From NCBI GenBank assembly GCA_025594325.1, contig JANHCV010000010.1, positions 186,001 to 250,000 on the forward strand: DNA of 64,000 nucleotides, read 5' to 3'. Source of the DNA: Blastocladiella emersonii ATCC 22665 (lineage: Eukaryota > Fungi > Blastocladiomycota). This document shows, piece by piece, positions 1-64,000 of this stretch (positions are counted from its first letter, which is position 1; each line of letters starts with the position of its first letter). A model generated the notes under the pieces. It had not been told where the DNA came from. It saw only the letters and a list, made by a program, of their open reading frames with translations, and searched no databases. Position numbers and translations under genes: made by a program.

Positions 1-1518
1 CTTCGCGAGCGAGGGAGGAAGCGCCGGTGAGAGCGCCGCGATCGCAGAGTCGTCGAGCCGCGTGGCATTCAAGGCCAAGAGGCGAAGTCCAGGAGGCATG
101 TGCGCGGCGAGCAGCTCGGCGCCCTGAAGACCGAGATCGGAACCTTGGAGGATGAGGGCGGTGAGCGAGCGAGGGAGGTGCGGGAGCAGCGCGTTGACTC
201 CGTCGCGCGAAAAGCCGCGACCACCAATCGCGAGAGACTCGAGACCGGCCGCAGGGAACATGGACACGATCGAGGCGACCGTGTCGACCTCCGCCGGACC
301 GACGTCAAAGCAGTTGACTTCAAGCTCTCGGAGCGAGTCGAAGCGGAACGAGCCGAGCCCCTGGTAGAGCTGAGGGGTCAGCTTATGCTCGGAGATGATC
401 AGCGAAATGAGGCCCACGGCGCGAACAGGGAGTGGAGCGCCCATGACACCAACTGGAATCGTGCCGCTTTTGGTCGGCATAAATTGAACGGCGAGCTCTC
501 GAAGCGAGCTCGGAAGACGGTAAAGCATTGAGGCGAAGCCCGCGCAGGTTAACTGGACCCCAAACAGGCGAAGCGCATGGAGAGTTGAAGGGACAAAACG
601 CGCAAGCTTGTGGGCGGCAGCGTCGTCAAGCGGGCAGCGGGAAAGCTCGAGCTCTTTGAGCGTGGCGGGGAGATTGCCAATAAGGTACGGGAAAATTTTA
701 AGCAGCTCGGCCGGGGCAAAGTTAAGATCCGTAAGTTTGAGTGAGGTGAGACCGCGGGTCCATGGTACAGGGGTCGGTTGAGCAGGCCGCGGGAACGGAA
801 AGTTGCCGAACCAGTAGCAATCGACGTCGACGGCGCGCACCGTGGAGGAGAGGCGAAGTGCGAGCAGCCGCGGGAGGTCCAGCGTGCAGGAAGAAAACAG
901 GAGAGAGCGGAGCGCCTGGCTGGGGCTCGCCATGGCAGCGTTGAGCGCGTCAATGCCAGCGATCGAAATGCGCTTGCGGTTGAGGACCAATTCCTCCGCG
1001 GTACCAGCGGCAAGATCGGTGCAGATATGGTCAAAGCCCTCGTCGACGGGAGGCAGATTGCCAGGAATGTTAACTGAGCCCCAGTCAATGCCATCATAGT
1101 GATCCAAGATGGGGAGCACGCCAAAGGCGACAAAGATATTTCTGTCAGCACCGCGCCGGTTGAGCCAGTACCGGAACTTGTTATCAAGCTTGTGAGCGCC
1201 CGAGGCAGGCCACCACTCGAGCGTCGCGAGGTGTCGCTGATCGATGGCAACATTCAGTGCTTCACGCGGGCACGCTATCGGGAGGCCAGAGGCCGCCCAC
1301 TTGTTGAGGACAACAAAGTCGCCGCGTGCGGTTGCTGCGTCGAGAGAAAGGTACGAGGAGTGCAGTAAGAGAGCACGGTCGATGCTGGGGGCGAGAGCCC
1401 GGGGCAGGACGCGCGCGTACTCGAGGAGCCCGGCCTGGTCCAAAGGATCGCCGTGCTGCGCGATGGCAAAGAAAAGAATCCGCTCGAGGACCTTAGGCAG
1501 ATGAATAGCTTCAAACAT
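1..1518 (-). CDS. Ankyrin-like/RNI-type leucine-rich repeat protein (LRR1), 3' end runs off the window
   Basis: Open minus frame from ATG 1518 through base 1, not in the supplied track: MFEAIHLPKVLERILFFAIAQHGDPLDQAGLLEYARVLPRAL...LPATLKELELSRCPLDDAAAHKLARFVPSTLHALRL...MPPGLRLLALNATRLDDSAIAALSPALPPSLAK. Shows LP-x-x-L-x-x-L-x-L repeats and shares its N-terminus with the other LRR paralogs. Confidence 0.9.
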   Translation of the reverse strand, partial: MFEAIHLPKVLERILFFAIAQHGDPLDQAGLLEYARVLPRALAPSIDRALLLHSSYLSLDAATARGDFVVLNKWAASGLPIACPREALNVAIDQRHLATLEWWPASGAHKLDNKFRYWLNRRGADRNIFVAFGVLPILDHYDGIDWGSVNIPGNLPPVDEGFDHICTDLAAGTAEELVLNRKRISIAGIDALNAAMASPSQALRSLLFSSCTLDLPRLLALRLSSTVRAVDVDCYWFGNFPFPRPAQPTPVPWTRGLTSLKLTDLNFAPAELLKIFPYLIGNLPATLKELELSRCPLDDAAAHKLARFVPSTLHALRLFGVQLTCAGFASMLYRLPSSLRELAVQFMPTKSGTIPVGVMGAPLPVRAVGLISLIISEHKLTPQLYQGLGSFRFDSLRELEVNCFDVGPAEVDTVASIVSMFPAAGLESLAIGGRGFSRDGVNALLPHLPRSLTALILQGSDLGLQGAELLAAHMPPGLRLLALNATRLDDSAIAALSPALPPSLAK

Positions 1519-1829
1519 GTTTCATGAGGTTACGTGGTGTTGCGGCCGAGGGGGAAGGGAGACGAGAGGAAGTGGAAGACGCGTTCAGACGCCGCCGGTG
1601 GCGGAGCTGGACACATTGAACGGCGAAGATGATCATCACCTGACTAGCCACATGATAAAGCGACGCGTCTCTCAACGCCTTGTCAGGGAGGTTTTGACCC
1701 AAAGCATTGTCCTAGAGCTTGTAAGTGTTCCATTCCAACTCGGCACCAGACCGCTTAAAATGGTGACGACGCAACCGTCCCAACCTGCCTGCCGCACTCC
1801 AGTCGAAGTCGCTGCCCAAGTCCAAGGAT

Positions 1830-2130
1830 TTGGCTCCTCTCCAGCGTGATCACAGCAGCGTGTTCCCAGTTATCGACATGCGCTGGTGCGCGACCTCCTC
1901 GACACTTGATATGGCGAACGAGGGCGGCAAGATTGGCGTCCTGGACTGGCTCAGTGATAAACCGCCTCAAGCTGCTCCCATGTACACATGGGTAACTATT
2001 GACCAGGCTTGTGATTGGGTCGGCAAAAAAGACGGTACTCGAGTGATTCCGTCGCTTTGGTGGGCTCAAGTACCGTGGTATACCGTAATACTACGGTACG
2101 GCCTCGACCTACTGCGACGTGTTTGTCGAG
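1830..2130 (+). pseudogene. Degenerate ankyrin-repeat remnant
   Basis: LDMANEGGKIGVLDWL resembles IDIASRAGQVAVLDWL in the ankyrin pseudogene at 6630-7657; no intact gene context. Confidence 0.35.
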
Positions 2131-2560
2131 CTGACCGTGATCCCACGCAGCTTCTCTCAGCGTGGAATGCATCTCTGAATAGTTCTCCGGTCGTGTCCGA
2201 CGTAAGCCCGGCGGGTTCTCCTCGCTCGCCGCGGTGCCCATTTTCAGAGCGCGAGAGTGGCGCAACGCGTGCTGACGCGATCAGGTGTGGCTGAGACTAA
2301 TTTTGGGACCCGCGGCCTTCGCGAGAGGCTGACACGCGCGCTGACGCAAATGCCGATCAGGTCAGCATCACGAAAGCCGCCGCTTCTGGTGCTGCACTCG
2401 AAAATGGCGTGCTCACCTCACCTCAGCATGGTCCATGAGCTACGCGCACACGGACTGGTGCCGCGCGCTACAACCTATACAAAAGCGCGGCACGCCCGCC
2501 TCTCCCAACCTTGATCCTCACAACAAAGCCCTTCCTCCCGAGGCACCCACACACAACAAA

Positions 2561-3424
2561 ATGACCGCCAACACCATCGCCCTCATCGGCCACCGCGGCC
2601 TCGCCGGCAAACCCATCGTCGAGGCCCTCGCCGCGTCGTCCGCCCACCCCAAGGTCAAGGTCCTGCACCGCCCCGGCTCGGACGCCTCGGGCCTGCCCGC
2701 CAACGTCGAGGCCGTCGAGGTCGATTTCGCCGACACGGCCGCCCTCACCAAGGCGCTCGCGGGCGTCGACATTCTGCTGTCCACGGTCGGCGCGCCGGGC
2801 ATCGCCGCGCAGATCGACCTGATCCCCGCCATCAAGGCCGCCGGCGTCAAGCTGTTCGTGCCGTCGGACCTCGCCGTGCTGTACACGCCGCACGAGCGCC
2901 GCGCGTTCGGGCTGCTCGAGGCCAAGGCGCGCGTCGAGGAGGCGCTGACCGCCGCGGGAGTGCCGTTCGCGGTGGTGCTGACGGGCGGGTTCACCGAGTA
3001 CTGCCTCGCGACGCCGTTCATCGGCATCGACGTCAAGGGCAACAAGCTGCACCTCGTGGGCAACGACGCGCGCACGCACTCGGTCGCGCTCAGCTCGACG
3101 GCGTACATTGCCGCGGCGTACGCATCGCTGTTCGCGGCGACGCCCGCGGCCGAGCTGGCGGGCCGCGCCATTGGCGTGAGCGAGGTCGTGGCCAATGGCG
3201 ACCAGATCGCGGCCGCGCTCGCCAAGAAGCACGGCGGCGTCGCGCCCACGGTCACGGTGCAGTCGCTGGCCGACGTCGACGCCGAGATCAAGACGAGCGA
3301 TTTCGCGCTGGCACCGCTGCTCCGCAAAAAGTGGGGGGCCGGATTCTTCACGGTCGGGTCCGACGTGCATATCGTCCCCGGGTACAAGCGTCGCACCCTC
3401 GAGGACTTCATCGCCAGCATCTGA
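2561..3424 (+). CDS. NmrA-like / isoflavone-reductase-like NAD(P)-binding protein (287 aa)
   Basis: caaaATG context; N-terminal Rossmann motif IALIGHRGLAG, plus GVDILLSTVG and GVKLFVPS; strong GC3 bias; single exon. Confidence 0.85.
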   Translation: MTANTIALIGHRGLAGKPIVEALAASSAHPKVKVLHRPGSDASGLPANVEAVEVDFADTAALTKALAGVDILLSTVGAPGIAAQIDLIPAIKAAGVKLFVPSDLAVLYTPHERRAFGLLEAKARVEEALTAAGVPFAVVLTGGFTEYCLATPFIGIDVKGNKLHLVGNDARTHSVALSSTAYIAAAYASLFAATPAAELAGRAIGVSEVVANGDQIAAALAKKHGGVAPTVTVQSLADVDAEIKTSDFALAPLLRKKWGAGFFTVGSDVHIVPGYKRRTLEDFIASI

Positions 3425-3528
3425 GTCTCTCAAGGGTCATGAATAATACAAACAGGTTGTTCTGATGAGCACTGATGCATCAGCAGCATCGTTGTGGGAG
3501 GGAAACGCGAGTGTGCAAGAGTCATAGA

Positions 3529-5379
3529 TCACTCCACCGCTGCGGGAACCAACATTTCCTTAATGCGGGCCTCGCCCTCGGTCGAGACCAGCGTGCGACG
3601 CGTGTCCACCTCGGTGAGAGCGGGGAGCGCGCGTGCCTCGAGTATCTCGATGATCGAGTCGTTGACTGGCGTGCTGCTGACCGTCAAAATCTTGAGCGTT
3701 TCTGGCAGCACAGGGATTAAGCGCGCCATGCTCTCGTTGCCAACGCCGCTGCACCCAAGGTTGAGCGAGGTGAGCGAGGTGGCACGCGGGAGCCACGACG
3801 CGAGTGCGTCCACTTCGGCGGGTCCCAGCTTGACGCTGTTGAGGCAGAGACTGGCAAAGGCAGCCGTCGGCAGATCCGCCAGCAACTCGGCGAGCGCGCC
3901 GGGTGCAAACTTGTTGCACACAAAGACGAGGTGCTGCAGCGCGCTGGGGAGAGCTCGCGCGAACCGGGCCGCGTCGAGCGCGTACATGTCCATGTGCGTG
4001 ATGTAGAGCGTCCGAAAGTTGGGCGCCTTGGCCGAGACGCGCTCCATGAACTCGGGCAGTCCCGCGTCGATGCCCGAGTTGCTGCTCAGGTCGAGCAGGG
4101 TCAGGGTGGCAGGAATCGCCGCGGCGAGCTGGGGCAGGTGCCCGGCCTTCATCGAGGCCACGGAAAGGCGCAGCTTGCTCAGCTGCGGCGGATTGCGCGC
4201 CGCGAGAGCAACCGCCGCGGCGGGATGGATCCCAAAGTTGCCGCTCAAGTTCAGATCAAGAAGCGAGTCGGGAAGCGCGGCAATGATGATTCTGGCGATT
4301 TCCGGGGAGAGTCGGCTTGACTCGAGCGACAAGGTTTCGAGGCAGGTGAGAGCGGGAAGCCGAGTCGCAAAAGCTTTGGCGGCCTCGTCTGACCACGCAC
4401 TGCGCGCGAGGTGGAGCGTGACGAGGCCGATGGGCAAGTGGCCGACAATGGCGCGCGTCGCAAGCGGGCCCTCGATGCAGTAGTGCAGCTTGAGGTGTTT
4501 GAGGGTCGCGGGCAGGTACGACACGAGTGCCGCTGCCGATTGGGGGTCGAGCGTATTGAACGACAGGTCCAGCTTGGTCAGCGTCGCGGGAAGCAGCGGC
4601 GACATGCTCGTGAAGGCAGCACACGTCAGCTTGACCGACGAGAGTTCAAGTTCGGTCAGCCCCGAGGGAAGCAGGGACAGCAGTTGGTCAAAGTGCCCGA
4701 TCCGGTTGAAGCTGAGATTGAGCTTGGTGATCGAGTCGGGCAGGCGCAGCGCGCGTGCGCGGGTCATGTCGAGGTCGCACGAGGTAAAGGAAAACGAGTC
4801 GACCCGCTGGTCCGGGGAGGCGAGGGCGCGGTTGAGTATCTCGATGCCGTGGAGCGTGGTCCGGCGCATCGTCAGCTTGAACTCGGTCGCGCGGCCCGAA
4901 GCGATATCGTCTGCCAAAGCGGCGATCGCCGCGTCGCCCGGAGCCACGCCAGGCGAGGGGCCCGTGGCGCGCAAGTCGAGTGCCGTGATGACCTGCAGGG
5001 GCGGGTGGCGCGGCAGCGTGACGGCCGACTTGTTTTCGCGCCAGAATGCCACCACGCCCTCGTGGCCGCGGTTGATGGCCTCATTGACGTCGCGGCAGCC
5101 AATGCTCAGGTCCAAGCCGCAGTCGCGCCAGACCTCGAGCAGCGCCACGTTGCCGCTCACCGTCGCGTTCTTGACGTTGAGGCTCGGGCACCTGCGCAGA
5201 ACCGCGCGGGTGACGTCCGATACGTCGGCGCGCGGCATGACACCAAGGTACGGGAGCATCCCGCGCAGATCGTCGAGCGCGTGCAGCTCGACGGCGCGGA
5301 CCAAGATGGCCTCGACAAGGTCGCTCACCGCGAGCCGGGGCGGATGTTGCAGCAAGTTCAAGGCGTCCATTCGATCCAT
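3529..5379 (-). CDS. Ankyrin-like/RNI-type LRR protein (LRR2, 616 aa)
   Basis: Intact ORF with many LPxxLxxLxLSxN repeats (LPATLTKLDLSFN, IPATLTLLDLSSN) and the family N-terminus (LVEAIL...YLGVMPRA...GNVALLEVWRDCGL). Confidence 0.9.
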   Translation of the reverse strand: MDRMDALNLLQHPPRLAVSDLVEAILVRAVELHALDDLRGMLPYLGVMPRADVSDVTRAVLRRCPSLNVKNATVSGNVALLEVWRDCGLDLSIGCRDVNEAINRGHEGVVAFWRENKSAVTLPRHPPLQVITALDLRATGPSPGVAPGDAAIAALADDIASGRATEFKLTMRRTTLHGIEILNRALASPDQRVDSFSFTSCDLDMTRARALRLPDSITKLNLSFNRIGHFDQLLSLLPSGLTELELSSVKLTCAAFTSMSPLLPATLTKLDLSFNTLDPQSAAALVSYLPATLKHLKLHYCIEGPLATRAIVGHLPIGLVTLHLARSAWSDEAAKAFATRLPALTCLETLSLESSRLSPEIARIIIAALPDSLLDLNLSGNFGIHPAAAVALAARNPPQLSKLRLSVASMKAGHLPQLAAAIPATLTLLDLSSNSGIDAGLPEFMERVSAKAPNFRTLYITHMDMYALDAARFARALPSALQHLVFVCNKFAPGALAELLADLPTAAFASLCLNSVKLGPAEVDALASWLPRATSLTSLNLGCSGVGNESMARLIPVLPETLKILTVSSTPVNDSIIEILEARALPALTEVDTRRTLVSTEGEARIKEMLVPAAVE

Positions 5380-5649
5380 TTATTGATGATTCTCCTAGTT
5401 GTTGGGGAGAGCGAGGACCCTGTGAGTGCGTGAGCCACCGGACTTGGGGGGCGGGGTCGGCGACACGTTCTCCGACCTCGCCGACCTTGGGCGCCTCTCT
5501 CCCTCGCACTCCGCCGTCGCCGCTCATGAACTCGCTTATACCTGATGCAACTCCATGAACGATGATCTTGAAACCATGTTCCGTTGTCCGATCGGGCTCG
5601 CTCAAGGCAGCGTGATCCTTGCCGCTCGCGCGGAGCGGTGAGTCTCGAC

Positions 5650-6260
5650 CCGCTCCCGTTCCTTCGTGTTGCGCTGGGCATGTCCAAGTATCTTCGCGTC
5701 GACTTCGGGCTGTTCACGTTTACGTTCGTTTACGAGGCCGCCAACGCTTGCAACCAACCGCTTCTTAGGGAGTTTGCTGATATGTGCGAACCGAATGAAC
5801 CTGACGTTGAAGCTAGCTACGGGCGGCCTACTACGAAAGGCGGGCTGATACCCTTGAATCGTGGTGATCGCTGGGCATCTCGCCGCCCACGTTAGTTTGC
5901 TCCTCCGGGCCAACAGTCTCCGTATTCGACCTTCGGAGCGCACTGGTGTTGAGCTGGACACGAGCACCGTCGAGAAGGCCACCGAGCTTGACTGGATCCG
6001 CGCTTTGGATTGCATCAGTACAAGGTGATGCGTGCTTCCTTTAGCCCGGACATGGAATGAAGTTGAACATCGCTCCACTGGACCCGCTGTCCTCGGGTGG
6101 TGGCGCTGGAAGCGTCCAGTTTGGTTCAGAGCACGCCGATCATGGACATTGTTTTGGGCGACGTAACAGACCTGCTTCATCGTATTCGAGACGCTGCGCC
6201 TGCCACGGCCTTCTCGCACTGGTGCAGCACGATGCCATTGCTCCCCATGTTCCGCAGGCG
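5650..6260 (+). pseudogene. Degenerate ankyrin-repeat gene remnant
   Basis: Fragments YEAANACNQPLL, WASRR/HVSLL and AVLGWWR lie in different frames with intervening stops. Confidence 0.4.
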
Positions 6261-6629
6261 CAGCAGAGTATAAACTCCTAACTGGCTTACGGCTGCGCCC
6301 AGGTACACCAGATCCTACCTGAACAGCGTGTCGTCTTGGCTGACAAGGTCGCCCGTGCTCGGCTCCTTTCATCGCACCGGTCGTGAAACCAAATGGTGAA
6401 ATATATGGTCTTTTTCGCCCTGTAATGAGCGTCTATGTGCTCACACGTTGGTTTCGGGTCGGCTTGCTGCTCGCGACGACGCGCTGCGCCACAGCGTGAC
6501 GTCGTGCGTCGAGTGCGCCACTCACGCGATTGAGGACGAGCAGTGCATACATTGAATCGAATGCGCGGCCATCTCACAACGGGTCGCTCGAGCGCCGTCT
6601 TCTCTCCCTTCTGCCACCACACAGCCAAA

Positions 6630-7657
6630 ATGGACTCGAATGAAACACGCGTCAAACGGCTGCCGCTCACGACGCGCTCGTGCACCCAAGCCTTACGGGC
6701 CGGCACGACCTTCTCGCGTGGTGGCAGCGGGCGGGACTCTGCTTGCCCAGCCGTGCCGAGTACTCGCTCTCGCTCCACGTCGCCGTCCTCGACTTTTGGC
6801 GCACGTCCGGAGTCGAGTTCACGTACAACGAGCAGTCCATTGACGGCGCCGCGTCCGATGGCCGCATCGACGTCCTCGAGTGGTGGCGCCTGAGCGGGCT
6901 CCCGCTCAAGTTCTCAAAACGCGCGCTGAACGGAGCCTCGGCCAACGGCCACCTCGCCGTGCTGCAGTGGTTTGAGACGCACGACCTCTTTCACCAGTCC
7001 TCGATGGACGCCGTCGACGGCGCCGCTGGCGTCGGCAACGTCATGATTTTCGAGTAGTGGTGGACGCTCAGCCACAAGTTTCTATACTCGCACCGCGCCA
7101 TGGACACGGCCGCGGCCAACGGCCATCTCCCCGTCGTCAAGTGGTTTACTGCGCATGGACTCGAGTTTCGGCAGCGACACGCGTTGTTCGAGGCGTTCCA
7201 AGGTGGCCACATTGACGTCTTGAACTGGTGGCGCGAGGCGGGGCTGCCCGTCTCCCTCACCGACATCATGCGCGAGGTGCGCCGCAACTTGTACCGTTTT
7301 CCCGTCCCAGCGCTCGAGTTCCTGCACGCCGTTGATCCGACGTGCTTTGACGGGATGAAGTGGAGGAAACTCATCCCCACCGGCATCCACTGCGGCCACA
7401 CGGAGCATCTCGCTTGGATTCTTGCTTGCCGCGTGCCGCAAGACAGTCGGCGATGGATCAGCGAGCCATCGGCCATCGATATCGCAAGCCGCGCTGGCCA
7501 AGTCGCCGTCCTTGACTGGCTGGTGGCCAACTTGTCGCAAGCCGCCTTCGAGTACACAACTCTGATACCGCAGCCGTACACTGTGCAAGTCCACGACTGG
7601 TTGGTTCATGCGGATGGTCGGCAAGCTCCAACCCCCTGCCCCAGTCCAAACCCCTGA
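6630..7657 (+). pseudogene. Ankyrin-repeat pseudogene (1-nt frameshift plus nonsense codon)
   Basis: Repeats SIDGAASDGRIDVLEWW, ALNGASANGHLAVLQW and AMDTAAANGHLPVVKW. Frameshift near 6703 (ALRAG/HDLLAWW). In-frame TAG at 7055-7057 sits where sister repeats have Trp; ORFs 6680 and 7100 are in the same frame. Confidence 0.8.
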
Positions 7658-8778
7658 CGCGTTTTACATCAATGTACCGATACTACAAGGATGGGTGCTT
7701 CGGCTGCAATGATGGCCATGAAACCGGATCCATGTACCGGATCGGCCTGCAAAGTTGGGCGGCGGAAGGCCCTCAGTTTGTTCATGAGTTTGCTCCGACA
7801 TTGTACTGTACTGCGTGCAGTCGCAATAAATTGCGATTTCTTTTTCGATTGCTTCGCGTTCGAGTACCGTGGAGTTATCAACTGTCTGAGTTGTGCCACA
7901 AACCAGGGTTGCAACTCAACGCTGCGAGAATGTTAAGCGAAAACACTAGCCGCGACTGATCTCGCCTCCTTCCCGAGTCACCCGAGACACGTTCAATCGA
8001 TGCGACTGTCCTATAACAAGCAAAAATTGTGCCCGCAATCTCTCTATCTTCGGATTTGGCGATCAAGGAAGTGATGCTCCCGTAGTTGGTGGCGGCTATG
8101 ATGCTCGCCAGCACCAAAGCAGGAGTAGCGCGAGGAATCCGACCCTCGTCACACTGGGCTGCTCTCCAGGGTTCCACCCAGCAAATGGATCGGAGAATTT
8201 ACTTGGATAGCACGCTCACCTCAGGTCAACGGGGACAGTCGCATCGCGCACACACCCTGGAGCCAGTCCTTGCGTTGGGCGAGCGAGTTCAATAGCAAAA
8301 GCAAGAATCTGATCGCAGTCCCTCGGGACAAGACCATCGCCCAGTGTATTGCATGAAGTATACATTGATTCAAGCCAGGGTAGATTGCACTGAGAGGAGG
8401 CCAAGCGGAACGGATCGGCGCGGCAGTGAGTGCCTCCGAGGCTCGACGCCACATCACATGATAGATCGACGCGTCTCGCGCGCAAGGTTCGCATGAGAGC
8501 GGTTCAAACCTCACTACAGCGCCGGCGCCAAATTGCGCCACGCCTAGCGTTACAAGTTTGGACGCGCGCCAAGCAACTGGACGAGCTGCGTCTGCACACT
8601 GACGAGACTGGAGCCGCTTCACGTTGCGCTCATTTAATCCATCGTTCGATCAGCAAAAAAACATTTTATTGGGCCAAAAGGTTTGAATAGGAGACAGAAT
8701 AAAATGAATGACGTTGATAGGATGAATGTCCCGAGGAACCGTTGTTCTTGGAGAGAATAGAGCGAACTCGACCTCGGC

Positions 8779-9960
8779 CTAGTGGTCCTTCTCAGGGTAA
8801 ATTTCGAACCCGCGGAGCTGCAAGTCAAGCCCAGCGACAGCATGAAACGTATCCATGCCGACGCTCGTCACCATGTTGGCCCTCAGGCAGATTTCGTTGA
8901 GGTCTCGCGGCAGTTGCTCCGCAAGGATACGCGCCCCCTCGTCCGTGATCTGGTTGCAACTCAGGTCCAGCGCGGTCAGACTTGGTGGTAACGCGCGCGC
9001 GAGAGCAGCGACCCCCATGTCATCAATACTCGCGCAAGTCAAAGACAATGAGCGAAGCTGCGGGGGCATGTTGGAGGCAAGCAGCTCGGCGCCCTGGGTT
9101 CCAAAGTCTGATCTGCTAATCTTGAGCTTGGTGAGCGAGAGAGGGAGACCTGGAATCAAAGCGAGAACGGAATCGCGAGAGAATCTGTTATGGCTGAGCG
9201 AAAGTGACTCGAGCCCAGCGCGAAGCACGTTCCGGATGGCACGAATCACGTCCGATTCCTCCCGAGGAGCGCAAATCGTACCAATACTCAGTGCTCGAAG
9301 CGAGCAAAGTTGCAAAGAATCAAAGACGCGGAACATACGTATACGTGGATGCAGCTCGTAATCGGTGAGATGCAGCGAGGTCAGCGACAAGCGGTGACGC
9401 GAAGGAGGAGCGCTTGGTGCGCTAAGCGCCGTCTCGGGAACCGAGCAGTTTGCTCCACGGTCTGATGCAAAAGAAACGCTCAAGTTCCGAAGAGACGGCG
9501 GAAAAAGTCGGACAACTGACGCAAAACCCTCGTCGCTCACCTTGATCCCAACGAGCGTGAGACTTTCGAATCTGCACGGGAGTGCCGAAGCCTGTTTGCG
9601 TGCGGCGTTGTCGTTTATCGGACAAACACTGAGATGCAGGTACTTGAGACCGGCAGGAAGTGCGCCAAGGAACCACGGGAGCATGGTGCTCAGCTGATCT
9701 TGTGTCCAGTCGTTGCATTCGAGAGTCAGCGACTCTAGACCAGCAGGCCAGGTCATGGGCTTTGGTTGAGCGGACATAGAGGCGGGCAGCTTGCTCATCC
9801 AGTGACAATCGAAGCTCACGCTGCGCAACGACTCACAAGCGTACTCGAGAAGCCCCGCCGTGTCGTGTGGGTCCCCGTGCTGTGCAATCGCGTGCGCGAG
9901 GATCCGCTCGAGCACCGCGGGAACATGAACAGCGTGGAGCACATTGCATGAGGTTTCCAT
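8779..9960 (-). CDS. RNI-type LRR protein (LRR3) with an internal in-frame deletion of the ankyrin-like region
   Basis: Family N-terminus VPAVLERILAHAIAQHGDPHDTAGLLEYA joins directly to SLRSVSFDCHW; LRR repeats follow (LPPSLTALDLSCNQITDEGA). Confidence 0.8.
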   Translation of the reverse strand: METSCNVLHAVHVPAVLERILAHAIAQHGDPHDTAGLLEYACESLRSVSFDCHWMSKLPASMSAQPKPMTWPAGLESLTLECNDWTQDQLSTMLPWFLGALPAGLKYLHLSVCPINDNAARKQASALPCRFESLTLVGIKVSDEGFASVVRLFPPSLRNLSVSFASDRGANCSVPETALSAPSAPPSRHRLSLTSLHLTDYELHPRIRMFRVFDSLQLCSLRALSIGTICAPREESDVIRAIRNVLRAGLESLSLSHNRFSRDSVLALIPGLPLSLTKLKISRSDFGTQGAELLASNMPPQLRSLSLTCASIDDMGVAALARALPPSLTALDLSCNQITDEGARILAEQLPRDLNEICLRANMVTSVGMDTFHAVAGLDLQLRGFEIYPEKDH

Positions 9961-10168
9961 GGCTGAAGGTCTCAGGATCACGAGGGCGGGAGAGCGCTGT
10001 GCTAGGGGAGTCGGCGGCGTGTGTGAGTCGACGACGCCACGACGGACGCGTCACGCGTCGCTCTCCCACCCCTGCCGCGACGCATGCGGCTGAGACCTGT
10101 TCGCTCCACTCGCCCGCCGCCAACTCTCCCTCTCTTCATACAAACCCGACTCGTTGCAACGCACCGCC

Positions 10169-11508
10169 ATGAACTCTGAACCCCTCGACACCGAGCCGTG
10201 CATCACCATCGCCGCAACGAGCCTCGACGACGGGGATGTGGCGTGCGTGGTGGCGGCCGAGCCCGTCGCGACGTTCTCGCTGGTGGCGCGGTGGGGCCCC
10301 TCGCGGCTGCCGGTGGCGGTGCCCGAGTCGGCGACGATCGCGGGCCTCAAGCGGCTGCTGCAGGACATGACGGGGGTGCCCGTGCACCGGCAGAAGCTGG
10401 TCGGGCTCGTCAAGGGCAAGCTGCCGGCCGACGACGCGGTGGTCGCGTCGCTGTCGCTGCCGGCGCCCAAGGCGGGCGAGGACGCGCCGTCGTTCCTCCT
10501 GATGGGCACCGCCGACGCGGCGCTGTTCAAGGACCCGGTCAAGGTGACCAAGATGTCGGACGCGCTCGACGACACGGGCGGCGAGGATATCGATTTCACG
10601 GCCGTCAACATGCCCAAGGGCGCGCGCGACGTTTACACGCCCGTCGTCGTCGAGAAGCTGATCCAGTACGCCAAGAAGGTGTGCGCTCGATTTGGGAGAG
10701 GGCGAGTCGGGCGATGGAAGACTGACGCGCGATCGTAGACGACCATCAACTTCATCAACGAGCCGCGGCCCGGCAAGCGGCTGCTCGTCCTCGACCTCGA
10801 CTACACCATCTTCGACTGCAAGGCCGTGGCGAGCAACCCGCAGGACCTGCTGCGGCCAGGCACGCACGAGTTTCTGGTCCGTTTCTCCGCTCCCTCGCTC
10901 GCTTGCGACTCACCACTGACCCCTCGCACGCGTCTAGGCGGCCGTATATCAGCACTACGATATTGCGGTTTGGAGTCAGACCCACTGGAGTGCCCTGGAA
11001 GCAAAAGTCACGGATACGGGCCTGATCTCGCACCCGGCGTACCGGCTGTCGTTCGTGCTGACCAAGTCGGCCATGTTCTCGGTGACGACGACGCTCAAGG
11101 ACCGCTCGCTCAAGCACCAGGTCAAGGCGCTTGCCATCATCTGGGCGAAGCTGCCGCAGTACTCGGCCAAGAACACGATCCACGTCGACGACCTCGGCCG
11201 CAACTTTGCCCTCAACCCGCACTCGGGCGTCAAGGTCAGCCAGTGGCGCCGGTCACCCGAGTCAGTCGCCAACGACGTCGAGATGCGTCTGCTGCGGCGC
11301 TACCTCCTGCACCTGTGTAAGATGCCCGATCTGTCGGCGTCGAGCCACAAGGTACGATCGTGCGCCGCGAGCGGGGGCGGTTCGGTTAGACTGACGCTAC
11401 GCGCGAGTGTAGAACTGGCGCAAGGTCGCGGCGACGCTGCCCGACCACCCAGTGGTACCGAGCGACGAGCACGTGAACGGGAGTGGCAGTGCGAGTGGCG
11501 GCCAGTGA
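10169..11508 (+). CDS. UBLCP1: Ubiquitin-like domain-containing CTD phosphatase 1
   Basis: Exons 10169-10678, 10739-10876, 10938-11351, 11413-11508 with GT-AG introns. UBL domain (LKRLLQDMTGVPVHRQKLVGL..GK), HAD motif LLVLDLDYT, and NTIHVDDLGRNFALNP. Confidence 0.92.
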
Positions 11509-11933
11509 TGAATGGCTCGTCGTTGACGTCGTTGTTCTCAATAATATCGCCCATGTATCTCTGCTCCGCTCCGCCCATGTCTCACTCCTCCGCGACCGCT
11601 TCGCGACGCGGCGCGACGCGTCTCCCTGCCTCGTCCATCAGTCTGCACGCGTCCTTGTCTCGCGTGCGAGACATCAAGCCTCGGGCGATTACGGCTCAGC
11701 CACGTGCGCTCCGGTTTGTTCCATTTTCTGATCCGCCTGTCGTTCGTTCGACTCCCGCACTTGCTCAAGGTCGCGGGCGAGCGGCTCAGCGAACTCTTTC
11801 TCCCGCAGAACGGCGGCGGTGCAGCAACACACTTAATCACCCTCTACACATGTATGATGATCGCGAGGCGCGGAAGGCAGCACATGAACGCTGATCCTGC
11901 TCTCGCCCTGCCCTGCAGAACCATACCATCAAG

Positions 11934-12587
11934 ATGAAGGACTACCAGCGCGAGTACCTGGACTTCTGCGTCGAGGCCAAGGTGCTGCAGTTCGGCAAGT
12001 TCACGCTCAAGTCGGGCCGCGAGTCGCCGTACTTTTTCAACGCGGGCCTGTTCAACACGGGCGCGCTGCTGCTGAAGGTGGGCCAGTTCTACGCGGCGGC
12101 GGTGCTCGACAACCTCGACGTCTTCCAGCCGACGGTGCTGTTCGGTCCCGCGTACAAGGGGATCCCGCTGGTCGCGACCACCGCGGTGGCGCTGGCGGCG
12201 CAGGGGCACGACTTCCCGTACGTGTTCAACCGCAAGGAGGCCAAGGACCACGGCGAGGGCGGCAACCTCGTTGGCGCGACGGTGCTGCGCGGCGAGCGCG
12301 CCCTGATTGTCGACGACGTGATCACGGCGGGCACCGCGATCCGCGAGTCGTTCCCGCTGCTGCGCGACGCCAACGGTGCGGTCGTGGCCGGCGTGCTCGT
12401 CGCCGTCGACCGCCAGGAGAAGGGCCGCGGCGAGCGGTCCGCGATCCAGGAGGTCCAGGAGGATATGGGCGTGCCCGTCCGCGCGATTGTGACGATGGCC
12501 GATATCATGACGTACCTCGAGTCCAAGGGCGGCCACGAGCAGGTGCTCGCCGACATGCGCGCGTACCGCGAGAAGTACGGCATCTAA
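11934..12587 (+). CDS. URA5: Orotate phosphoribosyltransferase (217 aa)
   Basis: [43 protein letters not shown] and the PRPP-binding loop [10 protein letters not shown]. Confidence 0.97.
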
Positions 12588-12631
12588 TCGCTCTAGCTAG
12601 TAATACACGAACCCCTCTAGTTTCTATTCCT

Positions 12632-13067
12632 CTACTGCTGCTCGGCCTCGAACCGCGCGAGCTTCTCGGTAAAGATCTCGGCCTGGCGCTTCTTGCCCAG
12701 CGCCTCGGTCGCAGCGACGAGCCCCGTGAGGATAGCGCGCCACTGGGCCGCGAGGTCGGTCTGCATGCGCGGCGCGACGACCGGGGACATGAGGTCGTAG
12801 GCGCGGCGCAGGCTCGTCTCGGCGTCGAGTGCGGCGGCCGCGGCGAGCTGCGCGGTGCCGAGGTTCAGGTACGCCTTGGCGTGCGCGGCCGGGTTGGGCG
12901 GCGGCGACATGTTGTCGAGCAGCGAGCACACTGTGAAGTTGAGGGTAAGCGGAGGGTGATGCGAGGACGTGATGAACCGAGCGCAGCGTACTGTAGGCGG
13001 CGGTGGCCGTGGTCGGCGGCTTGGGCGACTTTGAGCGCGACCGGTAGCAGGAGCGGGTCATGGACAT
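12632..13067 (-). CDS. Small hypothetical protein with a TPR-like helix pair
   Basis: Exons 13067-12992 and 12930-12632 joined by a 61-nt gtacgc...cag intron; AKAYLNLGTAQL...AETSLRRAYDL is TPR-like. The first exon is uncertain. Confidence 0.55.
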
Positions 13068-13327
13068 GGTGGTGAATTTACATTCGCTTCGTAGGTGCGG
13101 GGGGAGAGAGAGAATCGATGGGGTCAGGGCTCATCGACATCGGCCCTGCCCATCGAGCCGCGAGCGGGAGCGAGAAGGGGACCGACGCGTGGGCACGTGG
13201 GCCCGCTGCCGCCGGCCTCGCCACGTCGGCGTCGCCGTCTCCTTGGCCGCGCCTACGCCACAACGCCCTCTCTCTCCCCCTCCCGCTTTCTGGGGAACAC
13301 ACATACCTGCAACGCATTCCACCAACC

Positions 13328-14651
13328 ATGGTCGTCAACCGCGACGAGGCGCTGCGGTGCCTGTCGATTGCCAAGAACGCGCTGGCGGCGGGCGACCGCG
13401 GCAAGGCCGAGCGGCTGGCGAAAAAGTCGCTGAGCCTGCACGAGACGCCCGAGGCCGCCGCCTTCCTCGCGGCGCTCGCGTCGGCCCCGTCCACGCCGGC
13501 GGGATCCACCGAGGGGCTGCGCCAGCGGTCCGCGCCCGCGGCATCCTCCGCCCCCGCGTCCGCGTCCAGCAGCACGTCCAGCCTCAACGGCGGCGGCTCG
13601 TCGCAGCGCGAGTACACGCCCGACCAGGAGGCCGCCGTCAAGCGCGCGCGCAAGCACGACGCCGGCGACTTTTACGCCGTGCTGGGTGTCGCCAAGGACG
13701 CGACCGACGCCGAGATCAAGAAGGCGTACCGCAAGGTGCGTTGCCCGCTCCGCGCTTATCCGGGTCGGTGATCCGCCCACGCAACTCACGCCCTGGCCCC
13801 GTGTCCCGTAGCTCGCCCTCGTCCTGCACCCCGACAAGAACGCGGCACCCGGCGCCGACGAGGCGTTCAAGAAGGTGTCCAAGGCCTTCTCGGTGCTGTC
13901 GGACCCGGACAAGCGCCGCCAGTTTGACCAGTACGGCGGCGACCCCGAGTCGCGCTCCGGCGGCGGCGGCGGTGGCGGCGGGCCGCCCGGGTTCTCGGGT
14001 TTCTCGGGCTTCCAGCAGCCGCGCGGTGGGATGCGCGGCCACCCGGGCTTCGCGTTCGACGGCGAGATCGACCCCGACGAGATCTTCCGCGCCTTCTTCG
14101 GGCCCGGGTTCACGTTTGCGACGTCGGGCGGCGGCGGGATGGGCGGCCCGGGCAGCGGGTTCTTCTTCGACTCGCGCACGCAGCAGCGGACACGGCGAGC
14201 CGCGCCGCAGCAGCAACAGCAGGGGACGGCGCGGTTCAGCCTGCTGCAGTTCCTGCCGCTGATCCTGCTGCTGGGGTTTTCGCTGGTCAACGTCTTCTTC
14301 AGCGGGCCGGAGATGCCCGAGTTCGCGTTCCACCGGGTGCGCAACTTCAACAAGGAGGTCCTGACGCAGCAGCACAAGGTGCCCTTCTACATCAACGAGC
14401 AGGTGTGGACGCGGTTCGCCCGCACCTACCCCAAGTTTGTGCCGACCTTTCTCGAAAACGTCGAAAACGCCTTTGTCAACAAGCTCGCCAAGTCCTGCGA
14501 GACGGAGCGCGCTAGCCGCGACGCCGCGTTCCGCGCCGCCTACGGGTGGGGGTTCACGCCGCCCGACCACCAGGCGCTCGAGCGTGCGCGGGGGATGCCC
14601 GTCCCGAGCTGCTCCCGGCTGCAGGAGATGGGGTTCAAGGTGCGCCGCTAG
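13328..14651 (+). CDS. DNAJB12: ER-membrane DnaJ protein (DNAJB12/DNAJB14/Hlj1 type, DUF1977-like C-terminus)
   Basis: Exons 13328-13735 and 13812-14651. N-terminal [10 protein letters not shown]-domain DFYAVLGV...[17 protein letters not shown], a G/F-rich linker and one TM ([13 protein letters not shown]). Confidence 0.9.
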
Positions 14652-14726
14652 GTCGTCGCTCGCATTGCTATTGTCTCGTCGTCGTTGTTGGAATAGAAAC
14701 TACTATATATCCACCCGTTCACTCGC

Positions 14727-16502
14727 TCACCATGGCCGCCGGAACCGCAAGGGCTGCCTCGGCGGTGGTGGTGGTGGCGGCGCGGGCGGCCGCGGCTGGA
14801 ACACGACGACGGCCTCGTCCTCCTCGCGCCTCGTCGGTTCTGGTTCTGGCGGTTGCTGCGGGGGAGTCTCCGCCCACCAGCACCACGGGCTCGCGCAGAA
14901 CACGATGACCTCGGCGACCGCCGCAAAGAAGTGCCGCCCGTCGAGCGCGGCGAACGGGAGCACGTTGAGGAGCGCGAGCGAGAGCGAGATCTGCGCCGCG
15001 AACTCGAGCACCGACACCACAAAGTACGGCACCCACACCGGGCGCGGGCGCCACCACGAGGCGCCGTCCCCCTCCCCCTCGCGGCGCGGCACCACGCGGC
15101 CGACGTGCACGTCGCGCGCGAGGTCACGCAGGTCGCCCATCCACAGGACGCGGTCGATCTCCTCTGATCCCGCGGGGCGGAACGCGAGGTCGGCGAGCAT
15201 CACGCGCGGGTTCGCCGCGTACGTCGACATGCAGAACCCGACCGCGCAGTCGGCGTCGTCGGCGCACTGCCGTTTCCGGGCCGCGATCGCGGCCGGCGAG
15301 ACACACGCGGTCCCCGCGCTCGCCACGTGCACGAAGCACACGTCGCCGGACTCGTGCACCGGGTGCGTCGCGTTGACGAGGCAGCACGGCGCGACGGGCG
15401 CGGGCGCGTCGGCCCACGCGGGGACCGCACCGGGAACGCTGTCCCACGGCGCGTACACGAGCGGCACCGGGTCCGGGATCCGGCACTGGCGGATCGGCGG
15501 GATCACGCGGTCGGCCGTGTGCAGGTCCGCGAGCGAGGTCACGCGTGCCCCGTTGATGGCGACGAGACGCGAGAAGGGCGGCAGCGCGCCCGCGAGCGAG
15601 GACGTCGGGGATACGTCGAGGACGACGAGGCCCGACGGGTACGTCGCGGGGACGTGGTACCCCGCCGCGCGCAGCCATAGCGTGGGGCGAGCGACGAGTA
15701 GCGTGCACAGGAGCGCGCCCAGAAGATTGTGCCAGATCCCTGCGGCCGCGACGGCGGCGCGCGCGCGGGCCGGCGCGGCGGCGAGGTCCGCGACGCGTAA
15801 GTTGACGGACGCGCCAGGGAACACGAGGTGCAGCGAGAACGACACGCTGTGCACGGGGATCCCCCACGCCGCAGCCGCCAGCGCGTGGCCCAGCTCGTGC
15901 ACCGCGAGCGCACCCGCGAGGGCGACCAGGTACGGCCTTAGCAGCGACGCGGGGAGGTTGAGTCCCGGGATGCTGACGAGCGGCGCGTACGCAGACGTGT
16001 CGGGCGCAGCTTCCGTGTTGTCGTCGTCGTACTCGTCGTCGGCCGGGCCCGCGACATCGAGCCCGAGGTCCGCCGGGGCGAGCGGGCCCAGCTCACCCCC
16101 TAACCGGCGGCCGAGCATCCACAGCACGTTGCCGGCGAGGTACACGGCGAACAGCAGGGTCGCGAGCGCGCCCGCGAGGTAGAAGACCTGCGCCGCGGGC
16201 CGCAGCCAGCCGGGCAGGCGGAACAGCGACGAGAACCGCGTCGTCGTCACCCGGAGCGAGCCGAGGCGCATGGCAACGACGTCGCGCGGGACGCGGACGG
16301 GCACGCGTGTCGTTGGTCCGACCGGACGTGGTGGCGGGGAGGCGTGCTGCGGCAGCAGCCAGAAGACGAGGTGCAGGGCGGCCCAGGCGAGCGCCACGAC
16401 GGCGGCGGCCGTGGCCAGCGCCGCAACGGGCGCGTGCGACACGGCGTGCGACAGCGACGCCCAAAGCCAGGGGGACAGGCGCGCGGTCGACGTCGATGAC
16501 AT
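14727..16502 (-). CDS. MBTPS2: Site-2 protease (M50 intramembrane metalloprotease, 591 aa)
   Basis: HELGH zinc motif, AAAGIWHN, a PDZ-like insert with Cys-rich region, and LNVLPFAALDG (NxxPxxxLDG). Confidence 0.92.
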   Translation of the reverse strand: MSSTSTARLSPWLWASLSHAVSHAPVAALATAAAVVALAWAALHLVFWLLPQHASPPPRPVGPTTRVPVRVPRDVVAMRLGSLRVTTTRFSSLFRLPGWLRPAAQVFYLAGALATLLFAVYLAGNVLWMLGRRLGGELGPLAPADLGLDVAGPADDEYDDDNTEAAPDTSAYAPLVSIPGLNLPASLLRPYLVALAGALAVHELGHALAAAAWGIPVHSVSFSLHLVFPGASVNLRVADLAAAPARARAAVAAAGIWHNLLGALLCTLLVARPTLWLRAAGYHVPATYPSGLVVLDVSPTSSLAGALPPFSRLVAINGARVTSLADLHTADRVIPPIRQCRIPDPVPLVYAPWDSVPGAVPAWADAPAPVAPCCLVNATHPVHESGDVCFVHVASAGTACVSPAAIAARKRQCADDADCAVGFCMSTYAANPRVMLADLAFRPAGSEEIDRVLWMGDLRDLARDVHVGRVVPRREGEGDGASWWRPRPVWVPYFVVSVLEFAAQISLSLALLNVLPFAALDGRHFFAAVAEVIVFCASPWCWWAETPPQQPPEPEPTRREEDEAVVVFQPRPPAPPPPPPPRQPLRFRRPW

Positions 16503-16689
16503 GGCGGCATGGTCTAGTGTTGGTTCATTGCATGGGGGTGAGGGAGAGAGAGAAAGTGGGGTGAGGGGACAGAGCGATGTGGGTGGCGGGCCGACCGGCT
16601 GACCGCGCCGCCGCCATGTTCGCCACGCTTTTGGGCCGGCGAGTGTGGCGACCCCCTCTTCTCTCTCCCGCCCTCAACCGACCAACGAA

Positions 16690-18800
16690 ATGGCAAAGAA
16701 GAACGCAAAGAACGCAGCCAATGCACTCGCGACCGCGGCCGCCGCGGAGCACGTCGACCTCCCCGCCGTCTACGCCAAGGCGCGCGACCTGATCGCCGCC
16801 GAGCGCTACGGCGAGCTCGTCGCCCTGTGCGGCAAGGGTACTAGCTCTTCGCTTCCTGCTGCAAGGCCGCTCGCTGACCCACCATACCCGTAGTCGAGGA
16901 CGCGCGCGCCCAGCGCACGCACGTCGTGGCGCTGATCCGGCTCGAGCGGTACGCCGACGCGCTCAAGGCCATGCACAAGCACGCCGCGCTGCTCGGCGCC
17001 ACCGTCGCGTACGAGGAGGCCTACTGCCTGTACCGCGTCAACCGCCTCGCCGACGCCGCCGACGCCCTCGCGCGCCTCCCCACCGACGATCGCCGCACCC
17101 AGCTCCTGCGCGCCCAGGTCCTGTACCGCCTCGAGGACTACGACGCGTGCCTCGCCGTCTACCAGGCGCTGCTCGCCGACACCGACCCGGCGGACCCCGA
17201 CCACGAGGACCTGCTGACCAACTACCAGGCCGTGCTCGCCAGCAAGCAGCTCTCCCGCCTCGCCTTCGACTGCCCCGACGCGTTCGCGCCCGTCGCCGAC
17301 CTCGGCGAGTTTGAGACCTACGAGCGGTGCTACAACTACGCGTGCACGGCGCTCGCGCACGGCCACGTCGCGCACGCCGCCGCCGCCCTCGAGCACGCGC
17401 GCCGCATCGCGTCGGCCGCCCTCGCGGGGGAGCTCTCGGCGCGCGAGCTTGCGCACGAGCTGCAGCCGGTCCTCGTCCAGCTCGCCTTTGCGTGGCAGCA
17501 GCTTGGGAATGCCGACCAGGCCGCGGACCTGTACCACTACGTCGCGACCATGGCGGGCGCGCGCGGGCCCGACTGGGCCGTCGCCGTCAACAACGCGGCG
17601 TCCCTCGACACGGCCGCGGACCCCGCCGACCTCGCCAAGCGGCTCCGCAAGATCCAGAAATTCTCCACCGTCGACCGCATGCCGTCGTGGCAGCGCAACC
17701 TCATGGCCCTCAACGAGCACCTCCTCGACCTCGCCGTGCACCACGGGTCGGGCCAGCGCCGCACCGGGTCGACTACCATGGCGACGCCGACTACTCTCGC
17801 GATCCCGCCCGAGGACACCCAGCGCACCGCCATGGCCGCGGCCTTCCGCGCGCTCGCCCTCGGGAAACCCGTTCCCGCCGCCGCCGACTCGCCCGCGCCC
17901 CTGTGGACCGCCCTGTGCGAGCTGCAGCGCGCGCTCGAGTCCGCGCCCGCGTCGGAGGCCGCCGCACTCGCCGCATCTTTCGCCGCCCAGTTCCCGCACG
18001 TCCCCGCCTTCGCCGCGCTGCACGCCCGCGCCCTCCGCGCCCACGGCGACCACGCCGCGGCCCTCGCGGTCCTCGAGGCCAACGACGCCGAGTCCGAGTT
18101 TGCCGCCGAACACGTCGCCCGACTCCGCGCCGCAGCCGGCGATCTCGCCGGTGCCGCCGACGCGTGGGCGGCCCTCGTCCGCCGCGACCCGAACAACGCC
18201 CGCCGCGTCGCTGAGTGGATCGCCGCCCTCGCCCGCGTCGACCCGCACGAGGCCGAGGTCCAGGCCGACGCCGCGCTCGCGGGCGTGGCTGCGGCACCTG
18301 ACGCCGAGGAGGAGGAGGTCGAGCCGAGCGTTGCCGATGGCGCGTGGAAGCCCAAGCACGCCCTCGCCACTACCGCCGTTCCCGCTGCACCCGCCGCTGC
18401 AGCCGCGACCCCCGAGCAGAAGAAGACGAAGAAGAAGCACCGCCGCCCGCGGTACCCGAAATCCTACGACCCGGCGTCCCCCGCGGCCGCGGCGTACGTC
18501 CCGGACCCGGCCAAGTGGCTGCCCAAGCACATCCGCGACCCGGCCGCCGCCAAGAAGCGCGAGCAGCTCCGCGCCCTCCAGAAGAAGAATAAGCGCCGCG
18601 GCCGCCGGGCCGCCAAGCGCGGGGCCGAGGTGTCCGAGCTTGTGCTGTCGTCGCACCAGGGCGGCATCGTCGATGACCCGAACCCGGCGCCTGAGATGGC
18701 GGGGATTGGGGGGACGGGGTCCGCCAAGATCTTTGCGCCCAAGAAGGCCGCGGGCGAGGGTGGGGCGGCGGGGAAGAAGAAGGGCGCCAAGCGCAAGTAG
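16690..18800 (+). CDS. SRP72: Signal recognition particle subunit SRP72
   Basis: Exons 16690-16837 and 16894-18800. N-terminal TPR (YEEAYCLYR, LLRAQVLYRLEDY) and C-terminal KKKHRRPRYPK...PDPAKWLP...HQG RNA-binding motif. Confidence 0.92.
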
Positions 18801-18835
18801 TGATGTTGTTGGTGAGTTGAATGGATTGATTGATG

Positions 18836-19080
18836 TTGACGACATGGAACATCAGCGACGCGCAACACACTTGAGCGCCGCGGCCCATGAGCCAGTCGAT
18901 CGACGGCCCAAGCGCCGTCAGCGCGTTCGCCGCGGCCAACTGCTCGTCCGAATGAATAGATGTCGTTGGCGACATGGAACATCAGCGACGCGCAAACTTG
19001 CGAGCTGCAGCGAGCTCGCCGATGAGCTGGTCGATGGAGCGCCGTCAGCGCGTTGGCCGCGGCCAGCTGCTGCTCGTCCG
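18836..19080. repeat. Imperfect tandem duplication, period about 130 bp
   Basis: gacatggaacatcagcgacgcgcaa...cgccgtcagcgcgtt..ccgcggcca..tgctcgtccg occurs at 18836-18951 and 18966-19080. Confidence 0.85.
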
Positions 19081-19597
19081 GCATCACGCGGCGCAGCTCG
19101 GCCGTCTCGGCGCGCGCCTGGCGCAGCTCCTCGCGGAGCTGGTCCACGGTCTGCTCCGATTGTTCCAGGGAAAAGTTGAGCAAGCGGTTCTCACGCACGA
19201 GGTCCGCGTTGGCCTGGGCGAACCGTTGGAGCTGGAGCACGAGTTGCTACAGAGCGTGTCGTAGGCACCGTGTCGAATCTCATGCGAAGGTGGGCAACGC
19301 GTGCACGAACGTGAGCGTACCTCGAAACGAGACTAATCGGCCAGGCCTCCCACGCCATCCGACGACGTCGCCGAGAAGCGGTTCGCGCAGCGAGCCTGCC
19401 GTCTAGACGAGAAAGCTCCTGCTTCAGCGCCGCAATCTCCTCGGTTTTAGCCGCCAGTCGCTGGCGCTGAAATTGGCGCTGGTACAGGAGCAGACATGAA
19501 TGGCGACGGGTCAGGGACTCGGGACTTTGATGGGATTGAGAAGCTCGCGTACCAGCTCGTGCGCGGCGATGTCGTGGTGAGAGTCCCGAGCACTCAT
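18982..19597 (-). pseudogene. Disrupted coiled-coil protein gene
   Basis: Two canonical gtacgc...ag introns can be placed. Coiled-coil segments RLAAKTEEIAALKQELSRL and QLQRFAQANADLVRENRLLNFSLEQSEQTVDQLREEL can only be joined through a frameshift and a TAG. Confidence 0.5.
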
Positions 19598-19979
19598 TGT
19601 CGTCGTGTACTCCGCGATTGGTGGACGAGAGATAGGAGGAGACTAGTCGGCTTCGCAAGCGTGGGACAGCGGTCGGGCAGTGCGTACATCCAGCAACGGC
19701 GTCACCCGACTCGGAGTGTGATGGCCGGAGTGATGACCGGCGTGATCGCGTTGCGCCACATTTTGGACGCGAGGAGAAGCCGTTCGCGCCGAAACAGTTC
19801 GCGCACCCAACGCGAAGATCTGCGAAGGGTCGTGAACAATTACACACACAAGTCCACAGCGATGTTCATTAGTGTTCACGCTCGCGCGATTGGGGCGAGC
19901 GCTCATGGACTCGCCGACACAGCAGCGCGGCCATCCGAGCTCAGCCCAAGGACACGCGTGGAGAGAGAAGAAATACAAT

Positions 19980-21422
19980 CTATTGCGGTCGAGATACGAC
20001 GACCAGCGGGTCGAGACTACTCGGCGTCATCGCGACAGCCTCCACATCCCCCTCCGCCGCGGCCACCGCCGCCTTCCCCTCCGCCGCCGTCCTCACAAAC
20101 TGGCCCCGGATCGCGGCCGCGGCCCTCCTCGCGAGCGCGTAGAAGAGGAGCGACTCGGCTCCACCGGCGAGCACGTCGATGAGGAAGTGGTGGTCAAAGT
20201 ACATAGTGGACCACCAGATGCCCAGGACGTATCCTGCGCCGACCGCGGCCGTCGGGACCCGTGTACCCGCAATCCAGCGGAACTGGTCGCCGACAAACGC
20301 GGTCAGCAGCACCGCGTACCCCGAGTGCAGCGACGGGAACGCGCCGAACACGAGCGGCGAGTTGCCGAAGACCGAGCCGTACAGGGGGAACCCGAGGAAG
20401 GCGTCGACGCGCGCGAGGCCCGCGGGGTCGCCCGCCACGGTGCCGACGACGGGGACGGTGCTGCCGTACTTGATGTTGTACCACGGGGCCGCCGTCGGGA
20501 ACACGTACTGGATCATGACGCCGCTCAGGTTGCAGCACCCGAACACGACGAGGAACGCCTTGAGCAGGCCGGCGGCCGCGTCGAGGCGCACGGCGAGGCG
20601 TTTGACCCACCACGCGTCCCGTTCGCGGGATGGCGGCGGGGTGCGCAGCCAGCCCCACACGAGGAGGCCGACTCCCACCAAAACGGCCGACAGGTAGTGC
20701 AGGACACCGTAGAGTAGCCACCCGACGACATCCAGCACGACCGCCGGGTGCGCGTCAAAGTACTCGTACGCGGGCCGCCCGACGAGCAGCGTGTCGACCA
20801 TGGGCAGCCACGTGGTGTTGACCTCGGGGAACCAGCCGAGCGGCAGCCGGTTGGCGAGCGAGAAGAGCAGCAGGTAGCACACGAGCGGGACGACGGCGAG
20901 CGGGGCCGGGATCGCGCGCGGCGGCGAGTAGGCGAGCGCTGGGCGCAGGCACGCGAGGCAGAGCAGGCTCGAGAGGACCAGGATCAGCATGATCTTGAGC
21001 CACGCGGGGACCGCGGACGGGTCCGCGCGCACGAGGAACGGGAACGCGGTGCCGAGCGCGACGGCGGGGATTGCGGCGAGGAGGAGCGATGCGGGCGTCG
21101 CGTGTCGCGCGTGCCACGGCAACGGCGGTCGTGGCGGTGAGGATTTCGGCGGTGCTGTTGTTGTAGTCATGGCAACAATGTGGTGGCGGTGCGCAGGCTC
21201 GAGTCCATCATCATCCTCGTCGGCGTCCGGGACCGAGGGCGACGGCGCGAGGAGCGCGAGCTGGACCTCGGCGTCGCCGCCTCCGGCCTTGCGGCGCTCG
21301 GCCGCGCGTGCGTCAGCAACGGCGCGGGGGACAGGACCCGGTGGTGCGGCCGTCGCCGCGGCGAGTGGCGCTGGCGCCGTTGCGGAAACGCGGGAAGCGG
21401 CGGCGGTGGTTGGCGGCGCCAT
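19980..21422 (-). CDS. AUR1: Inositol phosphorylceramide synthase (PAP2 superfamily)
   Basis: AAPWY, GDPAGLARVD, FGAFPSLHSG and TMYFDHHFLIDVLAG catalytic motifs; multiple TMs. Confidence 0.93.
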   Translation of the reverse strand: MAPPTTAAASRVSATAPAPLAAATAAPPGPVPRAVADARAAERRKAGGGDAEVQLALLAPSPSVPDADEDDDGLEPAHRHHIVAMTTTTAPPKSSPPRPPLPWHARHATPASLLLAAIPAVALGTAFPFLVRADPSAVPAWLKIMLILVLSSLLCLACLRPALAYSPPRAIPAPLAVVPLVCYLLLFSLANRLPLGWFPEVNTTWLPMVDTLLVGRPAYEYFDAHPAVVLDVVGWLLYGVLHYLSAVLVGVGLLVWGWLRTPPPSRERDAWWVKRLAVRLDAAAGLLKAFLVVFGCCNLSGVMIQYVFPTAAPWYNIKYGSTVPVVGTVAGDPAGLARVDAFLGFPLYGSVFGNSPLVFGAFPSLHSGYAVLLTAFVGDQFRWIAGTRVPTAAVGAGYVLGIWWSTMYFDHHFLIDVLAGGAESLLFYALARRAAAAIRGQFVRTAAEGKAAVAAAEGDVEAVAMTPSSLDPLVVVSRPQ

Positions 21423-22212
21423 GGGGTCGGCGTCGTCGCTGTCGATCGGACGAACTGTTGCAGGGTTACGGTGGCGGAGGTTGCGTGCGGGTCGGGTGGC
21501 GCAGCTCGCAGGCGGCTGCAGCTGCCGACGATGCGCGCTTTTCCAGAGGAAGCAGAGTCGGGAGGAGAGCGAATTCGAGCAGCCGGTCGCCGTGACGGAC
21601 GACGGCGTGCAACCCGACCGGAACCCCGTCTGCAAAGTTTGCTCACGGCGGTCCGGTTCCGCCGGATGTGTCCCACCGCGGCGGGCGCGGATGCGGACGC
21701 AGCAGCAGCAACGGCGTCGTCTTGGCGCCAACTGCCAAGGCCACCAGGGAGCAGGTCAATCGCTCGCTTGGCGATGGGGGTGGGGTACGCTCGCTCACGC
21801 GCGCGTGCGAGTGCGAGTCCGAGCGGGCGGTGTTTGGGCGTGTTGCGCTGACTGCGATGGGCAGGGCAGAGCAGCGGCAGTGGTCAGGGTTGCATGGAGT
21901 GCGGGTGTGGTTGGGTGCGTTGCGGGAGGGGACCCAGATGGTCGCTGGGGAGCGTGAGGGTGGCGGGGTGGAGTCGACGGGCAACCGACCTGACCGACCA
22001 TGGCCATCGACCTCGGCGATCCGCCGGCGGCCCCATGCCAACGCCGCCGTGGAACGCGCCGAGAAGGATGCCGGGCAAGCGGGAGACGTAGGGAGACACT
22101 CCCTCCGGCCTCATTCGCGTCGCATCGCATCGGGATCGCGCGCCTGGGCCCGATACTCGCGCTGATCGTCCGTGTGATCTGCACCACAAAACTCCTTGTA
22201 TTAATACACTCT

Positions 22213-25200
22213 TCACTTGCGGAACACGAGGTCGACGCGCGCATGCCGGTCCCACACCGTGACGCCGTCGCTGACGCGGCGGAAGTGCACGATGCGGTGC
22301 AGCGGGACCCAGTCCGGGTGGTCCTCGTCGTCGGGCCGGAACGCCAGCAGCGCGCGCTCCTTGATCCCGTCGAACCGGTCCACGTACCCGACCACGTAGT
22401 CGGCCGGGTCGTACGTCGTGTCGTCCCACAGCAGCCGGTTCATCACGTCCTGCGCGGGCCGCAGCGGGCCGGTGCTCGGCTTGGGGCCGCTGTGCGGTCG
22501 CGGGGCAGGTACTGCATGTGCTGGTGCTGCCGCGGGTGCTGGCGCCTCGTCCGTGTCCATGGCTTCGTCTTGAACGTCGTCAGCCTGCGCCGTGTTGCTT
22601 CGACCGCGCCCGCCACGCCGCTGCTGCTCGGCCATCACCGTGTTCGCGTCGGCCGCCGCATTCGCTCCCGGCGCAATCGTCGCGTCGTCGCCCCAGTCGC
22701 GGTGACCCGCGGGCACGAGATCTTCATGGCGCACCTGGTCGCGCGGGACCGTCGTCACGTACCCGCACCACGGCACCGCGTCGGGCGGCGGCAAGAACCC
22801 GCGCAGGTGCTCCTCGACCGCGCGCGCATCGACGTCCCCCGCGATCCCGACCAGGTACGTCGCCTCGGCGTCGTGCGCGGCCGTGAGCTGCGTGTCGCTG
22901 AGCTGCGCCTCGGTGCGCGTCTGCAGCGGGATGGGCCACAGCTGCACGTCGCCCGAGACTGAGCGCAGGGCCTGCGCCCACCGGAACGTGCCGACGGCGC
23001 GCCGCCAGCCCGCCGCCTGCTCGGCGCCCGACCGCTGGAACGAGACGCGGACGAACGACGGGTACCGCTTGACGAACTCGGCGAACCCGGCGCCGTCGGC
23101 CGTGAGGTACTCGACGACTTCCGCGTCGTCCATCCCCACAACGCGCGCCGCGGCCTCACGGATCGCGCGCGCGATCACCGCGCATGTCGCGGGCGTGACG
23201 TGCCGGGCGATATTGATCTTGGGGGCGTGCACCGAGTACACGGCCATGGGCGCGCGGAGCGGCGCGGTGGGCGCGCCGCCGAGCGTCACAGCGACGACGG
23301 ACCACGGGTGCCGCGCGTACGTCATGAACCACGCGCGGACGAGGTCCACCGCGCTGCGCGCGCCCGGGTTCGCGTGCGCGACGCGCAGGACGAGGACCAG
23401 GAGCGACGCCCCGCCGAGGTACCCCGTGCGCCCGTCGTAGATCCCGCGGTCGCACGCCCACCGGCGCAGGACGCGGTACACGAGGCGGGCGGGGTCCGAC
23501 AGAACTTTTGCCATGGCGGCGCCGTCGCGCAGTGGGAGAAGCGCGGTGGCCACCGACTTGCGCAGCGTCGGGAAATCGGCGCGCAGCGGGTCGCGGATCC
23601 AGTCGCCCGCGCGCGCCAGGAACACGTTGCCGGGTGCCACGTACTGCACGTCCACGGAAACGCGGTCCCACGCGACGAACTGGACGACCGGGACCACCGA
23701 GTCGCGCACGCTGCGCACCAGGCGCAGGCCCGAGGGGCACGGCGTGCGCTCGACCGCGTCCGCGAACGCGGCGGGGGCGGTTGAGATGAAGCACAGCGCG
23801 TCGACGTCCGAGTCGCGCGAGTGTAGGTTCAGCCCGAACGAGCCGACGGCGACCAGGTCGGGGACGGGCAGCGGCGCGTACTTGTGCAGCCGGTTCAGGT
23901 GCCGCGCAACCAGCGCCAGCGCGCGGGTGCGGCACGCGTCGCCGTCGGGGGTCTCGTAGTCGCCGAGCGCCTCGAGCCGCGCGCGCACGTCCTCGTCCGT
24001 GATTTCGGCGGCAGCGGCGTCGCTCATGTCGACATCCCCGTCAACCTCGGCGCGGCGGAACGTGACCTCGACGCCGTAGTGGTCCGAGGCCGGGTACCCG
24101 GCCGCGAGCCGCTCGTCGTCGGACGCGAGATGCGCGACGCTCGCGGCCTCGTCGTCGGGGTGCCCGATGAGCCGGATCGCCGCGGGCGCCCACGCGCCGC
24201 CGGGCGCGTACACGATGCGGTCGTAGGCGTGGCTGACGGTCTGGTCCATGGCGCACGCGTGGGCAAGCGGGTTGGTGAGCGGGTCGAACGTGCCCAGCAC
24301 GGGTCCGCCGAGGACGTGCGCGGCATCGACCCACCCGTGGCGCGCGATCAGGAGGGCGTCCTCGTCGGGGTCGTCCGTGTTCCAGTCGCCCGCGACCATG
24401 GTGAGCCCCGTATTTGGGACCGCGGGCCGGTGCCGCGCGAGGAACTGGCCGATGGGGTCGACCTGCGCGACGCGCTTGTCCATGGGCTCGGCGTTGCTCG
24501 AGTGCGACGAGGTCAGGTGCACGACGGCGAGCGACGCGAGCAGGTCCGGGAACTGCGCGACCAGCACCTGCTTCTGGTGCGTCAGCCGCAGGTGCAGGTG
24601 GTGGAACGGGTACCGCGACAGCACCACGGCGGCGCCCATCTTCGGGAACAGCGCGCGCGCCCACTCGACGGACCCGTGCGAGACAAACCACGGGGTCTCG
24701 GCGGACCGTAACCACGGCGCCTCGAGCAGCATCGCGAGGAACAGCGGCGTCACCTCCTGGAGCGCGACCACGTCGGCGTCGGGCACCCGGTCGCGCAGCT
24801 GGTCGAGCAGCCGCACGTGGCGCGCGGCCGCCTGCAGGCGCCAGTCGTTGAGCACGTTGTAGGTGACGACGCGCAGCGTCGCGGGCGGGTCGCCCGGCGG
24901 CGCGAGACCCGGTGGGATCTCCTCGCCCGGCCGCACGAGCGGCGCCCACGCGTCCTTTTGCGGGTGGAACGCGTAGCACGGCAGCGTCACCCACGTCTCG
25001 TCGTACGCGTCGCTCTTGAGCTCGGTCGGCGTCGCTACCGCCGTGTACTCGCGCCACGCGGGCCAGTGGTCGATGGTCTCGGGAGTGGTGGCAGGGGAGG
25101 AGGGCGAGGCGGCGTGGTGCAGCAGCGGCAGCGTCTCGACGTGCGGCGTCGACGCGTCGGGGTCGTACATGGTCCCGACGAGCCCGTGCGGGTCTTCATT

Positions 25201-25914
25201 CCCCGCCACTCCGCCGAACGGGACGTAGTGCGCGAACGAGAACGGATCGTCGTCGCGCCGGCGCAGGACGTAGACCCCCTGCACCGTCCACGCGAGCGAC
25301 GGCACGTCGGGATCCGTATCCTGCATCGCGGCGCGCGCCGCGGCCTCGATCTCGGCGACCTCGGGCGCCGTCTGCCCCGGCTGCCCCGGGTTCCACGCCG
25401 CGCGCGCCACCGTCAGGTGCGCCTGGTACCCGGACTCGTGCTTGGCGGTCCCGTCGCACGCCGGGAACGCGCCCGCGAGGGACGCGTGCAGCTGCGCGAA
25501 CTCGGTGCCGGCGTTGGGGGTCTCGGGCTGCGCGACGATGTACGCGGCGCGCTTCGCGATGAACGTCGTCACGTCGCGCAGCGCAACGTCAAACGGTTGC
25601 GTGGTGGCGAGCGCGGCGGCGAGGTCGGGGAGCGCGGCGGGAAGCTCGCGAGGCGTGAGGAACGGGAAGAGAAGGTTGATGTGCGGCGGCCACCGCGAGT
25701 GCCCGGGGTCCAGCACGCGCCGGAACGGCTGCAGCCGCGGCCACAGCGCGGGCGGCGGGATCACGGCCACGGCCGTGTGCACGCTGAGGGTCGGCGAGGG
25801 CGAGGAGGACATGTTGGTCGTTGAGCGGGTAGAGCGTGAGGTAGTCGTGGGCGCCAGTGTGCGGGCGGTAGCTAGAAGAAGGCGGGCAGCGCGGCAGCGG
25901 TTCATCAGCATCAT
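22213..25914 (-). CDS. Multidomain RNA-end processing/repair protein: 2H phosphoesterase + EEP nuclease/phosphatase + poly(A)-polymerase-like nucleotidyltransferase + MJ1316 domain
   Basis: Single 1234-codon exon. 2H: PPHINL and AHLTV. EEP: TYNVL, ALQEV, VHLTS, AGDWN, YDRI, SDHYGV. NTase: VGSFGL...DSDVD and LRRWACDRGIY...GYLGG. C-terminal MJ1316-like LRPAQDVMNRLLWD...VGYVDRFDG...VPLHRIVHFRR...VWDRHARVD. Confidence 0.88.
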   Translation of the reverse strand: MMLMNRCRAARLLLATARTLAPTTTSRSTRSTTNMSSSPSPTLSVHTAVAVIPPPALWPRLQPFRRVLDPGHSRWPPHINLLFPFLTPRELPAALPDLAAALATTQPFDVALRDVTTFIAKRAAYIVAQPETPNAGTEFAQLHASLAGAFPACDGTAKHESGYQAHLTVARAAWNPGQPGQTAPEVAEIEAAARAAMQDTDPDVPSLAWTVQGVYVLRRRDDDPFSFAHYVPFGGVAGNEDPHGLVGTMYDPDASTPHVETLPLLHHAASPSSPATTPETIDHWPAWREYTAVATPTELKSDAYDETWVTLPCYAFHPQKDAWAPLVRPGEEIPPGLAPPGDPPATLRVVTYNVLNDWRLQAAARHVRLLDQLRDRVPDADVVALQEVTPLFLAMLLEAPWLRSAETPWFVSHGSVEWARALFPKMGAAVVLSRYPFHHLHLRLTHQKQVLVAQFPDLLASLAVVHLTSSHSSNAEPMDKRVAQVDPIGQFLARHRPAVPNTGLTMVAGDWNTDDPDEDALLIARHGWVDAAHVLGGPVLGTFDPLTNPLAHACAMDQTVSHAYDRIVYAPGGAWAPAAIRLIGHPDDEAASVAHLASDDERLAAGYPASDHYGVEVTFRRAEVDGDVDMSDAAAAEITDEDVRARLEALGDYETPDGDACRTRALALVARHLNRLHKYAPLPVPDLVAVGSFGLNLHSRDSDVDALCFISTAPAAFADAVERTPCPSGLRLVRSVRDSVVPVVQFVAWDRVSVDVQYVAPGNVFLARAGDWIRDPLRADFPTLRKSVATALLPLRDGAAMAKVLSDPARLVYRVLRRWACDRGIYDGRTGYLGGASLLVLVLRVAHANPGARSAVDLVRAWFMTYARHPWSVVAVTLGGAPTAPLRAPMAVYSVHAPKINIARHVTPATCAVIARAIREAAARVVGMDDAEVVEYLTADGAGFAEFVKRYPSFVRVSFQRSGAEQAAGWRRAVGTFRWAQALRSVSGDVQLWPIPLQTRTEAQLSDTQLTAAHDAEATYLVGIAGDVDARAVEEHLRGFLPPPDAVPWCGYVTTVPRDQVRHEDLVPAGHRDWGDDATIAPGANAAADANTVMAEQQRRGGRGRSNTAQADDVQDEAMDTDEAPAPAAAPAHAVPAPRPHSGPKPSTGPLRPAQDVMNRLLWDDTTYDPADYVVGYVDRFDGIKERALLAFRPDDEDHPDWVPLHRIVHFRRVSDGVTVWDRHARVDLVFRK

Positions 25915-26541
25915 CGTCGTCGTTGATCCATGGTCGGTCGGAGCGGAGAAAGAGCGCACTCACATCGATCACGCAGAAGTAGCGCGTTGCACCGAGTAGC
26001 ACTGTCTCTCGCCGTCCTCACGCGGGCGGGCGCACTCTATATCACATCCTTCTCTCGCGGCCGCGGCGGGTGGCGGCGTCGAGGCGTTGCGGCGCGGCGC
26101 GTGAGTCAAACGCTCGCGCTGCTGAACGACTCAACCCTCTCTCCCGCCTACGCCCTCGATGAACATCCAGTGACGTGATACGGCAGTACATGCATCGATG
26201 CGAGGTCCGCGAGTGGAGCCGGTGACGCGACGCGCTGGAGTTGACGACGGTCGGTGAGGGCGGGAAGCGCGGCGTGAGTGACGACGACGACGCGTCGTGG
26301 TGGGGGATGTGAGACGCTGGCCGTGCTTCAGCACTCTTCTCCGCCTCGGCCGACGTCAGCATCGCGTCGCAGGCGTGCTGCTGGCTGCGAGCGCGACGTG
26401 CCGCTCCCTGAGCTCGTTCCGCTGGCCACGTGCTGTCCTCGATCTGTGTCTGGCTCGCGGTTCCGGCTAAGACTCGGCGCGATGGCGCTCTACGATTACG
26501 ATGACAGACTGGCTTACAACAAAATAACTTTCATGTATTGC

Positions 26542-27384
26542 TCAAAACGGGCTATCATAGCGGCTCGACTCGACGAGGTGGTGCTCGCTGAGTTCTTCGG
26601 CCTTGGACCGTCGCCCGCTTCTGCTGTTGCTCCCGCCGCCGCTGCGAGCCGATCCACCGCGCCGTCCGCCGCGTCCGCCGCGTCCACCGCGCTGCACGGC
26701 GCTCCTGGGCACGCTGGTGCTGGGAGCCGCCGACCAGTCTGCGACGCCAGCTGACCAGTCTGCCATGGCCGGCTCCGTCACTCTGGCCTTAGCCTTAGCT
26801 GTCGCCGTGTACGTGGTCCCAACGAGCCCAAACGGGTCCCACAGCGCGCCCCTCCCGCCGCCGAACGGGACGTAGTCGTCGAACGCGTACGGCTCGTTCT
26901 CGGTGCGGCGCAAGACGTAGACACCTTCAACGGGCCACGCGAGCCCACCGCCCGCGACCGCATCCGCCGCCGCCGCATCGATCGCCGCCGTCTCCTCGGC
27001 GCGGCCGAGCGTCAGGTGCGCCTGGAACGCGGACCGGTGTCCCTTGGTGCACTCCGGGAACGCCGCGGCCAGCGCCGCGTACAGCGCGGCGAACGGCGCG
27101 TCGCTCGCGGACGACGGCTTCGCGTACACGTACCCGCCGCGGCGTGTGGCGAACTGGCCGACGCCCGTCAGCGAGACGGTGAAGGGGGAGAGCGGCGCGA
27201 GCGCGGATTTGAGGGTGTCGGTGGACGCGGAGAGCGCGGAGGGCGCGACGAAGGGGAACAGCAGGTTCAGGTGCGGCGGCCAACGCCCGTACGCCGGGTC
27301 GTGGACCGAGCGGACGGCTTGGAGGCGCGGCCACAGCGCCGGGGGTGGGATCACGGCGATGGCGGTCAGGACGCTGGTGGCCAT
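26542..27384 (-). CDS. Stand-alone 2H phosphoesterase with RGG-rich tail (paralog of the N-terminal domain of the adjacent gene)
   Basis: AVIPPPALWPRLQ...RWPPHLNLLFPF...FQAHLTL...GVYVLRR...YVPFGG...DPFGLVGT aligns collinearly with the neighbour; tail RGGRGGRGGRRGG. Confidence 0.88.
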   Translation of the reverse strand: MATSVLTAIAVIPPPALWPRLQAVRSVHDPAYGRWPPHLNLLFPFVAPSALSASTDTLKSALAPLSPFTVSLTGVGQFATRRGGYVYAKPSSASDAPFAALYAALAAAFPECTKGHRSAFQAHLTLGRAEETAAIDAAAADAVAGGGLAWPVEGVYVLRRTENEPYAFDDYVPFGGGRGALWDPFGLVGTTYTATAKAKARVTEPAMADWSAGVADWSAAPSTSVPRSAVQRGGRGGRGGRRGGSARSGGGSNSRSGRRSKAEELSEHHLVESSRYDSPF

Positions 27385-28033
27385 GGTTGCGAGGGCTAGA
27401 GGGTGGGGTCCGTGGTCAGGCTCGCGTCTGTGCAGCGGGTGCGAGGGGTGCGGCTTACATTGGATTCGTTTTTTACTCTGATGGATCGTGTTCGTCGCCT
27501 GCTCGTCTGAAGAGGGAGGGAGAACCGTTGGCCAAGAGGAGCGGCAGGGACAGGGAGGCGTGGTCGGCAGTGGTCAGCGGCCCGCCCGACGACGACGACG
27601 GGCGCCAGCCAAGTCGCTGCCGACTCACCTCACCTCCCGCCGCCCCCACACCATGAACCGCCGAGTCATCTTGCTACTCATGCCACCCCATGCACCAGGG
27701 CGCTGAAAGCAGGGGCCGCGCGCCAAGCCGTTCCCGCGGCCCCTTCACGCCGCGCCCAAGACGACGACCTACCGTTCCCCGCTGCGCGCCCGCTCGCCGA
27801 GGCGAGGGCGATGCGTGTCTCTGATGCGCGATCCGTCGCTTGCTCCACGCCTCGCCCTCCCTCGGCGACGGACGCAGCGGGGACGGTCCCGCCGGGGAGC
27901 ACCCCCGCGTGCTCGCACTTGCAGCTGACCGCCGCGAGGCCCAACGGCTCCAGCGCGAGGATCCCTGCGCACATTCGCTCACATGTTGCTACTCTTTGGC
28001 CGGCGCACGCGCAAAACTGTATTGGTACACTGC

Positions 28034-31000
28034 TCACTTCTTCCCGCTACTCGCTTGCTGGGCTGCACCCGCACCCGCCCCCGCCGCCGCTGGCTGCGCC
28101 GGCCCTCCTGTCGACGGCGTCGGGATCCCGGAAGCGACACGGCGCGCAGCCGCGACGAACCGCTTCTTGGTGCGTATCTCCGGGCTGCGGATCTGGGAGA
28201 GCCCGAGTCCCGTGGGTGACACGGCGCCGCTCGCCCCGCCCCCGCCGCTCGCCATGGTCGGACTCATCGGGATCCCCGTCACGACGGCGCCGGGCGCGAG
28301 CCCGCCGAACCCCCCTAAACCGAGCTGGTTGAGCGACCCGCCGCTGCCGCTGCCGCTCGCGTTGTTGTTACCCATCATCCCGCCGACGGCGCCGCCAGTG
28401 TTGCCGCCGCCACCACCCGTGCCTGCGGCGAGGGCGGCGAGGAGCCCCGTCGACCCGCCGCCGCCGGATCCCAAAAACGCTTTCCCCGCGGACCCCGCGT
28501 TGCGCGACCGGCGCTGGCTGCCGAACCGCGACGCGGTGAGCAGCGCCTTGCGGGCGCGCTCGTGCCCGATCTGCACGTTCTTGAAGTGCGTCAGCAGGTC
28601 GGCCCACTTGACCTCGGCCCCGTTGCTGCGCTTGAGCAGGAACTTGGACGGCGCGGGTTCGGGCGCGCTACACGGGGACGGCCGTCAGTACACCGCCCCG
28701 CGCAAACGTCACCAGCAAGACGTACGTCCGCGGCACGACGTGCATGTACCCGAGCGTCGAGACGCACGTGAGGCGGTTGCGCAGCGTGGCGAACGCGCTC
28801 GACTGCGGGAGCAGCATCAGCAGGCCGTACAGGCACTTGAACAGGTACGGGTACCGGTCGGGCTCCAGCAGCTGCAGCCGCAGGTACGAGAACACGGGCG
28901 ACTCGAGCAGCTGCACCAGCTTGTCGATCTGCACCAGCAGGTTCACCGTGATCTCGAGGTCCTCGCTACACTCCCGAAATGTCAGTACACGCGCGTGGGG
29001 TGGAGGGAAGGATGACGAAACGGACAAGATCTGGAGCAAGTTGAACCCGTGCTCGTACGCCTGCGCGAGGAGGCACAGCGAGAAGGTCGCGACGGCGCTG
29101 TGCGCCCACGACCGGTACAGGTCGGCGAACAGCTGCTGGCCGTCCTTCTCAAACGCGCGCAGCCGGCGCCGCATGTCGCTGAGCTCGGCCGACGTGATGA
29201 GGATCAGGTTGAGGTTCGTGATCATGGTGCTGGCAAACTCAACGTCCTCCTCGCGCTCGAGCACCTGCGAGAAGGACCGGAACACGTCCTCGGGCGACAG
29301 CGCGAGGCACAGCTGGCGCACGATCAGCGACCCGCGCGCCTCGAGCAGCTTGCGGTCGCGGCAGAACAGCAGCAAAATGTCGGCCATGAGCACGTCGAAC
29401 TGCGCGCCCTCGGAAAACGACGAGACCTGCGCCACGAGCTGCAGCGCGCGCTTGACCACGTCCTCGGACGGGTCCGACAGCAGCGTGAACACGGTCGGCA
29501 GCAGGTTCGGGAACGCGAGCACGAACGGCGGCGCCTTCTTGTGCAGCATCAGCAGCCACTCGAGACACCCCATGCGCGTCTCCTCGGCCACGTTCGTGCA
29601 CAGCGCCAGCACCGTCTGCAGCACCTGCCCGAGATCGAGCCGCGTCATCTCCGTCTGCTGCGCCAGGTCCGACTCGGCGATCAAAGTGAACAGCAGGCTG
29701 TTGGTCGTCGCCGCCGTCGACTGGATCCCCTGGTCCATGGCCGCGATCGCCGGGAGCACCGGGCGCAGGATCTCGCTCGCGAAGGGCAGCATGATCTGCC
29801 GCGCCAGCAGGATGAACTCGTTGATCCACTGCAGGCACGTCACGCGAACCTCGAGCGACGCGGCGGCGCTGGTCGCGGCCGTCGTTCCGCCGCCACCTCC
29901 GCCGGCTGCCGTGCCACCGGCCGATGACGCGTCGAGGAACGGGAGCAGCAGCGTGAACATGCGCGGGAAGTCGAGGTGCACGTTCTGCGCGGGGATCCAG
30001 TTACCCGCCTCGCCCTCGCGCGCGCCGAGGTCGACGCGGTCGAGGCTGTCGCCGTAAATGGACCGCTCGAGCGCGCCAAACCCGATGCCGAGCCGGCGCT
30101 GCACGTCGACGGCCTCGGAGATCTCGCGCAGCAGCTCGGCGAGCAGGTTGGACGTGGCGACGCGCACGTCCTCGTTGTCGTCGGTCAGGAACTTGAACAG
30201 GCCGGGCAGGAAGATGTGGATCGATGATACGAGCTCGACGCCGGGCACCGAGTCGAGGACGGCGAGCCACGCGACGAGAAAGGAGCGCGTGAACGGGTTG
30301 AGCGTGTGGATGCGCTCCTCGAGCAACGAAATGAACTCGTCCAGGTTGAACAGCGTGAAGGTCGTGACGTGCGTGCTCTTTTGCTCCGTGATAATGTCCT
30401 TGAGCAGCCGGTCGAGCAGCTCGGCGCCGCTCTTGACCGACAGGTCCGTGTCGGCGAACAGCTACGCGGGAAGCGGTGTGAGAAGTGTGGTGTGGAGTCA
30501 CGGTGTTGGGGGTGTACCTTGCTCAGCACGTCAAAGATCTGCGGGAAGCTCGCGAGAATGTGGTGGCGAGCGACCTTGGCGATATTGTACAGGCTCTCGC
30601 ACGCGTAGTACCGCACGCGCGAGTCCATGTCCTGGAAGCACGCGAGGACGGGCGATACGATCATGCCGATAAAGTGCGGTATCAAGTCCTAGTGAAGACT
30701 GTGTGAGTCGCGGTTGCGCGTAAGGGAAGAGTGGGGCGAGCGTACTGGTCCGAGAGCAATGGATATCTACATGGTCGCCGCAGCCGTGTCAGTCCCGCTC
30801 TGCATCCCACGAGAACGACGCGATGCGCACCGCGGCGAGGCCAATGAGCCCGCCATTCCGCAGATTCGAGACGGACGTGGTGATGAACTCGTCCGAGAGG
30901 AACTTGATGAGCGTCGAGACAGTCGGCTGGTAGCCCTCGGGATGCTGCGCGACCGTGTCCCGCACAATCCTGAGAGCGAGAGCGCGGCGTCAGCCAGGAA

Positions 31001-31133
31001 CGGTGGCGCACGCAACGCACGGAACCCACTTTTCAATCTCGAGCGCAGCGACCTTGCGCTTGTCGTAGAGCTTGTCGGAGAGCCCGCGCACCACGAGGGG
31101 CGGCAGAATCTGCGACGAGATGGGCTCGGCCAT
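28034..31133 (-). CDS. VAC14: PI(3,5)P2 regulatory scaffold Vac14
   Basis: Multi-exon. LSDKLYDKRKVAALEIEK, GGLIGLAA/ISIALGP, DSRVRYYACESLYNIAKV, QIDKLVQLLESPVFSYLRLQLLEP and LYGLLMLLPQSSAFATLRNRL. Confidence 0.95.
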
Positions 31134-31623
31134 GGCGAGTTGACGGGATGGTGGGCTGCGCAAGCTATCACTCTGGGGGACGCCGGGGCGCCGTGTGCAT
31201 GAAGTTGCGTCAATCGATGGCGCCTGTATCGGCGTGGGTTACATGTGCGAGGGTACGGGGAGCAACCGGGCGGAGAGACTCGAGGGAAAAAAGTCAACGC
31301 GACGAAGAAAAGGCAAGGATCAGCCGCACGTGGCGCCACACGCCCAACTGCGACGCGTCTCGCGTCTCGCGTCTCGCAACCCGTCAGCGAGCCGATGTCT
31401 CCCCGCTGCCGCCGGCCGGTGCCCCCGCTGACCAAAGCGCGGAGAAGCCGCACGCACGCGGGCGCTGGCTCACTCGATGCATGCTGCCCGGCCCGGCCAC
31501 CGCGTACACAGCGACCCTCCTCCCCCTTCCATGCAGCCAACCCCATACACCCGCCTCGCGGCCTAGACGACCTTCATCCATCGCACATTGCTACGCACCA
31601 CCACCACCCCCAAAGTCTCCGCC

Positions 31624-32272
31624 ATGCCCAACTCAAGCACCGCCCCGTGGCCGTGCGTCGCGACCGTGGTCCACACGGTGCGCCAGTTCCTCGCGCGGCT
31701 GGTCGGGCGAGACGAGGACGCCGAGGAGCGGCTCCCGCTGCACAACCGGTACCAGCAGATCAAGAGTCCCGAGCTCAAGAATCAGCCCGTCGACTCGTTC
31801 TCGCTCGTGTCGCTCGAGCTGCGCCCCGGCATGAGCTTCGCGGGCAGCGCGGCCGCGCTCGACGCCGCCTCGGCCGAGCACCAGCAGCGCGTCGACCCGG
31901 CCCAGATGGACCTCGGGCTCTCGGCGCTCTCGTGGGGACGTATCAGCTTCAACTCGCTGCCGAGTACTGTGCCTGAGCAGCGCGCCGTCGCTCAGCCGGA
32001 GGTACGTTGCTTACGGTACTTGACGAGGGCGAGTCACTCACGTTCTCCCCAACCCGTAGACCGACCGCGCCCGCGACGCGCACGACGCCCGGTCGACGAT
32101 GCGCACACCGTCGCCCGTCCGCAAGCTCGCGTGGGAGGCCCTCGTCCCGTGGCGCACCCTCGGCCCGCGCCAGTGGTCCGAGTACAACACGGTCGACGAG
32201 CTCCCGCCCCTCGACCCCGTCGCCGAGACCAACGGCGGCGCGACCGCGTCGCCGGCCATGATCAAGGTCTAA
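31624..32272 (+). CDS. Hypothetical protein (196 aa)
   Basis: Exons 31624-32001 and 32060-32272 join in frame across a 58-nt gtacgt...tag intron; high GC3; no recognisable family. Confidence 0.6.
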
Positions 32273-32844
32273 GCGCCGCCTTCCCTCACTTCCTTTCTTC
32301 TTCTTGTTCGCTCGCTCGCTACCCTTGCTCCCTTGCTCGGTCTTCACCATACCTGTCGCTCCCGCCGACATCATTGACTATACCACATGGAACTGGCTCA
32401 CTGCGCGTGGGTGCTGAGACGGCGCACAGGGGAAGCGAACTGGTTCGGAGCACAACGAGCGACAGGAGCGCGATCTCGACCAGATGAGGACCCTCTCGGT
32501 CGACTAAGCTGTCTACGATGAGCAAGCTTAGTGCCGGTCAAGGACAAGGTTGTGTTGGACAAGTGGTACGGCGTCGATGCTGGACGCGCCGCCGGAGCGC
32601 GATCTCGCCAGTTGAGACTCCAACTGATTGACTAATAGGCCAACAAGGAGCGCACCTGCAGTGCCAGTCAAGAGCGAAATGGTGACGGGCCAGCGAGGGA
32701 AGGAGTTGTGACCGAGTTCCGGGACGCGTCGGTGAACGCGTCTGACGTGGCTGAACCCGCGCCGTGTGGCGCACGCAAACACGCTAACGCCTCGTCGCCG
32801 GACTTTGCTTGCTCGCTCTCTCCGTTTTCGTTGGAAATCTCAAA

Positions 32845-33596
32845 ATGGCACATACCATCTCGCCGTCACGCACACGCCTCGCCATCGCCGCGCGCACGCA
32901 CGCCGCCCTCGACGACGACGCCGTAAAAAAAAACATGCATCGACACCATGAAACTTGGCCACCGTCGCGACGCTGCCGCCCTGCCGAAACGCCGCCCCGC
33001 CGCCATGCCGGATGGTTGTGTGTGACCACCTCGCGCGAGACCACCCCCGCAGCACCCTGTCACCCCGAAACTACGCCGGATGGTTGCCCGTGCACTCCCC
33101 GCGTCCTGCAGCCTGGGGAGACTATCGCCGTTCGTTTTTTGGGTGGCCCGGCGAACCTATGCTCGGCGGCAGCGTCACGACGAAATTCGCGAAACTGGCG
33201 TCGTCGTCGTCGATCCCGGCGCCTTGTTTGCGTGCGCGCTACGTTGTCGAGGCGTGGGCAACCGCTATCGTCCACGCGAACGTCGCCACTGACGCCCTCG
33301 ACCCTGTGCACTTCCTTGCACCCTACAGGGTAAGGTCCACGGTTCGCTCGCTCGCGCTGGTAAGGTTAAGGGTCAGACCCCCAAGGTCGAGAAGCAGGCC
33401 GACAAGAAGAAGCCCAAGACCGGCCGCGCCAAGAAGCGCCTCATCTACATCCGCCGCTTCGTCAACGCCCCCGTCATGTTCGGCGGCAAGCGCAAGGTTC
33501 GCATCTGCTCGCTGCGCGATTGCCGCAATCAGTCGGAAGCTAACGCTGCCTTGTCGTCCGCTCCAGATGAACCCCGCCCCCACCGAGAAGCCCTAA
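32845..33596 (+). CDS. RPS30: 40S ribosomal protein S30 (eS30)
   Basis: Exon 33329-33496 [23 protein letters not shown]...RRFVN and exon 33567-33596. An ATG-only first exon at 32845-32847 (caaaATG) is inferred and would need a GC donor. Confidence 0.9.
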
Positions 33597-33810
33597 GCGT
33601 GCTCTTCCGCATCCGAAAAACGTCGTTGCGGGCAGCTCGCCCTGTCTTCAAACATAAATCACGAGTATTTGTATTTGAAGCAACTGAACCCGTTTCCTTG
33701 TCTACGCTCGCTTGAGGTTCTCGCCCATCAGGATCTCGCTCGACGCGAGACCGCTTCTTCAGCATCATCACCGATAGCGAGGTCGCGTCGGGTCCTCGCT
33801 CTCGCAAACC

Positions 33811-34263
33811 ATGAATCCAGCAGCATCAGCAGCATCGACGGCCCATGCGCGGTCGCTGATGCGCCAACTCTTGCGCGTATGCTGCCTCACAACCCGTCCA
33901 TGAGAGCGACGCGCACTCACAGTCCCTCAACAGCTCGCCCGCGCGATGCCAACACCCGAACGCCGGCGCGTCGTAGAGCGGCGCACGCTGGCCGAGTTCC
34001 GCGCCAACGCGTCGCTCGCCGACCCGGCCGCCGTCACGGACGCGCTGCTCCTCGCCGAGGTCCAGATCGACAACCTCGCCATGCAGGTCAGCCACCTGCG
34101 CGAGCTCGCCGCGGCTCCGCTCATTGTGCCCGTCGATATCCACCAGCGCGCACCCGAGGCGAGTGGTGCGAGTCGGCGCGAGGAGACGGAGCGCAGGGAC
34201 CGCGAGCGCGCCGCGTTGCGCGAGGCGGTGCGGCGGAGGCGGTTGCAGCAGCAGAAGGAGTAG
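33811..34263 (+). CDS. LYR-motif (Complex1_LYR-like) small mitochondrial-type protein
   Basis: Exons 33811-33876 and 33934-34263 give ARSLMRQLLR/LARAMP...RRTLAEFRAN, an LYR-like pattern. Confidence 0.65.
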
Positions 34264-34330
34264 ACGCGCGTGAGTAGAAGAACCGTTCATTGTATCCTTT
34301 TCGAATCCGTCAGCGATGCGCGGCGCGCCG

Positions 34331-35710
34331 TCACCCGTCCGCGTCGAGACTCGGCTCGCGCGCATGCCCCCGCGTCCGGCCCGACGACGGCGACGGCACG
34401 TCGAGCGTCGTCTGCGGACTCGCTCCACCCATGACGACCATGCGGCGGCGCTGGTTCGACGACGCGATGGGGAGCCGCGGGGACGCAATGCGCGGCGAGA
34501 GGTTCGGGTCGAGGCGCGCCGCGCTCAGGTCGCCCGTGGAGCTGCTGGCGCCGACGCCCGGGATCCCCGCAAACACGGAGGTCGCGGACCGGCTGAGCCG
34601 CGGCGCGGGCGCGGTCGCGGCGTGCACGCTGCCGAGCAAGGGCGTGCCGTACCCGCCGTGGTATGGGGTTGCTGCCGCGGCGAGCGTGCCCGTGAGCGAC
34701 GTGTACGACAGGGAGGGACCCAGTGGCGACGTCGGCGAGAGCGGCGGCGGGACGGGCGGCGGGTAGCCGTACGAGTAGGACGTGGCGGACTGGGCCTGGC
34801 GCGCCGAGATGACCTGGTTGAAGAACCCCGCGAACGCGTCGGACGACGGCGGCGAGTACATGCTCATGACGAGCTCGTTACCCGTCACCTCGAGGATGCT
34901 CGCGGACCGCGCGTGCGTCGGCGCGCCTGAGCCGAGGTCGCCGCCACTTGATGCCGAGGTGAACAGGCCGGGGACCAGGTCGCTCTTGGTGCCCACGATG
35001 AGGACGGGGATCCCGTTCGAGTACGGCGGCGCCCAGTCCGTCGGCGACATGGGGACAGCGGTGCGACCCGACCGCGGCGCTGCGGCGGTGGACGCGGGTT
35101 TGAGGATGGTCGCGCCGTCCTGCGCGTCGAGGACGTGGTTGACGTGCTTCCACATGGCGTCGAGCGTGCGCGGCACCGACAGGTCGTGCACGCCGATGAT
35201 CCCGTTGATGCTCGCGAACAGGACCGCGCGCGCGCCTGCGCCGAGGTGCCCGCGCGGTAGCGTCACGAGCTCGATCCAGTACGCCTTGCCGGTCGCGCCG
35301 TGATGGTGTATCTACTGTGCGTGGGCGACCGTCAAAGCGCGTCGGGGCGGTTGCGAGTGAAGATCACGCACCCGTACGCCGGTGAACGTCGACGTACTGA
35401 CGACGCCGCGCGCGTCCCCGCCCTTACCCCCGCCGCCGGTGCCGCCCCCGCTGCCGCCGAGCGACGCGTGGATGTGCGCGTCCGTCGACGTCAGGAACTG
35501 GAGCAAGGTCGACTTGCCCGTCGACGTGTCGCCGACAATGGCGATGCGGACCTTGACGTGCGGTTCAGGGACGCCCGATGGTGGCGATCCGCCGCTCAGT
35601 GACAGCGGCACGCTGAGCGCGGTCGAGCTGCCCCGGGGACTGCCGCGGCCGCTCGAGTCGCTCCCACCGCCGCCCATGCCGAGCGCGCTGTGGATCCATG
35701 AGACGGCCAT
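34331..35710 (-). CDS. RABL3: Rab-like protein 3 type atypical GTPase
   Basis: KVRIAIVGDTSTGKS P-loop; VR/IHHHG...AYWIELV across one intron; NGIIGVHDLS and ILIVGTKSDL; long disordered tail. Confidence 0.75.
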
Positions 35711-36293
35711 GGTAAGGTTGCAGTTACATAGAGAAGACGATGCGTGTTTCGCGCATGGACATGGTGGAGAGCGAGCAGGTGCTGCGGGACACACCGCCGG
35801 CCTGATCACACCGTTGCCGCGGCGTTCGGGCCTCCTTGGCCAAGCGGGACACAGCGCTTGCGGTTCAACATAGAGTAGCAACTAGAGATCATGCTCTACA
35901 ACAGCGGTGCCGAGAAGTGTTGGTAAAGTCTTGGCCGCTGTGCGAACCCCAGTGGGCGCCCAAGGAGAGTCGACGAGGCACCTGGTATGCTGATAGAAAG
36001 GCGAGGAGGAAGTCACGGGAAGCTGTGGGATTAGTGTGCACGGAACAAGCCCGCGACTGCGAGGTTGGCAGCGAGCGCCGTGTGCGCTGCGACGGACAAG
36101 CGAGGCGAGCGGAGGACAGGGTCGAAGGGCTGGACGGGTCGAAGAGGAGGTCGAGGAGCAGGAGCAAGGTCGAAGTGTGGCTGTGGCTGAAAAACGCCAC
36201 GTGCGCTACCCGACTTGCAGCGCCTCGATTCCACGTCGTTTGCTTCGCTGCGACGTTTGGCTGCTCGCTCTCCACCATACGGCCAAACGGAAA

Positions 36294-37530
36294 ATGGCGT
36301 CCACTACGCGCGTACGCTAGCGCCATCCCCATCGCTCGGGAGGGGCTGCGACCGCGCGAGCGCAACGAAAACGACACCATGCACACTCCATGACACCAAC
36401 GATGCACTTTACCCCGCCGCGGTGACCACCTCGCGCCACGTCGCCACGTCGCCACGCCCAACCATCCGCGCCGGCCGCCGCCCATCTCGCTACTCGGCAC
36501 TCTGCTCGTCGCTACGCTGGCGAAATTATCGCCGTTCGGGCAGCTGTCCGACTGCGCGTGACGCTGCGCTGACCCGCGGCCGAAATGCTGGTCGGAAATG
36601 CCGTCGACGCCAAGTCGTCACCGGCGACCATCCGCCGCGACGTCGCGCGCGCTCGGCCCGCTACCGTGACTATTGCTGCGCCCGGCGAACGAGCGCTCCC
36701 GCCCTCGCTGAACGCCGTCCGGCCGCTCGACCAGCGTCGTGCTGCGTGGGGAAACGCTGCTTGTGCAGAAACTCGTTTTCTACCTGGAAGCGGGCTGTTG
36801 CTGCGGGAAACGCCGTCACCCACAATCTCGTCATGGAGTGCTGCTTGCCGTCGTTTTCGTCGCGTTCGTCGTCGTGCGCCGTACCGAGACTCTGAACATG
36901 TGTTTTGGAGCCGTTTCGCTGACTTGACGCCTCCTCCGACTTCGCTGCTGCGCCACCCGCTCTTTCCCCTGCCCCCGCACTCGTCCTGTTCCCCTTGACG
37001 CCCTCTAGTTCAACGAGTACCAGGTCATTGGCCGCAAGCAGGTCACGGCCGCTGAGCCGAACCCGGCTCTGTACCGCATGCGCATCTTCGCGCCCAACAC
37101 GGTTGTGGCCAAGTCGCGCTTCTGGTACTTCCTCAAGCAGTTCCGCAAGGTCAAGAAGGCCACGGGCCAGATCGTGCAGGTCAACCAGATCCACGAGAAG
37201 AAGCCGACCCAGGTCAAGACCTTCGGCATCTGGCTCCGCTACGACTCGCGCTCGGGCACCCACAACATGTACAAGGAGTACCGCGAGCTGACCCGCACCG
37301 CCGCGGTCTTCGCGTGCTACCAGGACATGGCTGCCCGCCACCGTGCCCGCTTCCGCTCGGTCCAGATCATCCGCGTCGCCGAGGTCGCCACCAAGGACGT
37401 GCGCCGCCCCTACATCCAGCAGATCCTGGCCAAGAACCTCAAGTTCCCCCTGCCCCACCGCGTCCAGCGCGCCGCCTCCAAGCGCCACGAGTCGCTCTTC
37501 ATCGCCAAGCGCCCCTCGACCAACGCCTAA
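36294..37530 (+). CDS. RPL20: 60S ribosomal protein eL20 (L18a/L20)
   Basis: Exon 1 36294-36311 (MASTTR), 697-nt gtacgc...tag intron, exon 2 37009-37530: FNEYQVIGR...[21 protein letters not shown]...[15 protein letters not shown]...KFPLPHR. Confidence 0.95.
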
Positions 37531-37743
37531 ATGGGCTCCGAACGGTGACCTGGGTGGTGGGAGCAGTCGTCCGCGCCTCGCGTGCGGGCGGCGGTTCTCG
37601 TCGTGGACCGGGGTTGCTGCCGTTCCTCGCCCGGCTGCGGTTGTGCCCCGGCCCGTCGGGCGACCCAATACAGCATTGTTCTTTGAGCATCTCATTTGGT
37701 CTTCGTTGTCTTTTGAGTTTGATTCAAACCGTCATTCATCTAT

Positions 37744-39678
37744 TCATTCACTCGACGACGAGGACTGAGCAATGAGCTTGGACCCAATCTCCTGCGCGAC
37801 CTGCGGGTTCGCGCGTCCCTTGGACCGCGCAATGATCTGGCCAACGAGCCACGTCGCGTACTTGGCCTCGGCGATCCCGGCCTTGCGCGGGCTCGCCTTC
37901 ATCGCGGCCTCTGCCCACGCAGTGAGCTGCCCCGGGTCCGAGATGAGCGTCCACCCGTTCGCGTCCGCGATTTCGGGGGCGAGCCGCCGCGCGTCCCCAC
38001 TCGCCAGCATCGCGTCCAGCACCAGCTTGCCCGCCTTGCCCGAGATCACGCCGCGCTCCATGGCCAGCGGGATGCTCGCGAGCTGCGCGGGCGTCACGCC
38101 CCACCCGTGGCACGGGAGGGGTGCGTCGGCCGGGAGTGTGGCGGACTCGCGCAGCTTGGCCACGCGGCCCGTCAGGTCGTTGGCGAGCCACTGGTAGAAG
38201 GTCACGACGTGCGCGGGCGTCGGAGGGCGCATCGCGGCGAGGTACTCGGCGGCGGTCGCGGAGCCGGTCCACGGCTGGTCGTCGTTGTCGTTGGCGGCGG
38301 CGGTGGTGGTCGAGGCGGTCGGCGCGTCGTCGCTGCCAGTGAGCGCGTCGAGGTACCGCTGGCGCTGCACGTCCGGGTCGACGGCGGCCGAGTTCATGGG
38401 GCACACGTCGGTGAGCCACCGGATCTGGCTGGTCGAGAGCGCGGGGAACGCGGCCGCGACGGCGGCGCGGTTCGCAGCGGGGAGGAGCGGGAGCACCGAC
38501 TTGACGCGTTCGACGTCGGCCGGCGCGATGACGAGGCGCGGGAGGTCCGCGTCGGCGACGAACCGGTAATCGCGCGCCGTCTCTTTTGAGCGGAGCGGGA
38601 ACGTCTTCCCCGCGGCCGCGTCGAACCCGCGCGTCGCGCGCGCGCCCGTGTGCCCCGCGGCGAGGAGGGTCGACAGGCGGTCGATCTCGTACTCGAGCGC
38701 CTGCGTCAGGCCCGAGATGGTCGCAATGTTCTTGAGCTCGACGCGCTCCGAGGCGGCGACGCCGTTGATGGCGCGGCGCGCGTCGGTCCATTTGACCGAC
38801 ACGTTCACGTCCATGCGCAGGGAGCCCTCCTCGAGGTTCGCGCTGCACGTTGCGAGTGTGCGGAGGAGCGACTGCAGCGACTTGACGAGGGTCGCTGCCT
38901 CGATGGGCGTGCTATGGTGAAGTGTGAGTGTTCGGCGGAGATGGAGTCTGACATGAAAACGTACGTCATGTCGGGGCGCGTGACAATCTCCATGAGTGCC
39001 ATACCGGCGCGGTTGTAGTCGATGAACGTGGCCCCGTCCTCGTGCATCGACTTGCCCGTGTCCTGCTCGAGCTGGACCTGCTCGATGCCGACGCGGCACG
39101 GCGCGGCGAGGCCGTCAAACTGGTCGAGGACGAGCTCGCCGTTGACCGCAAGTGGGTCTACATGTCACAACCGTCAGTCCACGGTCTCGACGCGACACCA
39201 TCAACAAACGTACGCGTGCGCTGGGTGATCTGGTACCCGGACGGCAGGTCGGCGTAGTAGTAGTGCTTGCGCTCAAACTTGGACCAGGCCGGGATCGTGC
39301 ACCCGAGCGCGATCCCCGTCGCGAGCGCGAGCGCCATGGGCCCGCGCTGCAGCACGGGCAGGCTGCCGGGCAGCGCCACGTCGAACGGCTCCACGGCCGT
39401 GTTCGCCGGGCGGCCAAAGTAGTCGGTCGTCATGGCTACAACGAGGACTGTGAGACTTCGAAGTCGAGAACCTGGCGCACGCGAGGCGTACGCGAGAAGA
39501 GCTTGGTCCGGCTCGCGATCTGCGCGTGGAACTCGAGCCCGATCACCGGCCGCATGCCGTCGGGCAGCTTGCGAGCCTTGGACGCCTTGGTCGCGAGGCC
39601 GCGCAGGCCGCATTGCATCAAGTTTACATGGGTTAGGGCAGAGCCCGTCGGCGCGGCGAGCCGTCGAAGCGCGAGCAT
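37744..39678 (-). CDS. PET112: Mitochondrial glutamyl-tRNA(Gln) amidotransferase subunit B
   Basis: Presequence-like N-terminus; [70 protein letters not shown] and GRANPQ; several introns. Confidence 0.95.
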
Positions 39679-39998
39679 GGTTGTGAGGCGGGAGGACTTG
39701 ACCGCCGCGTGCGCTTGACCCGGCTTTCACCACCGCCGTCTTGTGTCGAGGACGGACCCGATGTCGCCGCCGTGATGCTAGTCCCGATGAGAGCTCGCCC
39801 GAGAGACTACTCGTCCCTTCCCAACAGTAGCCGACGACGTCACGCTCGATGGCGACGCGGAGAGCGCGTCCACGCCGGTCCGGGAGACACTCGCTCGCCC
39901 GCGCGAACGACGCGTCGCGAGCCGAGGTCGGCCGCCGTGAATCCAGAATCGTTGCTGACGCAGAGCACAACCATGACGCAAAGCACACGTAACACACC

Positions 39999-41576
39999 AT
40001 GAACTATCTCACGGCCATCATCGGTATTGTTGTGCCCGCCGAGGCGGCCAGCGCGCCACGGTGACCATCCTCATCAGCTCCTGACCCTCGCCCCTCTCAG
40101 CGTTCCCCATCTTCGTGCCGCTGTTCCTGTTCGAGCTCTTCATCTACGTCCGTGCCACAAGCTCGCGGTACCCAATGACGCTGCACCTGACGCGGGCGTA
40201 CCTGGCCGTCAGCTTCTTCCAGGCCACGTCGGTCGTGTTCTGGCTCGCGGGGTACATTGCCTCGACGCTCGACAGCGTCTACTCGGAGGGGTTCGGGGAC
40301 GGCGAGCGCTGTAACTGCTTTGGGCTCGTCGGTGCGGAAGGTACGCGAGACTAGGCGCGCGGGACGCGGAGCGGAGGAGCGAGCTGACCGTGGCGCAGTC
40401 CTCCTCTCCATCTTTCAGTGGATCATGACGTGCACGACCGCGTGGCAGGCGCTGCTCGTCCGCGGCATCTCGAGCAACAAGATGAGCACGGGCCACGTCT
40501 CGACGCGCAGTGGGTGGTTCAAGGCGTTCTGCGCGTTCTGCGCCGTCATGGCGGGGTACATGGTGCTCTCGTGGGTGACGTACGTGCTGCTGTGCCTCGA
40601 TCATCGCGGAGTAGTGCTTACCGTGCGAGTACTAGGTCGCACAACCGGCGATGCCCGCAGGGAACAAAGTACCTCGAGTGGTTCCAGCACCACCCGTACC
40701 CGGTGTGGCTCATCGTCGACATGGCGCTGTACAGCCTGATCGTGCGCCGGCTGCGCGACCTGCGGCGTGAGGTCGAGGCCAACCTGACCACGATCCACGT
40801 CGAGAGCGCCAACGAGCTCGCTCCACCACCAGCCGCCGAGTCGCCCAGCCTCGCACCCGCATCGCGCGGCATGGTGCAGTCCTCGAGCGGGCACATCACG
40901 CCGCTCGTGATCCCCGCCGTGTCCGTGTCGTCGGGCGGCGTCGCGGCCGTCAAGCGGTCGCTGTCGTCGCTCGCACCGTCGAAACGCAGCAAGCGCAAGG
41001 GTCCGACCGTCAAAGAGGTGCAGCTGCGAAGAACGGTCCGCACCTTCACGTACGCCTTCACCGTCACCATGGTCTCGGGCGTCACGGGCAGCATCTTCTT
41101 TTTCCTGCAGTATATCGTACGTGTTCGCGAGCTCGCTCTGCGTTGAGGGCGCCGCTGACTCTCTCGGCCGCGTGTAGGTCAGCATACCGGCCTTCTCCGT
41201 GATCGCATGCGTGTACTGCCTGTTCATGTACGTCGGGTACATGGCGCGGAGGACGCCCTTCATCATCATCTGGTGCGGCTTCTCGCTCCCGTGCTTGAAC
41301 GGCGTCAACCGGCTTGAGCCCGCCTCGACCATGGCCGCGTCCGTGTCGTCGTTCGAGCTGCCGCGGAGCGGGAGCGCGCTCGCGCACCACGGGCTGCTGA
41401 ACGCGACGTCCCCGGACACGCCGCGCCAGCACCTCATGCAGGGTTCGCCGACGGCGCCGTCGATCGCTGTCGAGGACCTGGGGACCGTGAAGCGGACCAT
41501 GTCGCTCAACGACTCTCCCGCGCAATCGTTCGAGTTCCACACGTCGGTCAGTATGGAACTCGTGGCAGAGAAATAG
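39999..41576 (+). CDS. Putative 7-transmembrane GPCR-like receptor, paralog A (441 aa)
   Basis: Exons 39999-40023, 40101-40340, 40399-40579, 40636-41116, 41178-41576 sum to 1326 nt in frame. Seven hydrophobic segments, a long Ser-rich loop between TM5 and TM6, and a Ser-rich tail. Confidence 0.75.
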
Positions 41577-41931
41577 ATCACGCCTTTTTGTTGCGCACTG
41601 GAGTGGAGATGGGAAGGGATCCGAATCGTCCATTTTTCCGCAAATGTCTCCAACGACGAGCCGGATATCACGTGGGCGGTGCGAGACGCGTCGTGAGACG
41701 CGTTTTTTTCGGCTTCCCGCCGCCGGAACTGGTGAGTAATGGACCAATCCGGCGTCTCACCACGCGTCTCCCGGACGTGCGACACGGTGCACTGCGACGC
41801 GTCGCGCCCCGTCTCGCCGGTTCGCAGCGTCAGTGCGCGCGCAGGGGAGTACAGCCGGGTCCTCGATCTCGTTCATGCTCCCTCCGCATCACGCACATGA
41901 GAGCTGCATAGACTAGCTGAAACTTGTCACC

Positions 41932-43463
41932 ATGAACTACTTGACCGCCATCATCGGTATGCATGGACCGCTGCAGCTGGCCGGGTGCGCGACCGCGATG
42001 CACCGCGCCCAGCCGGCCGGCGACTCCTGATGATCCCCCGTCCCGGACCTGACACGGATGACCGTCGGTAGCGTTCCCCGTCTTCAATATCCTGCTGCTG
42101 TTCGAGCTGTGGATGTTCTGGAAGGCGCCGCCGATAAACAACACGCTCAACCGCGAGCTGTCGCGAGCGTACCTCGCAGTGTCCGTGATCCAGACCGTCT
42201 CGGTGTGGTTCTGGTTCCTCGGGTTCGTCTTCTCCAAGGTCAACAACGTGTTCGGCGAGGGGTTCGCGCCGGGCGAGGAGTGCAACTGCTTCGGGCTCGT
42301 GGGCGCCGAGGGTACGGTCTCCATCGTCGCTCGCTCGCTCACGTCTCGAGTACTGACAGATGATTGCGTGTAGTGGTGCTGTCCATCTACCAGTGGATCA
42401 TGACGTGCTCGACGGCGTGGCAGGCGCTCAGCATCAGCCGCATCTCCATGTCCAAGGACGCGTCGGGCAAGTCGCGGCGCGGCGGGATCTGGTCGCTCGG
42501 GTACTACGTGTTCTGCGGGATCCTCGCGTGTTACACGGGCCTGTGCTGGGTCACGGCGCACAACCGCCGGTGCCCGCAGGGCGAAAAGTACCTGTTCGCC
42601 TTCCAGCACTACTTCTACCCGGTCTTCCTCGTCATCGACATGGTGCTCTACGGACTCACGGCGCGCAAGCTCCTGCAGCTGCGCAAACGGCTCGAGGCCA
42701 GCAACGTGCGGCCCGACGGCGCGGGGAACAAGTCGATGCACATCGGGCTCGCGCCCGCGCCGGGCAACGGGACCAACAACATCCCGCTCAGCGGCAGCAA
42801 CAGCCAGATCTCGTCATCCAACGGCGAGACGGGGAACTCGACGCCCGCGCTCCCGTCGGCGCAGTCCGGGTCCATGTCGGCCACCAACTCGCTCTCGGTC
42901 AAGAACGTCATGACACCGTCGCAGGGCCCGCGCAAGTCCCAGGCCGTCCGCAACATGCGCGAGACGGTCCGCACCTACACGCTCGCGTTCACGGTGACAC
43001 TCGTCACGGGGCTGATTGGCGTCGCCGTGTTCTTCCTCCAGTTTGTGGTACGTCGCGTCCGCGGTTCGCGGCCGTGGTGGAGGTGATCCGTCGCTGACCG
43101 TGGCCATCGACCTCGCGTGTAGGCCAACATCCCGCAGTTCAGCCTGATCGCGTGCATCTACTGCCTGCTCATGTACATTGGTACGCACTTTTTTCTCGTC
43201 GCACCGATGGCCACCGCCTCTCACCCTCTCCTCCCTTTGTAGGCTACGTGGCGCGCCGGACGCCGTTCCTGATCATGTGGTGCAAGTACGACCTGCCGCC
43301 GTGGATGCGCCGGCGGAACACGATCCTGGTCGCGGCGCCGCCGGGCAGCAGCAACAACACGTCGGCCATGCCGCTCAAGGGCAACGGGTCGACGCTCATG
43401 CTCAGCGTGCCAACAGCCAGCGCGGCCATTTCGCGGTCGTCGTCCAACCTGTCGCCGGCGTAG
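41932..43463 (+). CDS. Putative 7-transmembrane GPCR-like receptor, paralog B (405 aa)
   Basis: Exons 41932-41956, 42072-42311, 42374-43047, 43123-43180, 43243-43463 sum to 1218 nt. Shares MNYLTAII/AFP, ECNCFGLVGAE, QWIMTCxTAWQAL, HNRRCPQG and ARRTPF with paralog A. Confidence 0.75.
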
Positions 43464-43671
43464 TATGAGGCGCGAGGGCGGGCGGGTGATAGACGGTTTG
43501 CAGTTGTTCCATCGATATACACACACGCGATTAGACTGATAGAGCAGCACGCGCGAGACTTGCGAGGGTGGGAGAGCAACGATTTATCAAGACAGCGAGT
43601 GGGACGCGAGTGAGCGGGGAGAATGTACAAGGTCGAGCGAGAGTCAAAGCGAGACGCCGAGGGGAGGGGAA

Positions 43672-44289
43672 TCAGTGGATGTACGACATGAACGGCGGCG
43701 GCGCGCCCGTGATGGGCTGCGGCGTGTAGGCCATGTCGGGCGGCGCGTACGACGGATCGGGGAGCGGTGCGCCCGTGGCGAGCGGTAGCCATGCCGGCGG
43801 CGCGCCGTGCCCGTTGCCGTTGCCGCGCGGGACCTGGCCCGTCGCGGCCGAGCTCGCGATCGCCATGGCCGAGATCTGCTGCGCCAGCGTGTAGTTGACG
43901 GCCGTCGGGGCGGGCGGCGCAGCGGGAGCGGGAACCGGTGTCGACGTTGATGGCGGGGACCGCGAATGGACCGCGCGCCAGCCCGTGTAGACGGGCGCCG
44001 AAGCCGAGCTCGGCGCGGGCCGCGCCGGCTGCTCGAGATGGAACGCCGTGAGCATGGCCGACAGGTCGTCCTCCTGCGTCGACACGGGCGGGATGTAGTG
44101 CGAGCCCATGGACGCCAGAAACCGCACGTCGTTGGCGGGCGGGGCCCCGGGGACAGGCGGGCGCGGGACCGCCGCCGGGGCGGGCTGCTTGGGCAGCGCC
44201 GACGCCTGCATCGCGCTGCCGCCGTGGTGGTAGTAGTGGTGAATGTACTGCTCGGCGCAGTAGCCGGGCTCGGGGCAGTCGATATCCAT
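43672..44289 (-). CDS. Hypothetical Pro/Ala-rich low-complexity protein (205 aa)
   Basis: Single ORF with GC3 bias like neighbouring genes; no recognisable domain. Confidence 0.55.
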   Translation of the reverse strand: MDIDCPEPGYCAEQYIHHYYHHGGSAMQASALPKQPAPAAVPRPPVPGAPPANDVRFLASMGSHYIPPVSTQEDDLSAMLTAFHLEQPARPAPSSASAPVYTGWRAVHSRSPPSTSTPVPAPAAPPAPTAVNYTLAQQISAMAIASSAATGQVPRGNGNGHGAPPAWLPLATGAPLPDPSYAPPDMAYTPQPITGAPPPFMSYIH

Positions 44290-44795
44290 GGCGTCTGTGG
44301 GTGGTGGTCGTGGGAGAAGAGCGCTGTGCGATGGGCGTCCCCTGCATGAAAGGGTTCAGCGGCGGCGGGCCGGAAAGCGCGTCTCTCGCGGCGCCACCCG
44401 CCCGACGCCCTCACGTGCCGCCCGCGACGCGTTAATTTAGACCCGCTGTCTCGCGCTCGACTCGCGCTCCTCTGGTGCCCGCGTCGTCCGGCAGCTGTGT
44501 GAGCGGGCGGGAAGTCGCGGTGGATGCTCGGTCGTCCACGGGCGCCGACGTGGCGGCGATCGCGGGCGACCGGACCGCGAGCAACCTCGGGCAGGATCGT
44601 GGCGACCCGACAAGTAAAGTTTTCTTGTCCAGCCGAGCTCTAGGACGCACAGGGGTTGCGTTGCCGGGCAGCCGTCGTCGCGGATCGCCGGTTGACGACG
44701 GCGCACGTGGTGCCGATCGGCCACAACACGCGAGACGCGTTTGTCTCGCGTTTCTGCCCGCTCTCCTCGCTCCGCCAAGCAGCAGCGATAATATC

Positions 44796-47054
44796 ATGCA
44801 ATCACTCCCGGCACTCGTCGCGCGCGTCCACGCCGCGTCGGGCACCCGCGAGATCGCGCGGGTCGTCCAGCAGGCCGCGTCGGCCGGATGGTTCAGCCCC
44901 GACGTCGCCGACGCGGCCCTCACTCGTCTCCTTCAGCCGGCGCAGGCTGCTACTGCACCGTCGTCCGATTCTGTCGCAGACACGCCAGCTGCGGCACAAC
45001 CACCGCCTGAACCAGCCGTCGACGACGAGTCGGAGCGCCTCGACGCGGTCCAGTCGATCCTCGACACCATGTTCGCGAAGCCCGGACTCGTGTACACGCC
45101 GACGGCGTGGCGCGCTGCGACTCGCCTCGCACAGCGCCGCCAGCCGCCGTCCGCCGTTCTCGACGTGCACGCCGCCTACACGCGCCACCGCGACCTCGTC
45201 CCCACCCAGAACATGACCACCGTGCACGTTGCCGCGCTGCACGCCGTCGCCGCCGCCCAGCGGCCCGTCTCAGCCGTGACCCGCACCCTTGAGCTGGCCC
45301 TCGGCGCGTCCGCCTCGCCGGGCTACCGCGCGGCCGTCCACGGCGCCGCCATCGCCGCCCTCGTCAAGCTCAAGGACGTGGACGGCGCGTGGACCGCGTT
45401 CCAGCGCGCCGCCGCCGCCGAGGGTCTCGTCCTACACCGCGGCGCGCTCGCCGCGCTCCTCCAGGCCGTCGTGCAGCGCCACCAGCGCGCGCGCTTCGAC
45501 TCACTCGCGGCCCACATTGCCGAGCATTTCGTGGGAGTGAAGCCGGACGTGCCGCTCGCCAACCAGTTCGTCCGCGGCCACGCGCGTTTCGACGGGCTCG
45601 ACGCCGCCGTGCGCTTCGTCACCGTCACGTTCCCCGCGTGGGACCTGCACCCCGACGGCGCGACGTACGCGTTCCTCGTGCAGGCCGCGCTCGACGCGGG
45701 CGACCCCGACCGCGCGCGCCAGATGCTCGCGGATCTGCGCGAGCGCAACCTACCCGTCGGGTGGCAGGCGTACCGCCCGCTCCTCGCGGCAGCTGCAAGA
45801 CGCGGCGATCTCGACGGCGTCAACCGCATCGTCGAGCAGCTGCGCGCGGGGGATGCCGGGGACGTGCAGCGCGACCTGCCGCGGATCGCCGATGTCATCG
45901 TCGCCGAGCTCGTGGGCGCGGGCCACGTCGCGGCGGCCGACCTGTTCCTCGGCGCGCTGCCCGACGACGCGCGGTCCGTGGGCGTGTACAATGCCTACAT
46001 CCGCGGCCTCGTCAGCTCGCGCGTTTCGGGGTCTGTGGACGCCGAGGCCGACGACCGCATGGCCCGCGCACTCCGCGTCTTTGAGCGCGTGATGCCCGCC
46101 GCGGGGATCGCGCCCGACGCGGTCACCTTCAACACGCTCGTGTCCGCGTTCGCGCAGCGCCGCGAGTACGCGCGCGCCATCGCGCTGCTCAAGGCGGCGC
46201 CCACCGTCACCGCCGCGAGCTTCAACCCGCTCCTGCTCGCCGCCGCGCGCGACCGTGACCCCGTCGTGTTCGGTCTCGTCGAGCGCGAGATGGCCGCACG
46301 CAGCGTCCCGCTCGACGCCATCGGGCTCGACGCCAAGCTCGAGTGCCTCGCGCGCGCCGGCGAGCTCGCCACGGCGCTCGCGGTCCTCGAGTCGCAGCCC
46401 GCTGGGTACCGCCCGTCGCTCAAGGCGCACATGGTCATCTTCGAGTCGCTCGTCGACCTCGCGCGCCCGCGGTCCGCGCCCGCTGCGGCCGACGGCACGC
46501 CCAAGTCCAAGCGCACCGCCAAAGCAGCGCGGACAGACCCGGCGCTGGTCCCCGTCATCGACGAGCTGGCCGCGCGCCTCGAAGTCGAGCCCGACCACTC
46601 GCGCGCGTCGCTCGCCGCGTTCCTCGACGCGCTGCTCCGCCTCGGCCGCGCGCGCGACGTCGTCCGCGTCTACCTCGCGCACGCCGACCGCGTGCCCGTC
46701 AACTCGGCGATCGCGAACACGGTGCTCCGCGCGGCGCGCGCGTCGCGGTCCCCGGCCACCGCGCAGTCGCTCGTCGCGCAGTGGACGGACCGTGACCGGT
46801 TCGCGCTCCAGCCGCAGCACTACGCGCAGTACCTCGAGACGCTCGCGGCGGCCGGGTGGGTTGATCAGGCCGTCGCGGTGCTTGACGCGATGCCGAACCC
46901 GCCCGAGCCGACGCATTTGAGGTCAGTCGTCGCGCCGTTCCGCGCCGCGGGCAGGTACGATGCGGCGGACCGGCTCGCGGCGCATCTCGTGCAGCGGTTC
47001 CCGAGTATGGCAGCGGGTGAAGATGAGGGGTTCGCGCGGCGGCCGCGGAGGTGA
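44796..47054 (+). CDS. Pentatricopeptide-repeat (PPR) protein, probably mitochondrial
   Basis: PPR-type units PDGATYAFLVQAALDAGDPDRARQML, VGVYNAYIRGLV and PDAVTFNTLVSAFAQRREYARAIALL; start taken at ATG 44796. Confidence 0.85.
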   Translation: MQSLPALVARVHAASGTREIARVVQQAASAGWFSPDVADAALTRLLQPAQAATAPSSDSVADTPAAAQPPPEPAVDDESERLDAVQSILDTMFAKPGLVYTPTAWRAATRLAQRRQPPSAVLDVHAAYTRHRDLVPTQNMTTVHVAALHAVAAAQRPVSAVTRTLELALGASASPGYRAAVHGAAIAALVKLKDVDGAWTAFQRAAAAEGLVLHRGALAALLQAVVQRHQRARFDSLAAHIAEHFVGVKPDVPLANQFVRGHARFDGLDAAVRFVTVTFPAWDLHPDGATYAFLVQAALDAGDPDRARQMLADLRERNLPVGWQAYRPLLAAAARRGDLDGVNRIVEQLRAGDAGDVQRDLPRIADVIVAELVGAGHVAAADLFLGALPDDARSVGVYNAYIRGLVSSRVSGSVDAEADDRMARALRVFERVMPAAGIAPDAVTFNTLVSAFAQRREYARAIALLKAAPTVTAASFNPLLLAAARDRDPVVFGLVEREMAARSVPLDAIGLDAKLECLARAGELATALAVLESQPAGYRPSLKAHMVIFESLVDLARPRSAPAAADGTPKSKRTAKAARTDPALVPVIDELAARLEVEPDHSRASLAAFLDALLRLGRARDVVRVYLAHADRVPVNSAIANTVLRAARASRSPATAQSLVAQWTDRDRFALQPQHYAQYLETLAAAGWVDQAVAVLDAMPNPPEPTHLRSVVAPFRAAGRYDAADRLAAHLVQRFPSMAAGEDEGFARRPRR

Positions 47055-47135
47055 TGGAATAGAATGATCCGTGTGTGTATTCATTACGCTTGTGGGTGAG
47101 CGGGATGTAGTTGCTGTTGAGCGGGGGTCGCTTGC

Positions 47136-48212
47136 TTAGACAGACGGCTCGTCTTCGACCTGGTCTTGATTGGGCTCCGCAAGCTCGTCGTGAGCGGGTG
47201 AGGGAAATTCTTGCCGCTCGCCAGCAGTTTCGTCTTGAGCGAGCATCACGGATTCGGCTTGAGCAATTGCAGCAGGAGGACGATACGGCCACATGCCATC
47301 GCCGCCATTGTAGTAGAAGCACGAGTCGCAACCGATCCGGCGAATGCGAGGCGAGCACGCGGGACAGAGAACAACATTAAACGACTGGGGGGAAGCATGA
47401 CCCTCGCGCTGGCAAACTTGCTCGAGCGGGGTGACTTCAGTCGTGAGCTTGCGGCAAGTCCAGCACGTTTGCGGCCTCAGTTTCGTGGGATTGTCGCCGC
47501 TTGACGGGTCGTTCTGCTGCGTGGCTGGCAGGCAATTCGCACACTTCCAGCTGGGTGGGCTACCAAGCACCGCTCTCCGCGTGCAACCCGAGCAAGCGGT
47601 TACGTGCGGCCGTTGATACTGAAGCCCGCCGCTCCATGGGATACCTGCTCCAATATTGAATTCTGGTGCCCGGTGAATGATCTTGAGCGGCGCGCGGGGC
47701 TGCAAAGCAAGTGTGTCACTCGATTCCCGCAAGAGGCACAACATGATTATGGAGGCAGTCACGGAACCCTCGAGAAGTGATAGATCGAGCGTGATTTGCG
47801 ACAACATGACCGCTTTGCAAAGACATTCCGATTGGGAGCACAAGCTCGCTACTGATACCTAACACGTCAGCGGGCCACAAACTGAAGGCTGCTCGCGGGA
47901 TCGCAGTCAGGTGGACCGGCGGGCACTGAGATTAACATAATTTCGCAACCGTGATCATGCACGCAAATAGGTGTAGCTTAGAGGCCCACCCGGCGGTTTA
48001 GCATGGTGAACGGTTCCATGAAGCGGCGTAATGACAAGGTGGACCTGCGGCGTATACACAGCCAGGTCCATGAGCCGTAGCGGGCGTGAGACACACTGAG
48101 CGGGGATCGCAGAAAGCGGCTGCGACAATGTCGCCTCGTCCGTTAGGCTGAGATCCTCGACAGGAACGTGTTGCAGGAAGTCGTTTTCATTTGCTGACAT
48201 CGTTGAGTCCAT
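47136..48212 (-). pseudogene. F-box-like/Cys-rich gene copy 1, pseudogene (F-box deleted, stops and frameshifts)
   Basis: MDSTMSANENDFL...RPLRLMDL/AVYTPQVHLVI, then stops; Cys-rich C-terminus ...CWTCRKLT...CPAC..RIGCDSCFYYNGGDGMWPY...DEPSV matches copy 2. Confidence 0.8.
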
Positions 48213-48412
48213 GAGTTTCGCGTGCACGGCGTGGGAGCGCAACCGCGATCGCTGCGTCGGCTCGAGCGATTTCCGCGCAGGCCACACGTGGTGGCGCAAC
48301 GCGGTTCCTCCCCCGCCGCTAGCAGCACCACTGGGCAACGTGGCATGTCGCTCCGGCGCGTGAACGAGACTCGCGAGTCTCGCAGAGCAATTTGAAGATA
48401 TATTGGACTTGC

Positions 48413-48468
48413 GCGGGAACTTACGAGGGAACTTGAGCGGGAACTTACTCGGGAACTTGAGCGGGAAC
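48413..48468. repeat. 12-bp minisatellite (gcgggaacttga-like, about 4.7 copies) spanning the LRR4 stop codon
   Basis: gcgggaacttac gagggaacttga gcgggaacttac tcgggaacttga gcgggaac; the minus strand reads VPAQ VPE* VPAQ VPS* VPAQ. Confidence 0.9.
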
Positions 48469-50361
48469 GGGGTGAAAAATCCCGGGCTCCTGCTTCGAAT
48501 ACTTTTCAAACAACGCCGTCAACTCCTGGTTGAGTCCGCGCCTCGAGTACGAGATCCGCAGTTTGCCCATTCGCTTGAGGCCGAGCGCGAAGAGGAGCAT
48601 GTACCCGACTTCGGTGAACGGGTTGTCCACGACCGAGAGCCGCTGAACTGAAGCCGGAAGTTCGGCAGCAAGCACCGTCGCAGCAAAGTCCGGGAGCCCG
48701 TTACAAGACAGGTTGATGTCCTCGAGTTCCGGCGGAGCACGCTCGATCAACGTCATGACGCAGTCCACATCGACCCTGCACGCCGCAAGATGGATCGTGC
48801 GGAGGCGCGGGCCGAGAGAACGCGGGAGGAGCAGTCGGGCGTTCCAGCTCGAGCCGAATTTGAAGCAGTCGAGGTAGACCTTCTCGAGGGCAGGGAAGAT
48901 GGGCCCAGCCGAAACCGCGTTTCCTTCGCCCCAGGAGTCATCGTCCAAGTCTGGTACACCAAATTGATCACGGTCAGGTCCCGACATGACATCCTCGAAC
49001 CCAATCGCCTTGAGAGAGGGCCGCGGACGGCTCGCGAGAGCGGCCAGGGTGCGTGCGTCCACGTTCAAGTTCTCAAAGTCGAGCGACTCCAGAGTATCAG
49101 GAAGCTTGTCGAAGATGGCGCAAAGCGCGGCGTGGTCGATATCGTAGTTGTTGCCAATGTGCAACATCTTCAAGCGCGGGGGAAGCCGCTTGGCGAGCGC
49201 GAAGGCCCCGGTTGACCCGATCAAGTTGCAGCGCAAGTTCAGCGCTTCGAGTCCAGGAGGTAGGGCGCGCGATAGGGCGTCGACGGCTGCATCGTCAAGC
49301 GTGCAGCGGTCCAGGAAAAGCGAGCGTAGGCCAGCAGGGAGATGTTGGGAAAGGACGGTCGCGTCGGATGCATCAAGCGTGCACTCGATTAAATGCAGCT
49401 GTTGAAGGGCAGCGGGAAGTCCGTTTGCGAGATGCTCGATGGCTGCAAAATCAACCGCGCATTCGAAGAACTCGAGCTCCGTCAGCGAGGGCGGGAGGGA
49501 GCGTAGGTTGACAGCAAAGTGGGGCAGCGTCAGGTCCTCGTCCTCGATTTCCAGCGAAGTTAGATTGTTGGGCCATTTGAACGTGCCGTTCGGAGCGCAT
49601 CGATGCGCAATGCGATTACCGTACAGACCCAGGAATGTGAGCGACGGCGGGAACTTGATAGCTTGCAGTCGAACAAAGTCCAAGTCGGTAACGTTCAAGG
49701 CGAGTGAGGTGACCGGATGGTCCGGAATCGACAGGGCACGGTTGAGTGCGCGAATACCGTCCATGGAAATACGAGAACTGAAGAAAGCGAGCTCGGAGGC
49801 CCCAGTCTCGACCAAGTCGTAGGCATTTGTGCAGACGAGGTCTCCAGCTGCGACCTTGGCACCCGCGAGGACACTGGTCTGGGCAAACTGGCGACACAAG
49901 CGGGCCAGGTCAAGATCGCCGGCCTGTTCCGCCTCGTTCGCGGTTGCATTCCAGTCATTGGAATAATGATCGGGAACGCCCATGAGAACGGCAGCCCAGT
50001 GCGGGAGGCGGCGATACGTGAGTGGAAGCCCCGAGTCGCGCCAGAATTCGAGCACGCCGTAGTGCCGGTGCTCCACTGCAAGGTCGATTGCGGCTCCGGT
50101 GTGTTCCATGGAGAGCCCAAATGCGACACGGAAGCGCAGAAGGTCGGTGCGGCCAGTCGCACTCGCATCGTCCACGGAAACGGTCAAGACATGTTGTCGA
50201 ACAGCCCGGTATGTACCAGGAATGAGAGCACGTGGAGCCACCCGCAAATAAAGTGCGATCGCGGCGAGAGAGACGCTCGGATCATTGCGGACATGAAGGC
50301 GCACGGCGTTGGCGAGGATTTGGTCCACGAGCTCGGGGACCGAGAGCGAGAGACGGTGCAT
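48445..50361 (-). CDS. Ankyrin-like/RNI-type LRR protein (LRR4)
   Basis: Intact ORF: LSVPELVDQIL...YLRVAPRALIP...IDLAVEHRHYGVLEFWRDSGL, then LRRs (LPPGLEALNLRCNLIG, LPASVQRLSVVDN). Confidence 0.88.
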   Translation of the reverse strand: MHRLSLSVPELVDQILANAVRLHVRNDPSVSLAAIALYLRVAPRALIPGTYRAVRQHVLTVSVDDASATGRTDLLRFRVAFGLSMEHTGAAIDLAVEHRHYGVLEFWRDSGLPLTYRRLPHWAAVLMGVPDHYSNDWNATANEAEQAGDLDLARLCRQFAQTSVLAGAKVAAGDLVCTNAYDLVETGASELAFFSSRISMDGIRALNRALSIPDHPVTSLALNVTDLDFVRLQAIKFPPSLTFLGLYGNRIAHRCAPNGTFKWPNNLTSLEIEDEDLTLPHFAVNLRSLPPSLTELEFFECAVDFAAIEHLANGLPAALQQLHLIECTLDASDATVLSQHLPAGLRSLFLDRCTLDDAAVDALSRALPPGLEALNLRCNLIGSTGAFALAKRLPPRLKMLHIGNNYDIDHAALCAIFDKLPDTLESLDFENLNVDARTLAALASRPRPSLKAIGFEDVMSGPDRDQFGVPDLDDDSWGEGNAVSAGPIFPALEKVYLDCFKFGSSWNARLLLPRSLGPRLRTIHLAACRVDVDCVMTLIERAPPELEDINLSCNGLPDFAATVLAAELPASVQRLSVVDNPFTEVGYMLLFALGLKRMGKLRISYSRRGLNQELTALFEKYSKQEPGIFHPVPAQVPE

Positions 50362-50765
50362 TGAGTTTGATCTAACGTGTTGCATCAAGTCCTACGGTCG
50401 TTTATTCATTGGCTGGCATTACGATGGCGAGAGTCGGGAGTGGCAGTCGGCGAGCGAAACGACCGAACGACCGTGGGACAGCTGCGCCACACACGCGGGC
50501 GTCACATGATATTGAAACGCGTCCATCGTCGAGAACGACGACGAGGGAACGGCAGAAGCCCGCGTTGCAGGCATCGAGAGAAGTCCTTGGCTCTTCCTGG
50601 GAGATGCGGAATGCCGCGGCCTTCAAGAGGCCAGCCCGCACGCCGTGCTTCTCGATGTTGCGTAACTGGTGCTGCTACATGATGGCCCACCGAAAATTAC
50701 ACGATTTCCCGTCACATCAAAACTATTATTGTCGCGGTTGTTAAGTTGCACTGTCCTGAAGTGGA

Positions 50766-50880
50766 CAACGGTTCCCGAGTATGGCGGCGATTGAGGTCGA
50801 GGAGTTCGCGCGGCGGCTGCGGAGGCGGCGAAATAGAATGATTCGTGTATATTAATCGCAATTGTGGGTAATCGAGAGGT
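50766..50880 (+). other. Duplicated 3' end of the PPR gene and its downstream flank
   Basis: cggttcccgagtatggc...gttcgcgcggcggc.gcggagg...aatagaatgat.cgtgt matches 46995-47080. Confidence 0.85.
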
Positions 50881-50883
50881 TGC

Positions 50884-53800
50884 TTAGACGGACGGCTCGT
50901 CGTTGAGTTGGTCTGGAGTGAGCTCCACAGGCTCGGTCTGTGAATCGGCGGGAGAATGGTGCTGATCGCCATCAGCGTCGTCCAGGGCGGGCTCCACGGA
51001 TTCAGCTTGGTTGTCAGCAAGAGGACAGTACGGCCACATGCCATCGCCGCCGTTGTAGTAGAAGCACCATTCGCAGCCGATCCGGCGAATGCGGGGCGCA
51101 CAGGCCAAGCAGAGGAAACCTTGGAACGACTTGGGCGAGACATGACCCTTGCGCTTGCACACTTCTTCGATGGGAGCGATGTCAGAGGTAAGCTTGCGGC
51201 AGGTCCAACACATCTGCAGGGACTGTCTCTCGTCCTCGTCGCCGCATTCTTCATCATCTCGCTGCGTAGCTGGCAAGCAACTTGAACAAAGCCATCCAGG
51301 ATTACTGCCGAGTACTGCCTTTTCCGCACAGCCAGAGCAGGACGTTACGAAGTGTTCTTGGTCCTGGTATCTGTCATACCAAGGGAGTCCCGGACCATAT
51401 GTGAACTCGCTGGCTCGATGCACAATACGCATATTCTTTCGAATCAGGGTGATATGGGAATCACTGTGACCGAGCAAAAACGTGATGATTGTTAAGGCGA
51501 CTGTTGTCCCTTCAAGCAGTGATACGTCAAGTACAAGCTGCGCCGATGTCGCCCTGCTAATGACCGTGCAAATGAGAGTTTGAAGCAGGTGAACCACTTC
51601 ATTGTCAAGGGCATGCGGCTGACTCTGGGCGGGCCGCGACAAAAGGGTGAGGTGCATGATTGGCTGTGGTGTCCCGCACACCAATGTAAGGACCCGCATG
51701 CATTTTAAAAGATAAAATAAGCTAGCTGGACAAAGCACTTTGAAGGGACTCTTGCTGTTGTATGGACCATAGGGAGGCGAAATGACGAGGTGAATACGTG
51801 GAAAATAGATGGCCGCCTCAGTCAGCGCCATGCGAGCGAGCGCCTTATTGGCTAGCGTCAAGTCCATGAATGTGTGCGTTCCGCCGCATTCAAGTGCTGC
51901 GTGTAGAATCTCCGCGATAACGTCTTGCGGGAGGTCCAACAGCCTCAGTCGAGGTCGATACTCAGCGAGCCATCACGATTTTTTTTGGTCGTTTTGAAGG
52001 CGATTAAGGCACCGCAGGCAAGCGGTGCTTTCAAAAGCCATGTCCAGCCGTTGAAGGCACCCACCAGCTTTCAAAAGCACTCCCCCGCCTTCAAAAGCAC
52101 TCCCCCGCCTTTGAAGGCTGCGCACACTTTTAAAGGCTATAAACGCTGTTATCGCCTTCAAAACGCCCAGGAAAAAATTCAATATAGGTTCGCCAGCTCA
52201 CGCTCCAGCTTCGCTTAGGGTCCACGAGAAAGATATAGGGAGGAACAAAATGTATTGATCATCAGGCACATCGAGGGCGGGAGATGGTAGGAGGGCGACG
52301 ACCGCGTCATGTCGCGGCCGATTCGAGAGGGCCGAAGTACACCGTGCTTGGCCGCCATCGACCAGCGAGCCGGCGCGTGCACGCGGCCGTGACCATGGGA
52401 ATTCTTGGAGATCAGCTTGGGCATACAGTTGCAGCGCTTGGGAGATGCACGCTTGGGTACAGCATCATCAGCGCTACGAGGAAGATGCAAGTGAGTGACT
52501 GTCGTGGATGAGCAAAAGCCGCGGGGGGCGTACCGTGACCATGGCCGTGGCCTGCTAGAAAACGTGTGTCTTGTCGCGGTTGACCTTGCGCGCGCGAGCG
52601 AGTTCACGCGGAAGCCGACTACACGGTGCAGGCGGGGCGCGACGAGTCAGAGACAAGCCGCGTGGGAGACCTGGTGAGAGGTGTGCAGACAGTTGCCGCG
52701 AGAGAGATCCGGGACACGGTGGTCGGGCCGGGACTCGGCGGCGGGTGGCGGCGGCGAGGAGGACCGGACGGCGGCCGCGTGCGAGCCCGACTAGTCGATT
52801 CGAAGGAGGCCAGCGGGTGGGCGCGATGACGGTGGCCGGGCTTGGTGAGCGAGGTTCGTGCGGGCACTACACAGCGAGACGAGACGAGACGAGACGGGTC
52901 AGGATCGGCGCTCGTTGGGACGGGGCGACGAGCGAGTTGGCGACGGCGAGGGCGGCATCAACCAGCGTCAGCGGAGCACCAAGTAGGTGCGCAGACAGCG
53001 TAGTCGAGGGAGATCGAGCCGTGACGAGTGGAACAGGTAGCGCGGAGCGAGAGTGACGCGGCGAAGGGGAGCGGCGGCGGCCGTGAGGATTCGGGGAGCG
53101 ACGGTTTGGCGTAGGGGGCGAGGGTACTGCGGCGGCTGGAAGGTTGCGAGCATGATGGCGGAAGGGGGCAAGCGGAGGAGCGAGCGTGGGGCGAGCGAGA
53201 GGCGGCGGACCAGAGGCACGCTCACGACGCGCGACCACGCAGCACGGACCGCGCGACGGCGTTGATGTGGGCGGGCATCGTGTCGGTGCGTGTGGTTGTG
53301 GTGAGGAGGTGGCGGCGGGCGGGGGAGAGAGCGGGGGCGGGCGGCGGCGCTCGCCCTTTGTTTGGCGGGCGGGTGGCTTGCCCGCCGCCGGGCCGCGGTG
53401 ATCGCCGAAGGGCGGAGGCCACAAAACGTGACGCGCCTGTCACTTCAAGCACGCCCGCTCCCTGTGTTTTTCGGGACTTTGCGTCGGCGCGAGTGCGCGC
53501 CCGCACTGCTGCTGCAAGCCCGGCCCGGCCGCTCCTCTCTGTGTCGGTCCGCTCGAGCTCACCTCGCCCTGCGCTACCCGCCGCCTCCGCTCCATCCTGT
53601 TCCATCCGTGCGCCCAGCGCTGCTCCCAGCTGCCCACCGTCGCCGCGGCGAGCGAGCGCGGGTCGCGAAAAGCCGCGCCCCGACTGCGCGCCGTCTCGGC
53701 CAGCGCTGCGCCGCTCGTAGATCGTGCAAGCCGCCGGGCTCACATGCTGAGCGCGAGCAGCTCGGGGCAGCGAGCGTCGATCGTGAGCGATCAAACGCCG

Positions 53801-54481
53801 TTCAGGGCGAGGTCGGCGGCGCCCGCCAGGGCCATGGCGACGTTGCATGCGGTGCCGCCGCGAACAGCGTGCTCAAGGCCGTGCCGCACGCCGCACGGGG
53901 CGCCCGCGTTGGCCAGGGCGGCGGTCTCGCGCGGGGCTGCGCGCCGGGCTGCGCGGCAGAGCGGGTCGCGAAGGACTGCTCGCGCGCGGGTAGGACGCAG
54001 GGCAGGGCCAGTGTTGGCGCCTGGCTCGACGCCGCCGCCGTCCTGCTCAGTGCGACACGATGAGGCGAGGCGTGACGGGTCGGAGCCTCTCGGGAGCGCG
54101 CTCAGTCAAAGCTTCAAGTTGTTGCAGTGGTTACATGACGATAAATTCGCGTTAGGGCGCTGTGTGTGATGCGGAGGGATCGGGGAGCGGGGGTTCGAGG
54201 GGCAGGGTGGTGGGGAGGTGGTCTGCAGCCGGCGGCCCTTGGCTGCGAAGCGGCGGGGAAGCTCTCAAAGGAGCGCGGCGGCCTGCAAAGCGGCGGGGGT
54301 GCCTGCAAAGCTGTGGGGAGCTGCCTGCAAAACGGGGTGAGCGCCCGCAAGCCTGAAACGAATTTCGTGATGGCACCGCGGCCTCATGCGGCAGCGGTGC
54401 TGCCTCGTTGGTTGAGCAGGGCTCGCCGATTGAAGGTTGATGCAAAAAGTCGCTGTTGTTCGTTTCCATGGTTGACTTCAT
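50884..54481 (-). pseudogene. F-box-like/Cys-rich gene copy 2, split by a TIR element (reconstructed ORF 397 aa)
   Basis: 54481-54373 (109 nt) plus 51968-50884 (1085 nt) = 1194 nt, an open frame: MKSTMETNNSDFL...AAVLAEYRPRLRLLDLPQDVIAEILHAAL..., with five CxxC motifs near the C-terminus. Confidence 0.8.
51971..54372. mobile_element. Non-autonomous TIR DNA transposon, 2402 bp, 2-bp GC target duplication, subterminal repeats
   Basis: Ends CATCACGA (51971) and TCGTGATG (54372) flanked by GC at 51969-70 and 54373-74. Repeated ttt(g)(a/c)aggc..cccccgcc units lie at both ends in inverted orientation. Removing it restores the host ORF. No transposase recognised. Confidence 0.8.
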
Positions 54482-54695
54482 GAGATATCCGCGTGCGTGG
54501 TGAGAGTTGCAAGTCAGTCAGCGACAGCAGTCGAGCTGTCCATCGCCAAGTGGCGCCCACTCACTAAAATGACATCACATTGTGGCGCAACGCGCCGCCC
54601 ATCCCCACCCGCAGCTGCATCAACTTCGCGCTAACTTCGCGTTTACCACCCCTCGCCGTCCATGAGCGTAAAGGCAATGAAAACTTGACGCAATC

Positions 54696-56035
54696 ATGTT
54701 CGGGTCGCACTATGTTCCTGCGGTCACCGAGAGAATCCTCGTTCATGCCGTCGCGCTGCACGGCGACCCGGACGACGTTCGCGGTCTCGTCCAGTACGCG
54801 CGAGTAATGCCGCGCGCGCTTATCCCTCGAGTTCAAGACGCGATTCTATTTCGTGCACCGAGCTTGTCCCTCGACCACGCGACTTCGCACGGAAAAGTTG
54901 CGGTGCTTGATGTGTGGCGCGATCGTGGTCTCGCGTTGAAAAGCTCCACGACAGCGCTCGTGAGTGCAGCTAAACGCAGAAAACTCCGTACTCTTGAGTG
55001 GTGGCGAGATTCGAAGACCCTTGACATCAATGAGCTCAAGGCTTGGCTCATTGCAAAGGTCCCGCCCGGCGAGGTTGGGGTCGGGCTTGGAGTCGCGCTT
55101 GGAATCGGCACCCTGACCTATGACGCGACTGGAGATGCAATCGTACGTCTCGCTCGTTTTGGAGAGTTTGCTGCATTTGCGGAGGCTCACTCACCGAGTA
55201 TGCAGGGCTTCACGGAGGCGCGAACCGTGGACTCAGCGATCCTGGAAGAGTGCAGGAGTATCAGAGCAGGAGCCGCCATGTCGATTAGCTTTGACTTTGA
55301 GCCGATTTCAATGGCCGGTGTTCTTGCCTTCAACGATGCTCTGGACAGCACGTCGCACCCGATTATGTCGCTATCCTTTGACAGGTGTACCCTCGACCTT
55401 CCTTGGCTGCATGCGCTGCGACTTCCCGTGTCATTGCGTTCGATCGAGCTCTCTGGAATCTGGCTTGGAAGTATGCCTCCGAGATACTCGCTGGAACCAG
55501 TGCGCTGGCCATCACTGCTGGCTGCGTCCTCCCCGATTCTTCGGCGCAACTGATCGCCTCAATTCCTCCTTCTCTGGCCGAGCTTATCCTCAGCGAAAAC
55601 GAGCTGAGAGGCGAGGCCGCGTCGGCCCTTGCAGGCTGGCTCCCTGATGGACTCGAGGTCCTTGATCTCAGCGACTACCGCCTCAAGTCCGTGTAGCTGG
55701 CCTTGATAGTGCCTCGACTGCCCGCGACTCCCCTCGAGCTTTACTTGACTGGCAATCAAATCAAGGACCAGGGCGTGGAGCAGCTGCTTCCGCACTTTCC
55801 GCAAAAGCTCGAGGTGCCGAGCCTGAGTGACACAATGATCACGGACGCCGTCTTGACAAGTGCCTGGCCGCCCACGCTCACGACGCTGGACCTCACCTGC
55901 AACAAGATCTCCGACACGGGCGTGGAAGTGTTTGCTGAGTATTTGCCGCCAAATTTGGCTCTTCTCGATATGAGAGTTGAAGCGTACTTGACTGGGAGGA
56001 AGCTCGGCACAATGGACGTGCGATCTTGGCGGAGA
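54696..56035 (+). pseudogene. Ankyrin-like/RNI-type LRR gene (LRR5), pseudogene
   Basis: Family N-terminus YVPAVTERILVHAVALHGDPDDVRGLVQYARVMPRAL; frameshift near 55510-55550; TAG at 55694-55696; further LRRs (WPPTLTTLDLTCNKISD) end at the retroelement boundary. Confidence 0.8.
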
Positions 56036-56350
56036 TGAAGATCGAGGAAATGAAGAGGTTCACAAGAGGGGACGGTGAAGAGGTTCACAAGAGGAGACAG
56101 TGAGGAGGTTCACGAGAGGACAACAGGCTGTATGTGGTGGCTAATACTAGCAACTGGTCAAAGGAACAAGAGAGAGAGGGGATGCGGAGGCGCGTCGTCC
56201 AATGTGAGCGGGCCGACGCGTTGCTCGGTGAGGTGAGGCGGTCCGCGGCGATGACAAAAGGAGATCGGCGCGGTGCGCGTGACGCGCGTGACGCGGGCGG
56301 GGTCGCACGCGTCCGGTGACTGTGGCGCAACGCGGTCACGTGTACTTGAA
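56036..56350 (-). repeat. Putative 3' LTR, preceded by a polypurine tract
   Basis: PPT gggggagag (56359-56351) just after the pol stop; three 25-bp gaagaggttcacaagagg-type repeats; ends ...cttca at 56036. The PPT-side end is TT/TC rather than TG, so boundaries are tentative. Confidence 0.55.
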
Positions 56351-56379
56351 CTCTCCCCCGACCGCCGGGCGAGTCGAGC

Positions 56380-58932
56380 TTACGCGTCGGACTCGGCGTG
56401 CTCGTGGATGAGCGACCGCGGGACGAGGCCGAGACTGGACACGGCCCACTGGAACGCCTTGCCGTTGACAATGGCCTTGGTGAAGAAGTCGGCGAGGTTG
56501 AGCGCCGACGCGACCTTCTGGAGCGAGATGATGCCGCGCTTGACCTTGTCGCGGAGGAACTCGATGCGGACCGAGATGTGCTTGACGGAGCGGCACACGG
56601 CATCGGTTCGAGTCACGGCGATCAGCGGCTCGTTGTCCTCGAGCAGGACGGGCGGGTTGATCTCGGAGTGTGTCATCTGCTTGAGCAGGTCGCGGATCCA
56701 GATGACCTCGCGCGTCGCCTCGGTGGCGGCGTTGAGCTCCGACTCGACCGTGGACAGCGCGACCCATGGCTGGCGCTTGGACATCCGCGCGACGGCGGCG
56801 CCCGCGATCGAGATGACGACGCCCGTGGTTGAGCAGCACGTCGCCTTGTCGCCCGCGTAGTCGGCGTCGGCGTAGCAGCGCATCGACTCGTTGATGGGTG
56901 CCTTGCGGGCGAACTTGAGGCCGTGGTCGGCCGTATTAGACACGTAGTGGCAGATCTGGTTGAGCACCTTGCGATCTGCGAAAGTTGGGCACGCCGCGCG
57001 GCGGGACGCGACGCCGACCGCGAACGAGATGTCGGGGCGCGACACGGTGGCGAGATGGAGTAGCGCGCCAAGGACCGACTGGTACGCGCGAGTGCAGTCC
57101 GCGTCGAGCGTGGTGGTCGAGTGCGTGATGTTGACCTGCGACGCGTCGTACATGTCGTCGCTGGGGGTACCCGCGTCGAGCGTGGTACCCGCGGTCTTGG
57201 GCGACCTGAGCATCGTGTTGGTGATACCGGACTCAGGCAGCTGCGAGATGGGCACCGGCGCGTTGGTCTTGCCGAGCTCCCAGTGGTTGACGAGGCCCTT
57301 GACGTACCCTGTCTGCCCGATCCAGATGTAGTCCTCATGCTGGACCACCTCCATGTTGAGGAACGAGTCGGCGAGACCGAGGTCCTTGATGTCAAAGACC
57401 TTGGCGAGGTCGGCCTTGACACCCTTGACCTGCTCCTCATCGTCGCCGCCGATCAGGAGGTCGTCGACGTAGCAGATGAGGTTGGTGACGCAGCTGTTGA
57501 GCAGGCGCGTGAACACGCACGGGTCGGCCGAGGTGTGCTTGAACCCGAGCTTCTTGACCTCGCGCGAAAAGAGCAGGTACCAGTGACGGCCTGCGTCCTT
57601 GAGGCCGTACAGCGACTTGTTGAGACGGTACACGTCGTCATCGGTGGCGCTGACACCGGGTGGCGGCCGCATGTACACGGGTTTCGGGAGCACAGCGTGG
57701 ACGTACGCGGACGACACAGCCATGGAGTGAATTCGCCAATCGCGCGACGCGGCGACGGCGAAGAAGGCGCGGATTGACGCGTACGAGACCGTGGGCGAGT
57801 AACAGTTGTCGACGTCGATCCCGGCGCGCTGTTGATCTCCTTGGGCGACGAGGCGCGCCTTGAAGATGTCCTTGGCGGCCTTGTACGCGTAGACCCACTG
57901 CGAGCCGATGATGCGGGCGTCGGCGGGGACGTCGGCCTTCTTGATCACGGTCCAGGTACCGTTCTTGTACAGCGACGTGAGCTCCTTGATCTGGGCGCTG
58001 GCCCAGCGCTCGCGGTCGGTCGACCTGCACGCGTCGCGGAAGTTACGCGGCACGTCGATCACGGTGAGGACCACCGACTGAGTCGGCTCACGAGCAAACT
58101 CCCACGGCAGGTGGTGTGGTGGTGCTGTACTCGCGGCCGCGGTGATCTTGTCGCGCGGGGATGGCGTAGATGAGGTTGGAGCCGGGGACTCCTGCTGCTG
58201 CGCGGACATGGCGTGATGCCCGCTGTTCTTGCGCGTGTCGCGGTTGGCGATGGTCGAGTCGCGCGGCGTGCGGAACAGCGTCACGAGTGGGTAATTGTCG
58301 GGTAGCGGGTCCTCGTCGTCCTGGGACACCGCCACGTTGGCCTGCGCCCGCGCAGTCGTGCAACCGCCACGCGTCGTGACGGCCTTGCGCGGCAGCTCGT
58401 AGTTGCCCGTCTTGGGGTTGTAGACGAGACCGTCAAACTCGTCAGCGTTCTCCTCGTCGTCCTGGTCGACCGCTGGTGCTGGTGCGGGTACACGCGGTTC
58501 GGGAACTGGCGGTGTTGCGGGACGCGGCGAGGTGGTCAAGGACGACGGGGTCGAGTTGTTGACGGCAGGCGAATCGGTGCGCGACGAGGGATCCTCGTAG
58601 TCGGGATCGCGGGGATCGTAGCGCGCACCGTCATCTGTGACGTGGTGCGTCTCGAGGTCCTTGAACATGTGGCGAAACGCCTCGACGCTCGACGTGGCGC
58701 GCTTGATGAGCGAGCGCTCGTCGAAGATGGCGATACGCACGCGCGCGATCTTGCGCGTGGACAGGTTGAGCAGGATCTGCTTCTTGGCCTCGTCGTCACC
58801 GTGGCCGAGGAAAATGTACGGCTGAGCCATTGGCTCGAGCTTGCCGATGTGCGAGCCGTGGATGACAGGCGCGTACGCGGTCACGCCCCACGCGCGGATG
58901 TTGGCGAGGTTCGGGACGCGGCCGTGCAGCAT
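56380..58932 (-). CDS. Copia pol 3' part: integrase C-terminus, reverse transcriptase, RNase H
   Basis: ORF of 850 aa with RVT_2 and RNase H motifs; the first RT catalytic Asp position reads SMAVSSAY instead of the usual MDV. Confidence 0.9.
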   Translation of the reverse strand: MLHGRVPNLANIRAWGVTAYAPVIHGSHIGKLEPMAQPYIFLGHGDDEAKKQILLNLSTRKIARVRIAIFDERSLIKRATSSVEAFRHMFKDLETHHVTDDGARYDPRDPDYEDPSSRTDSPAVNNSTPSSLTTSPRPATPPVPEPRVPAPAPAVDQDDEENADEFDGLVYNPKTGNYELPRKAVTTRGGCTTARAQANVAVSQDDEDPLPDNYPLVTLFRTPRDSTIANRDTRKNSGHHAMSAQQQESPAPTSSTPSPRDKITAAASTAPPHHLPWEFAREPTQSVVLTVIDVPRNFRDACRSTDRERWASAQIKELTSLYKNGTWTVIKKADVPADARIIGSQWVYAYKAAKDIFKARLVAQGDQQRAGIDVDNCYSPTVSYASIRAFFAVAASRDWRIHSMAVSSAYVHAVLPKPVYMRPPPGVSATDDDVYRLNKSLYGLKDAGRHWYLLFSREVKKLGFKHTSADPCVFTRLLNSCVTNLICYVDDLLIGGDDEEQVKGVKADLAKVFDIKDLGLADSFLNMEVVQHEDYIWIGQTGYVKGLVNHWELGKTNAPVPISQLPESGITNTMLRSPKTAGTTLDAGTPSDDMYDASQVNITHSTTTLDADCTRAYQSVLGALLHLATVSRPDISFAVGVASRRAACPTFADRKVLNQICHYVSNTADHGLKFARKAPINESMRCYADADYAGDKATCCSTTGVVISIAGAAVARMSKRQPWVALSTVESELNAATEATREVIWIRDLLKQMTHSEINPPVLLEDNEPLIAVTRTDAVCRSVKHISVRIEFLRDKVKRGIISLQKVASALNLADFFTKAIVNGKAFQWAVSSLGLVPRSLIHEHAESDA

Positions 58933-60505
58933 CTCGAACGGCGTCTTCCAGCCAAGGGCGACGCGCGGTGTTCAATTCCACACAAAGTTCGCGTGATCGA
59001 TGGCGTACCACCACAGCGAGGTGGCGGCGGTGCTCCTCAACGAGCCCGTACCGCGGGTTGAACAGCTGGTGCAGCGCGTCGCGGCCTGCGTGGCCGAACC
59101 GCAGGTGCGTGATAATGGCCGAGATGATCGACTTGGCCTCGGATTTCGATGGCGAGGATCGAGGGCTGGCGGATGTTGAGGGCGAGGTCTCGGCGGCCGT
59201 GCCGGATGGTGACGATGGTGGTGGTGCCAAAGAAGATGATGGCGCCAACGACGCGGCGGCAGCAGTGCCTGTCGCCGTGGCCGTGTCCGAGGTCGCTCCC
59301 CCCATCTTGGTCAGGTTCGCGAACGCGAGTAGTAGGCGATCGAGATAGTTGTGCTCGCGCGGGTCGGCTCCCCCAGCCGTGGATGGTGAACCAGCTCCCC
59401 CTGCTCCAGGCGGCAAGCTGGCTCCCCCGTCGGTGGTGGCAAGCGGCGGGCCGGCTCCCCCGACGTCGGTGAGCGGCGGACCGGTTCCCCCAACGTCGGT
59501 GAGCGGCGGACCTGCTCCCCCGACGTTGGCAGGCAGGTCCTCGGGTAGAAGAGCAGCGTCGCCGAGCATGGAGTCGAGCATGGTGGCCAAGACGGGCTCA
59601 TTGGAGCCAAACGACTCGACGTCGCCGTCAAAGTGGTGGTCAGGCTCGTTGACGTGGCCGGCCAAGTACACGTCGTGCATGGCGTGGTCGAGCATGTCGA
59701 GGAAGTTCAGGCCGAGCGCGGGCGTCTTGGCGGCGGTGTTGTCCGACAACTGGAAGTCGAGGAACACGGACAGGTCTGTCATGGCGACGGCGGGGTGCAA
59801 GACCCGCTTGTCGGTGATGATGGTCGTGTTGAGCAGCAGCACGTTGCCTGAGTTATCGAGCTTGATCTCGTGCGTGATGGCGCCGTCCCACGAGGTCGCG
59901 GCGGGGTCGCGGGCGCAGATACTCACGCCGCCGTCAAACATCTTGACCTTGTAGCCGCTGCCCTTGGCCGCGAGCACGTTGAATGACACAATTGGGACAA
60001 TGAGCTCGGGCACGAAGAAGGTGTTGGCCATGAGGATCCAGACGGGCTTCTTCTCGGTGGTGGTGCAGGTCGCGAGGATGTGCTTGCCCGTGGCGGCCTG
60101 GATCTTGATGGGCCGGAGCAGCTTGCGCGCGTTGCGCAGGTGGCGGAACACGTTGGTCATGGTATTTGACGCGCCCGAGTCGCCGACAAAGGCGGTCTGC
60201 CAGCGGGCGACCTGCTTGGCGAGCTCCTTGTTGAGGAACTGGGGCTTGATGTAGTGCTTCACCTTCTCGCGGCGCGAGGCGATGATGGTGAAGGCGACCG
60301 GCAGGGTGTCGGTGGGACACTTTCGATGGTCCGAGTTGGTGGTGGGCTTGCCATTGGGCGAGATGATGGGCGGCTCGTCAACAAGCATGGCGTCGTGGAC
60401 GCGCGAGGATGGTGGCGATGGGTGCCAAGGATCTGGAGCGGGCGGCGGAAGGGGAGCAGGGACAGGCCGGGGCGCGACGTCTACTGCTCCCCACGGCCGT
60501 TTCCC
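58796..60505 (-). CDS. Copia pol 5' part: aspartic protease and integrase zinc-finger start, in the -1 frame relative to gag
   Basis: FVGDSGASNTM, NTFFVPEL..PIVS and ITHLRFGH; continues into a frameshifted deletion junction. Confidence 0.85.
   Translation of the reverse strand, partial: GKRPWGAVDVAPRPVPAPLPPPAPDPWHPSPPSSRVHDAMLVDEPPIISPNGKPTTNSDHRKCPTDTLPVAFTIIASRREKVKHYIKPQFLNKELAKQVARWQTAFVGDSGASNTMTNVFRHLRNARKLLRPIKIQAATGKHILATCTTTEKKPVWILMANTFFVPELIVPIVSFNVLAAKGSGYKVKMFDGGVSICARDPAATSWDGAITHEIKLDNSGNVLLLNTTIITDKRVLHPAVAMTDLSVFLDFQLSDNTAAKTPALGLNFLDMLDHAMHDVYLAGHVNEPDHHFDGDVESFGSNEPVLATMLDSMLGDAALLPEDLPANVGGAGPPLTDVGGTGPPLTDVGGAGPPLATTDGGASLPPGAGGAGSPSTAGGADPREHNYLDRLLLAFANLTKMGGATSDTATATGTAAAASLAPSSSLAPPPSSPSGTAAETSPSTSASPRSSPSKSEAKSIISAIITHLRFGHAGRDALHQLFNPRYGLVEEHRRHLAVVVRHRSRELCVELNTARRPWLEDAVRDAARPRPEPRQHPRVGRDRVRACHPRLAHRQARANGSAVHFPRPR
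60451..60505 (-). promoter_or_regulatory. Putative programmed -1 ribosomal frameshift signal (G GGA AAC plus downstream stem)
   Basis: Heptamer at 60505-60499 is in the gag frame; 6-nt spacer; GGGGAGCAG (60492-60484) pairs with CTGCTCCCC (60459-60451). Confidence 0.75.
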
Positions 60506-62355
60506 GACGTTGTGCGGTTGGCGGGCGCATACTTGTGCACGTGCCACTCGCCCTGGCGCTGGCTCGGCTCAAAGCCGCGCGGCGGTGGGCCCGACTTGTA
60601 GCCCTCGTAGCGCAGGTCGTGGTTCAGGCTGAACTCACCCCACGGCCGGATCGGACAGCGGATCTTGTTGTGGCCGGTGACCTTCTTCTTGTCCTTGTAG
60701 ATGCACCACTTGCACTTGCGCAGGCAGTCGTCGCCGGTGCGCGGGCGTTTCGGGTTGCTGTGGACGTGGTCGTGGTGGTTGGAGCCACGGTCGGTGCGGG
60801 AGGACAATGATGAAGAGGACGACAACGACAACGAGGATGCCAACGGCGTGTTGGACTCGTCGTGGTGCTTGCGCTTACCAGTGCCCAACGAGGTGCGCGG
60901 GACCCACGAGTGGTCGCCAAACTCGTCCTGCAGCTTCTCGCACAGCGCCTCAATGGTGGGCATCTTGCTGCAGGCGCGCAAGATGTGCGACGCGACTGTC
61001 TCGCTCTGGCCGTCAAACTTGGCTCGGAACAGCGAGATGATCTTGTCAATGCGCAGGTGGGTGCCGGGAATGCACGCGTTGACAAGCGAGATCTCAGCGC
61101 GGAACGCAGAGGCGAACGTTGCGGCGGACGGGAAGGCGCCGGGGCGGAGGTCCTTGAGCTTCTTCATGGCGCGGTCGCGGCGCTCGACGAGTACGTTGAG
61201 GTTCTGGTACTGGTCCATTATGTGCGCCCACACGTCGCACGCGTGGGGGAAGTGCGTGTAGGCGGCGCTTGACGAGTGGTGGCCCATGAGCAACAGCAGC
61301 TTGTTGCGGATCATGGTGTCGAGGTTCAAGAAGAGGATGATACCGGCGTTGTTACCAGCGAAGGTGACCGTGTTGAGCGTGGTTGGGTCCTTCTTGATGA
61401 TGCAGAGTTGCTTTCTGCAGAGTAGACGGTGCTTGATCTCATCGGTGGGGAAGTCGATCCAGCCGTCAGTCAGGCGCCACGTAATCGAGTTGAAGGCGTC
61501 CGATTGCTTGGTGGGCAGGGAGTAGCGCCAATCAATGCCGGTCGTGACGACGGGTGCTGGCGAGGTAGACGAGAAGGCGGCCGCCGCTGCGGCGGCGCGG
61601 GCGACCGTCAAGACGATGGTCTCCTCGAGGTGGCCCACCTTGGACTTGAGGTTGGTGGTCTCGAGCTCGGCCGCCTTGAGCTTACTGTCGGCGACGGCGA
61701 GTGCGTCGGCCGAGGTCTGCGCGCGGTGGCGGGCCTGCTCAGCGGCCGTGTTGGCCGTGGTGATGGGCGTGTTGGCCGAGGCGAGCTGGTCGCGCAGGTC
61801 GGCGATGGTCTTCTTGGTCGTCTGGGCGACGGACTCGAGATGGGAAATCTTCTCGGTGAGTTGCTGTGCGTCAGGCTGTGCGGCGCGAGGAGCACCGGCA
61901 TCGGGTTGCTGAGCAGCGAGGAAGACGGTCACGGCCATGAGCAGCTCGGGCTTGACGATGGCCAACGGGATCGTCAGGTTGACGTTCATGATGAGCGAGG
62001 CGCCACATGGGACGAGGCCATGCGCGAGGTACGCGTCAACGGTTGTCGTGTCGGCGGCAGGGGTCCAGTGCGGCGTGAGGAACTCGAGCACCGTCTTGAT
62101 GTTGTCGCGCGACGAGATGGAGACAGTCGAGTTGTGGCGCAGGATGACGTAGTCGCGGGAGACCTCGTTGATGAGGTCTGTGATAGCGGTCGTGCGGGCC
62201 TCGTTGAACTGCTCCTCGGTGATCTGGTTGACGGGGGTACTGGTCTCGCGCGCGGCGGCAGCGAGAATATCTTCATGGCGGAAGATGGCCAGGTACTCGT
62301 TATTGGCGATGCCCGTGAGCTGCTCAAAGAGCACGAGGATGCAATGTGTGGTCAT
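60481..62355 (-). CDS. Retrotransposon gag-like protein with CCHC knuckle variant
   Basis: Open frame from MTTHCILVL; coiled-coil region, UBN2-like helical region, and CKWC-x10-H-x4-C. Confidence 0.8.
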   Translation of the reverse strand: MTTHCILVLFEQLTGIANNEYLAIFRHEDILAAAARETSTPVNQITEEQFNEARTTAITDLINEVSRDYVILRHNSTVSISSRDNIKTVLEFLTPHWTPAADTTTVDAYLAHGLVPCGASLIMNVNLTIPLAIVKPELLMAVTVFLAAQQPDAGAPRAAQPDAQQLTEKISHLESVAQTTKKTIADLRDQLASANTPITTANTAAEQARHRAQTSADALAVADSKLKAAELETTNLKSKVGHLEETIVLTVARAAAAAAAFSSTSPAPVVTTGIDWRYSLPTKQSDAFNSITWRLTDGWIDFPTDEIKHRLLCRKQLCIIKKDPTTLNTVTFAGNNAGIILFLNLDTMIRNKLLLLMGHHSSSAAYTHFPHACDVWAHIMDQYQNLNVLVERRDRAMKKLKDLRPGAFPSAATFASAFRAEISLVNACIPGTHLRIDKIISLFRAKFDGQSETVASHILRACSKMPTIEALCEKLQDEFGDHSWVPRTSLGTGKRKHHDESNTPLASSLSLSSSSSLSSRTDRGSNHHDHVHSNPKRPRTGDDCLRKCKWCIYKDKKKVTGHNKIRCPIRPWGEFSLNHDLRYEGYKSGPPPRGFEPSQRQGEWHVHKYAPANRTTSGNGRGEQ

Positions 62356-62608
62356 GGCGAAGACCACCGGTCGTGCGGACACGCGGCTCAGTGGCAGAGG
62401 AGGATGGTGTTGCAGGTAGTGAAGACTAGGAGTCGGATCGGCGGGGGCGACGGGGAGTGAGTAAGTGAGCGAGCTGCGGCGGCGGCGGCCTGGAGCGCGT
62501 TGCGCCACCCGAGGGACTCGCTGCACGCATGACGCCCGCTCCCCCGCATCGCGACCACCTTTTCCTTCGACGCAAAGTACACCAGGCACACACACACATC
62601 CCGGATCC

Positions 62609-63682
62609 GCACGGCGCCGCTCGGGAGCGGGCACCGACGTGGCCGCGGACTCGGAGCGGAACGAGTCGCGCATGGAGACCACGCGCCCGCGCTGCTGCGC
62701 GAACTACGGCAGGACCGCACGGCGCCGCCCAGGAGCGGGTACCGACGTGGCCGCGGACTCGGAGCGGAACGAGTCGCGCATGGAGACCACGCGTCCGTGC
62801 TGCTGCACGAACTACGGCAGGGCCGCACGGCGCCGCTCGGGAGCGGGCACCGACGTGGCCGCGGACTCGGAGCGGAACGAGTCGCGCATGGAGACCACGC
62901 GTCCGTGCTGCTGCACGAACTACGGCAGGGCCGCACGGCGCCGCTCGGGAGCGGGCACCGACGTGGCCGCGGACTCGGAGCGGAACGAGTCGCGCGTACG
63001 AACCACGCGTCCGTGCTGCTGCGCGAACTACGGTAGGACCGTACGGCGCCGCTCGGAAGCGGACACCGACGTGGCCGCGGACTCGGAGCGGAACGAGTCG
63101 CGCATGGAGACCACGCGTCCGTGCTGCTGCACGAACTACGGCAGGGCCGCACGGCGCCGCTCGGGAGCGGGCACCGACGTGGCCGCGGACTCGGAGCGGA
63201 ACGAGTCGCGCGTGGAGACCACGCGTCCGCGCTGCTGCGCGAACTACGGTAGGACCGTACGGCGCCGCTCGGAAGCGGACACCGACGTGGCCGCGGACTC
63301 GGAGCGGAACGAGTCGCGCATGGAGACCACGCGTCCGTGCTGCTGCACGAACTACGGCAGGGCCGCACGGCGCCGCTCGGGAGCGGGCACCGACGTGGCC
63401 GCGGACTCGGAGCGGAACGAGTCGCGCGTGGAGACCACGCGTCCGCGCTGCTGCGCGAACTACGGTAGGACCGTACGGCGCCGCTCGGAAGCGGACACCG
63501 ACGTGGCCGCGGACTCGGAGCGGAACGAGTCGCGCGTACGAACCACGCGTCCGTGCTGCTGCACGAACTACGGCAGGACCGTACGGCGCCGCCCAGGAGC
63601 GGGCACCGACGTGGCCGCGGATTCAGAGCGGGATGAATCGCGCGTGGAGGCCACGCGTCCGTGCTGCTGCACGAACTACGGC
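62609..63682. repeat. Tandem array, 10 copies of a 108-bp unit, in the retroelement 5' leader
   Basis: Unit gcacggcgccgctcgggagcgggcaccgacgtggccgcggactcggagcggaacgagtcgcg...cgaactacggc; alternating A/B variants in copies 5-8. Confidence 0.95.
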
Positions 63683-64000
63683 TGGGAGAATCACACAGGT
63701 AGGATGAGGATGTGGCGAGCGCGAGCTGGGTGACAGACAGGGGGTTTGTCGACACTCGCAGCAAGAGGTGGACAAAGGTCGGCCGCGTACGCGTTCCCAC
63801 GGCGCGACGAGCGCGCGAGCGGGCAGGAACGCGTCCACCCAACGCGCCGACGCAGCGACAGCGAAGGGTGCGCGTGCGCCTCGATTCTGCGTGCCACGGG
63901 AGCGACGGCAGGCACGAGGGCGCAGTGCGGCGGCGAGGATCGAGAGGTCGCGGCGCGGGCGAAGCGAGATCGTACGTACATCGAGCCGCTGCTTTCCAGG

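Follow-up and report, generated by a model that had tools for sequence, protein, structure and literature searches.

A candidate cluster of DNA regulatory sites within long, putatively zipper-like first introns of RPS30 and RPL20 in Blastocladiella emersonii

Elements of ribosomal-protein genes in other systems

The ribosomal-protein (RP) introns of Saccharomyces cerevisiae resemble the first introns of RPS30 and RPL20 in Blastocladiella emersonii in being 5'-proximal and several times longer than the typical intron of their genome, and in having their ends joined by long-range pairing (a "zipper", which in our case is predicted). The first exon of RPS30 consists of the ATG alone in yeast as well. 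The two systems belong to different fungal phyla and their stems are unrelated in sequence; as a further difference, some of the stems described here are made of simple repeats that complement each other, in B. emersonii (ACG)n and (CGT)n, in B. britannica (CCAT)n and (GGAT)n. We know of no DNA box shared by yeast RP introns.

The mammalian RP genes rpL30 and rpL32 possess YY1/delta and GABP sites within exon 1 or intron 1. These sites are like the GGATGG-N6-GTG box reported below in being short, in lying mostly downstream of the transcription start and in being common to unrelated RP genes; the box is a candidate site, differs from them in sequence and implies no homologue of YY1 or GABP. RP regulons of fungi have promoter motifs such as the Rap1 and Tbf1/Cbf1 sites and, in fission yeast, HomolD (CAGTCACA) and HomolE (ACCCTACCCT). 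Like the box, these motifs are short, lineage-restricted and often present in at least two copies. Its second half, which gives GTCGTCAC or GGTCACA on the opposite strand, may bear a loose resemblance to HomolD, and the CCAT arrays may, equally loosely, resemble the tandem HomolE repeat. The box differs from the fungal promoter motifs in lying mainly within the first intron rather than upstream, and from the HomolE-HomolD arrangement in the reversed order of its halves. Intron-hosted box C/D or H/ACA snoRNAs have the same class of host gene and the unusual intron length in common with our case, but neither their boxes nor a covariance-model match were found here.

Gene models and first introns of RPS30 and RPL20

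We analyzed a 64-kb stretch of DNA from B. emersonii ATCC 22665 (hereafter "the window"), in which the RP genes covered are RPS30 and RPL20 (Table 1). The genes are adjacent and co-oriented, and their first introns lie 3.4 kb apart on the same strand. The intron bounds of both agree with the coding sequence; the translation of RPS30 exon 2 shows 95% identity to S30 of B. britannica, and the exon junction of the public RPL20 protein model (P0001) is identical to ours. In RPS30 of B. britannica, Catenaria, Allomyces, Paraphysoderma, Coelomomyces and a chytrid, the ATG is likewise followed at once by an intron. A survey of 105 B. emersonii introns found a majority of 60–79 nt and a range of 55–333 nt (PMC2773782). 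With 481 and 697 nt, the first introns of RPS30 and RPL20 are far above the usual size and above this published maximum, and the remark of the initial annotation that two oversized first introns stand among short ones is borne out by the coding fit as well as by the survey.

The RPS30 and RPL20 loci of B. emersonii were compared with those of six other Blastocladiomycota, with Allomyces represented by three RPL20 and two RPS30 copies. The position of the first intron is kept in B. britannica, Catenaria, Allomyces, Sorochytrium, Paraphysoderma and Coelomomyces, and its length ranges from ~115 to 700 nt (300–700 nt in most species, with two short RPL20 introns of ~115–130 nt); apart from this, the introns of orthologues cannot be aligned. 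The chytrid Cladochytrium has a first intron of ~160 nt in RPS30 and none at the corresponding site of RPL20. A first intron located immediately behind the ATG in RPS30 and a few codons into the reading frame in RPL20, and in most species many times the length of ordinary introns, may be an ancient RP feature of Blastocladiomycota.

Table 1. Features of the RPS30 and RPL20 loci in the B. emersonii window (positions counted from its first nucleotide)
Feature	Position	Strand	Remark
RPS30 exon 1 (ATG alone)	32845-32847	+	exon 2 has no ATG; orthologues have the same layout
RPS30 first intron, 481 nt	32848-33328	+	apparent GC-AG boundary (GCACAT...CAG)
RPS30 exon 2	33329-33496	+	
RPS30 intron 2, 70 nt	33497-33566	+	
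RPS30 exon 3	33567-33596	+	
RPL20 exon 1 (MASTTR)	36294-36311	+	P0001 has ...MASTTR joined to FNEYQ
RPL20 first intron, 697 nt	36312-37008	+	GTACGC...TAG
RPL20 exon 2, 173 codons and stop	37009-37530	+	100% identity to P0001 of B. emersonii ATCC 22665
Block 1, CGACACCATG, RPS30 copy	32941-32950	+	exact match
Block 1, CGACACCATG, RPL20 copy	36372-36381	+	exact match
Block 2, GTGACCACCTCGCGC, RPS30 copy	33022-33036	+	exact match
Block 2, GTGACCACCTCGCGC, RPL20 copy	36422-36436	+	exact match
Block 3, TATCGCCGTTCG, RPS30 copy	33123-33134	+	exact match
Block 3, TATCGCCGTTCG, RPL20 copy	36527-36538	+	exact match
Block 4, GCCCGGCGAAC, RPS30 copy	33146-33156	+	exact match
Block 4, GCCCGGCGAAC, RPL20 copy	36680-36690	+	exact match
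TGCTCGCTCTC, pyrimidine-rich, before RPS30	32810-32820	+	general element
CTGCTCGCTCTCCACCAT, element upstream of RPL20	36261-36278	+	TGCTCGCTCTC at 36262
Perfect 18-nt inverted copy of the RPL20 upstream element (I17)	35761-35778	-	before a divergent GTPase-like gene
RPS30 intron long-range stem, 5' arm	32870-32980	+	pairs with 33165-33259
RPS30 intron long-range stem, 3' arm	33165-33259	+	pairs with 32870-32980
RPL20 intron long-range stem, 5' arm	36357-36394	+	holds block 1; pairs with 36830-36868
RPL20 intron long-range stem, 3' arm	36830-36868	+	pairs with 36357-36394
GGATGG-N6-GTG box, RPS30 copy a	33009-33024	+	pattern match; 3' half overlaps block 2
GGATGG-N6-GTG box, RPS30 copy b	33077-33092	+	second unit of a 41-nt direct repeat, spacing 68 nt (D4)
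GGATGG-N6-GTG box, RPL20 copy a	36453-36468	-	pattern match
GGATGG-N6-GTG box, RPL20 copy b	36619-36634	-	second unit of a 31-nt direct repeat, spacing 166 nt (D6)

Sequence blocks shared by the two introns

The initial annotation listed four blocks common to both introns in the same order, and all four proved exact and correctly placed. Order and strand of blocks 1–4 are identical in the two introns, and the spacers differ, from 11 to 141 nt. Two further collinear 10-mers accompany them, TCGTCGTCGT at 33201 (RPS30) and 36866 (RPL20), and TGACGCCCTC at 33290 (RPS30) and 36996 (RPL20), the latter within the branch-site region. The collinear chain of shared words of at least 10 nt scores 68 for this pair of introns, as compared with maxima of 41 among 2000 dinucleotide shuffles, 44 among 6000 shuffles keeping local composition, and 54 among ~3000 random segment pairs from the window. 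The sharing is non-random, as had been supposed, with a chain above all shuffles and random segment pairs. Masking of block 2 and of the GGATGG-N6-GTG box leaves a chain of 53, and blocks 1, 3 and 4 by themselves give 33 (P ~0.002). Elsewhere in the window there is no match to block 2 with fewer than 3 mismatches, and no further copy of blocks 2 and 3 at 2–3 mismatches.

The blocks could be a functionless trace of ectopic conversion or duplication between neighbouring introns in the B. emersonii lineage, now decaying. Adjacent and co-oriented genes would fit such an origin, as would the finding of a significant chain in the B. emersonii pair only (z 3.9; no significant chain for the same genes in B. 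britannica, Catenaria or Allomyces) and the failure to recover blocks 1, 3 and 4 at 1–2 mismatches in orthologous introns, save for block 1, of which the RPS30 intron of B. britannica has a copy with one mismatch. However, the sequence separating the blocks shows no residual similarity (best blastn alignment 64% over 120 columns, E 0.012, comparable to random GC-rich matches), the spacers are unequal, and the retention of exact 10–15-mers in otherwise randomised sequence implies selection on the blocks. Recent copying also cannot explain the box, given its opposite orientation in the two introns and its conservation in Allomyces, B. britannica and Coelomomyces. We regard the copying scenario as improbable. 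Judging from the sequences compared, blocks 1, 3 and 4 are peculiar to B. emersonii, and we tentatively count them as additional candidate elements of the same regulatory module as the box. The core of block 1, CGACACC, shows enrichment across the RP introns of three species, with 6 copies observed where 0.49 would be expected.

Intronic snoRNAs are common in RP genes, and each of the two introns might harbour a small non-coding RNA gene that includes the box, for instance a snoRNA or another RNA driven from a promoter of its own on one strand or the other; a variable orientation would be compatible with genes transcribed by themselves. Against this, no C box (RUGAUGA, relaxed to UGAUGN) occurs on either strand of either intron, in agreement with the initial annotation, which had seen no clear C/D boxes, and the Rfam search that it recommended revealed no snoRNA, RP leader or autoregulatory family. 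There was no match at the gathering threshold in the whole window, and four related loci had none with an E of 1 or lower; with E relaxed to 5, the region 32700–37100 gave three unrelated, chance-level matches (at most 21 bits, E above 1). With no C box and no covariance-model match, an intron-hosted box C/D snoRNA is rejected. The more general idea of a hosted RNA gene, which is also at odds with two boxes per intron and with a Coelomomyces copy in the upstream intergenic region, seems to us highly improbable. Nor does the window contain other copies of either intron beyond chance-level blastn matches; a transposon remnant or a dispersed repeat, the latter named by the initial annotation as a competing source of the blocks, has no copies in the DNA available and was dismissed.

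The pyrimidine-rich TGCTCGCTCTC was also reported to mark both genes. It does precede both ATGs, with a further copy on the minus strand at 35767, but it is not RP-specific: its core CTCGCTCTC is over-represented in general (10 vs 1.8 expected) and stands before non-RP genes too. The core lies 4–27 nt before the first downstream ATG also at 5407 (minus), 33795 and 35767 (minus), among which only the site at 5407 opens a long reading frame. An RP-specific TCT/TOP-like initiator was rejected, since the element is not restricted to RP or translation genes.

Intron folding and the GGATGG-N6-GTG box

The RPS30 first intron of B. emersonii has a minimum free energy (MFE) of -199 kcal/mol (z -4.5 and -3.65 vs shuffles), with 50 long-range pairs vs a shuffle mean of 19, and its long-range stem is made of three nested inverted repeats (I4, I12 and I18) with 84–94% complementarity. 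In the RPL20 intron, the stem (inverted repeat I5) is recovered by blastn over 39 nt at 85% complementarity (E 1e-4), and the paired positions of block 1 have a pair probability of 0.9–1.0; the intron as a whole folds with about the stability of its shuffles (z -0.6 and 0.0). The MFE is below that of shuffles in six of the eight introns folded (z -3.65, -5.39, -4.03, -4.17, -4.12 and -2.54), an excess of long-range pairs accompanying the low z-scores, and outside B. emersonii five of the six orthologous introns fall in the range of z -2.5 to -5.4. The three Allomyces RPL20 introns give a consensus fold in which a zipper of ~75 bp extends from position 5 to the branch site; with only three copies, compensatory changes are seen in 7 of 195 pairs and the covariation term (+5.61) is slightly unfavourable. 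In the predicted folds, pairing of the intron ends over tens of bp would bring the 5' splice site near the branch point. By analogy with yeast RP introns, such a zipper may allow an intron of 300–700 nt to be spliced by a machinery tuned to introns of 60–80 nt. The pairing of block 3 (TCGCCG) with block 4 (CGGCGA) postulated in the initial annotation did not hold up, its base-pair probability being ~0 in both intron ensembles. In the RPS30 ensemble, block 3 pairs with box copy b instead of block 4, and block 4 pairs with intron positions 143–147; the structural surroundings of the blocks differ between the two introns.

The idea of a shared RP element stands insofar as RPS30 and RPL20 of other Blastocladiomycota do possess a conserved element, but this element differs from the four blocks originally drawn. 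It is the GGATGG-N6-GTG box, absent from the earlier list, which overlaps block 2 in RPS30 only and is inverted in RPL20. Each B. emersonii intron has two boxes, and their orientation is opposite between the genes. In the window the pattern has 4 matches (0.39–0.60 expected), each in one of the two introns, and the longer CGGATGG-N6-GTG likewise has 4, all inside them (0.39 expected). In 174.6 kb of Blastocladiomycota DNA, all 11 matches (six independent gene-by-species cases) fall in RPS30/RPL20 5' regions, which make up 6.9% of that DNA, and none in ~163 kb of flanking DNA; the pattern was defined in part from the counted sequences, and in the strictly independent test, confined to species not used in the definition, 2 of 2 matches are in RP 5' regions. 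The box was found in B. emersonii, B. britannica, Allomyces and Coelomomyces, and not in the chytrid outgroup; across 80 metagenomic RPL20 loci, just one match is close to the 5' end of a gene. B. britannica RPL20, both Catenaria genes, Sorochytrium and Paraphysoderma lack the exact box, and all of these except B. britannica RPL20 retain the hexamer. GGATGG/CCATCC is the top cross-species hexamer (10 observed vs 1.04 expected), enriched in 10 of 12 gene-by-species 5' regions. A matrix built from the four B. emersonii sites alone ranked an RP-intron site first in all five Allomyces loci. ACGGATGGAC, situated in the Allomyces RPS30 intron within the second-longest block of perfect conservation, is the sole word of at least 8 nt that is kept in all Allomyces copies and common to RPS30 and RPL20 introns, and the 16-mer GGATGGACTGGCGTGG of the B. 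britannica RPS30 intron is the Allomyces RPL20 site on the opposite strand. A generic motif search with mismatches in eight introns did no better than shuffles. The box is on the plus strand in B. emersonii RPS30 and Allomyces RPL20, and on the minus strand in B. emersonii RPL20, B. britannica RPS30 and Allomyces RPS30. In Coelomomyces it lies ~300 nt upstream of the ATG, and every other box is in transcribed sequence.

Blocks and box might instead act in the pre-mRNA, as splicing enhancers, protein sites or parts of a defined fold that couples the splicing of different RP transcripts, which would place co-regulation at the level of RNA. Nearly all sites are in the 5' UTR or the first intron, the introns are strongly structured, and the constant order and strand of blocks 1–4 is a feature that weighs more for RNA than for enhancers. 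The sense strand favours CCATCC (alone in seven gene cases, vs GGATGG alone in one), and B. britannica RPS30, Allomyces RPS30 and Allomyces RPL20 have a complementary copy that could pair with the box, e.g. CCATCCGTC in the 5' UTR vs GACGGATGG in the intron of Allomyces RPL20. What makes action in the pre-mRNA rather unlikely in our opinion is that the full box changes orientation from one B. emersonii gene to the other and among orthologues, that no complementary partner of the box was found inside either B. emersonii intron, that the blocks occur in unlike structural contexts and blocks 3 and 4 have a pairing probability of ~0, and that the Coelomomyces copy is far upstream of the ATG; a match to an Rfam family is also lacking.

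The box combines three attributes of a transcription-factor site, namely enrichment at RPS30 and RPL20 (the two RP genes covered), conservation amid unalignable sequence, and independence of orientation and position. In the Blastocladiomycota DNA compared, it occurs beside RPS30 and RPL20 only, in four of the seven species, and is therefore most likely a transcription-factor site. Our preferred reading, to which we assign a probability of about 0.45 and which we put forward tentatively, is that of a structured, yeast-like zipper intron that houses a cluster of candidate DNA regulatory sites. The central part of the intron would then serve at the DNA level as a cluster of short putative transcription-factor sites driving the RP genes, with the bipartite GGATGG-N6-GTG, often embedded in GGAT/CCAT arrays, as the presumed core site. 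The box would act irrespective of its orientation, and in one species from a place ahead of the gene, in the manner of an enhancer or upstream activating site; a protein would presumably bind it and affect transcription. It is also conceivable, albeit distinctly improbable, that blocks and box form a shared RNA control module in the zipper, with ordered motifs through which a common factor would switch the splicing or intron stability of many RP pre-mRNAs together, e.g. during sporulation or germination. If so, an early-diverging fungus would control an RP regulon by way of its introns.

Gene models and intron architecture of RPS30 and RPL20

The protein encoded by 37009-37527 matches the "60S ribosomal protein L20B" of B. 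emersonii ATCC 22665 at 100% identity, followed by the proteins of B. britannica (89%), Catenaria anguillulae (86%) and Allomyces macrogynus (84%), and the exon junction of the public RPL20 model (P0001) is the one modelled here (Table). P0001 has 214 aa as compared with 176-179 aa in the relatives, i.e. its N-terminus is longer by ~35 residues (window 35880-36311); this extra segment, encoded upstream of the conserved ATG, is probably an annotation artefact. For B. emersonii RPS30 (window 32845-33596) no 100% match was returned among public proteins, and the gene appears to be absent from the annotation of this species, while the entries from B. britannica and Catenaria (P0121, P0122) are marked "partial". 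Together, these two observations suggest that the first exon, which consists only of the ATG, was overlooked by annotators and that it appears to defeat gene callers. The analysis of RPS30 and RPL20 thus points to gene-model problems in public annotations. We also observed that RPS30 intron 1 starts with GCACAT (window 32845-32853), and hence appears to be of the GC-AG type, with a weak donor, unlike every orthologue examined, where the ATG is followed by GT (GTCGGA in B. britannica, GTTTGT in Catenaria, GTGCGC in Allomyces, GTAAGC in Paraphysoderma, GTAAAC in Coelomomyces and GTAAAG in Cladochytrium). Another start candidate, an ATG followed by GTGACG at 32679, lacks the conserved AAAATGG context.

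Table. Features of the RPS30 and RPL20 loci in the window and in related loci (L numbers)
Feature	Locus	Position	Strand
RPS30 exon 1 (ATG only)	window	32845-32847	+
RPS30 predicted intron 1, 481 nt	window	32848-33328	+
RPS30 exon 2	window	33329-33496	+
RPS30 intron 2, 70 nt	window	between exons 2 and 3	+
RPS30 exon 3	window	33567-33596	+
RPL20 exon 1 (MASTTR)	window	36294-36311	+
RPL20 predicted intron, 697 nt (GTACGC...TAG)	window	36312-37008	+
RPL20 exon 2	window	37009-37530	+
CGGATGG-N6-GTG	window	33009, 33077	+
CGGATGG-N6-GTG	window	36453, 36619	-
CTCGCTCTC	window	5407, 6763, 14980, 30972, 32812, 33795, 35767, 36264, 42888, 50342	
Pyrimidine run	window	32812-32823, 36264-36269	
Pyrimidine run	L001	~7370-7386	
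Pyrimidine run	L002	~5570-5580	
Pyrimidine run	L003	~5660-5668	
Pyrimidine run	L004	~5970-5980	
Pyrimidine run	L005	~2948-2958	
Pyrimidine run	L008	~2972-2982	
Pyrimidine run	L012	~2945-2956	
GT-rich box-like sequence (B. emersonii RPL20)	window	37545-37565	
GT-rich box-like sequence (Allomyces RPL20)	L006	4244-4273	
GT-rich box-like sequence (Allomyces RPS30)	L008	3871-3900	
GT-rich box-like sequence (Allomyces RPS30)	L009	3833-3862	

Among 105 surveyed B. emersonii introns most are 60-79 nt long, with a range of 55-333 nt (PMC2773782), hence the 481-nt and 697-nt first introns of RPS30 and RPL20 are outliers. The two genes were compared with their counterparts in B. britannica (L002 and L001, respectively), Catenaria (L003, L004), two Allomyces assemblies (L005-L009), Sorochytrium (L010), Paraphysoderma (L011, L012), Coelomomyces (L013) and the chytrid outgroup Cladochytrium (L014, L015). 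In every Blastocladiomycota species examined, the first exon of RPS30 is the ATG alone, and the intron behind it measures 300-585 nt. In RPL20 of the Blastocladiomycota sampled, the intron comes after the initial 3-6 codons; it spans 370-697 nt in Blastocladiella, Catenaria and Allomyces, as against ~115-130 nt in Sorochytrium and Paraphysoderma. Cladochytrium RPS30 has an intron at the same place, of only ~160 nt, and Cladochytrium RPL20 has none at the corresponding position. Judging from these sequences, the long-intron architecture of the Blastocladiomycota genes is old. As to the gene neighbourhood, VAC14 is located upstream of RPS30 in the window and likewise in B. britannica, there at ~2.8 kb with two small genes in between, and the divergent pair of a GTPase-like gene and RPL20 is kept in both species (window 30700-37500 compared with L001 and L002); in B. 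britannica, RPS30 is at the end of a contig, with no RPL20 within 7 kb.

On the promoter side, the motif that the initial annotation had noted before both RP genes is indeed present there, while its specificity for RP genes did not hold, as its core, CTCGCTCTC, also precedes other ATGs. The core is ~5x over-represented in the window (10 copies vs 1.8 expected); half of its copies are found within ~30 nt upstream of an ATG, and those at 5407 (-), 33795 and 35767 (-) are 4-27 nt ahead of the first downstream ATG. We regard CTCGCTCTC as a candidate for a general promoter-proximal or initiator-like/core-promoter element of B. emersonii. Several further features were observed in this region. A perfect 18-nt inverted repeat, CTGCTCGCTCTCCACCAT, occurs at window positions 35761-35778 and 36261-36278, one copy before the GTPase-like gene (minus strand, ATG near 35712) and the other before RPL20, in a divergent region of ~580 nt. 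A 105-aa ORF (33946-34263, plus strand) is found between RPS30 and the GTPase-like gene, downstream of the CTCGCTCTC copy at 33795. Finally, a short pyrimidine run (CTCTC, CCTCTC or CCCTTTC) precedes the ATG by 25-60 nt in every Blastocladiomycota RPS30/RPL20 gene inspected; it was seen by eye only and recalls the TCT/TOP-type initiators of RP genes.

Sequence blocks shared by the two B. emersonii introns

The initial annotation listed four words common to the first introns of RPS30 and RPL20, and all of them are confirmed as exact (blocks 1-4, at 32941/36372, 33022/36422, 33123/36527 and 33146/36680). Additional collinear 10-mers in both introns are TCGTCGTCGT and, in the branch-site region, TGACGCCCTC. 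The highest score of a collinear chain of shared words of at least 10 nt is 68. Dinucleotide shuffles (n = 2000) reached at most 41, shuffles preserving local composition (n = 6000) at most 44, and size-matched segments paired at random from the window (~3000 pairs) at most 54. After removal of block 2 and the GGATGG-N6-GTG box (described below) the score is 53, and for blocks 1, 3 and 4 alone P is ~0.002. The two introns exhibit no extended homology: their best blastn alignment (64% over 120 columns, E 0.012) is no better than matches to unrelated GC-rich DNA, and since the likeness is limited to short blocks, a global alignment is uninformative. A dispersed repeat was rejected within the window, where blastn detected no second copy of either intron.

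When word chains were computed over all intron pairs, only the pair of B. emersonii RPS30 and RPL20 was significant (z 3.9), and even orthologous introns were unalignable by this approach. With 1-3 mismatches allowed, the blocks were not recovered in the relatives, save for block 1, of which the RPS30 intron of B. britannica has a one-mismatch copy about as far from its 5' splice site as in B. emersonii. This restriction to B. emersonii would be expected if the blocks were purely a historical trace of local copying, which we nonetheless consider improbable, as exact words survive among unalignable spacers and copying leaves the box unexplained.

The initial annotation had seen no clear C/D boxes, in agreement with our finding that a C box is absent from both strands of both first introns. 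Rfam searches returned no family at the gathering score anywhere in the window and, with relaxed thresholds, nothing meaningful at E<=5 in 32700-37100 or at E<=1 in four related loci. An intronic snoRNA was rejected on these two grounds, and it is very unlikely that the introns hide a small-RNA gene.

The GGATGG-N6-GTG box

Both B. emersonii introns have an internal direct repeat of their own (families D4 and D6), and the RPS30 repeat unit is complementary to that of RPL20 (inverted repeat I6). Their common core, CGGATGG-N6-GTG, has four matches in the 64-kb window vs 0.39 expected (Table); its 3' half overlaps block 2 in RPS30, and in RPL20 block 2 is 17 nt from an inverted box. A matrix of the four B. 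emersonii sites ranked a site in the RP first intron first in 5/5 Allomyces loci. ACGGATGGAC is the only word of at least 8 nt found in all Allomyces copies and common to the RPS30 and RPL20 introns (on either strand), and it is situated within a 25-nt block, the second-longest stretch of perfect conservation in the RPS30 intron of Allomyces, which otherwise has 70% identical columns. The refined matrix identified GGATGGACTGGCGTGG on the minus strand of the B. britannica RPS30 intron, with a 16-nt identity to the plus-strand Allomyces RPL20 site. A generic motif search (9-mers with 1 mismatch, 11-mers with 2 mismatches) gave nothing above shuffles.

A scan of 174.6 kb of Blastocladiomycota DNA with the relaxed pattern GGATGG-N6-GTG gave 11 matches, every one (11/11) inside the 5' regions of RPS30/RPL20, which make up 6.9% of the DNA scanned; they represent six independent gene-by-species cases, and as the pattern was partly defined from B. 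emersonii and Allomyces sites, we note that in species outside this definition 2/2 matches are in RP 5' regions. In Coelomomyces the box belongs to a (CCAT)n array ~300 nt upstream of the ATG. The Cladochytrium loci contain no match, and 80 metagenomic RPL20 loci from other eukaryotes (all <=76% identity, used only as a negative control) contain two, one of them near the 5' end. GGATGG/CCATCC is also the top cross-species hexamer in the introns (10 observed vs 1.04 expected); it occurs in 10 of the 12 gene-by-species 5' regions, several-fold above background and often in tandem arrays, e.g. in Sorochytrium, Paraphysoderma and B. britannica. From these comparisons, the blocks of the initial annotation are not old, and the box is the older shared element. 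As factors that might bind it, ETS, Gcr1 (CWTCC), Reb1/TTF-I, Rap1 and HomolD-like proteins were considered, and none fits well.

Two observations concern sequences that resemble or complement the box. In the 5' UTR of Allomyces RPL20, CCATCCGTC, 12 nt before the ATG (L005-L007, 2989-2997), is an exact complement of GACGGATGG in the intronic box ~315 nt downstream (~3292-3330), and both are conserved in 3/3 copies. Just past the stop codons of some RP genes (Table), we found GT-rich sequences, GGTGTGTGGTGGCC or GGTGACCTGGGTGGTGG, similar to the second half of the box.

Intron folding and a proposed two-layer reading

According to the initial annotation, TCGCCG of block 3 could pair with CGGCGA of block 4; this hairpin was rejected, as its probability in the Boltzmann ensemble of either intron is ~0. 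In the RPS30 ensemble the second GGATGG box is the partner of block 3, and block 4 pairs with positions 143-147, while in that of RPL20 block 3 forms local pairs and block 1 is inside a long-range stem; with such different partners, the blocks have no common structural context. At the level of whole introns, z-scores of the predicted MFE relative to dinucleotide shuffles were -3.65 and 0.0 for RPS30 and RPL20 of B. emersonii, -5.39 and -4.03 for those of B. britannica, -4.17 and -4.12 for Allomyces, and -1.61 and -2.54 for Catenaria, and most of these eight introns have an excess of long-range pairs. In B. emersonii RPS30, three nested inverted repeats link 32870-32980 to 33165-33259, and in RPL20 there is one stem (36357-36394/36830-36868, 39 nt, 85% complementarity, E 1e-4). 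The consensus fold of three Allomyces RPL20 introns comprises a predicted zipper of ~75 bp that extends from position 5 as far as the branch site; compensatory changes are seen in 7/195 pairs, among only three sequences. Some stem arms are partly complementary simple repeats, such as (ACG)n/(CGT)n in B. emersonii RPS30 (32908-32923/33199-33213) and (CCAT)n/(GGAT)n in B. britannica RPS30 (L002 5770-5785/5876-5910).

The box is on different strands in the two B. emersonii genes, and orthologues, too, differ in its strand; the B. emersonii box has no complementary partner inside the intron. These strand switches, the missing partner and the upstream site in Coelomomyces fit a site for a factor that binds double-stranded DNA better than an RNA signal. 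Action of the shared elements at the RNA level would agree with the fact that nearly all box sites are transcribed and that in some species a complementary copy is able to pair with the box, and the collinear order of blocks 1-4 would be easier to explain by RNA (or by common descent); given the flips in orientation and the upstream copy in one species, we regard it as less likely. The confinement of the box to RPS30/RPL20 in the sampled DNA, together with its conservation in otherwise scrambled introns, argues for a function. We tentatively favour, with a probability of about 0.45 and based on the sequences of two RP genes per species, a reading with two layers, in which a predicted RNA zipper would render a very long intron spliceable, and a putative DNA regulatory module in the intron centre would provide sites for a transcription factor.

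How the ~80 RP genes of fungi are co-regulated has been established in yeasts and in a small number of other lineages, and the motifs that control these genes have been repeatedly replaced in evolution. We know of no comparable account for Blastocladiomycota, and the box offers a concrete, short candidate RP element that is open to testing. The oversized and highly folded RP introns suggest that a pattern resembling that of yeasts is also present in a distant phylum of zoospore-forming fungi, and would either be older than thought or have evolved twice.

What the first reader, a model, noticed from the sequence alone, without database searches (positions are those of the whole stretch)
39999..43463. 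Tandem pair of unclassified 7TM GPCR-like receptors
Seen: after splicing, both proteins have seven hydrophobic helices and almost no N-terminal ectodomain. A Cys pair (CNC) precedes TM3 and another Cys lies in the TM4-TM5 loop (HNRRCPQG). The TM5-TM6 loop is long and Ser/Thr-rich, and the tail is Ser-rich. TM regions are conserved between paralogs while loop 3 and tail diverge. TM7 has no Lys, so these are not opsins. Known: a TM3-ECL2 disulfide and long ICL3 are GPCR hallmarks. I cannot place them in Ste2, Ste3, Git3, cAMP-receptor or PTH11 classes. Inference: a lineage-specific chemoreceptor family, possibly for zoospore or gamete chemotaxis.
Basis: partly seen in the sequence, partly recalled or inferred. 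Interest (0 to 1): 0.75.

Follow-up and report, generated by a model that had tools for sequence, protein, structure and literature searches.

The report
Unnamed GPCR-fold receptor gene pair
Two neighbouring genes of the swimming-spore fungus Blastocladiella emersonii encode seven-helix membrane proteins of a small, unnamed family that folds like G-protein-coupled receptors, also occurs in other early fungi and water moulds, and is fused to a G-protein alpha subunit in one environmental sequence.

Summary
Window 39999-43463 carries two spliced genes, g1 (441 aa) and g2 (405 aa), five exons each with GT..AG introns. Each has seven hydrophobic helices, an 8-residue N-terminus, a Cys at the top of TM3, a Cys in the TM4-TM5 loop, and no Lys in TM7. 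The helices are conserved between the copies; loop 3 and the tail are not.

- "Unclassified" holds: no Pfam or NCBIfam model hits the exons or 23 full-length relatives.
- "GPCR-like" holds at the fold level: AlphaFold models give seven confident helices, and all 50 best structural matches are GPCR-fold proteins, with no class standing out.
- "Lineage-specific" is wrong: relatives occur in Allomyces, Paraphysoderma, Chytriomyces, Thamnocephalis, Lagenidium, Pythium and about 15 environmental sequences.
- The genome holds exactly two copies, so this is not an expanded chemoreceptor repertoire.

One environmental member is a single open reading frame that joins this 7TM domain to a G-protein alpha subunit. 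That supports G-protein coupling, but it rests on one contig.

GenBank's model H9P43_007557 wrongly fuses the two genes and mis-splices one intron.

The ligand and the cellular role are unknown, and a zoospore chemotaxis role is untested. The joined spliced models were never given to a search or folding tool.

The parts
39999..40023 (+). g1 exon 1 (MNYLTAII + 1 nt)
   Evidence: The ATG and the N-terminal motif MNYLTAI are shared by almost all family members.
40101..40340 (+). g1 exon 2: TM1 (rest), TM2, ECL1, start of TM3 with CNC and GLVGAE
   Evidence: The own-genome profile search gives E 1.3e-23.
40399..40579 (+). g1 exon 3: TM3-TM4
   Evidence: Profile hit E 3.5e-6.
40580..40635 (+). g1 intron 3 (56 nt, GT..AG), absent from g2. 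GenBank's model splices differently here.
   Evidence: Only this splice restores the invariant SHNRRCPQG. P0001 reads YVLLCLDHRG at this point.
40636..41116 (+). g1 exon 4: ECL2 (NRRCPQ), TM5, long loop 3, TM6
   Evidence: Profile hit E 8.2e-18.
41178..41576 (+). g1 exon 5: TM7, cytoplasmic tail and TAG stop
   Evidence: Profile hit E 5.8e-10.
41577..41931 (.). 355-bp spacer between the two genes. GenBank's fused model treats it as part of an intron.
   Evidence: It lies between the in-frame stop of g1 and the ATG of g2.
41932..41956 (+). g2 exon 1 (MNYLTAII + 1 nt), with the same intron position and phase as g1
42072..42311 (+). g2 exon 2: TM1 (rest), TM2, ECL1, start of TM3
   Evidence: Profile hit E 3.3e-27.
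42374..43047 (+). g2 exon 3: TM3-TM6, including ECL2 and loop 3
   Evidence: Profile hit E 3.9e-36. This exon was the query.
43123..43180 (+). g2 exon 4 (58 nt): ECL3 and most of TM7
   Evidence: The junctions are confirmed by P0019 and P0031, which read across them.
43181..43242 (+). g2 intron 4 (62 nt), absent from g1
43243..43463 (+). g2 exon 5: end of TM7 (GYVARRTPF), tail and TAG stop

Best explanation
The stretch holds two separate, tandemly duplicated genes. Each encodes a stand-alone seven-helix membrane protein of a small, conserved, so far unnamed eukaryotic family.

Family motifs:
- MNYLTAI at the N-terminus.
- SE..GE..NC-GLVGAE running into TM3.
- NRRCPQ in the TM4-TM5 loop.
- QH.FYP....D in TM5.
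- LQF at the top of TM6.
- AC.FC..MY..Y..RR in TM7.

Shown: the proteins adopt the GPCR fold with the N-terminus outside and the tail inside.

Inferred:
- A disulfide between the TM3-top Cys and the ECL2 Cys staples a rigid, invariant outer cap.
- This cap sits over a pocket lined, one to two helical turns down, by invariant polar residues. In g2 numbering these are Glu88 in TM3 (seven residues after the Cys, the position of the amine-binding Asp in aminergic receptors), Asp177 in TM5, Ser52 in TM2 and Gln311 in TM6.
- The pocket is nearly identical from fungi to oomycetes, so the ligand is probably one conserved small, possibly cationic, molecule or ion rather than a lineage-specific cue.
- Activation is passed to a heterotrimeric G-protein alpha subunit through the basic cytoplasmic ends of TM5, TM6 and TM7.
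- The variable, mildly Ser/Thr-rich loop 3 and tail are regulatory.

In B. emersonii, g2 is the conservative copy and g1 the fast-evolving one.
For: Gene models and separateness.

Family membership:
- A profile of the exons finds 19 proteins, 13 of them at E <= 1e-10.
- g1 keeps 46 and g2 keeps 47 of the 52 columns that are at least 90% conserved in 20 other members.

Fold:
- AF2 of homologue P0005 gives seven helices with pLDDT about 90.
- The g2 half of P0001 gives pLDDT 82-95.
- Foldseek top hits are GPCRs for both models.

Topology: about 27 K/R inside against 4 outside.

G-protein link:
- P0030 is one uninterrupted ORF of 674 aa on a 2282-bp contig with both UTRs.
- Residues 1-~325 are this family (E 9.6e-94).
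- Residues 335-663 are G-alpha PF00503 (130.9 bits) with the P-loop, DxxGQ, NKxD and TCATD motifs kept. This part aligns to Gi/Gt from just after the N-terminal helix to the C-terminus.
- The two halves have the same composition: GC3 0.89 and 0.91, RSCU r 0.83.
- The junction carries no long repeat.
- B. emersonii itself has about ten G-alpha loci.

Duplication: g1, g2 and Allomyces form a clade at 98/98. The end branch of g1 is 1.06 against 0.30 for g2.
Against: - The G-alpha fusion is seen in one contig of one sample only.
- Its closest relatives are not fused: L007 (59% identical) ends in a stop 24 residues after TM7, and P0027 is also unfused. An assembly chimera is not fully excluded, and one fusion does not prove coupling in fungi.
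- The family lacks the class A switches: there is no DRY and no NPxxY.
- The structural matches are weak in Foldseek terms (E 5e-3 and worse).
- The pocket and disulfide geometry were read from sequence depth in the helices, not from coordinates.
- A language-model feature search puts a full-length member nearest to THH1/TOM1/TOM3 and GPR137 clusters (0.94). To my knowledge these are endomembrane proteins not known to act through heterotrimeric G proteins.
Confidence: 0.58

Rival explanations
1. The family is a divergent branch of the THH1/TOM1/TOM3-GPR137 group: GPCR-fold proteins of vacuole or lysosome membranes. These act as scaffolds or regulators for small GTPases (ARL8 for TOM1, Rag for GPR137) rather than as cell-surface receptors. 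On this reading the pair would have a housekeeping or nutrient-signalling role.
For: - ESM Atlas feature search with full-length member P0008: the best clusters are THH1/TOM1/TOM3 (0.94, 186 of 256 shared features), GPR137_N and PRRT3. Nine of the ten best hits with a family share a family or clan.
- No canonical PF06454 gene is found in the B. emersonii genome, so this family could fill that place.
- One or two copies per genome and strong conservation suit a housekeeping role.
- Like this family, GPR137 has no domains outside the 7TM, and it is inferred to date from stem eukaryotes (bioRxiv 10.1101/2025.04.15.649019).
Against: - PF06454 hits none of 23 members even at E <= 10.
- The Atlas search gives no alignment or E-value and is only a lead.
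- The exon-only query pointed instead to Dicty_CAR and 7tm families, at a low score of 0.86.
- The G-alpha fusion points to heterotrimeric G-protein signalling.
- A conserved ECL1-ECL2 cap with paired Cys suggests a ligand-facing outer side.
Confidence: 0.25
2. The proteins are GPCR-fold ion channels, transporters or membrane enzymes. The conserved buried Glu, Asp and Gln would form a conduction or catalytic path, as in TMEM87A-type or rhodopsin-type 7TM proteins that do not signal through G proteins.
For: - Light-driven pumps appear among the Foldseek hits.
- Several invariant acidic or polar residues lie inside helices.
Against: - TMEM87A is tied with dozens of receptors, all within 1 Z unit.
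- There is no GOLD domain and no TM7 Lys for retinal.
- No transporter, channel or enzyme Pfam family is shared by more than two of the 23 members. MgtE matches two at E 0.052 or weaker, and the rest match one each.
- The G-alpha fusion argues for signalling.
Confidence: 0.1
3. The proteins are light sensors (opsins), as the UniRef name 'Opsin' for the Lagenidium member suggests.
For: - UniRef's automatic name for P0007.
- B. emersonii zoospores are phototactic (PMC9730499).
- Microbial rhodopsins appear among the weak Foldseek hits.
Against: - No member has a Lys in TM7, so no retinal Schiff base is possible there.
- No Bac_rhodopsin or 7tm_1 Pfam hit.
- Phototaxis in this fungus is already assigned to BeGC1.
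Confidence: 0.02

Closest known systems
Class A (rhodopsin-like) GPCRs, e.g. GPR35, P2Y, PAF and prostanoid receptors
   Same: - N-out, C-in topology.
- A Cys at the top of TM3 and a Cys in ECL2.
- An acidic residue seven positions after the TM3 Cys.
- A Trp in TM4 and a Pro in TM5.
- A long loop 3 and a cytoplasmic tail.
   Different: - No 7tm_1 HMM hit at E <= 10.
- No DRY, CWxP or NPxxY motif.
- Only 5-12% identity in the structural alignments.
- ECL3 is four residues long.
- The N-terminus is eight residues long.
THH1/TOM1/TOM3 (PF06454) and GPR137 7TM proteins
   Same: - A stand-alone 7TM of similar size with no extra domains.
- Nearest clusters in language-model feature space (0.94).
- Wide but patchy eukaryotic distribution.
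   Different: - No HMM match.
- The relationship could not be tested by profile-profile or structure comparison here.
- As far as I know, those proteins sit on vacuole or lysosome membranes and work with small GTPases.
TMEM87A and the GOST family (Lung_7-TM_R)
   Different: - The GOST proteins have a large luminal GOLD domain before the 7TM, while this family has eight residues.
- No PF06814 hit.
- The score is tied with many receptors.
Oomycete 'GPCR-bigrams' (GPCR fused to PIPK, INPP, adenylyl cyclase, PDE, TKL or aspartic protease)
   Same: Environmental member P0030 is likewise a 7TM domain with a C-terminal signalling domain in a single protein.
   Different: - The partner domain is a G-protein alpha subunit, which is not among the six bigram types listed in PMC5784254.
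- The two B. emersonii genes carry no extra domain.
Fungal GPCR classes (Ste2, Ste3, Git3, Stm1-like, cAMP-receptor-like, PTH11 and others; 17 classes in PMC12842992)
   Different: None of the corresponding Pfam models hits. The only trace is GPR_Gpa2_C at E 0.047 in 1 of 23 members, over the wrong helices.

Membership tests
Unnamed 'MNYLTAI / NRRCPQ' 7TM family (defined here from 20+ sequences) | Significant profile match to the family | tested here: met
   A profile of the exons recovers members at E 1.6e-48 to 1e-10. The family profile finds all exons of g1 and g2 in the genome and nothing else.
Unnamed 'MNYLTAI / NRRCPQ' 7TM family (defined here from 20+ sequences) | Conserved motifs: MNYLTAI, NC.GLVGAE, NRRCPQ, QH.FYP....D, LQF, AC..C..MY..Y..RR | tested here: met
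   g1 keeps 46 and g2 keeps 47 of the 52 columns that are at least 90% conserved in 20 other members.
GPCR fold (structural superfamily) | Seven-helix bundle superposable on solved GPCRs over all helices | tested here: met
   [not shown]
GPCR fold (structural superfamily) | N-terminus outside, C-terminus inside | tested here: met
   Positive-inside count in g2: about 27 K/R on cytoplasmic loops and helix ends against 4 outside. No dedicated topology predictor was available.
G-protein-coupled receptor (functional sense) | Activates or binds a heterotrimeric G protein | not testable with these tools
   Indirect only: one natural fusion of a family member to G-alpha, and G-alpha genes present in the genome.
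Class A rhodopsin-like GPCR (PF00001) | 7tm_1 HMM match; DRY at the end of TM3; NPxxY in TM7 | tested here: not met
   No hit at E <= 10 in the exons or in 23 members. The TM3 end reads AWQALLVRG in g1 and AWQALSISR in g2, and TM7 reads C.YCL.MY.GY.
Opsins (type I or type II) | Retinal-binding Lys in TM7 | tested here: not met
   There is no Lys in TM7 of g1, g2 or any aligned member.
cAMP-receptor-like (Dicty_CAR), Git3/GPR_Gpa2_C, Ste2, Ste3, Frizzled, 7tm_2, 7tm_3 | Match to the family's Pfam model | tested here: not met
   No hits. The only trace is GPR_Gpa2_C at E 0.047 in one member, below its cut-off and over TM4-5.
THH1/TOM1/TOM3 - GPR137 | Match to PF06454 (PF27607 is not in the local library) | tested here: not met
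   No PF06454 hit in 23 members at E <= 10 or in the genome. PF27607 was unavailable.
THH1/TOM1/TOM3 - GPR137 | Remote homology by profile-profile or structure comparison | not testable with these tools
   No TOM1 or GPR137 sequence or structure could be brought in by reference. The only evidence is the Atlas feature score of 0.94.
GOST / TMEM87 (Lung_7-TM_R) | N-terminal GOLD domain and a PF06814 match | tested here: not met
   The N-terminus is 8 residues and there is no Pfam hit.

The most novel reading that the evidence does not exclude
This is a previously unrecognised class of eukaryotic G-protein-coupled receptor. On this reading it is either old enough to be shared by fungi and stramenopiles or has moved between them. 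Its conserved acidic pocket would sense one common small molecule or ion, and in at least one protist it is hard-wired to its own G-alpha subunit as a natural receptor-G-protein fusion. In Blastocladiomycota it could then be a candidate for one of the long-sought zoospore or gamete attractant receptors.
Probability: 0.3. Interest if true: 0.75.

Novelty: new variant of a known kind. Interest (0 to 1): 0.55.

Why it matters
- Fungal GPCR catalogues work from known HMMs, for example the 17 classes of PMC12842992 and the 54 PF00001-type genes reported for this genome in PMC9730499. They would therefore miss this family, which GenBank lists only as 'hypothetical protein'.
- The family is compact, strongly conserved and shared by zoosporic fungi and animal-pathogenic oomycetes (Pythium insidiosum, Lagenidium giganteum). 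It is a clean target for de-orphanisation.
- If the natural 7TM-G-alpha fusion is real, it would be direct evolutionary evidence of coupling and a rare architecture.
- The finding also corrects a public gene model: two genes have been fused into one 829-aa protein.

Tried and rejected
- Pfam and NCBIfam on every exon found nothing.
- The word-index protein search with the largest g2 ORF found nothing. The public model of these genes is an 829-aa fusion and falls outside that tool's length window, so the blank was an artefact.
- A family-profile search against PDB sequences gave only a chance hit, a light-harvesting protein at E 0.28.
- Pfam at E <= 10 on 23 members showed no consistent family.
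- PF06454 is absent from the own genome. PF27607 is not in the library.
- The metagenome scan for further G-alpha fusions returned four loci, none fused where the end could be read.
- Literature searches for this family or for natural 7TM-G-alpha fusions found nothing relevant. One query timed out.
- The supplementary GPCR table of the genome paper is not held.
- GenBank's single 14-helix fused model is rejected. g1 ends in an in-frame stop. g2 has its own ATG and the family's N-terminal motif. Every homologue is a single 7TM. A direct 7+7 fusion would also put the second module in the membrane upside down.
- The 'expanded chemoreceptor family' reading is rejected, because there are exactly two copies.
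- Kinship with the four-gene 7TM array noted elsewhere in this genome (s1-276114) is rejected, because the family profile finds no match there.
- The joined spliced proteins were built only inside local scripts, for hydropathy, pairwise alignment, conservation and the tree. They were not given to any search or folding tool. Full-length searches and folds used database proteins by id.
Full report
WHAT IS THERE. The window is GC-rich eukaryotic DNA. The stretch 39999-43463 reads as two head-to-tail genes on the + strand.

I built spliced models in a local script.
- g1 has exons 39999-40023, 40101-40340, 40399-40579, 40636-41116 and 41178-41576, giving 441 aa.
- g2 has exons 41932-41956, 42072-42311, 42374-43047, 43123-43180 and 43243-43463, giving 405 aa.
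- All eight introns are short (56-115 nt) and GT..AG.
- Both genes begin with the same 25-nt first exon encoding MNYLTAII.
- g1 has an intron (40580-40635) that g2 lacks, and g2 has one (43181-43242) that g1 lacks.

They were used only in local scripts for hydropathy, alignment, conservation and a tree. Searches were made exon by exon by reference, or with database proteins by id.

CHECK OF THE OBSERVATION.
- Each protein has seven hydrophobic segments.
- The N-terminus is eight residues long.
- CNC lies at residues 79-81 just before TM3, and HNRRCPQG lies in the TM4-TM5 loop.
- The TM5-TM6 loop is about 75-95 residues long.
- TM7 has no Lys.
- Paralog identity is 54% (TM1-5) and 61% (TM6-7), against 25% in loop 3 and 33% in the tail.
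- The loop and tail are only mildly enriched in Ser/Thr: 20-23% against 16-18% overall.
- K/R residues lie about 27 to 4 on the side predicted to be cytoplasmic, which fits N-out, C-in.

ORGANISM AND PUBLIC ANNOTATION. A profile of the g2 exon 3 aligned with the matching g1 exons (A1) was searched with HMMER against 1.84 billion representatives. The top hit, P0001, is KAI9168185.1, 'hypothetical protein H9P43_007557 [Blastocladiella emersonii ATCC 22665]'. The genome has 21 contigs, as in the published assembly.

P0001 is an 829-aa model that fuses both genes.
- It skips the g1 stop, the 355-bp spacer and the first exon of g2.
- In g1 it reads YVLLCLDHRG where my splice gives the family-invariant SHNRRCPQG.
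- All homologues are single 7TM proteins that start with MNYLTAI.
- Fragment P0019 and Allomyces P0031 read straight across the g2 exon 3/4/5 junctions.
- A direct 7+7 fusion would also invert the second module in the membrane.

I therefore take the two-gene model as correct. The fused public model also explains why the first word-index search found nothing: its length filter excluded an 829-aa protein.

THE FAMILY. No Pfam or NCBIfam model hits any exon. No Pfam model is shared among 23 full-length relatives even at E <= 10, and a family profile finds nothing in PDB sequences. Yet relatives exist.
- Blastocladiomycota: Allomyces javanicus, A. macrogynus and Paraphysoderma sedebokerense.
- Chytridiomycota: Chytriomyces cf. 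hyalinus and Chytriomyces sp. MP71.
- Zoopagomycota: Thamnocephalis sphaerospora.
- Oomycetes: Lagenidium giganteum and Pythium insidiosum.
- About 15 environmental sequences from JGI, ENA and Logan.

All named ones are 'hypothetical', apart from UniRef's automatic 'Opsin' for the Lagenidium protein.

The alignment (A2, A4) shows sharp motifs.
- MNYLTAI at the start, and a Glu near the inner end of TM1.
- S..Q..S..FW..G in TM2.
- SE..GE..NC.GLVGAE..L...Q running from ECL1 into TM3.
- Y......TA.NRRCPQ from TM4 into ECL2.
- QH.FYP.....D in TM5.
- F..Q at the top of TM6.
- AC.FC..MY..YA.RR in TM7.

Of 52 columns that are at least 90% conserved in 20 other members, g1 keeps 46 and g2 keeps 47. The first is specific to Blastocladiella and Allomyces among the sequences aligned.

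The family profile finds only the exons of g1 and g2 in the 32.65-Mb genome (single-sequence search). The genome therefore holds exactly two copies.

In a maximum-likelihood tree of 26 rows, g1, g2 and the two Allomyces proteins form a clade (98/98). I left out fragments P0014, P0017, P0018-like short pieces, P0019-21, P0028 and P0029, and cut P0030 to its 7TM part. g1 and g2 are weakly sisters (81/54), and g1 sits on a branch of 1.06 against 0.30 for g2. Paraphysoderma and Thamnocephalis come next. The duplication is thus probably recent and local, with g1 the fast-evolving copy.

FOLD. AlphaFold2 on homologue P0005 with the 16-sequence alignment gave seven long helices with pLDDT about 90 in the membrane part. 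The window's own product, taken as GenBank's P0001 with a 23-sequence alignment, gave seven helices with pLDDT 82-95 for the g2 half. The g1 half received no alignment depth and is low-confidence, though still seven helices.

Foldseek against the PDB gave only weak E-values (5e-3 and worse).
- The top matches for both models are GPCRs of classes A, B, C, F and adhesion.
- The P0005 model also matched some microbial rhodopsins and TMEM87A.

LINK TO G PROTEINS. The last word-index search, with profile A4, brought up P0030.
- It is a 674-aa protein from a 2282-bp Logan contig (DRR659542) with both UTRs and one uninterrupted ORF.
- Residues 1 to about 325 are a full member of this family (E 9.6e-94).
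- Residues 335-663 match Pfam G-alpha at 130.9 bits, against a cut-off of 48.8.
- This part aligns to Gi and Gt structures from just after the N-terminal helix to the C-terminal helix.
- The P-loop (GTACTGKTT), DAPGQ, NKVD and TCATD motifs are kept.
- The two halves have the same composition: GC3 0.89 and 0.91, codon-usage correlation 0.83.
- The junction DNA has no long repeat that would invite mis-assembly.

This is a 'Rosetta stone' argument that the family works with G-alpha. Its limits are clear.
- It rests on one contig in one sample.
- Its nearest relative in the JGI metagenomes (L007, 59% identical) ends in a stop 24 residues after TM7.
- Its sister P0027 is also unfused.

B. emersonii has about ten G-alpha loci, none near this window.

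HOW IT PROBABLY WORKS. These points are inference. With the TM3-top Cys as reference, the invariant Glu (Glu88 in g2) lies seven residues down TM3, the position of the ligand-binding Asp of aminergic receptors.
- At about the same depth lie Asp177 (TM5), Ser52 (TM2), Thr149 (TM4), Cys324 (TM7) and Gln311 (TM6).
- A second polar layer sits mid-membrane: Gln49 in TM2, Gln95 in TM3, Tyr142 in TM4 and Met330/Tyr331 in TM7. This is where class A receptors have their hydrophilic core (helix limits, residues).
- The outer loops ECL1 and ECL2 are themselves nearly invariant and carry the paired Cys.

I could not read model coordinates, so the disulfide and the pocket are not verified in three dimensions.

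A pocket this conserved from fungi to oomycetes, with one or two gene copies per genome, points to one common small, possibly cationic, ligand or ion. It does not look like a diversifying chemoreceptor repertoire.

RIVALS. The main rival is kinship with the THH1/TOM1/TOM3-GPR137 group of endomembrane 7TM proteins.
- For it: the ESM Atlas feature search with full-length P0008 put those clusters first (0.94, 186 shared features), and the genome lacks a canonical PF06454 gene.
- Against it: no HMM match, and the exon-only Atlas query pointed elsewhere at a low score.
- I had no way to bring TOM1 or GPR137 sequences in by reference for a profile-profile test.

A channel, transporter or enzyme role of a GPCR-fold protein, and an opsin role, are less likely. 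The opsin reading fails on the missing TM7 Lys.

COMPARISON WITH THE LITERATURE.
- The genome paper reports 54 PF00001-type GPCR genes plus 'other GPCRs' found by domain searches (PMC9730499). Its table is not held. A family without a Pfam domain, and fused in the annotation, would not be in such a list.
- The 17-class fungal GPCR scheme (PMC12842992) and the oomycete GPCR-bigram survey, with its six fusion types and no G-alpha (PMC5784254), do not describe it.
- The choanoflagellate GPCR survey names new orphan 7TM families (RSF, GPRch1-3), but its RSF has an extra helix with an NxLQxxMN motif between TM6 and TM7. Here that loop is four residues.
- I found no paper on this family. The library is not exhaustive.

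CONTEXT. Upstream on the minus strand lies a GatB-type amidotransferase gene. Downstream lie a Pro-rich ORF without a domain and a PPR protein. Nothing suggests a functional cluster.

VERDICT. The family is not lineage-specific and not expanded, and the chemotaxis role is untested. I rate it a new variant of a known kind, a new GPCR-fold family with a possible natural G-alpha fusion, of moderate interest.

Noticed in passing
window 39999-43463 (GenBank KAI9168185.1 / H9P43_007557 = P0001): The public gene model fuses the two genes into one 829-aa protein. It skips the g1 stop and the first exon of g2. It also mis-splices g1 around 40580-40635, which destroys the invariant NRRCPQ motif.
   Followed up: yes
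L006 (Logan DRR659542 contig, ORF 45-2069): This is a single ORF that joins a member of this 7TM family to a heterotrimeric-type G-alpha lacking its N-terminal helix. It was seen once. The closest relatives, L007 and P0027, are not fused.
   Followed up: partly
window 40580-40635 and 43181-43242: Intron presence is reciprocal between the paralogs. g1 has an intron in ECL2 that g2 lacks, and g2 has one inside TM7 that g1 lacks. The other three intron positions are shared.
   Followed up: partly
tree (P0015, P0032 with P0007, P0024, P0022): The two Chytriomyces proteins group with the oomycete proteins (Lagenidium, Pythium) at 100/99 support rather than with the other fungi. This could be an old paralogy or a transfer between zoosporic fungi and oomycetes.
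   Followed up: no
P0002 (Allomyces javanicus KAJ3355268.1): This public model lacks the short exon that encodes most of TM7 (it reads ..VQF|LYLGYVARR..). The A. macrogynus orthologue P0031 has it. This is probably another annotation error caused by the 58-nt exon.
   Followed up: partly
window 39909, 41685, 41796 (also 42457): The palindrome GACGCGTC occurs upstream of both genes: once before g1 and twice in the spacer before g2. Over the whole window it occurs 14 times against 6.5 expected, and 1 of 100 shuffles reached 14. This is weak evidence and could simply reflect base composition.
   Followed up: partly
window 37744-40000, minus strand: A GatB/GatE-type (Glu-tRNA-Gln amidotransferase B) gene lies in at least two exons directly upstream of g1. 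Its 5' end abuts the g1 start codon region.
   Followed up: no
L004 (ENA ERZ26167977 contig, 349,877 bp): Environmental family member P0026 lies about 2.6 kb downstream of a CHASE-HisKA-HATPase_c-Response_reg hybrid histidine kinase gene.
   Followed up: no
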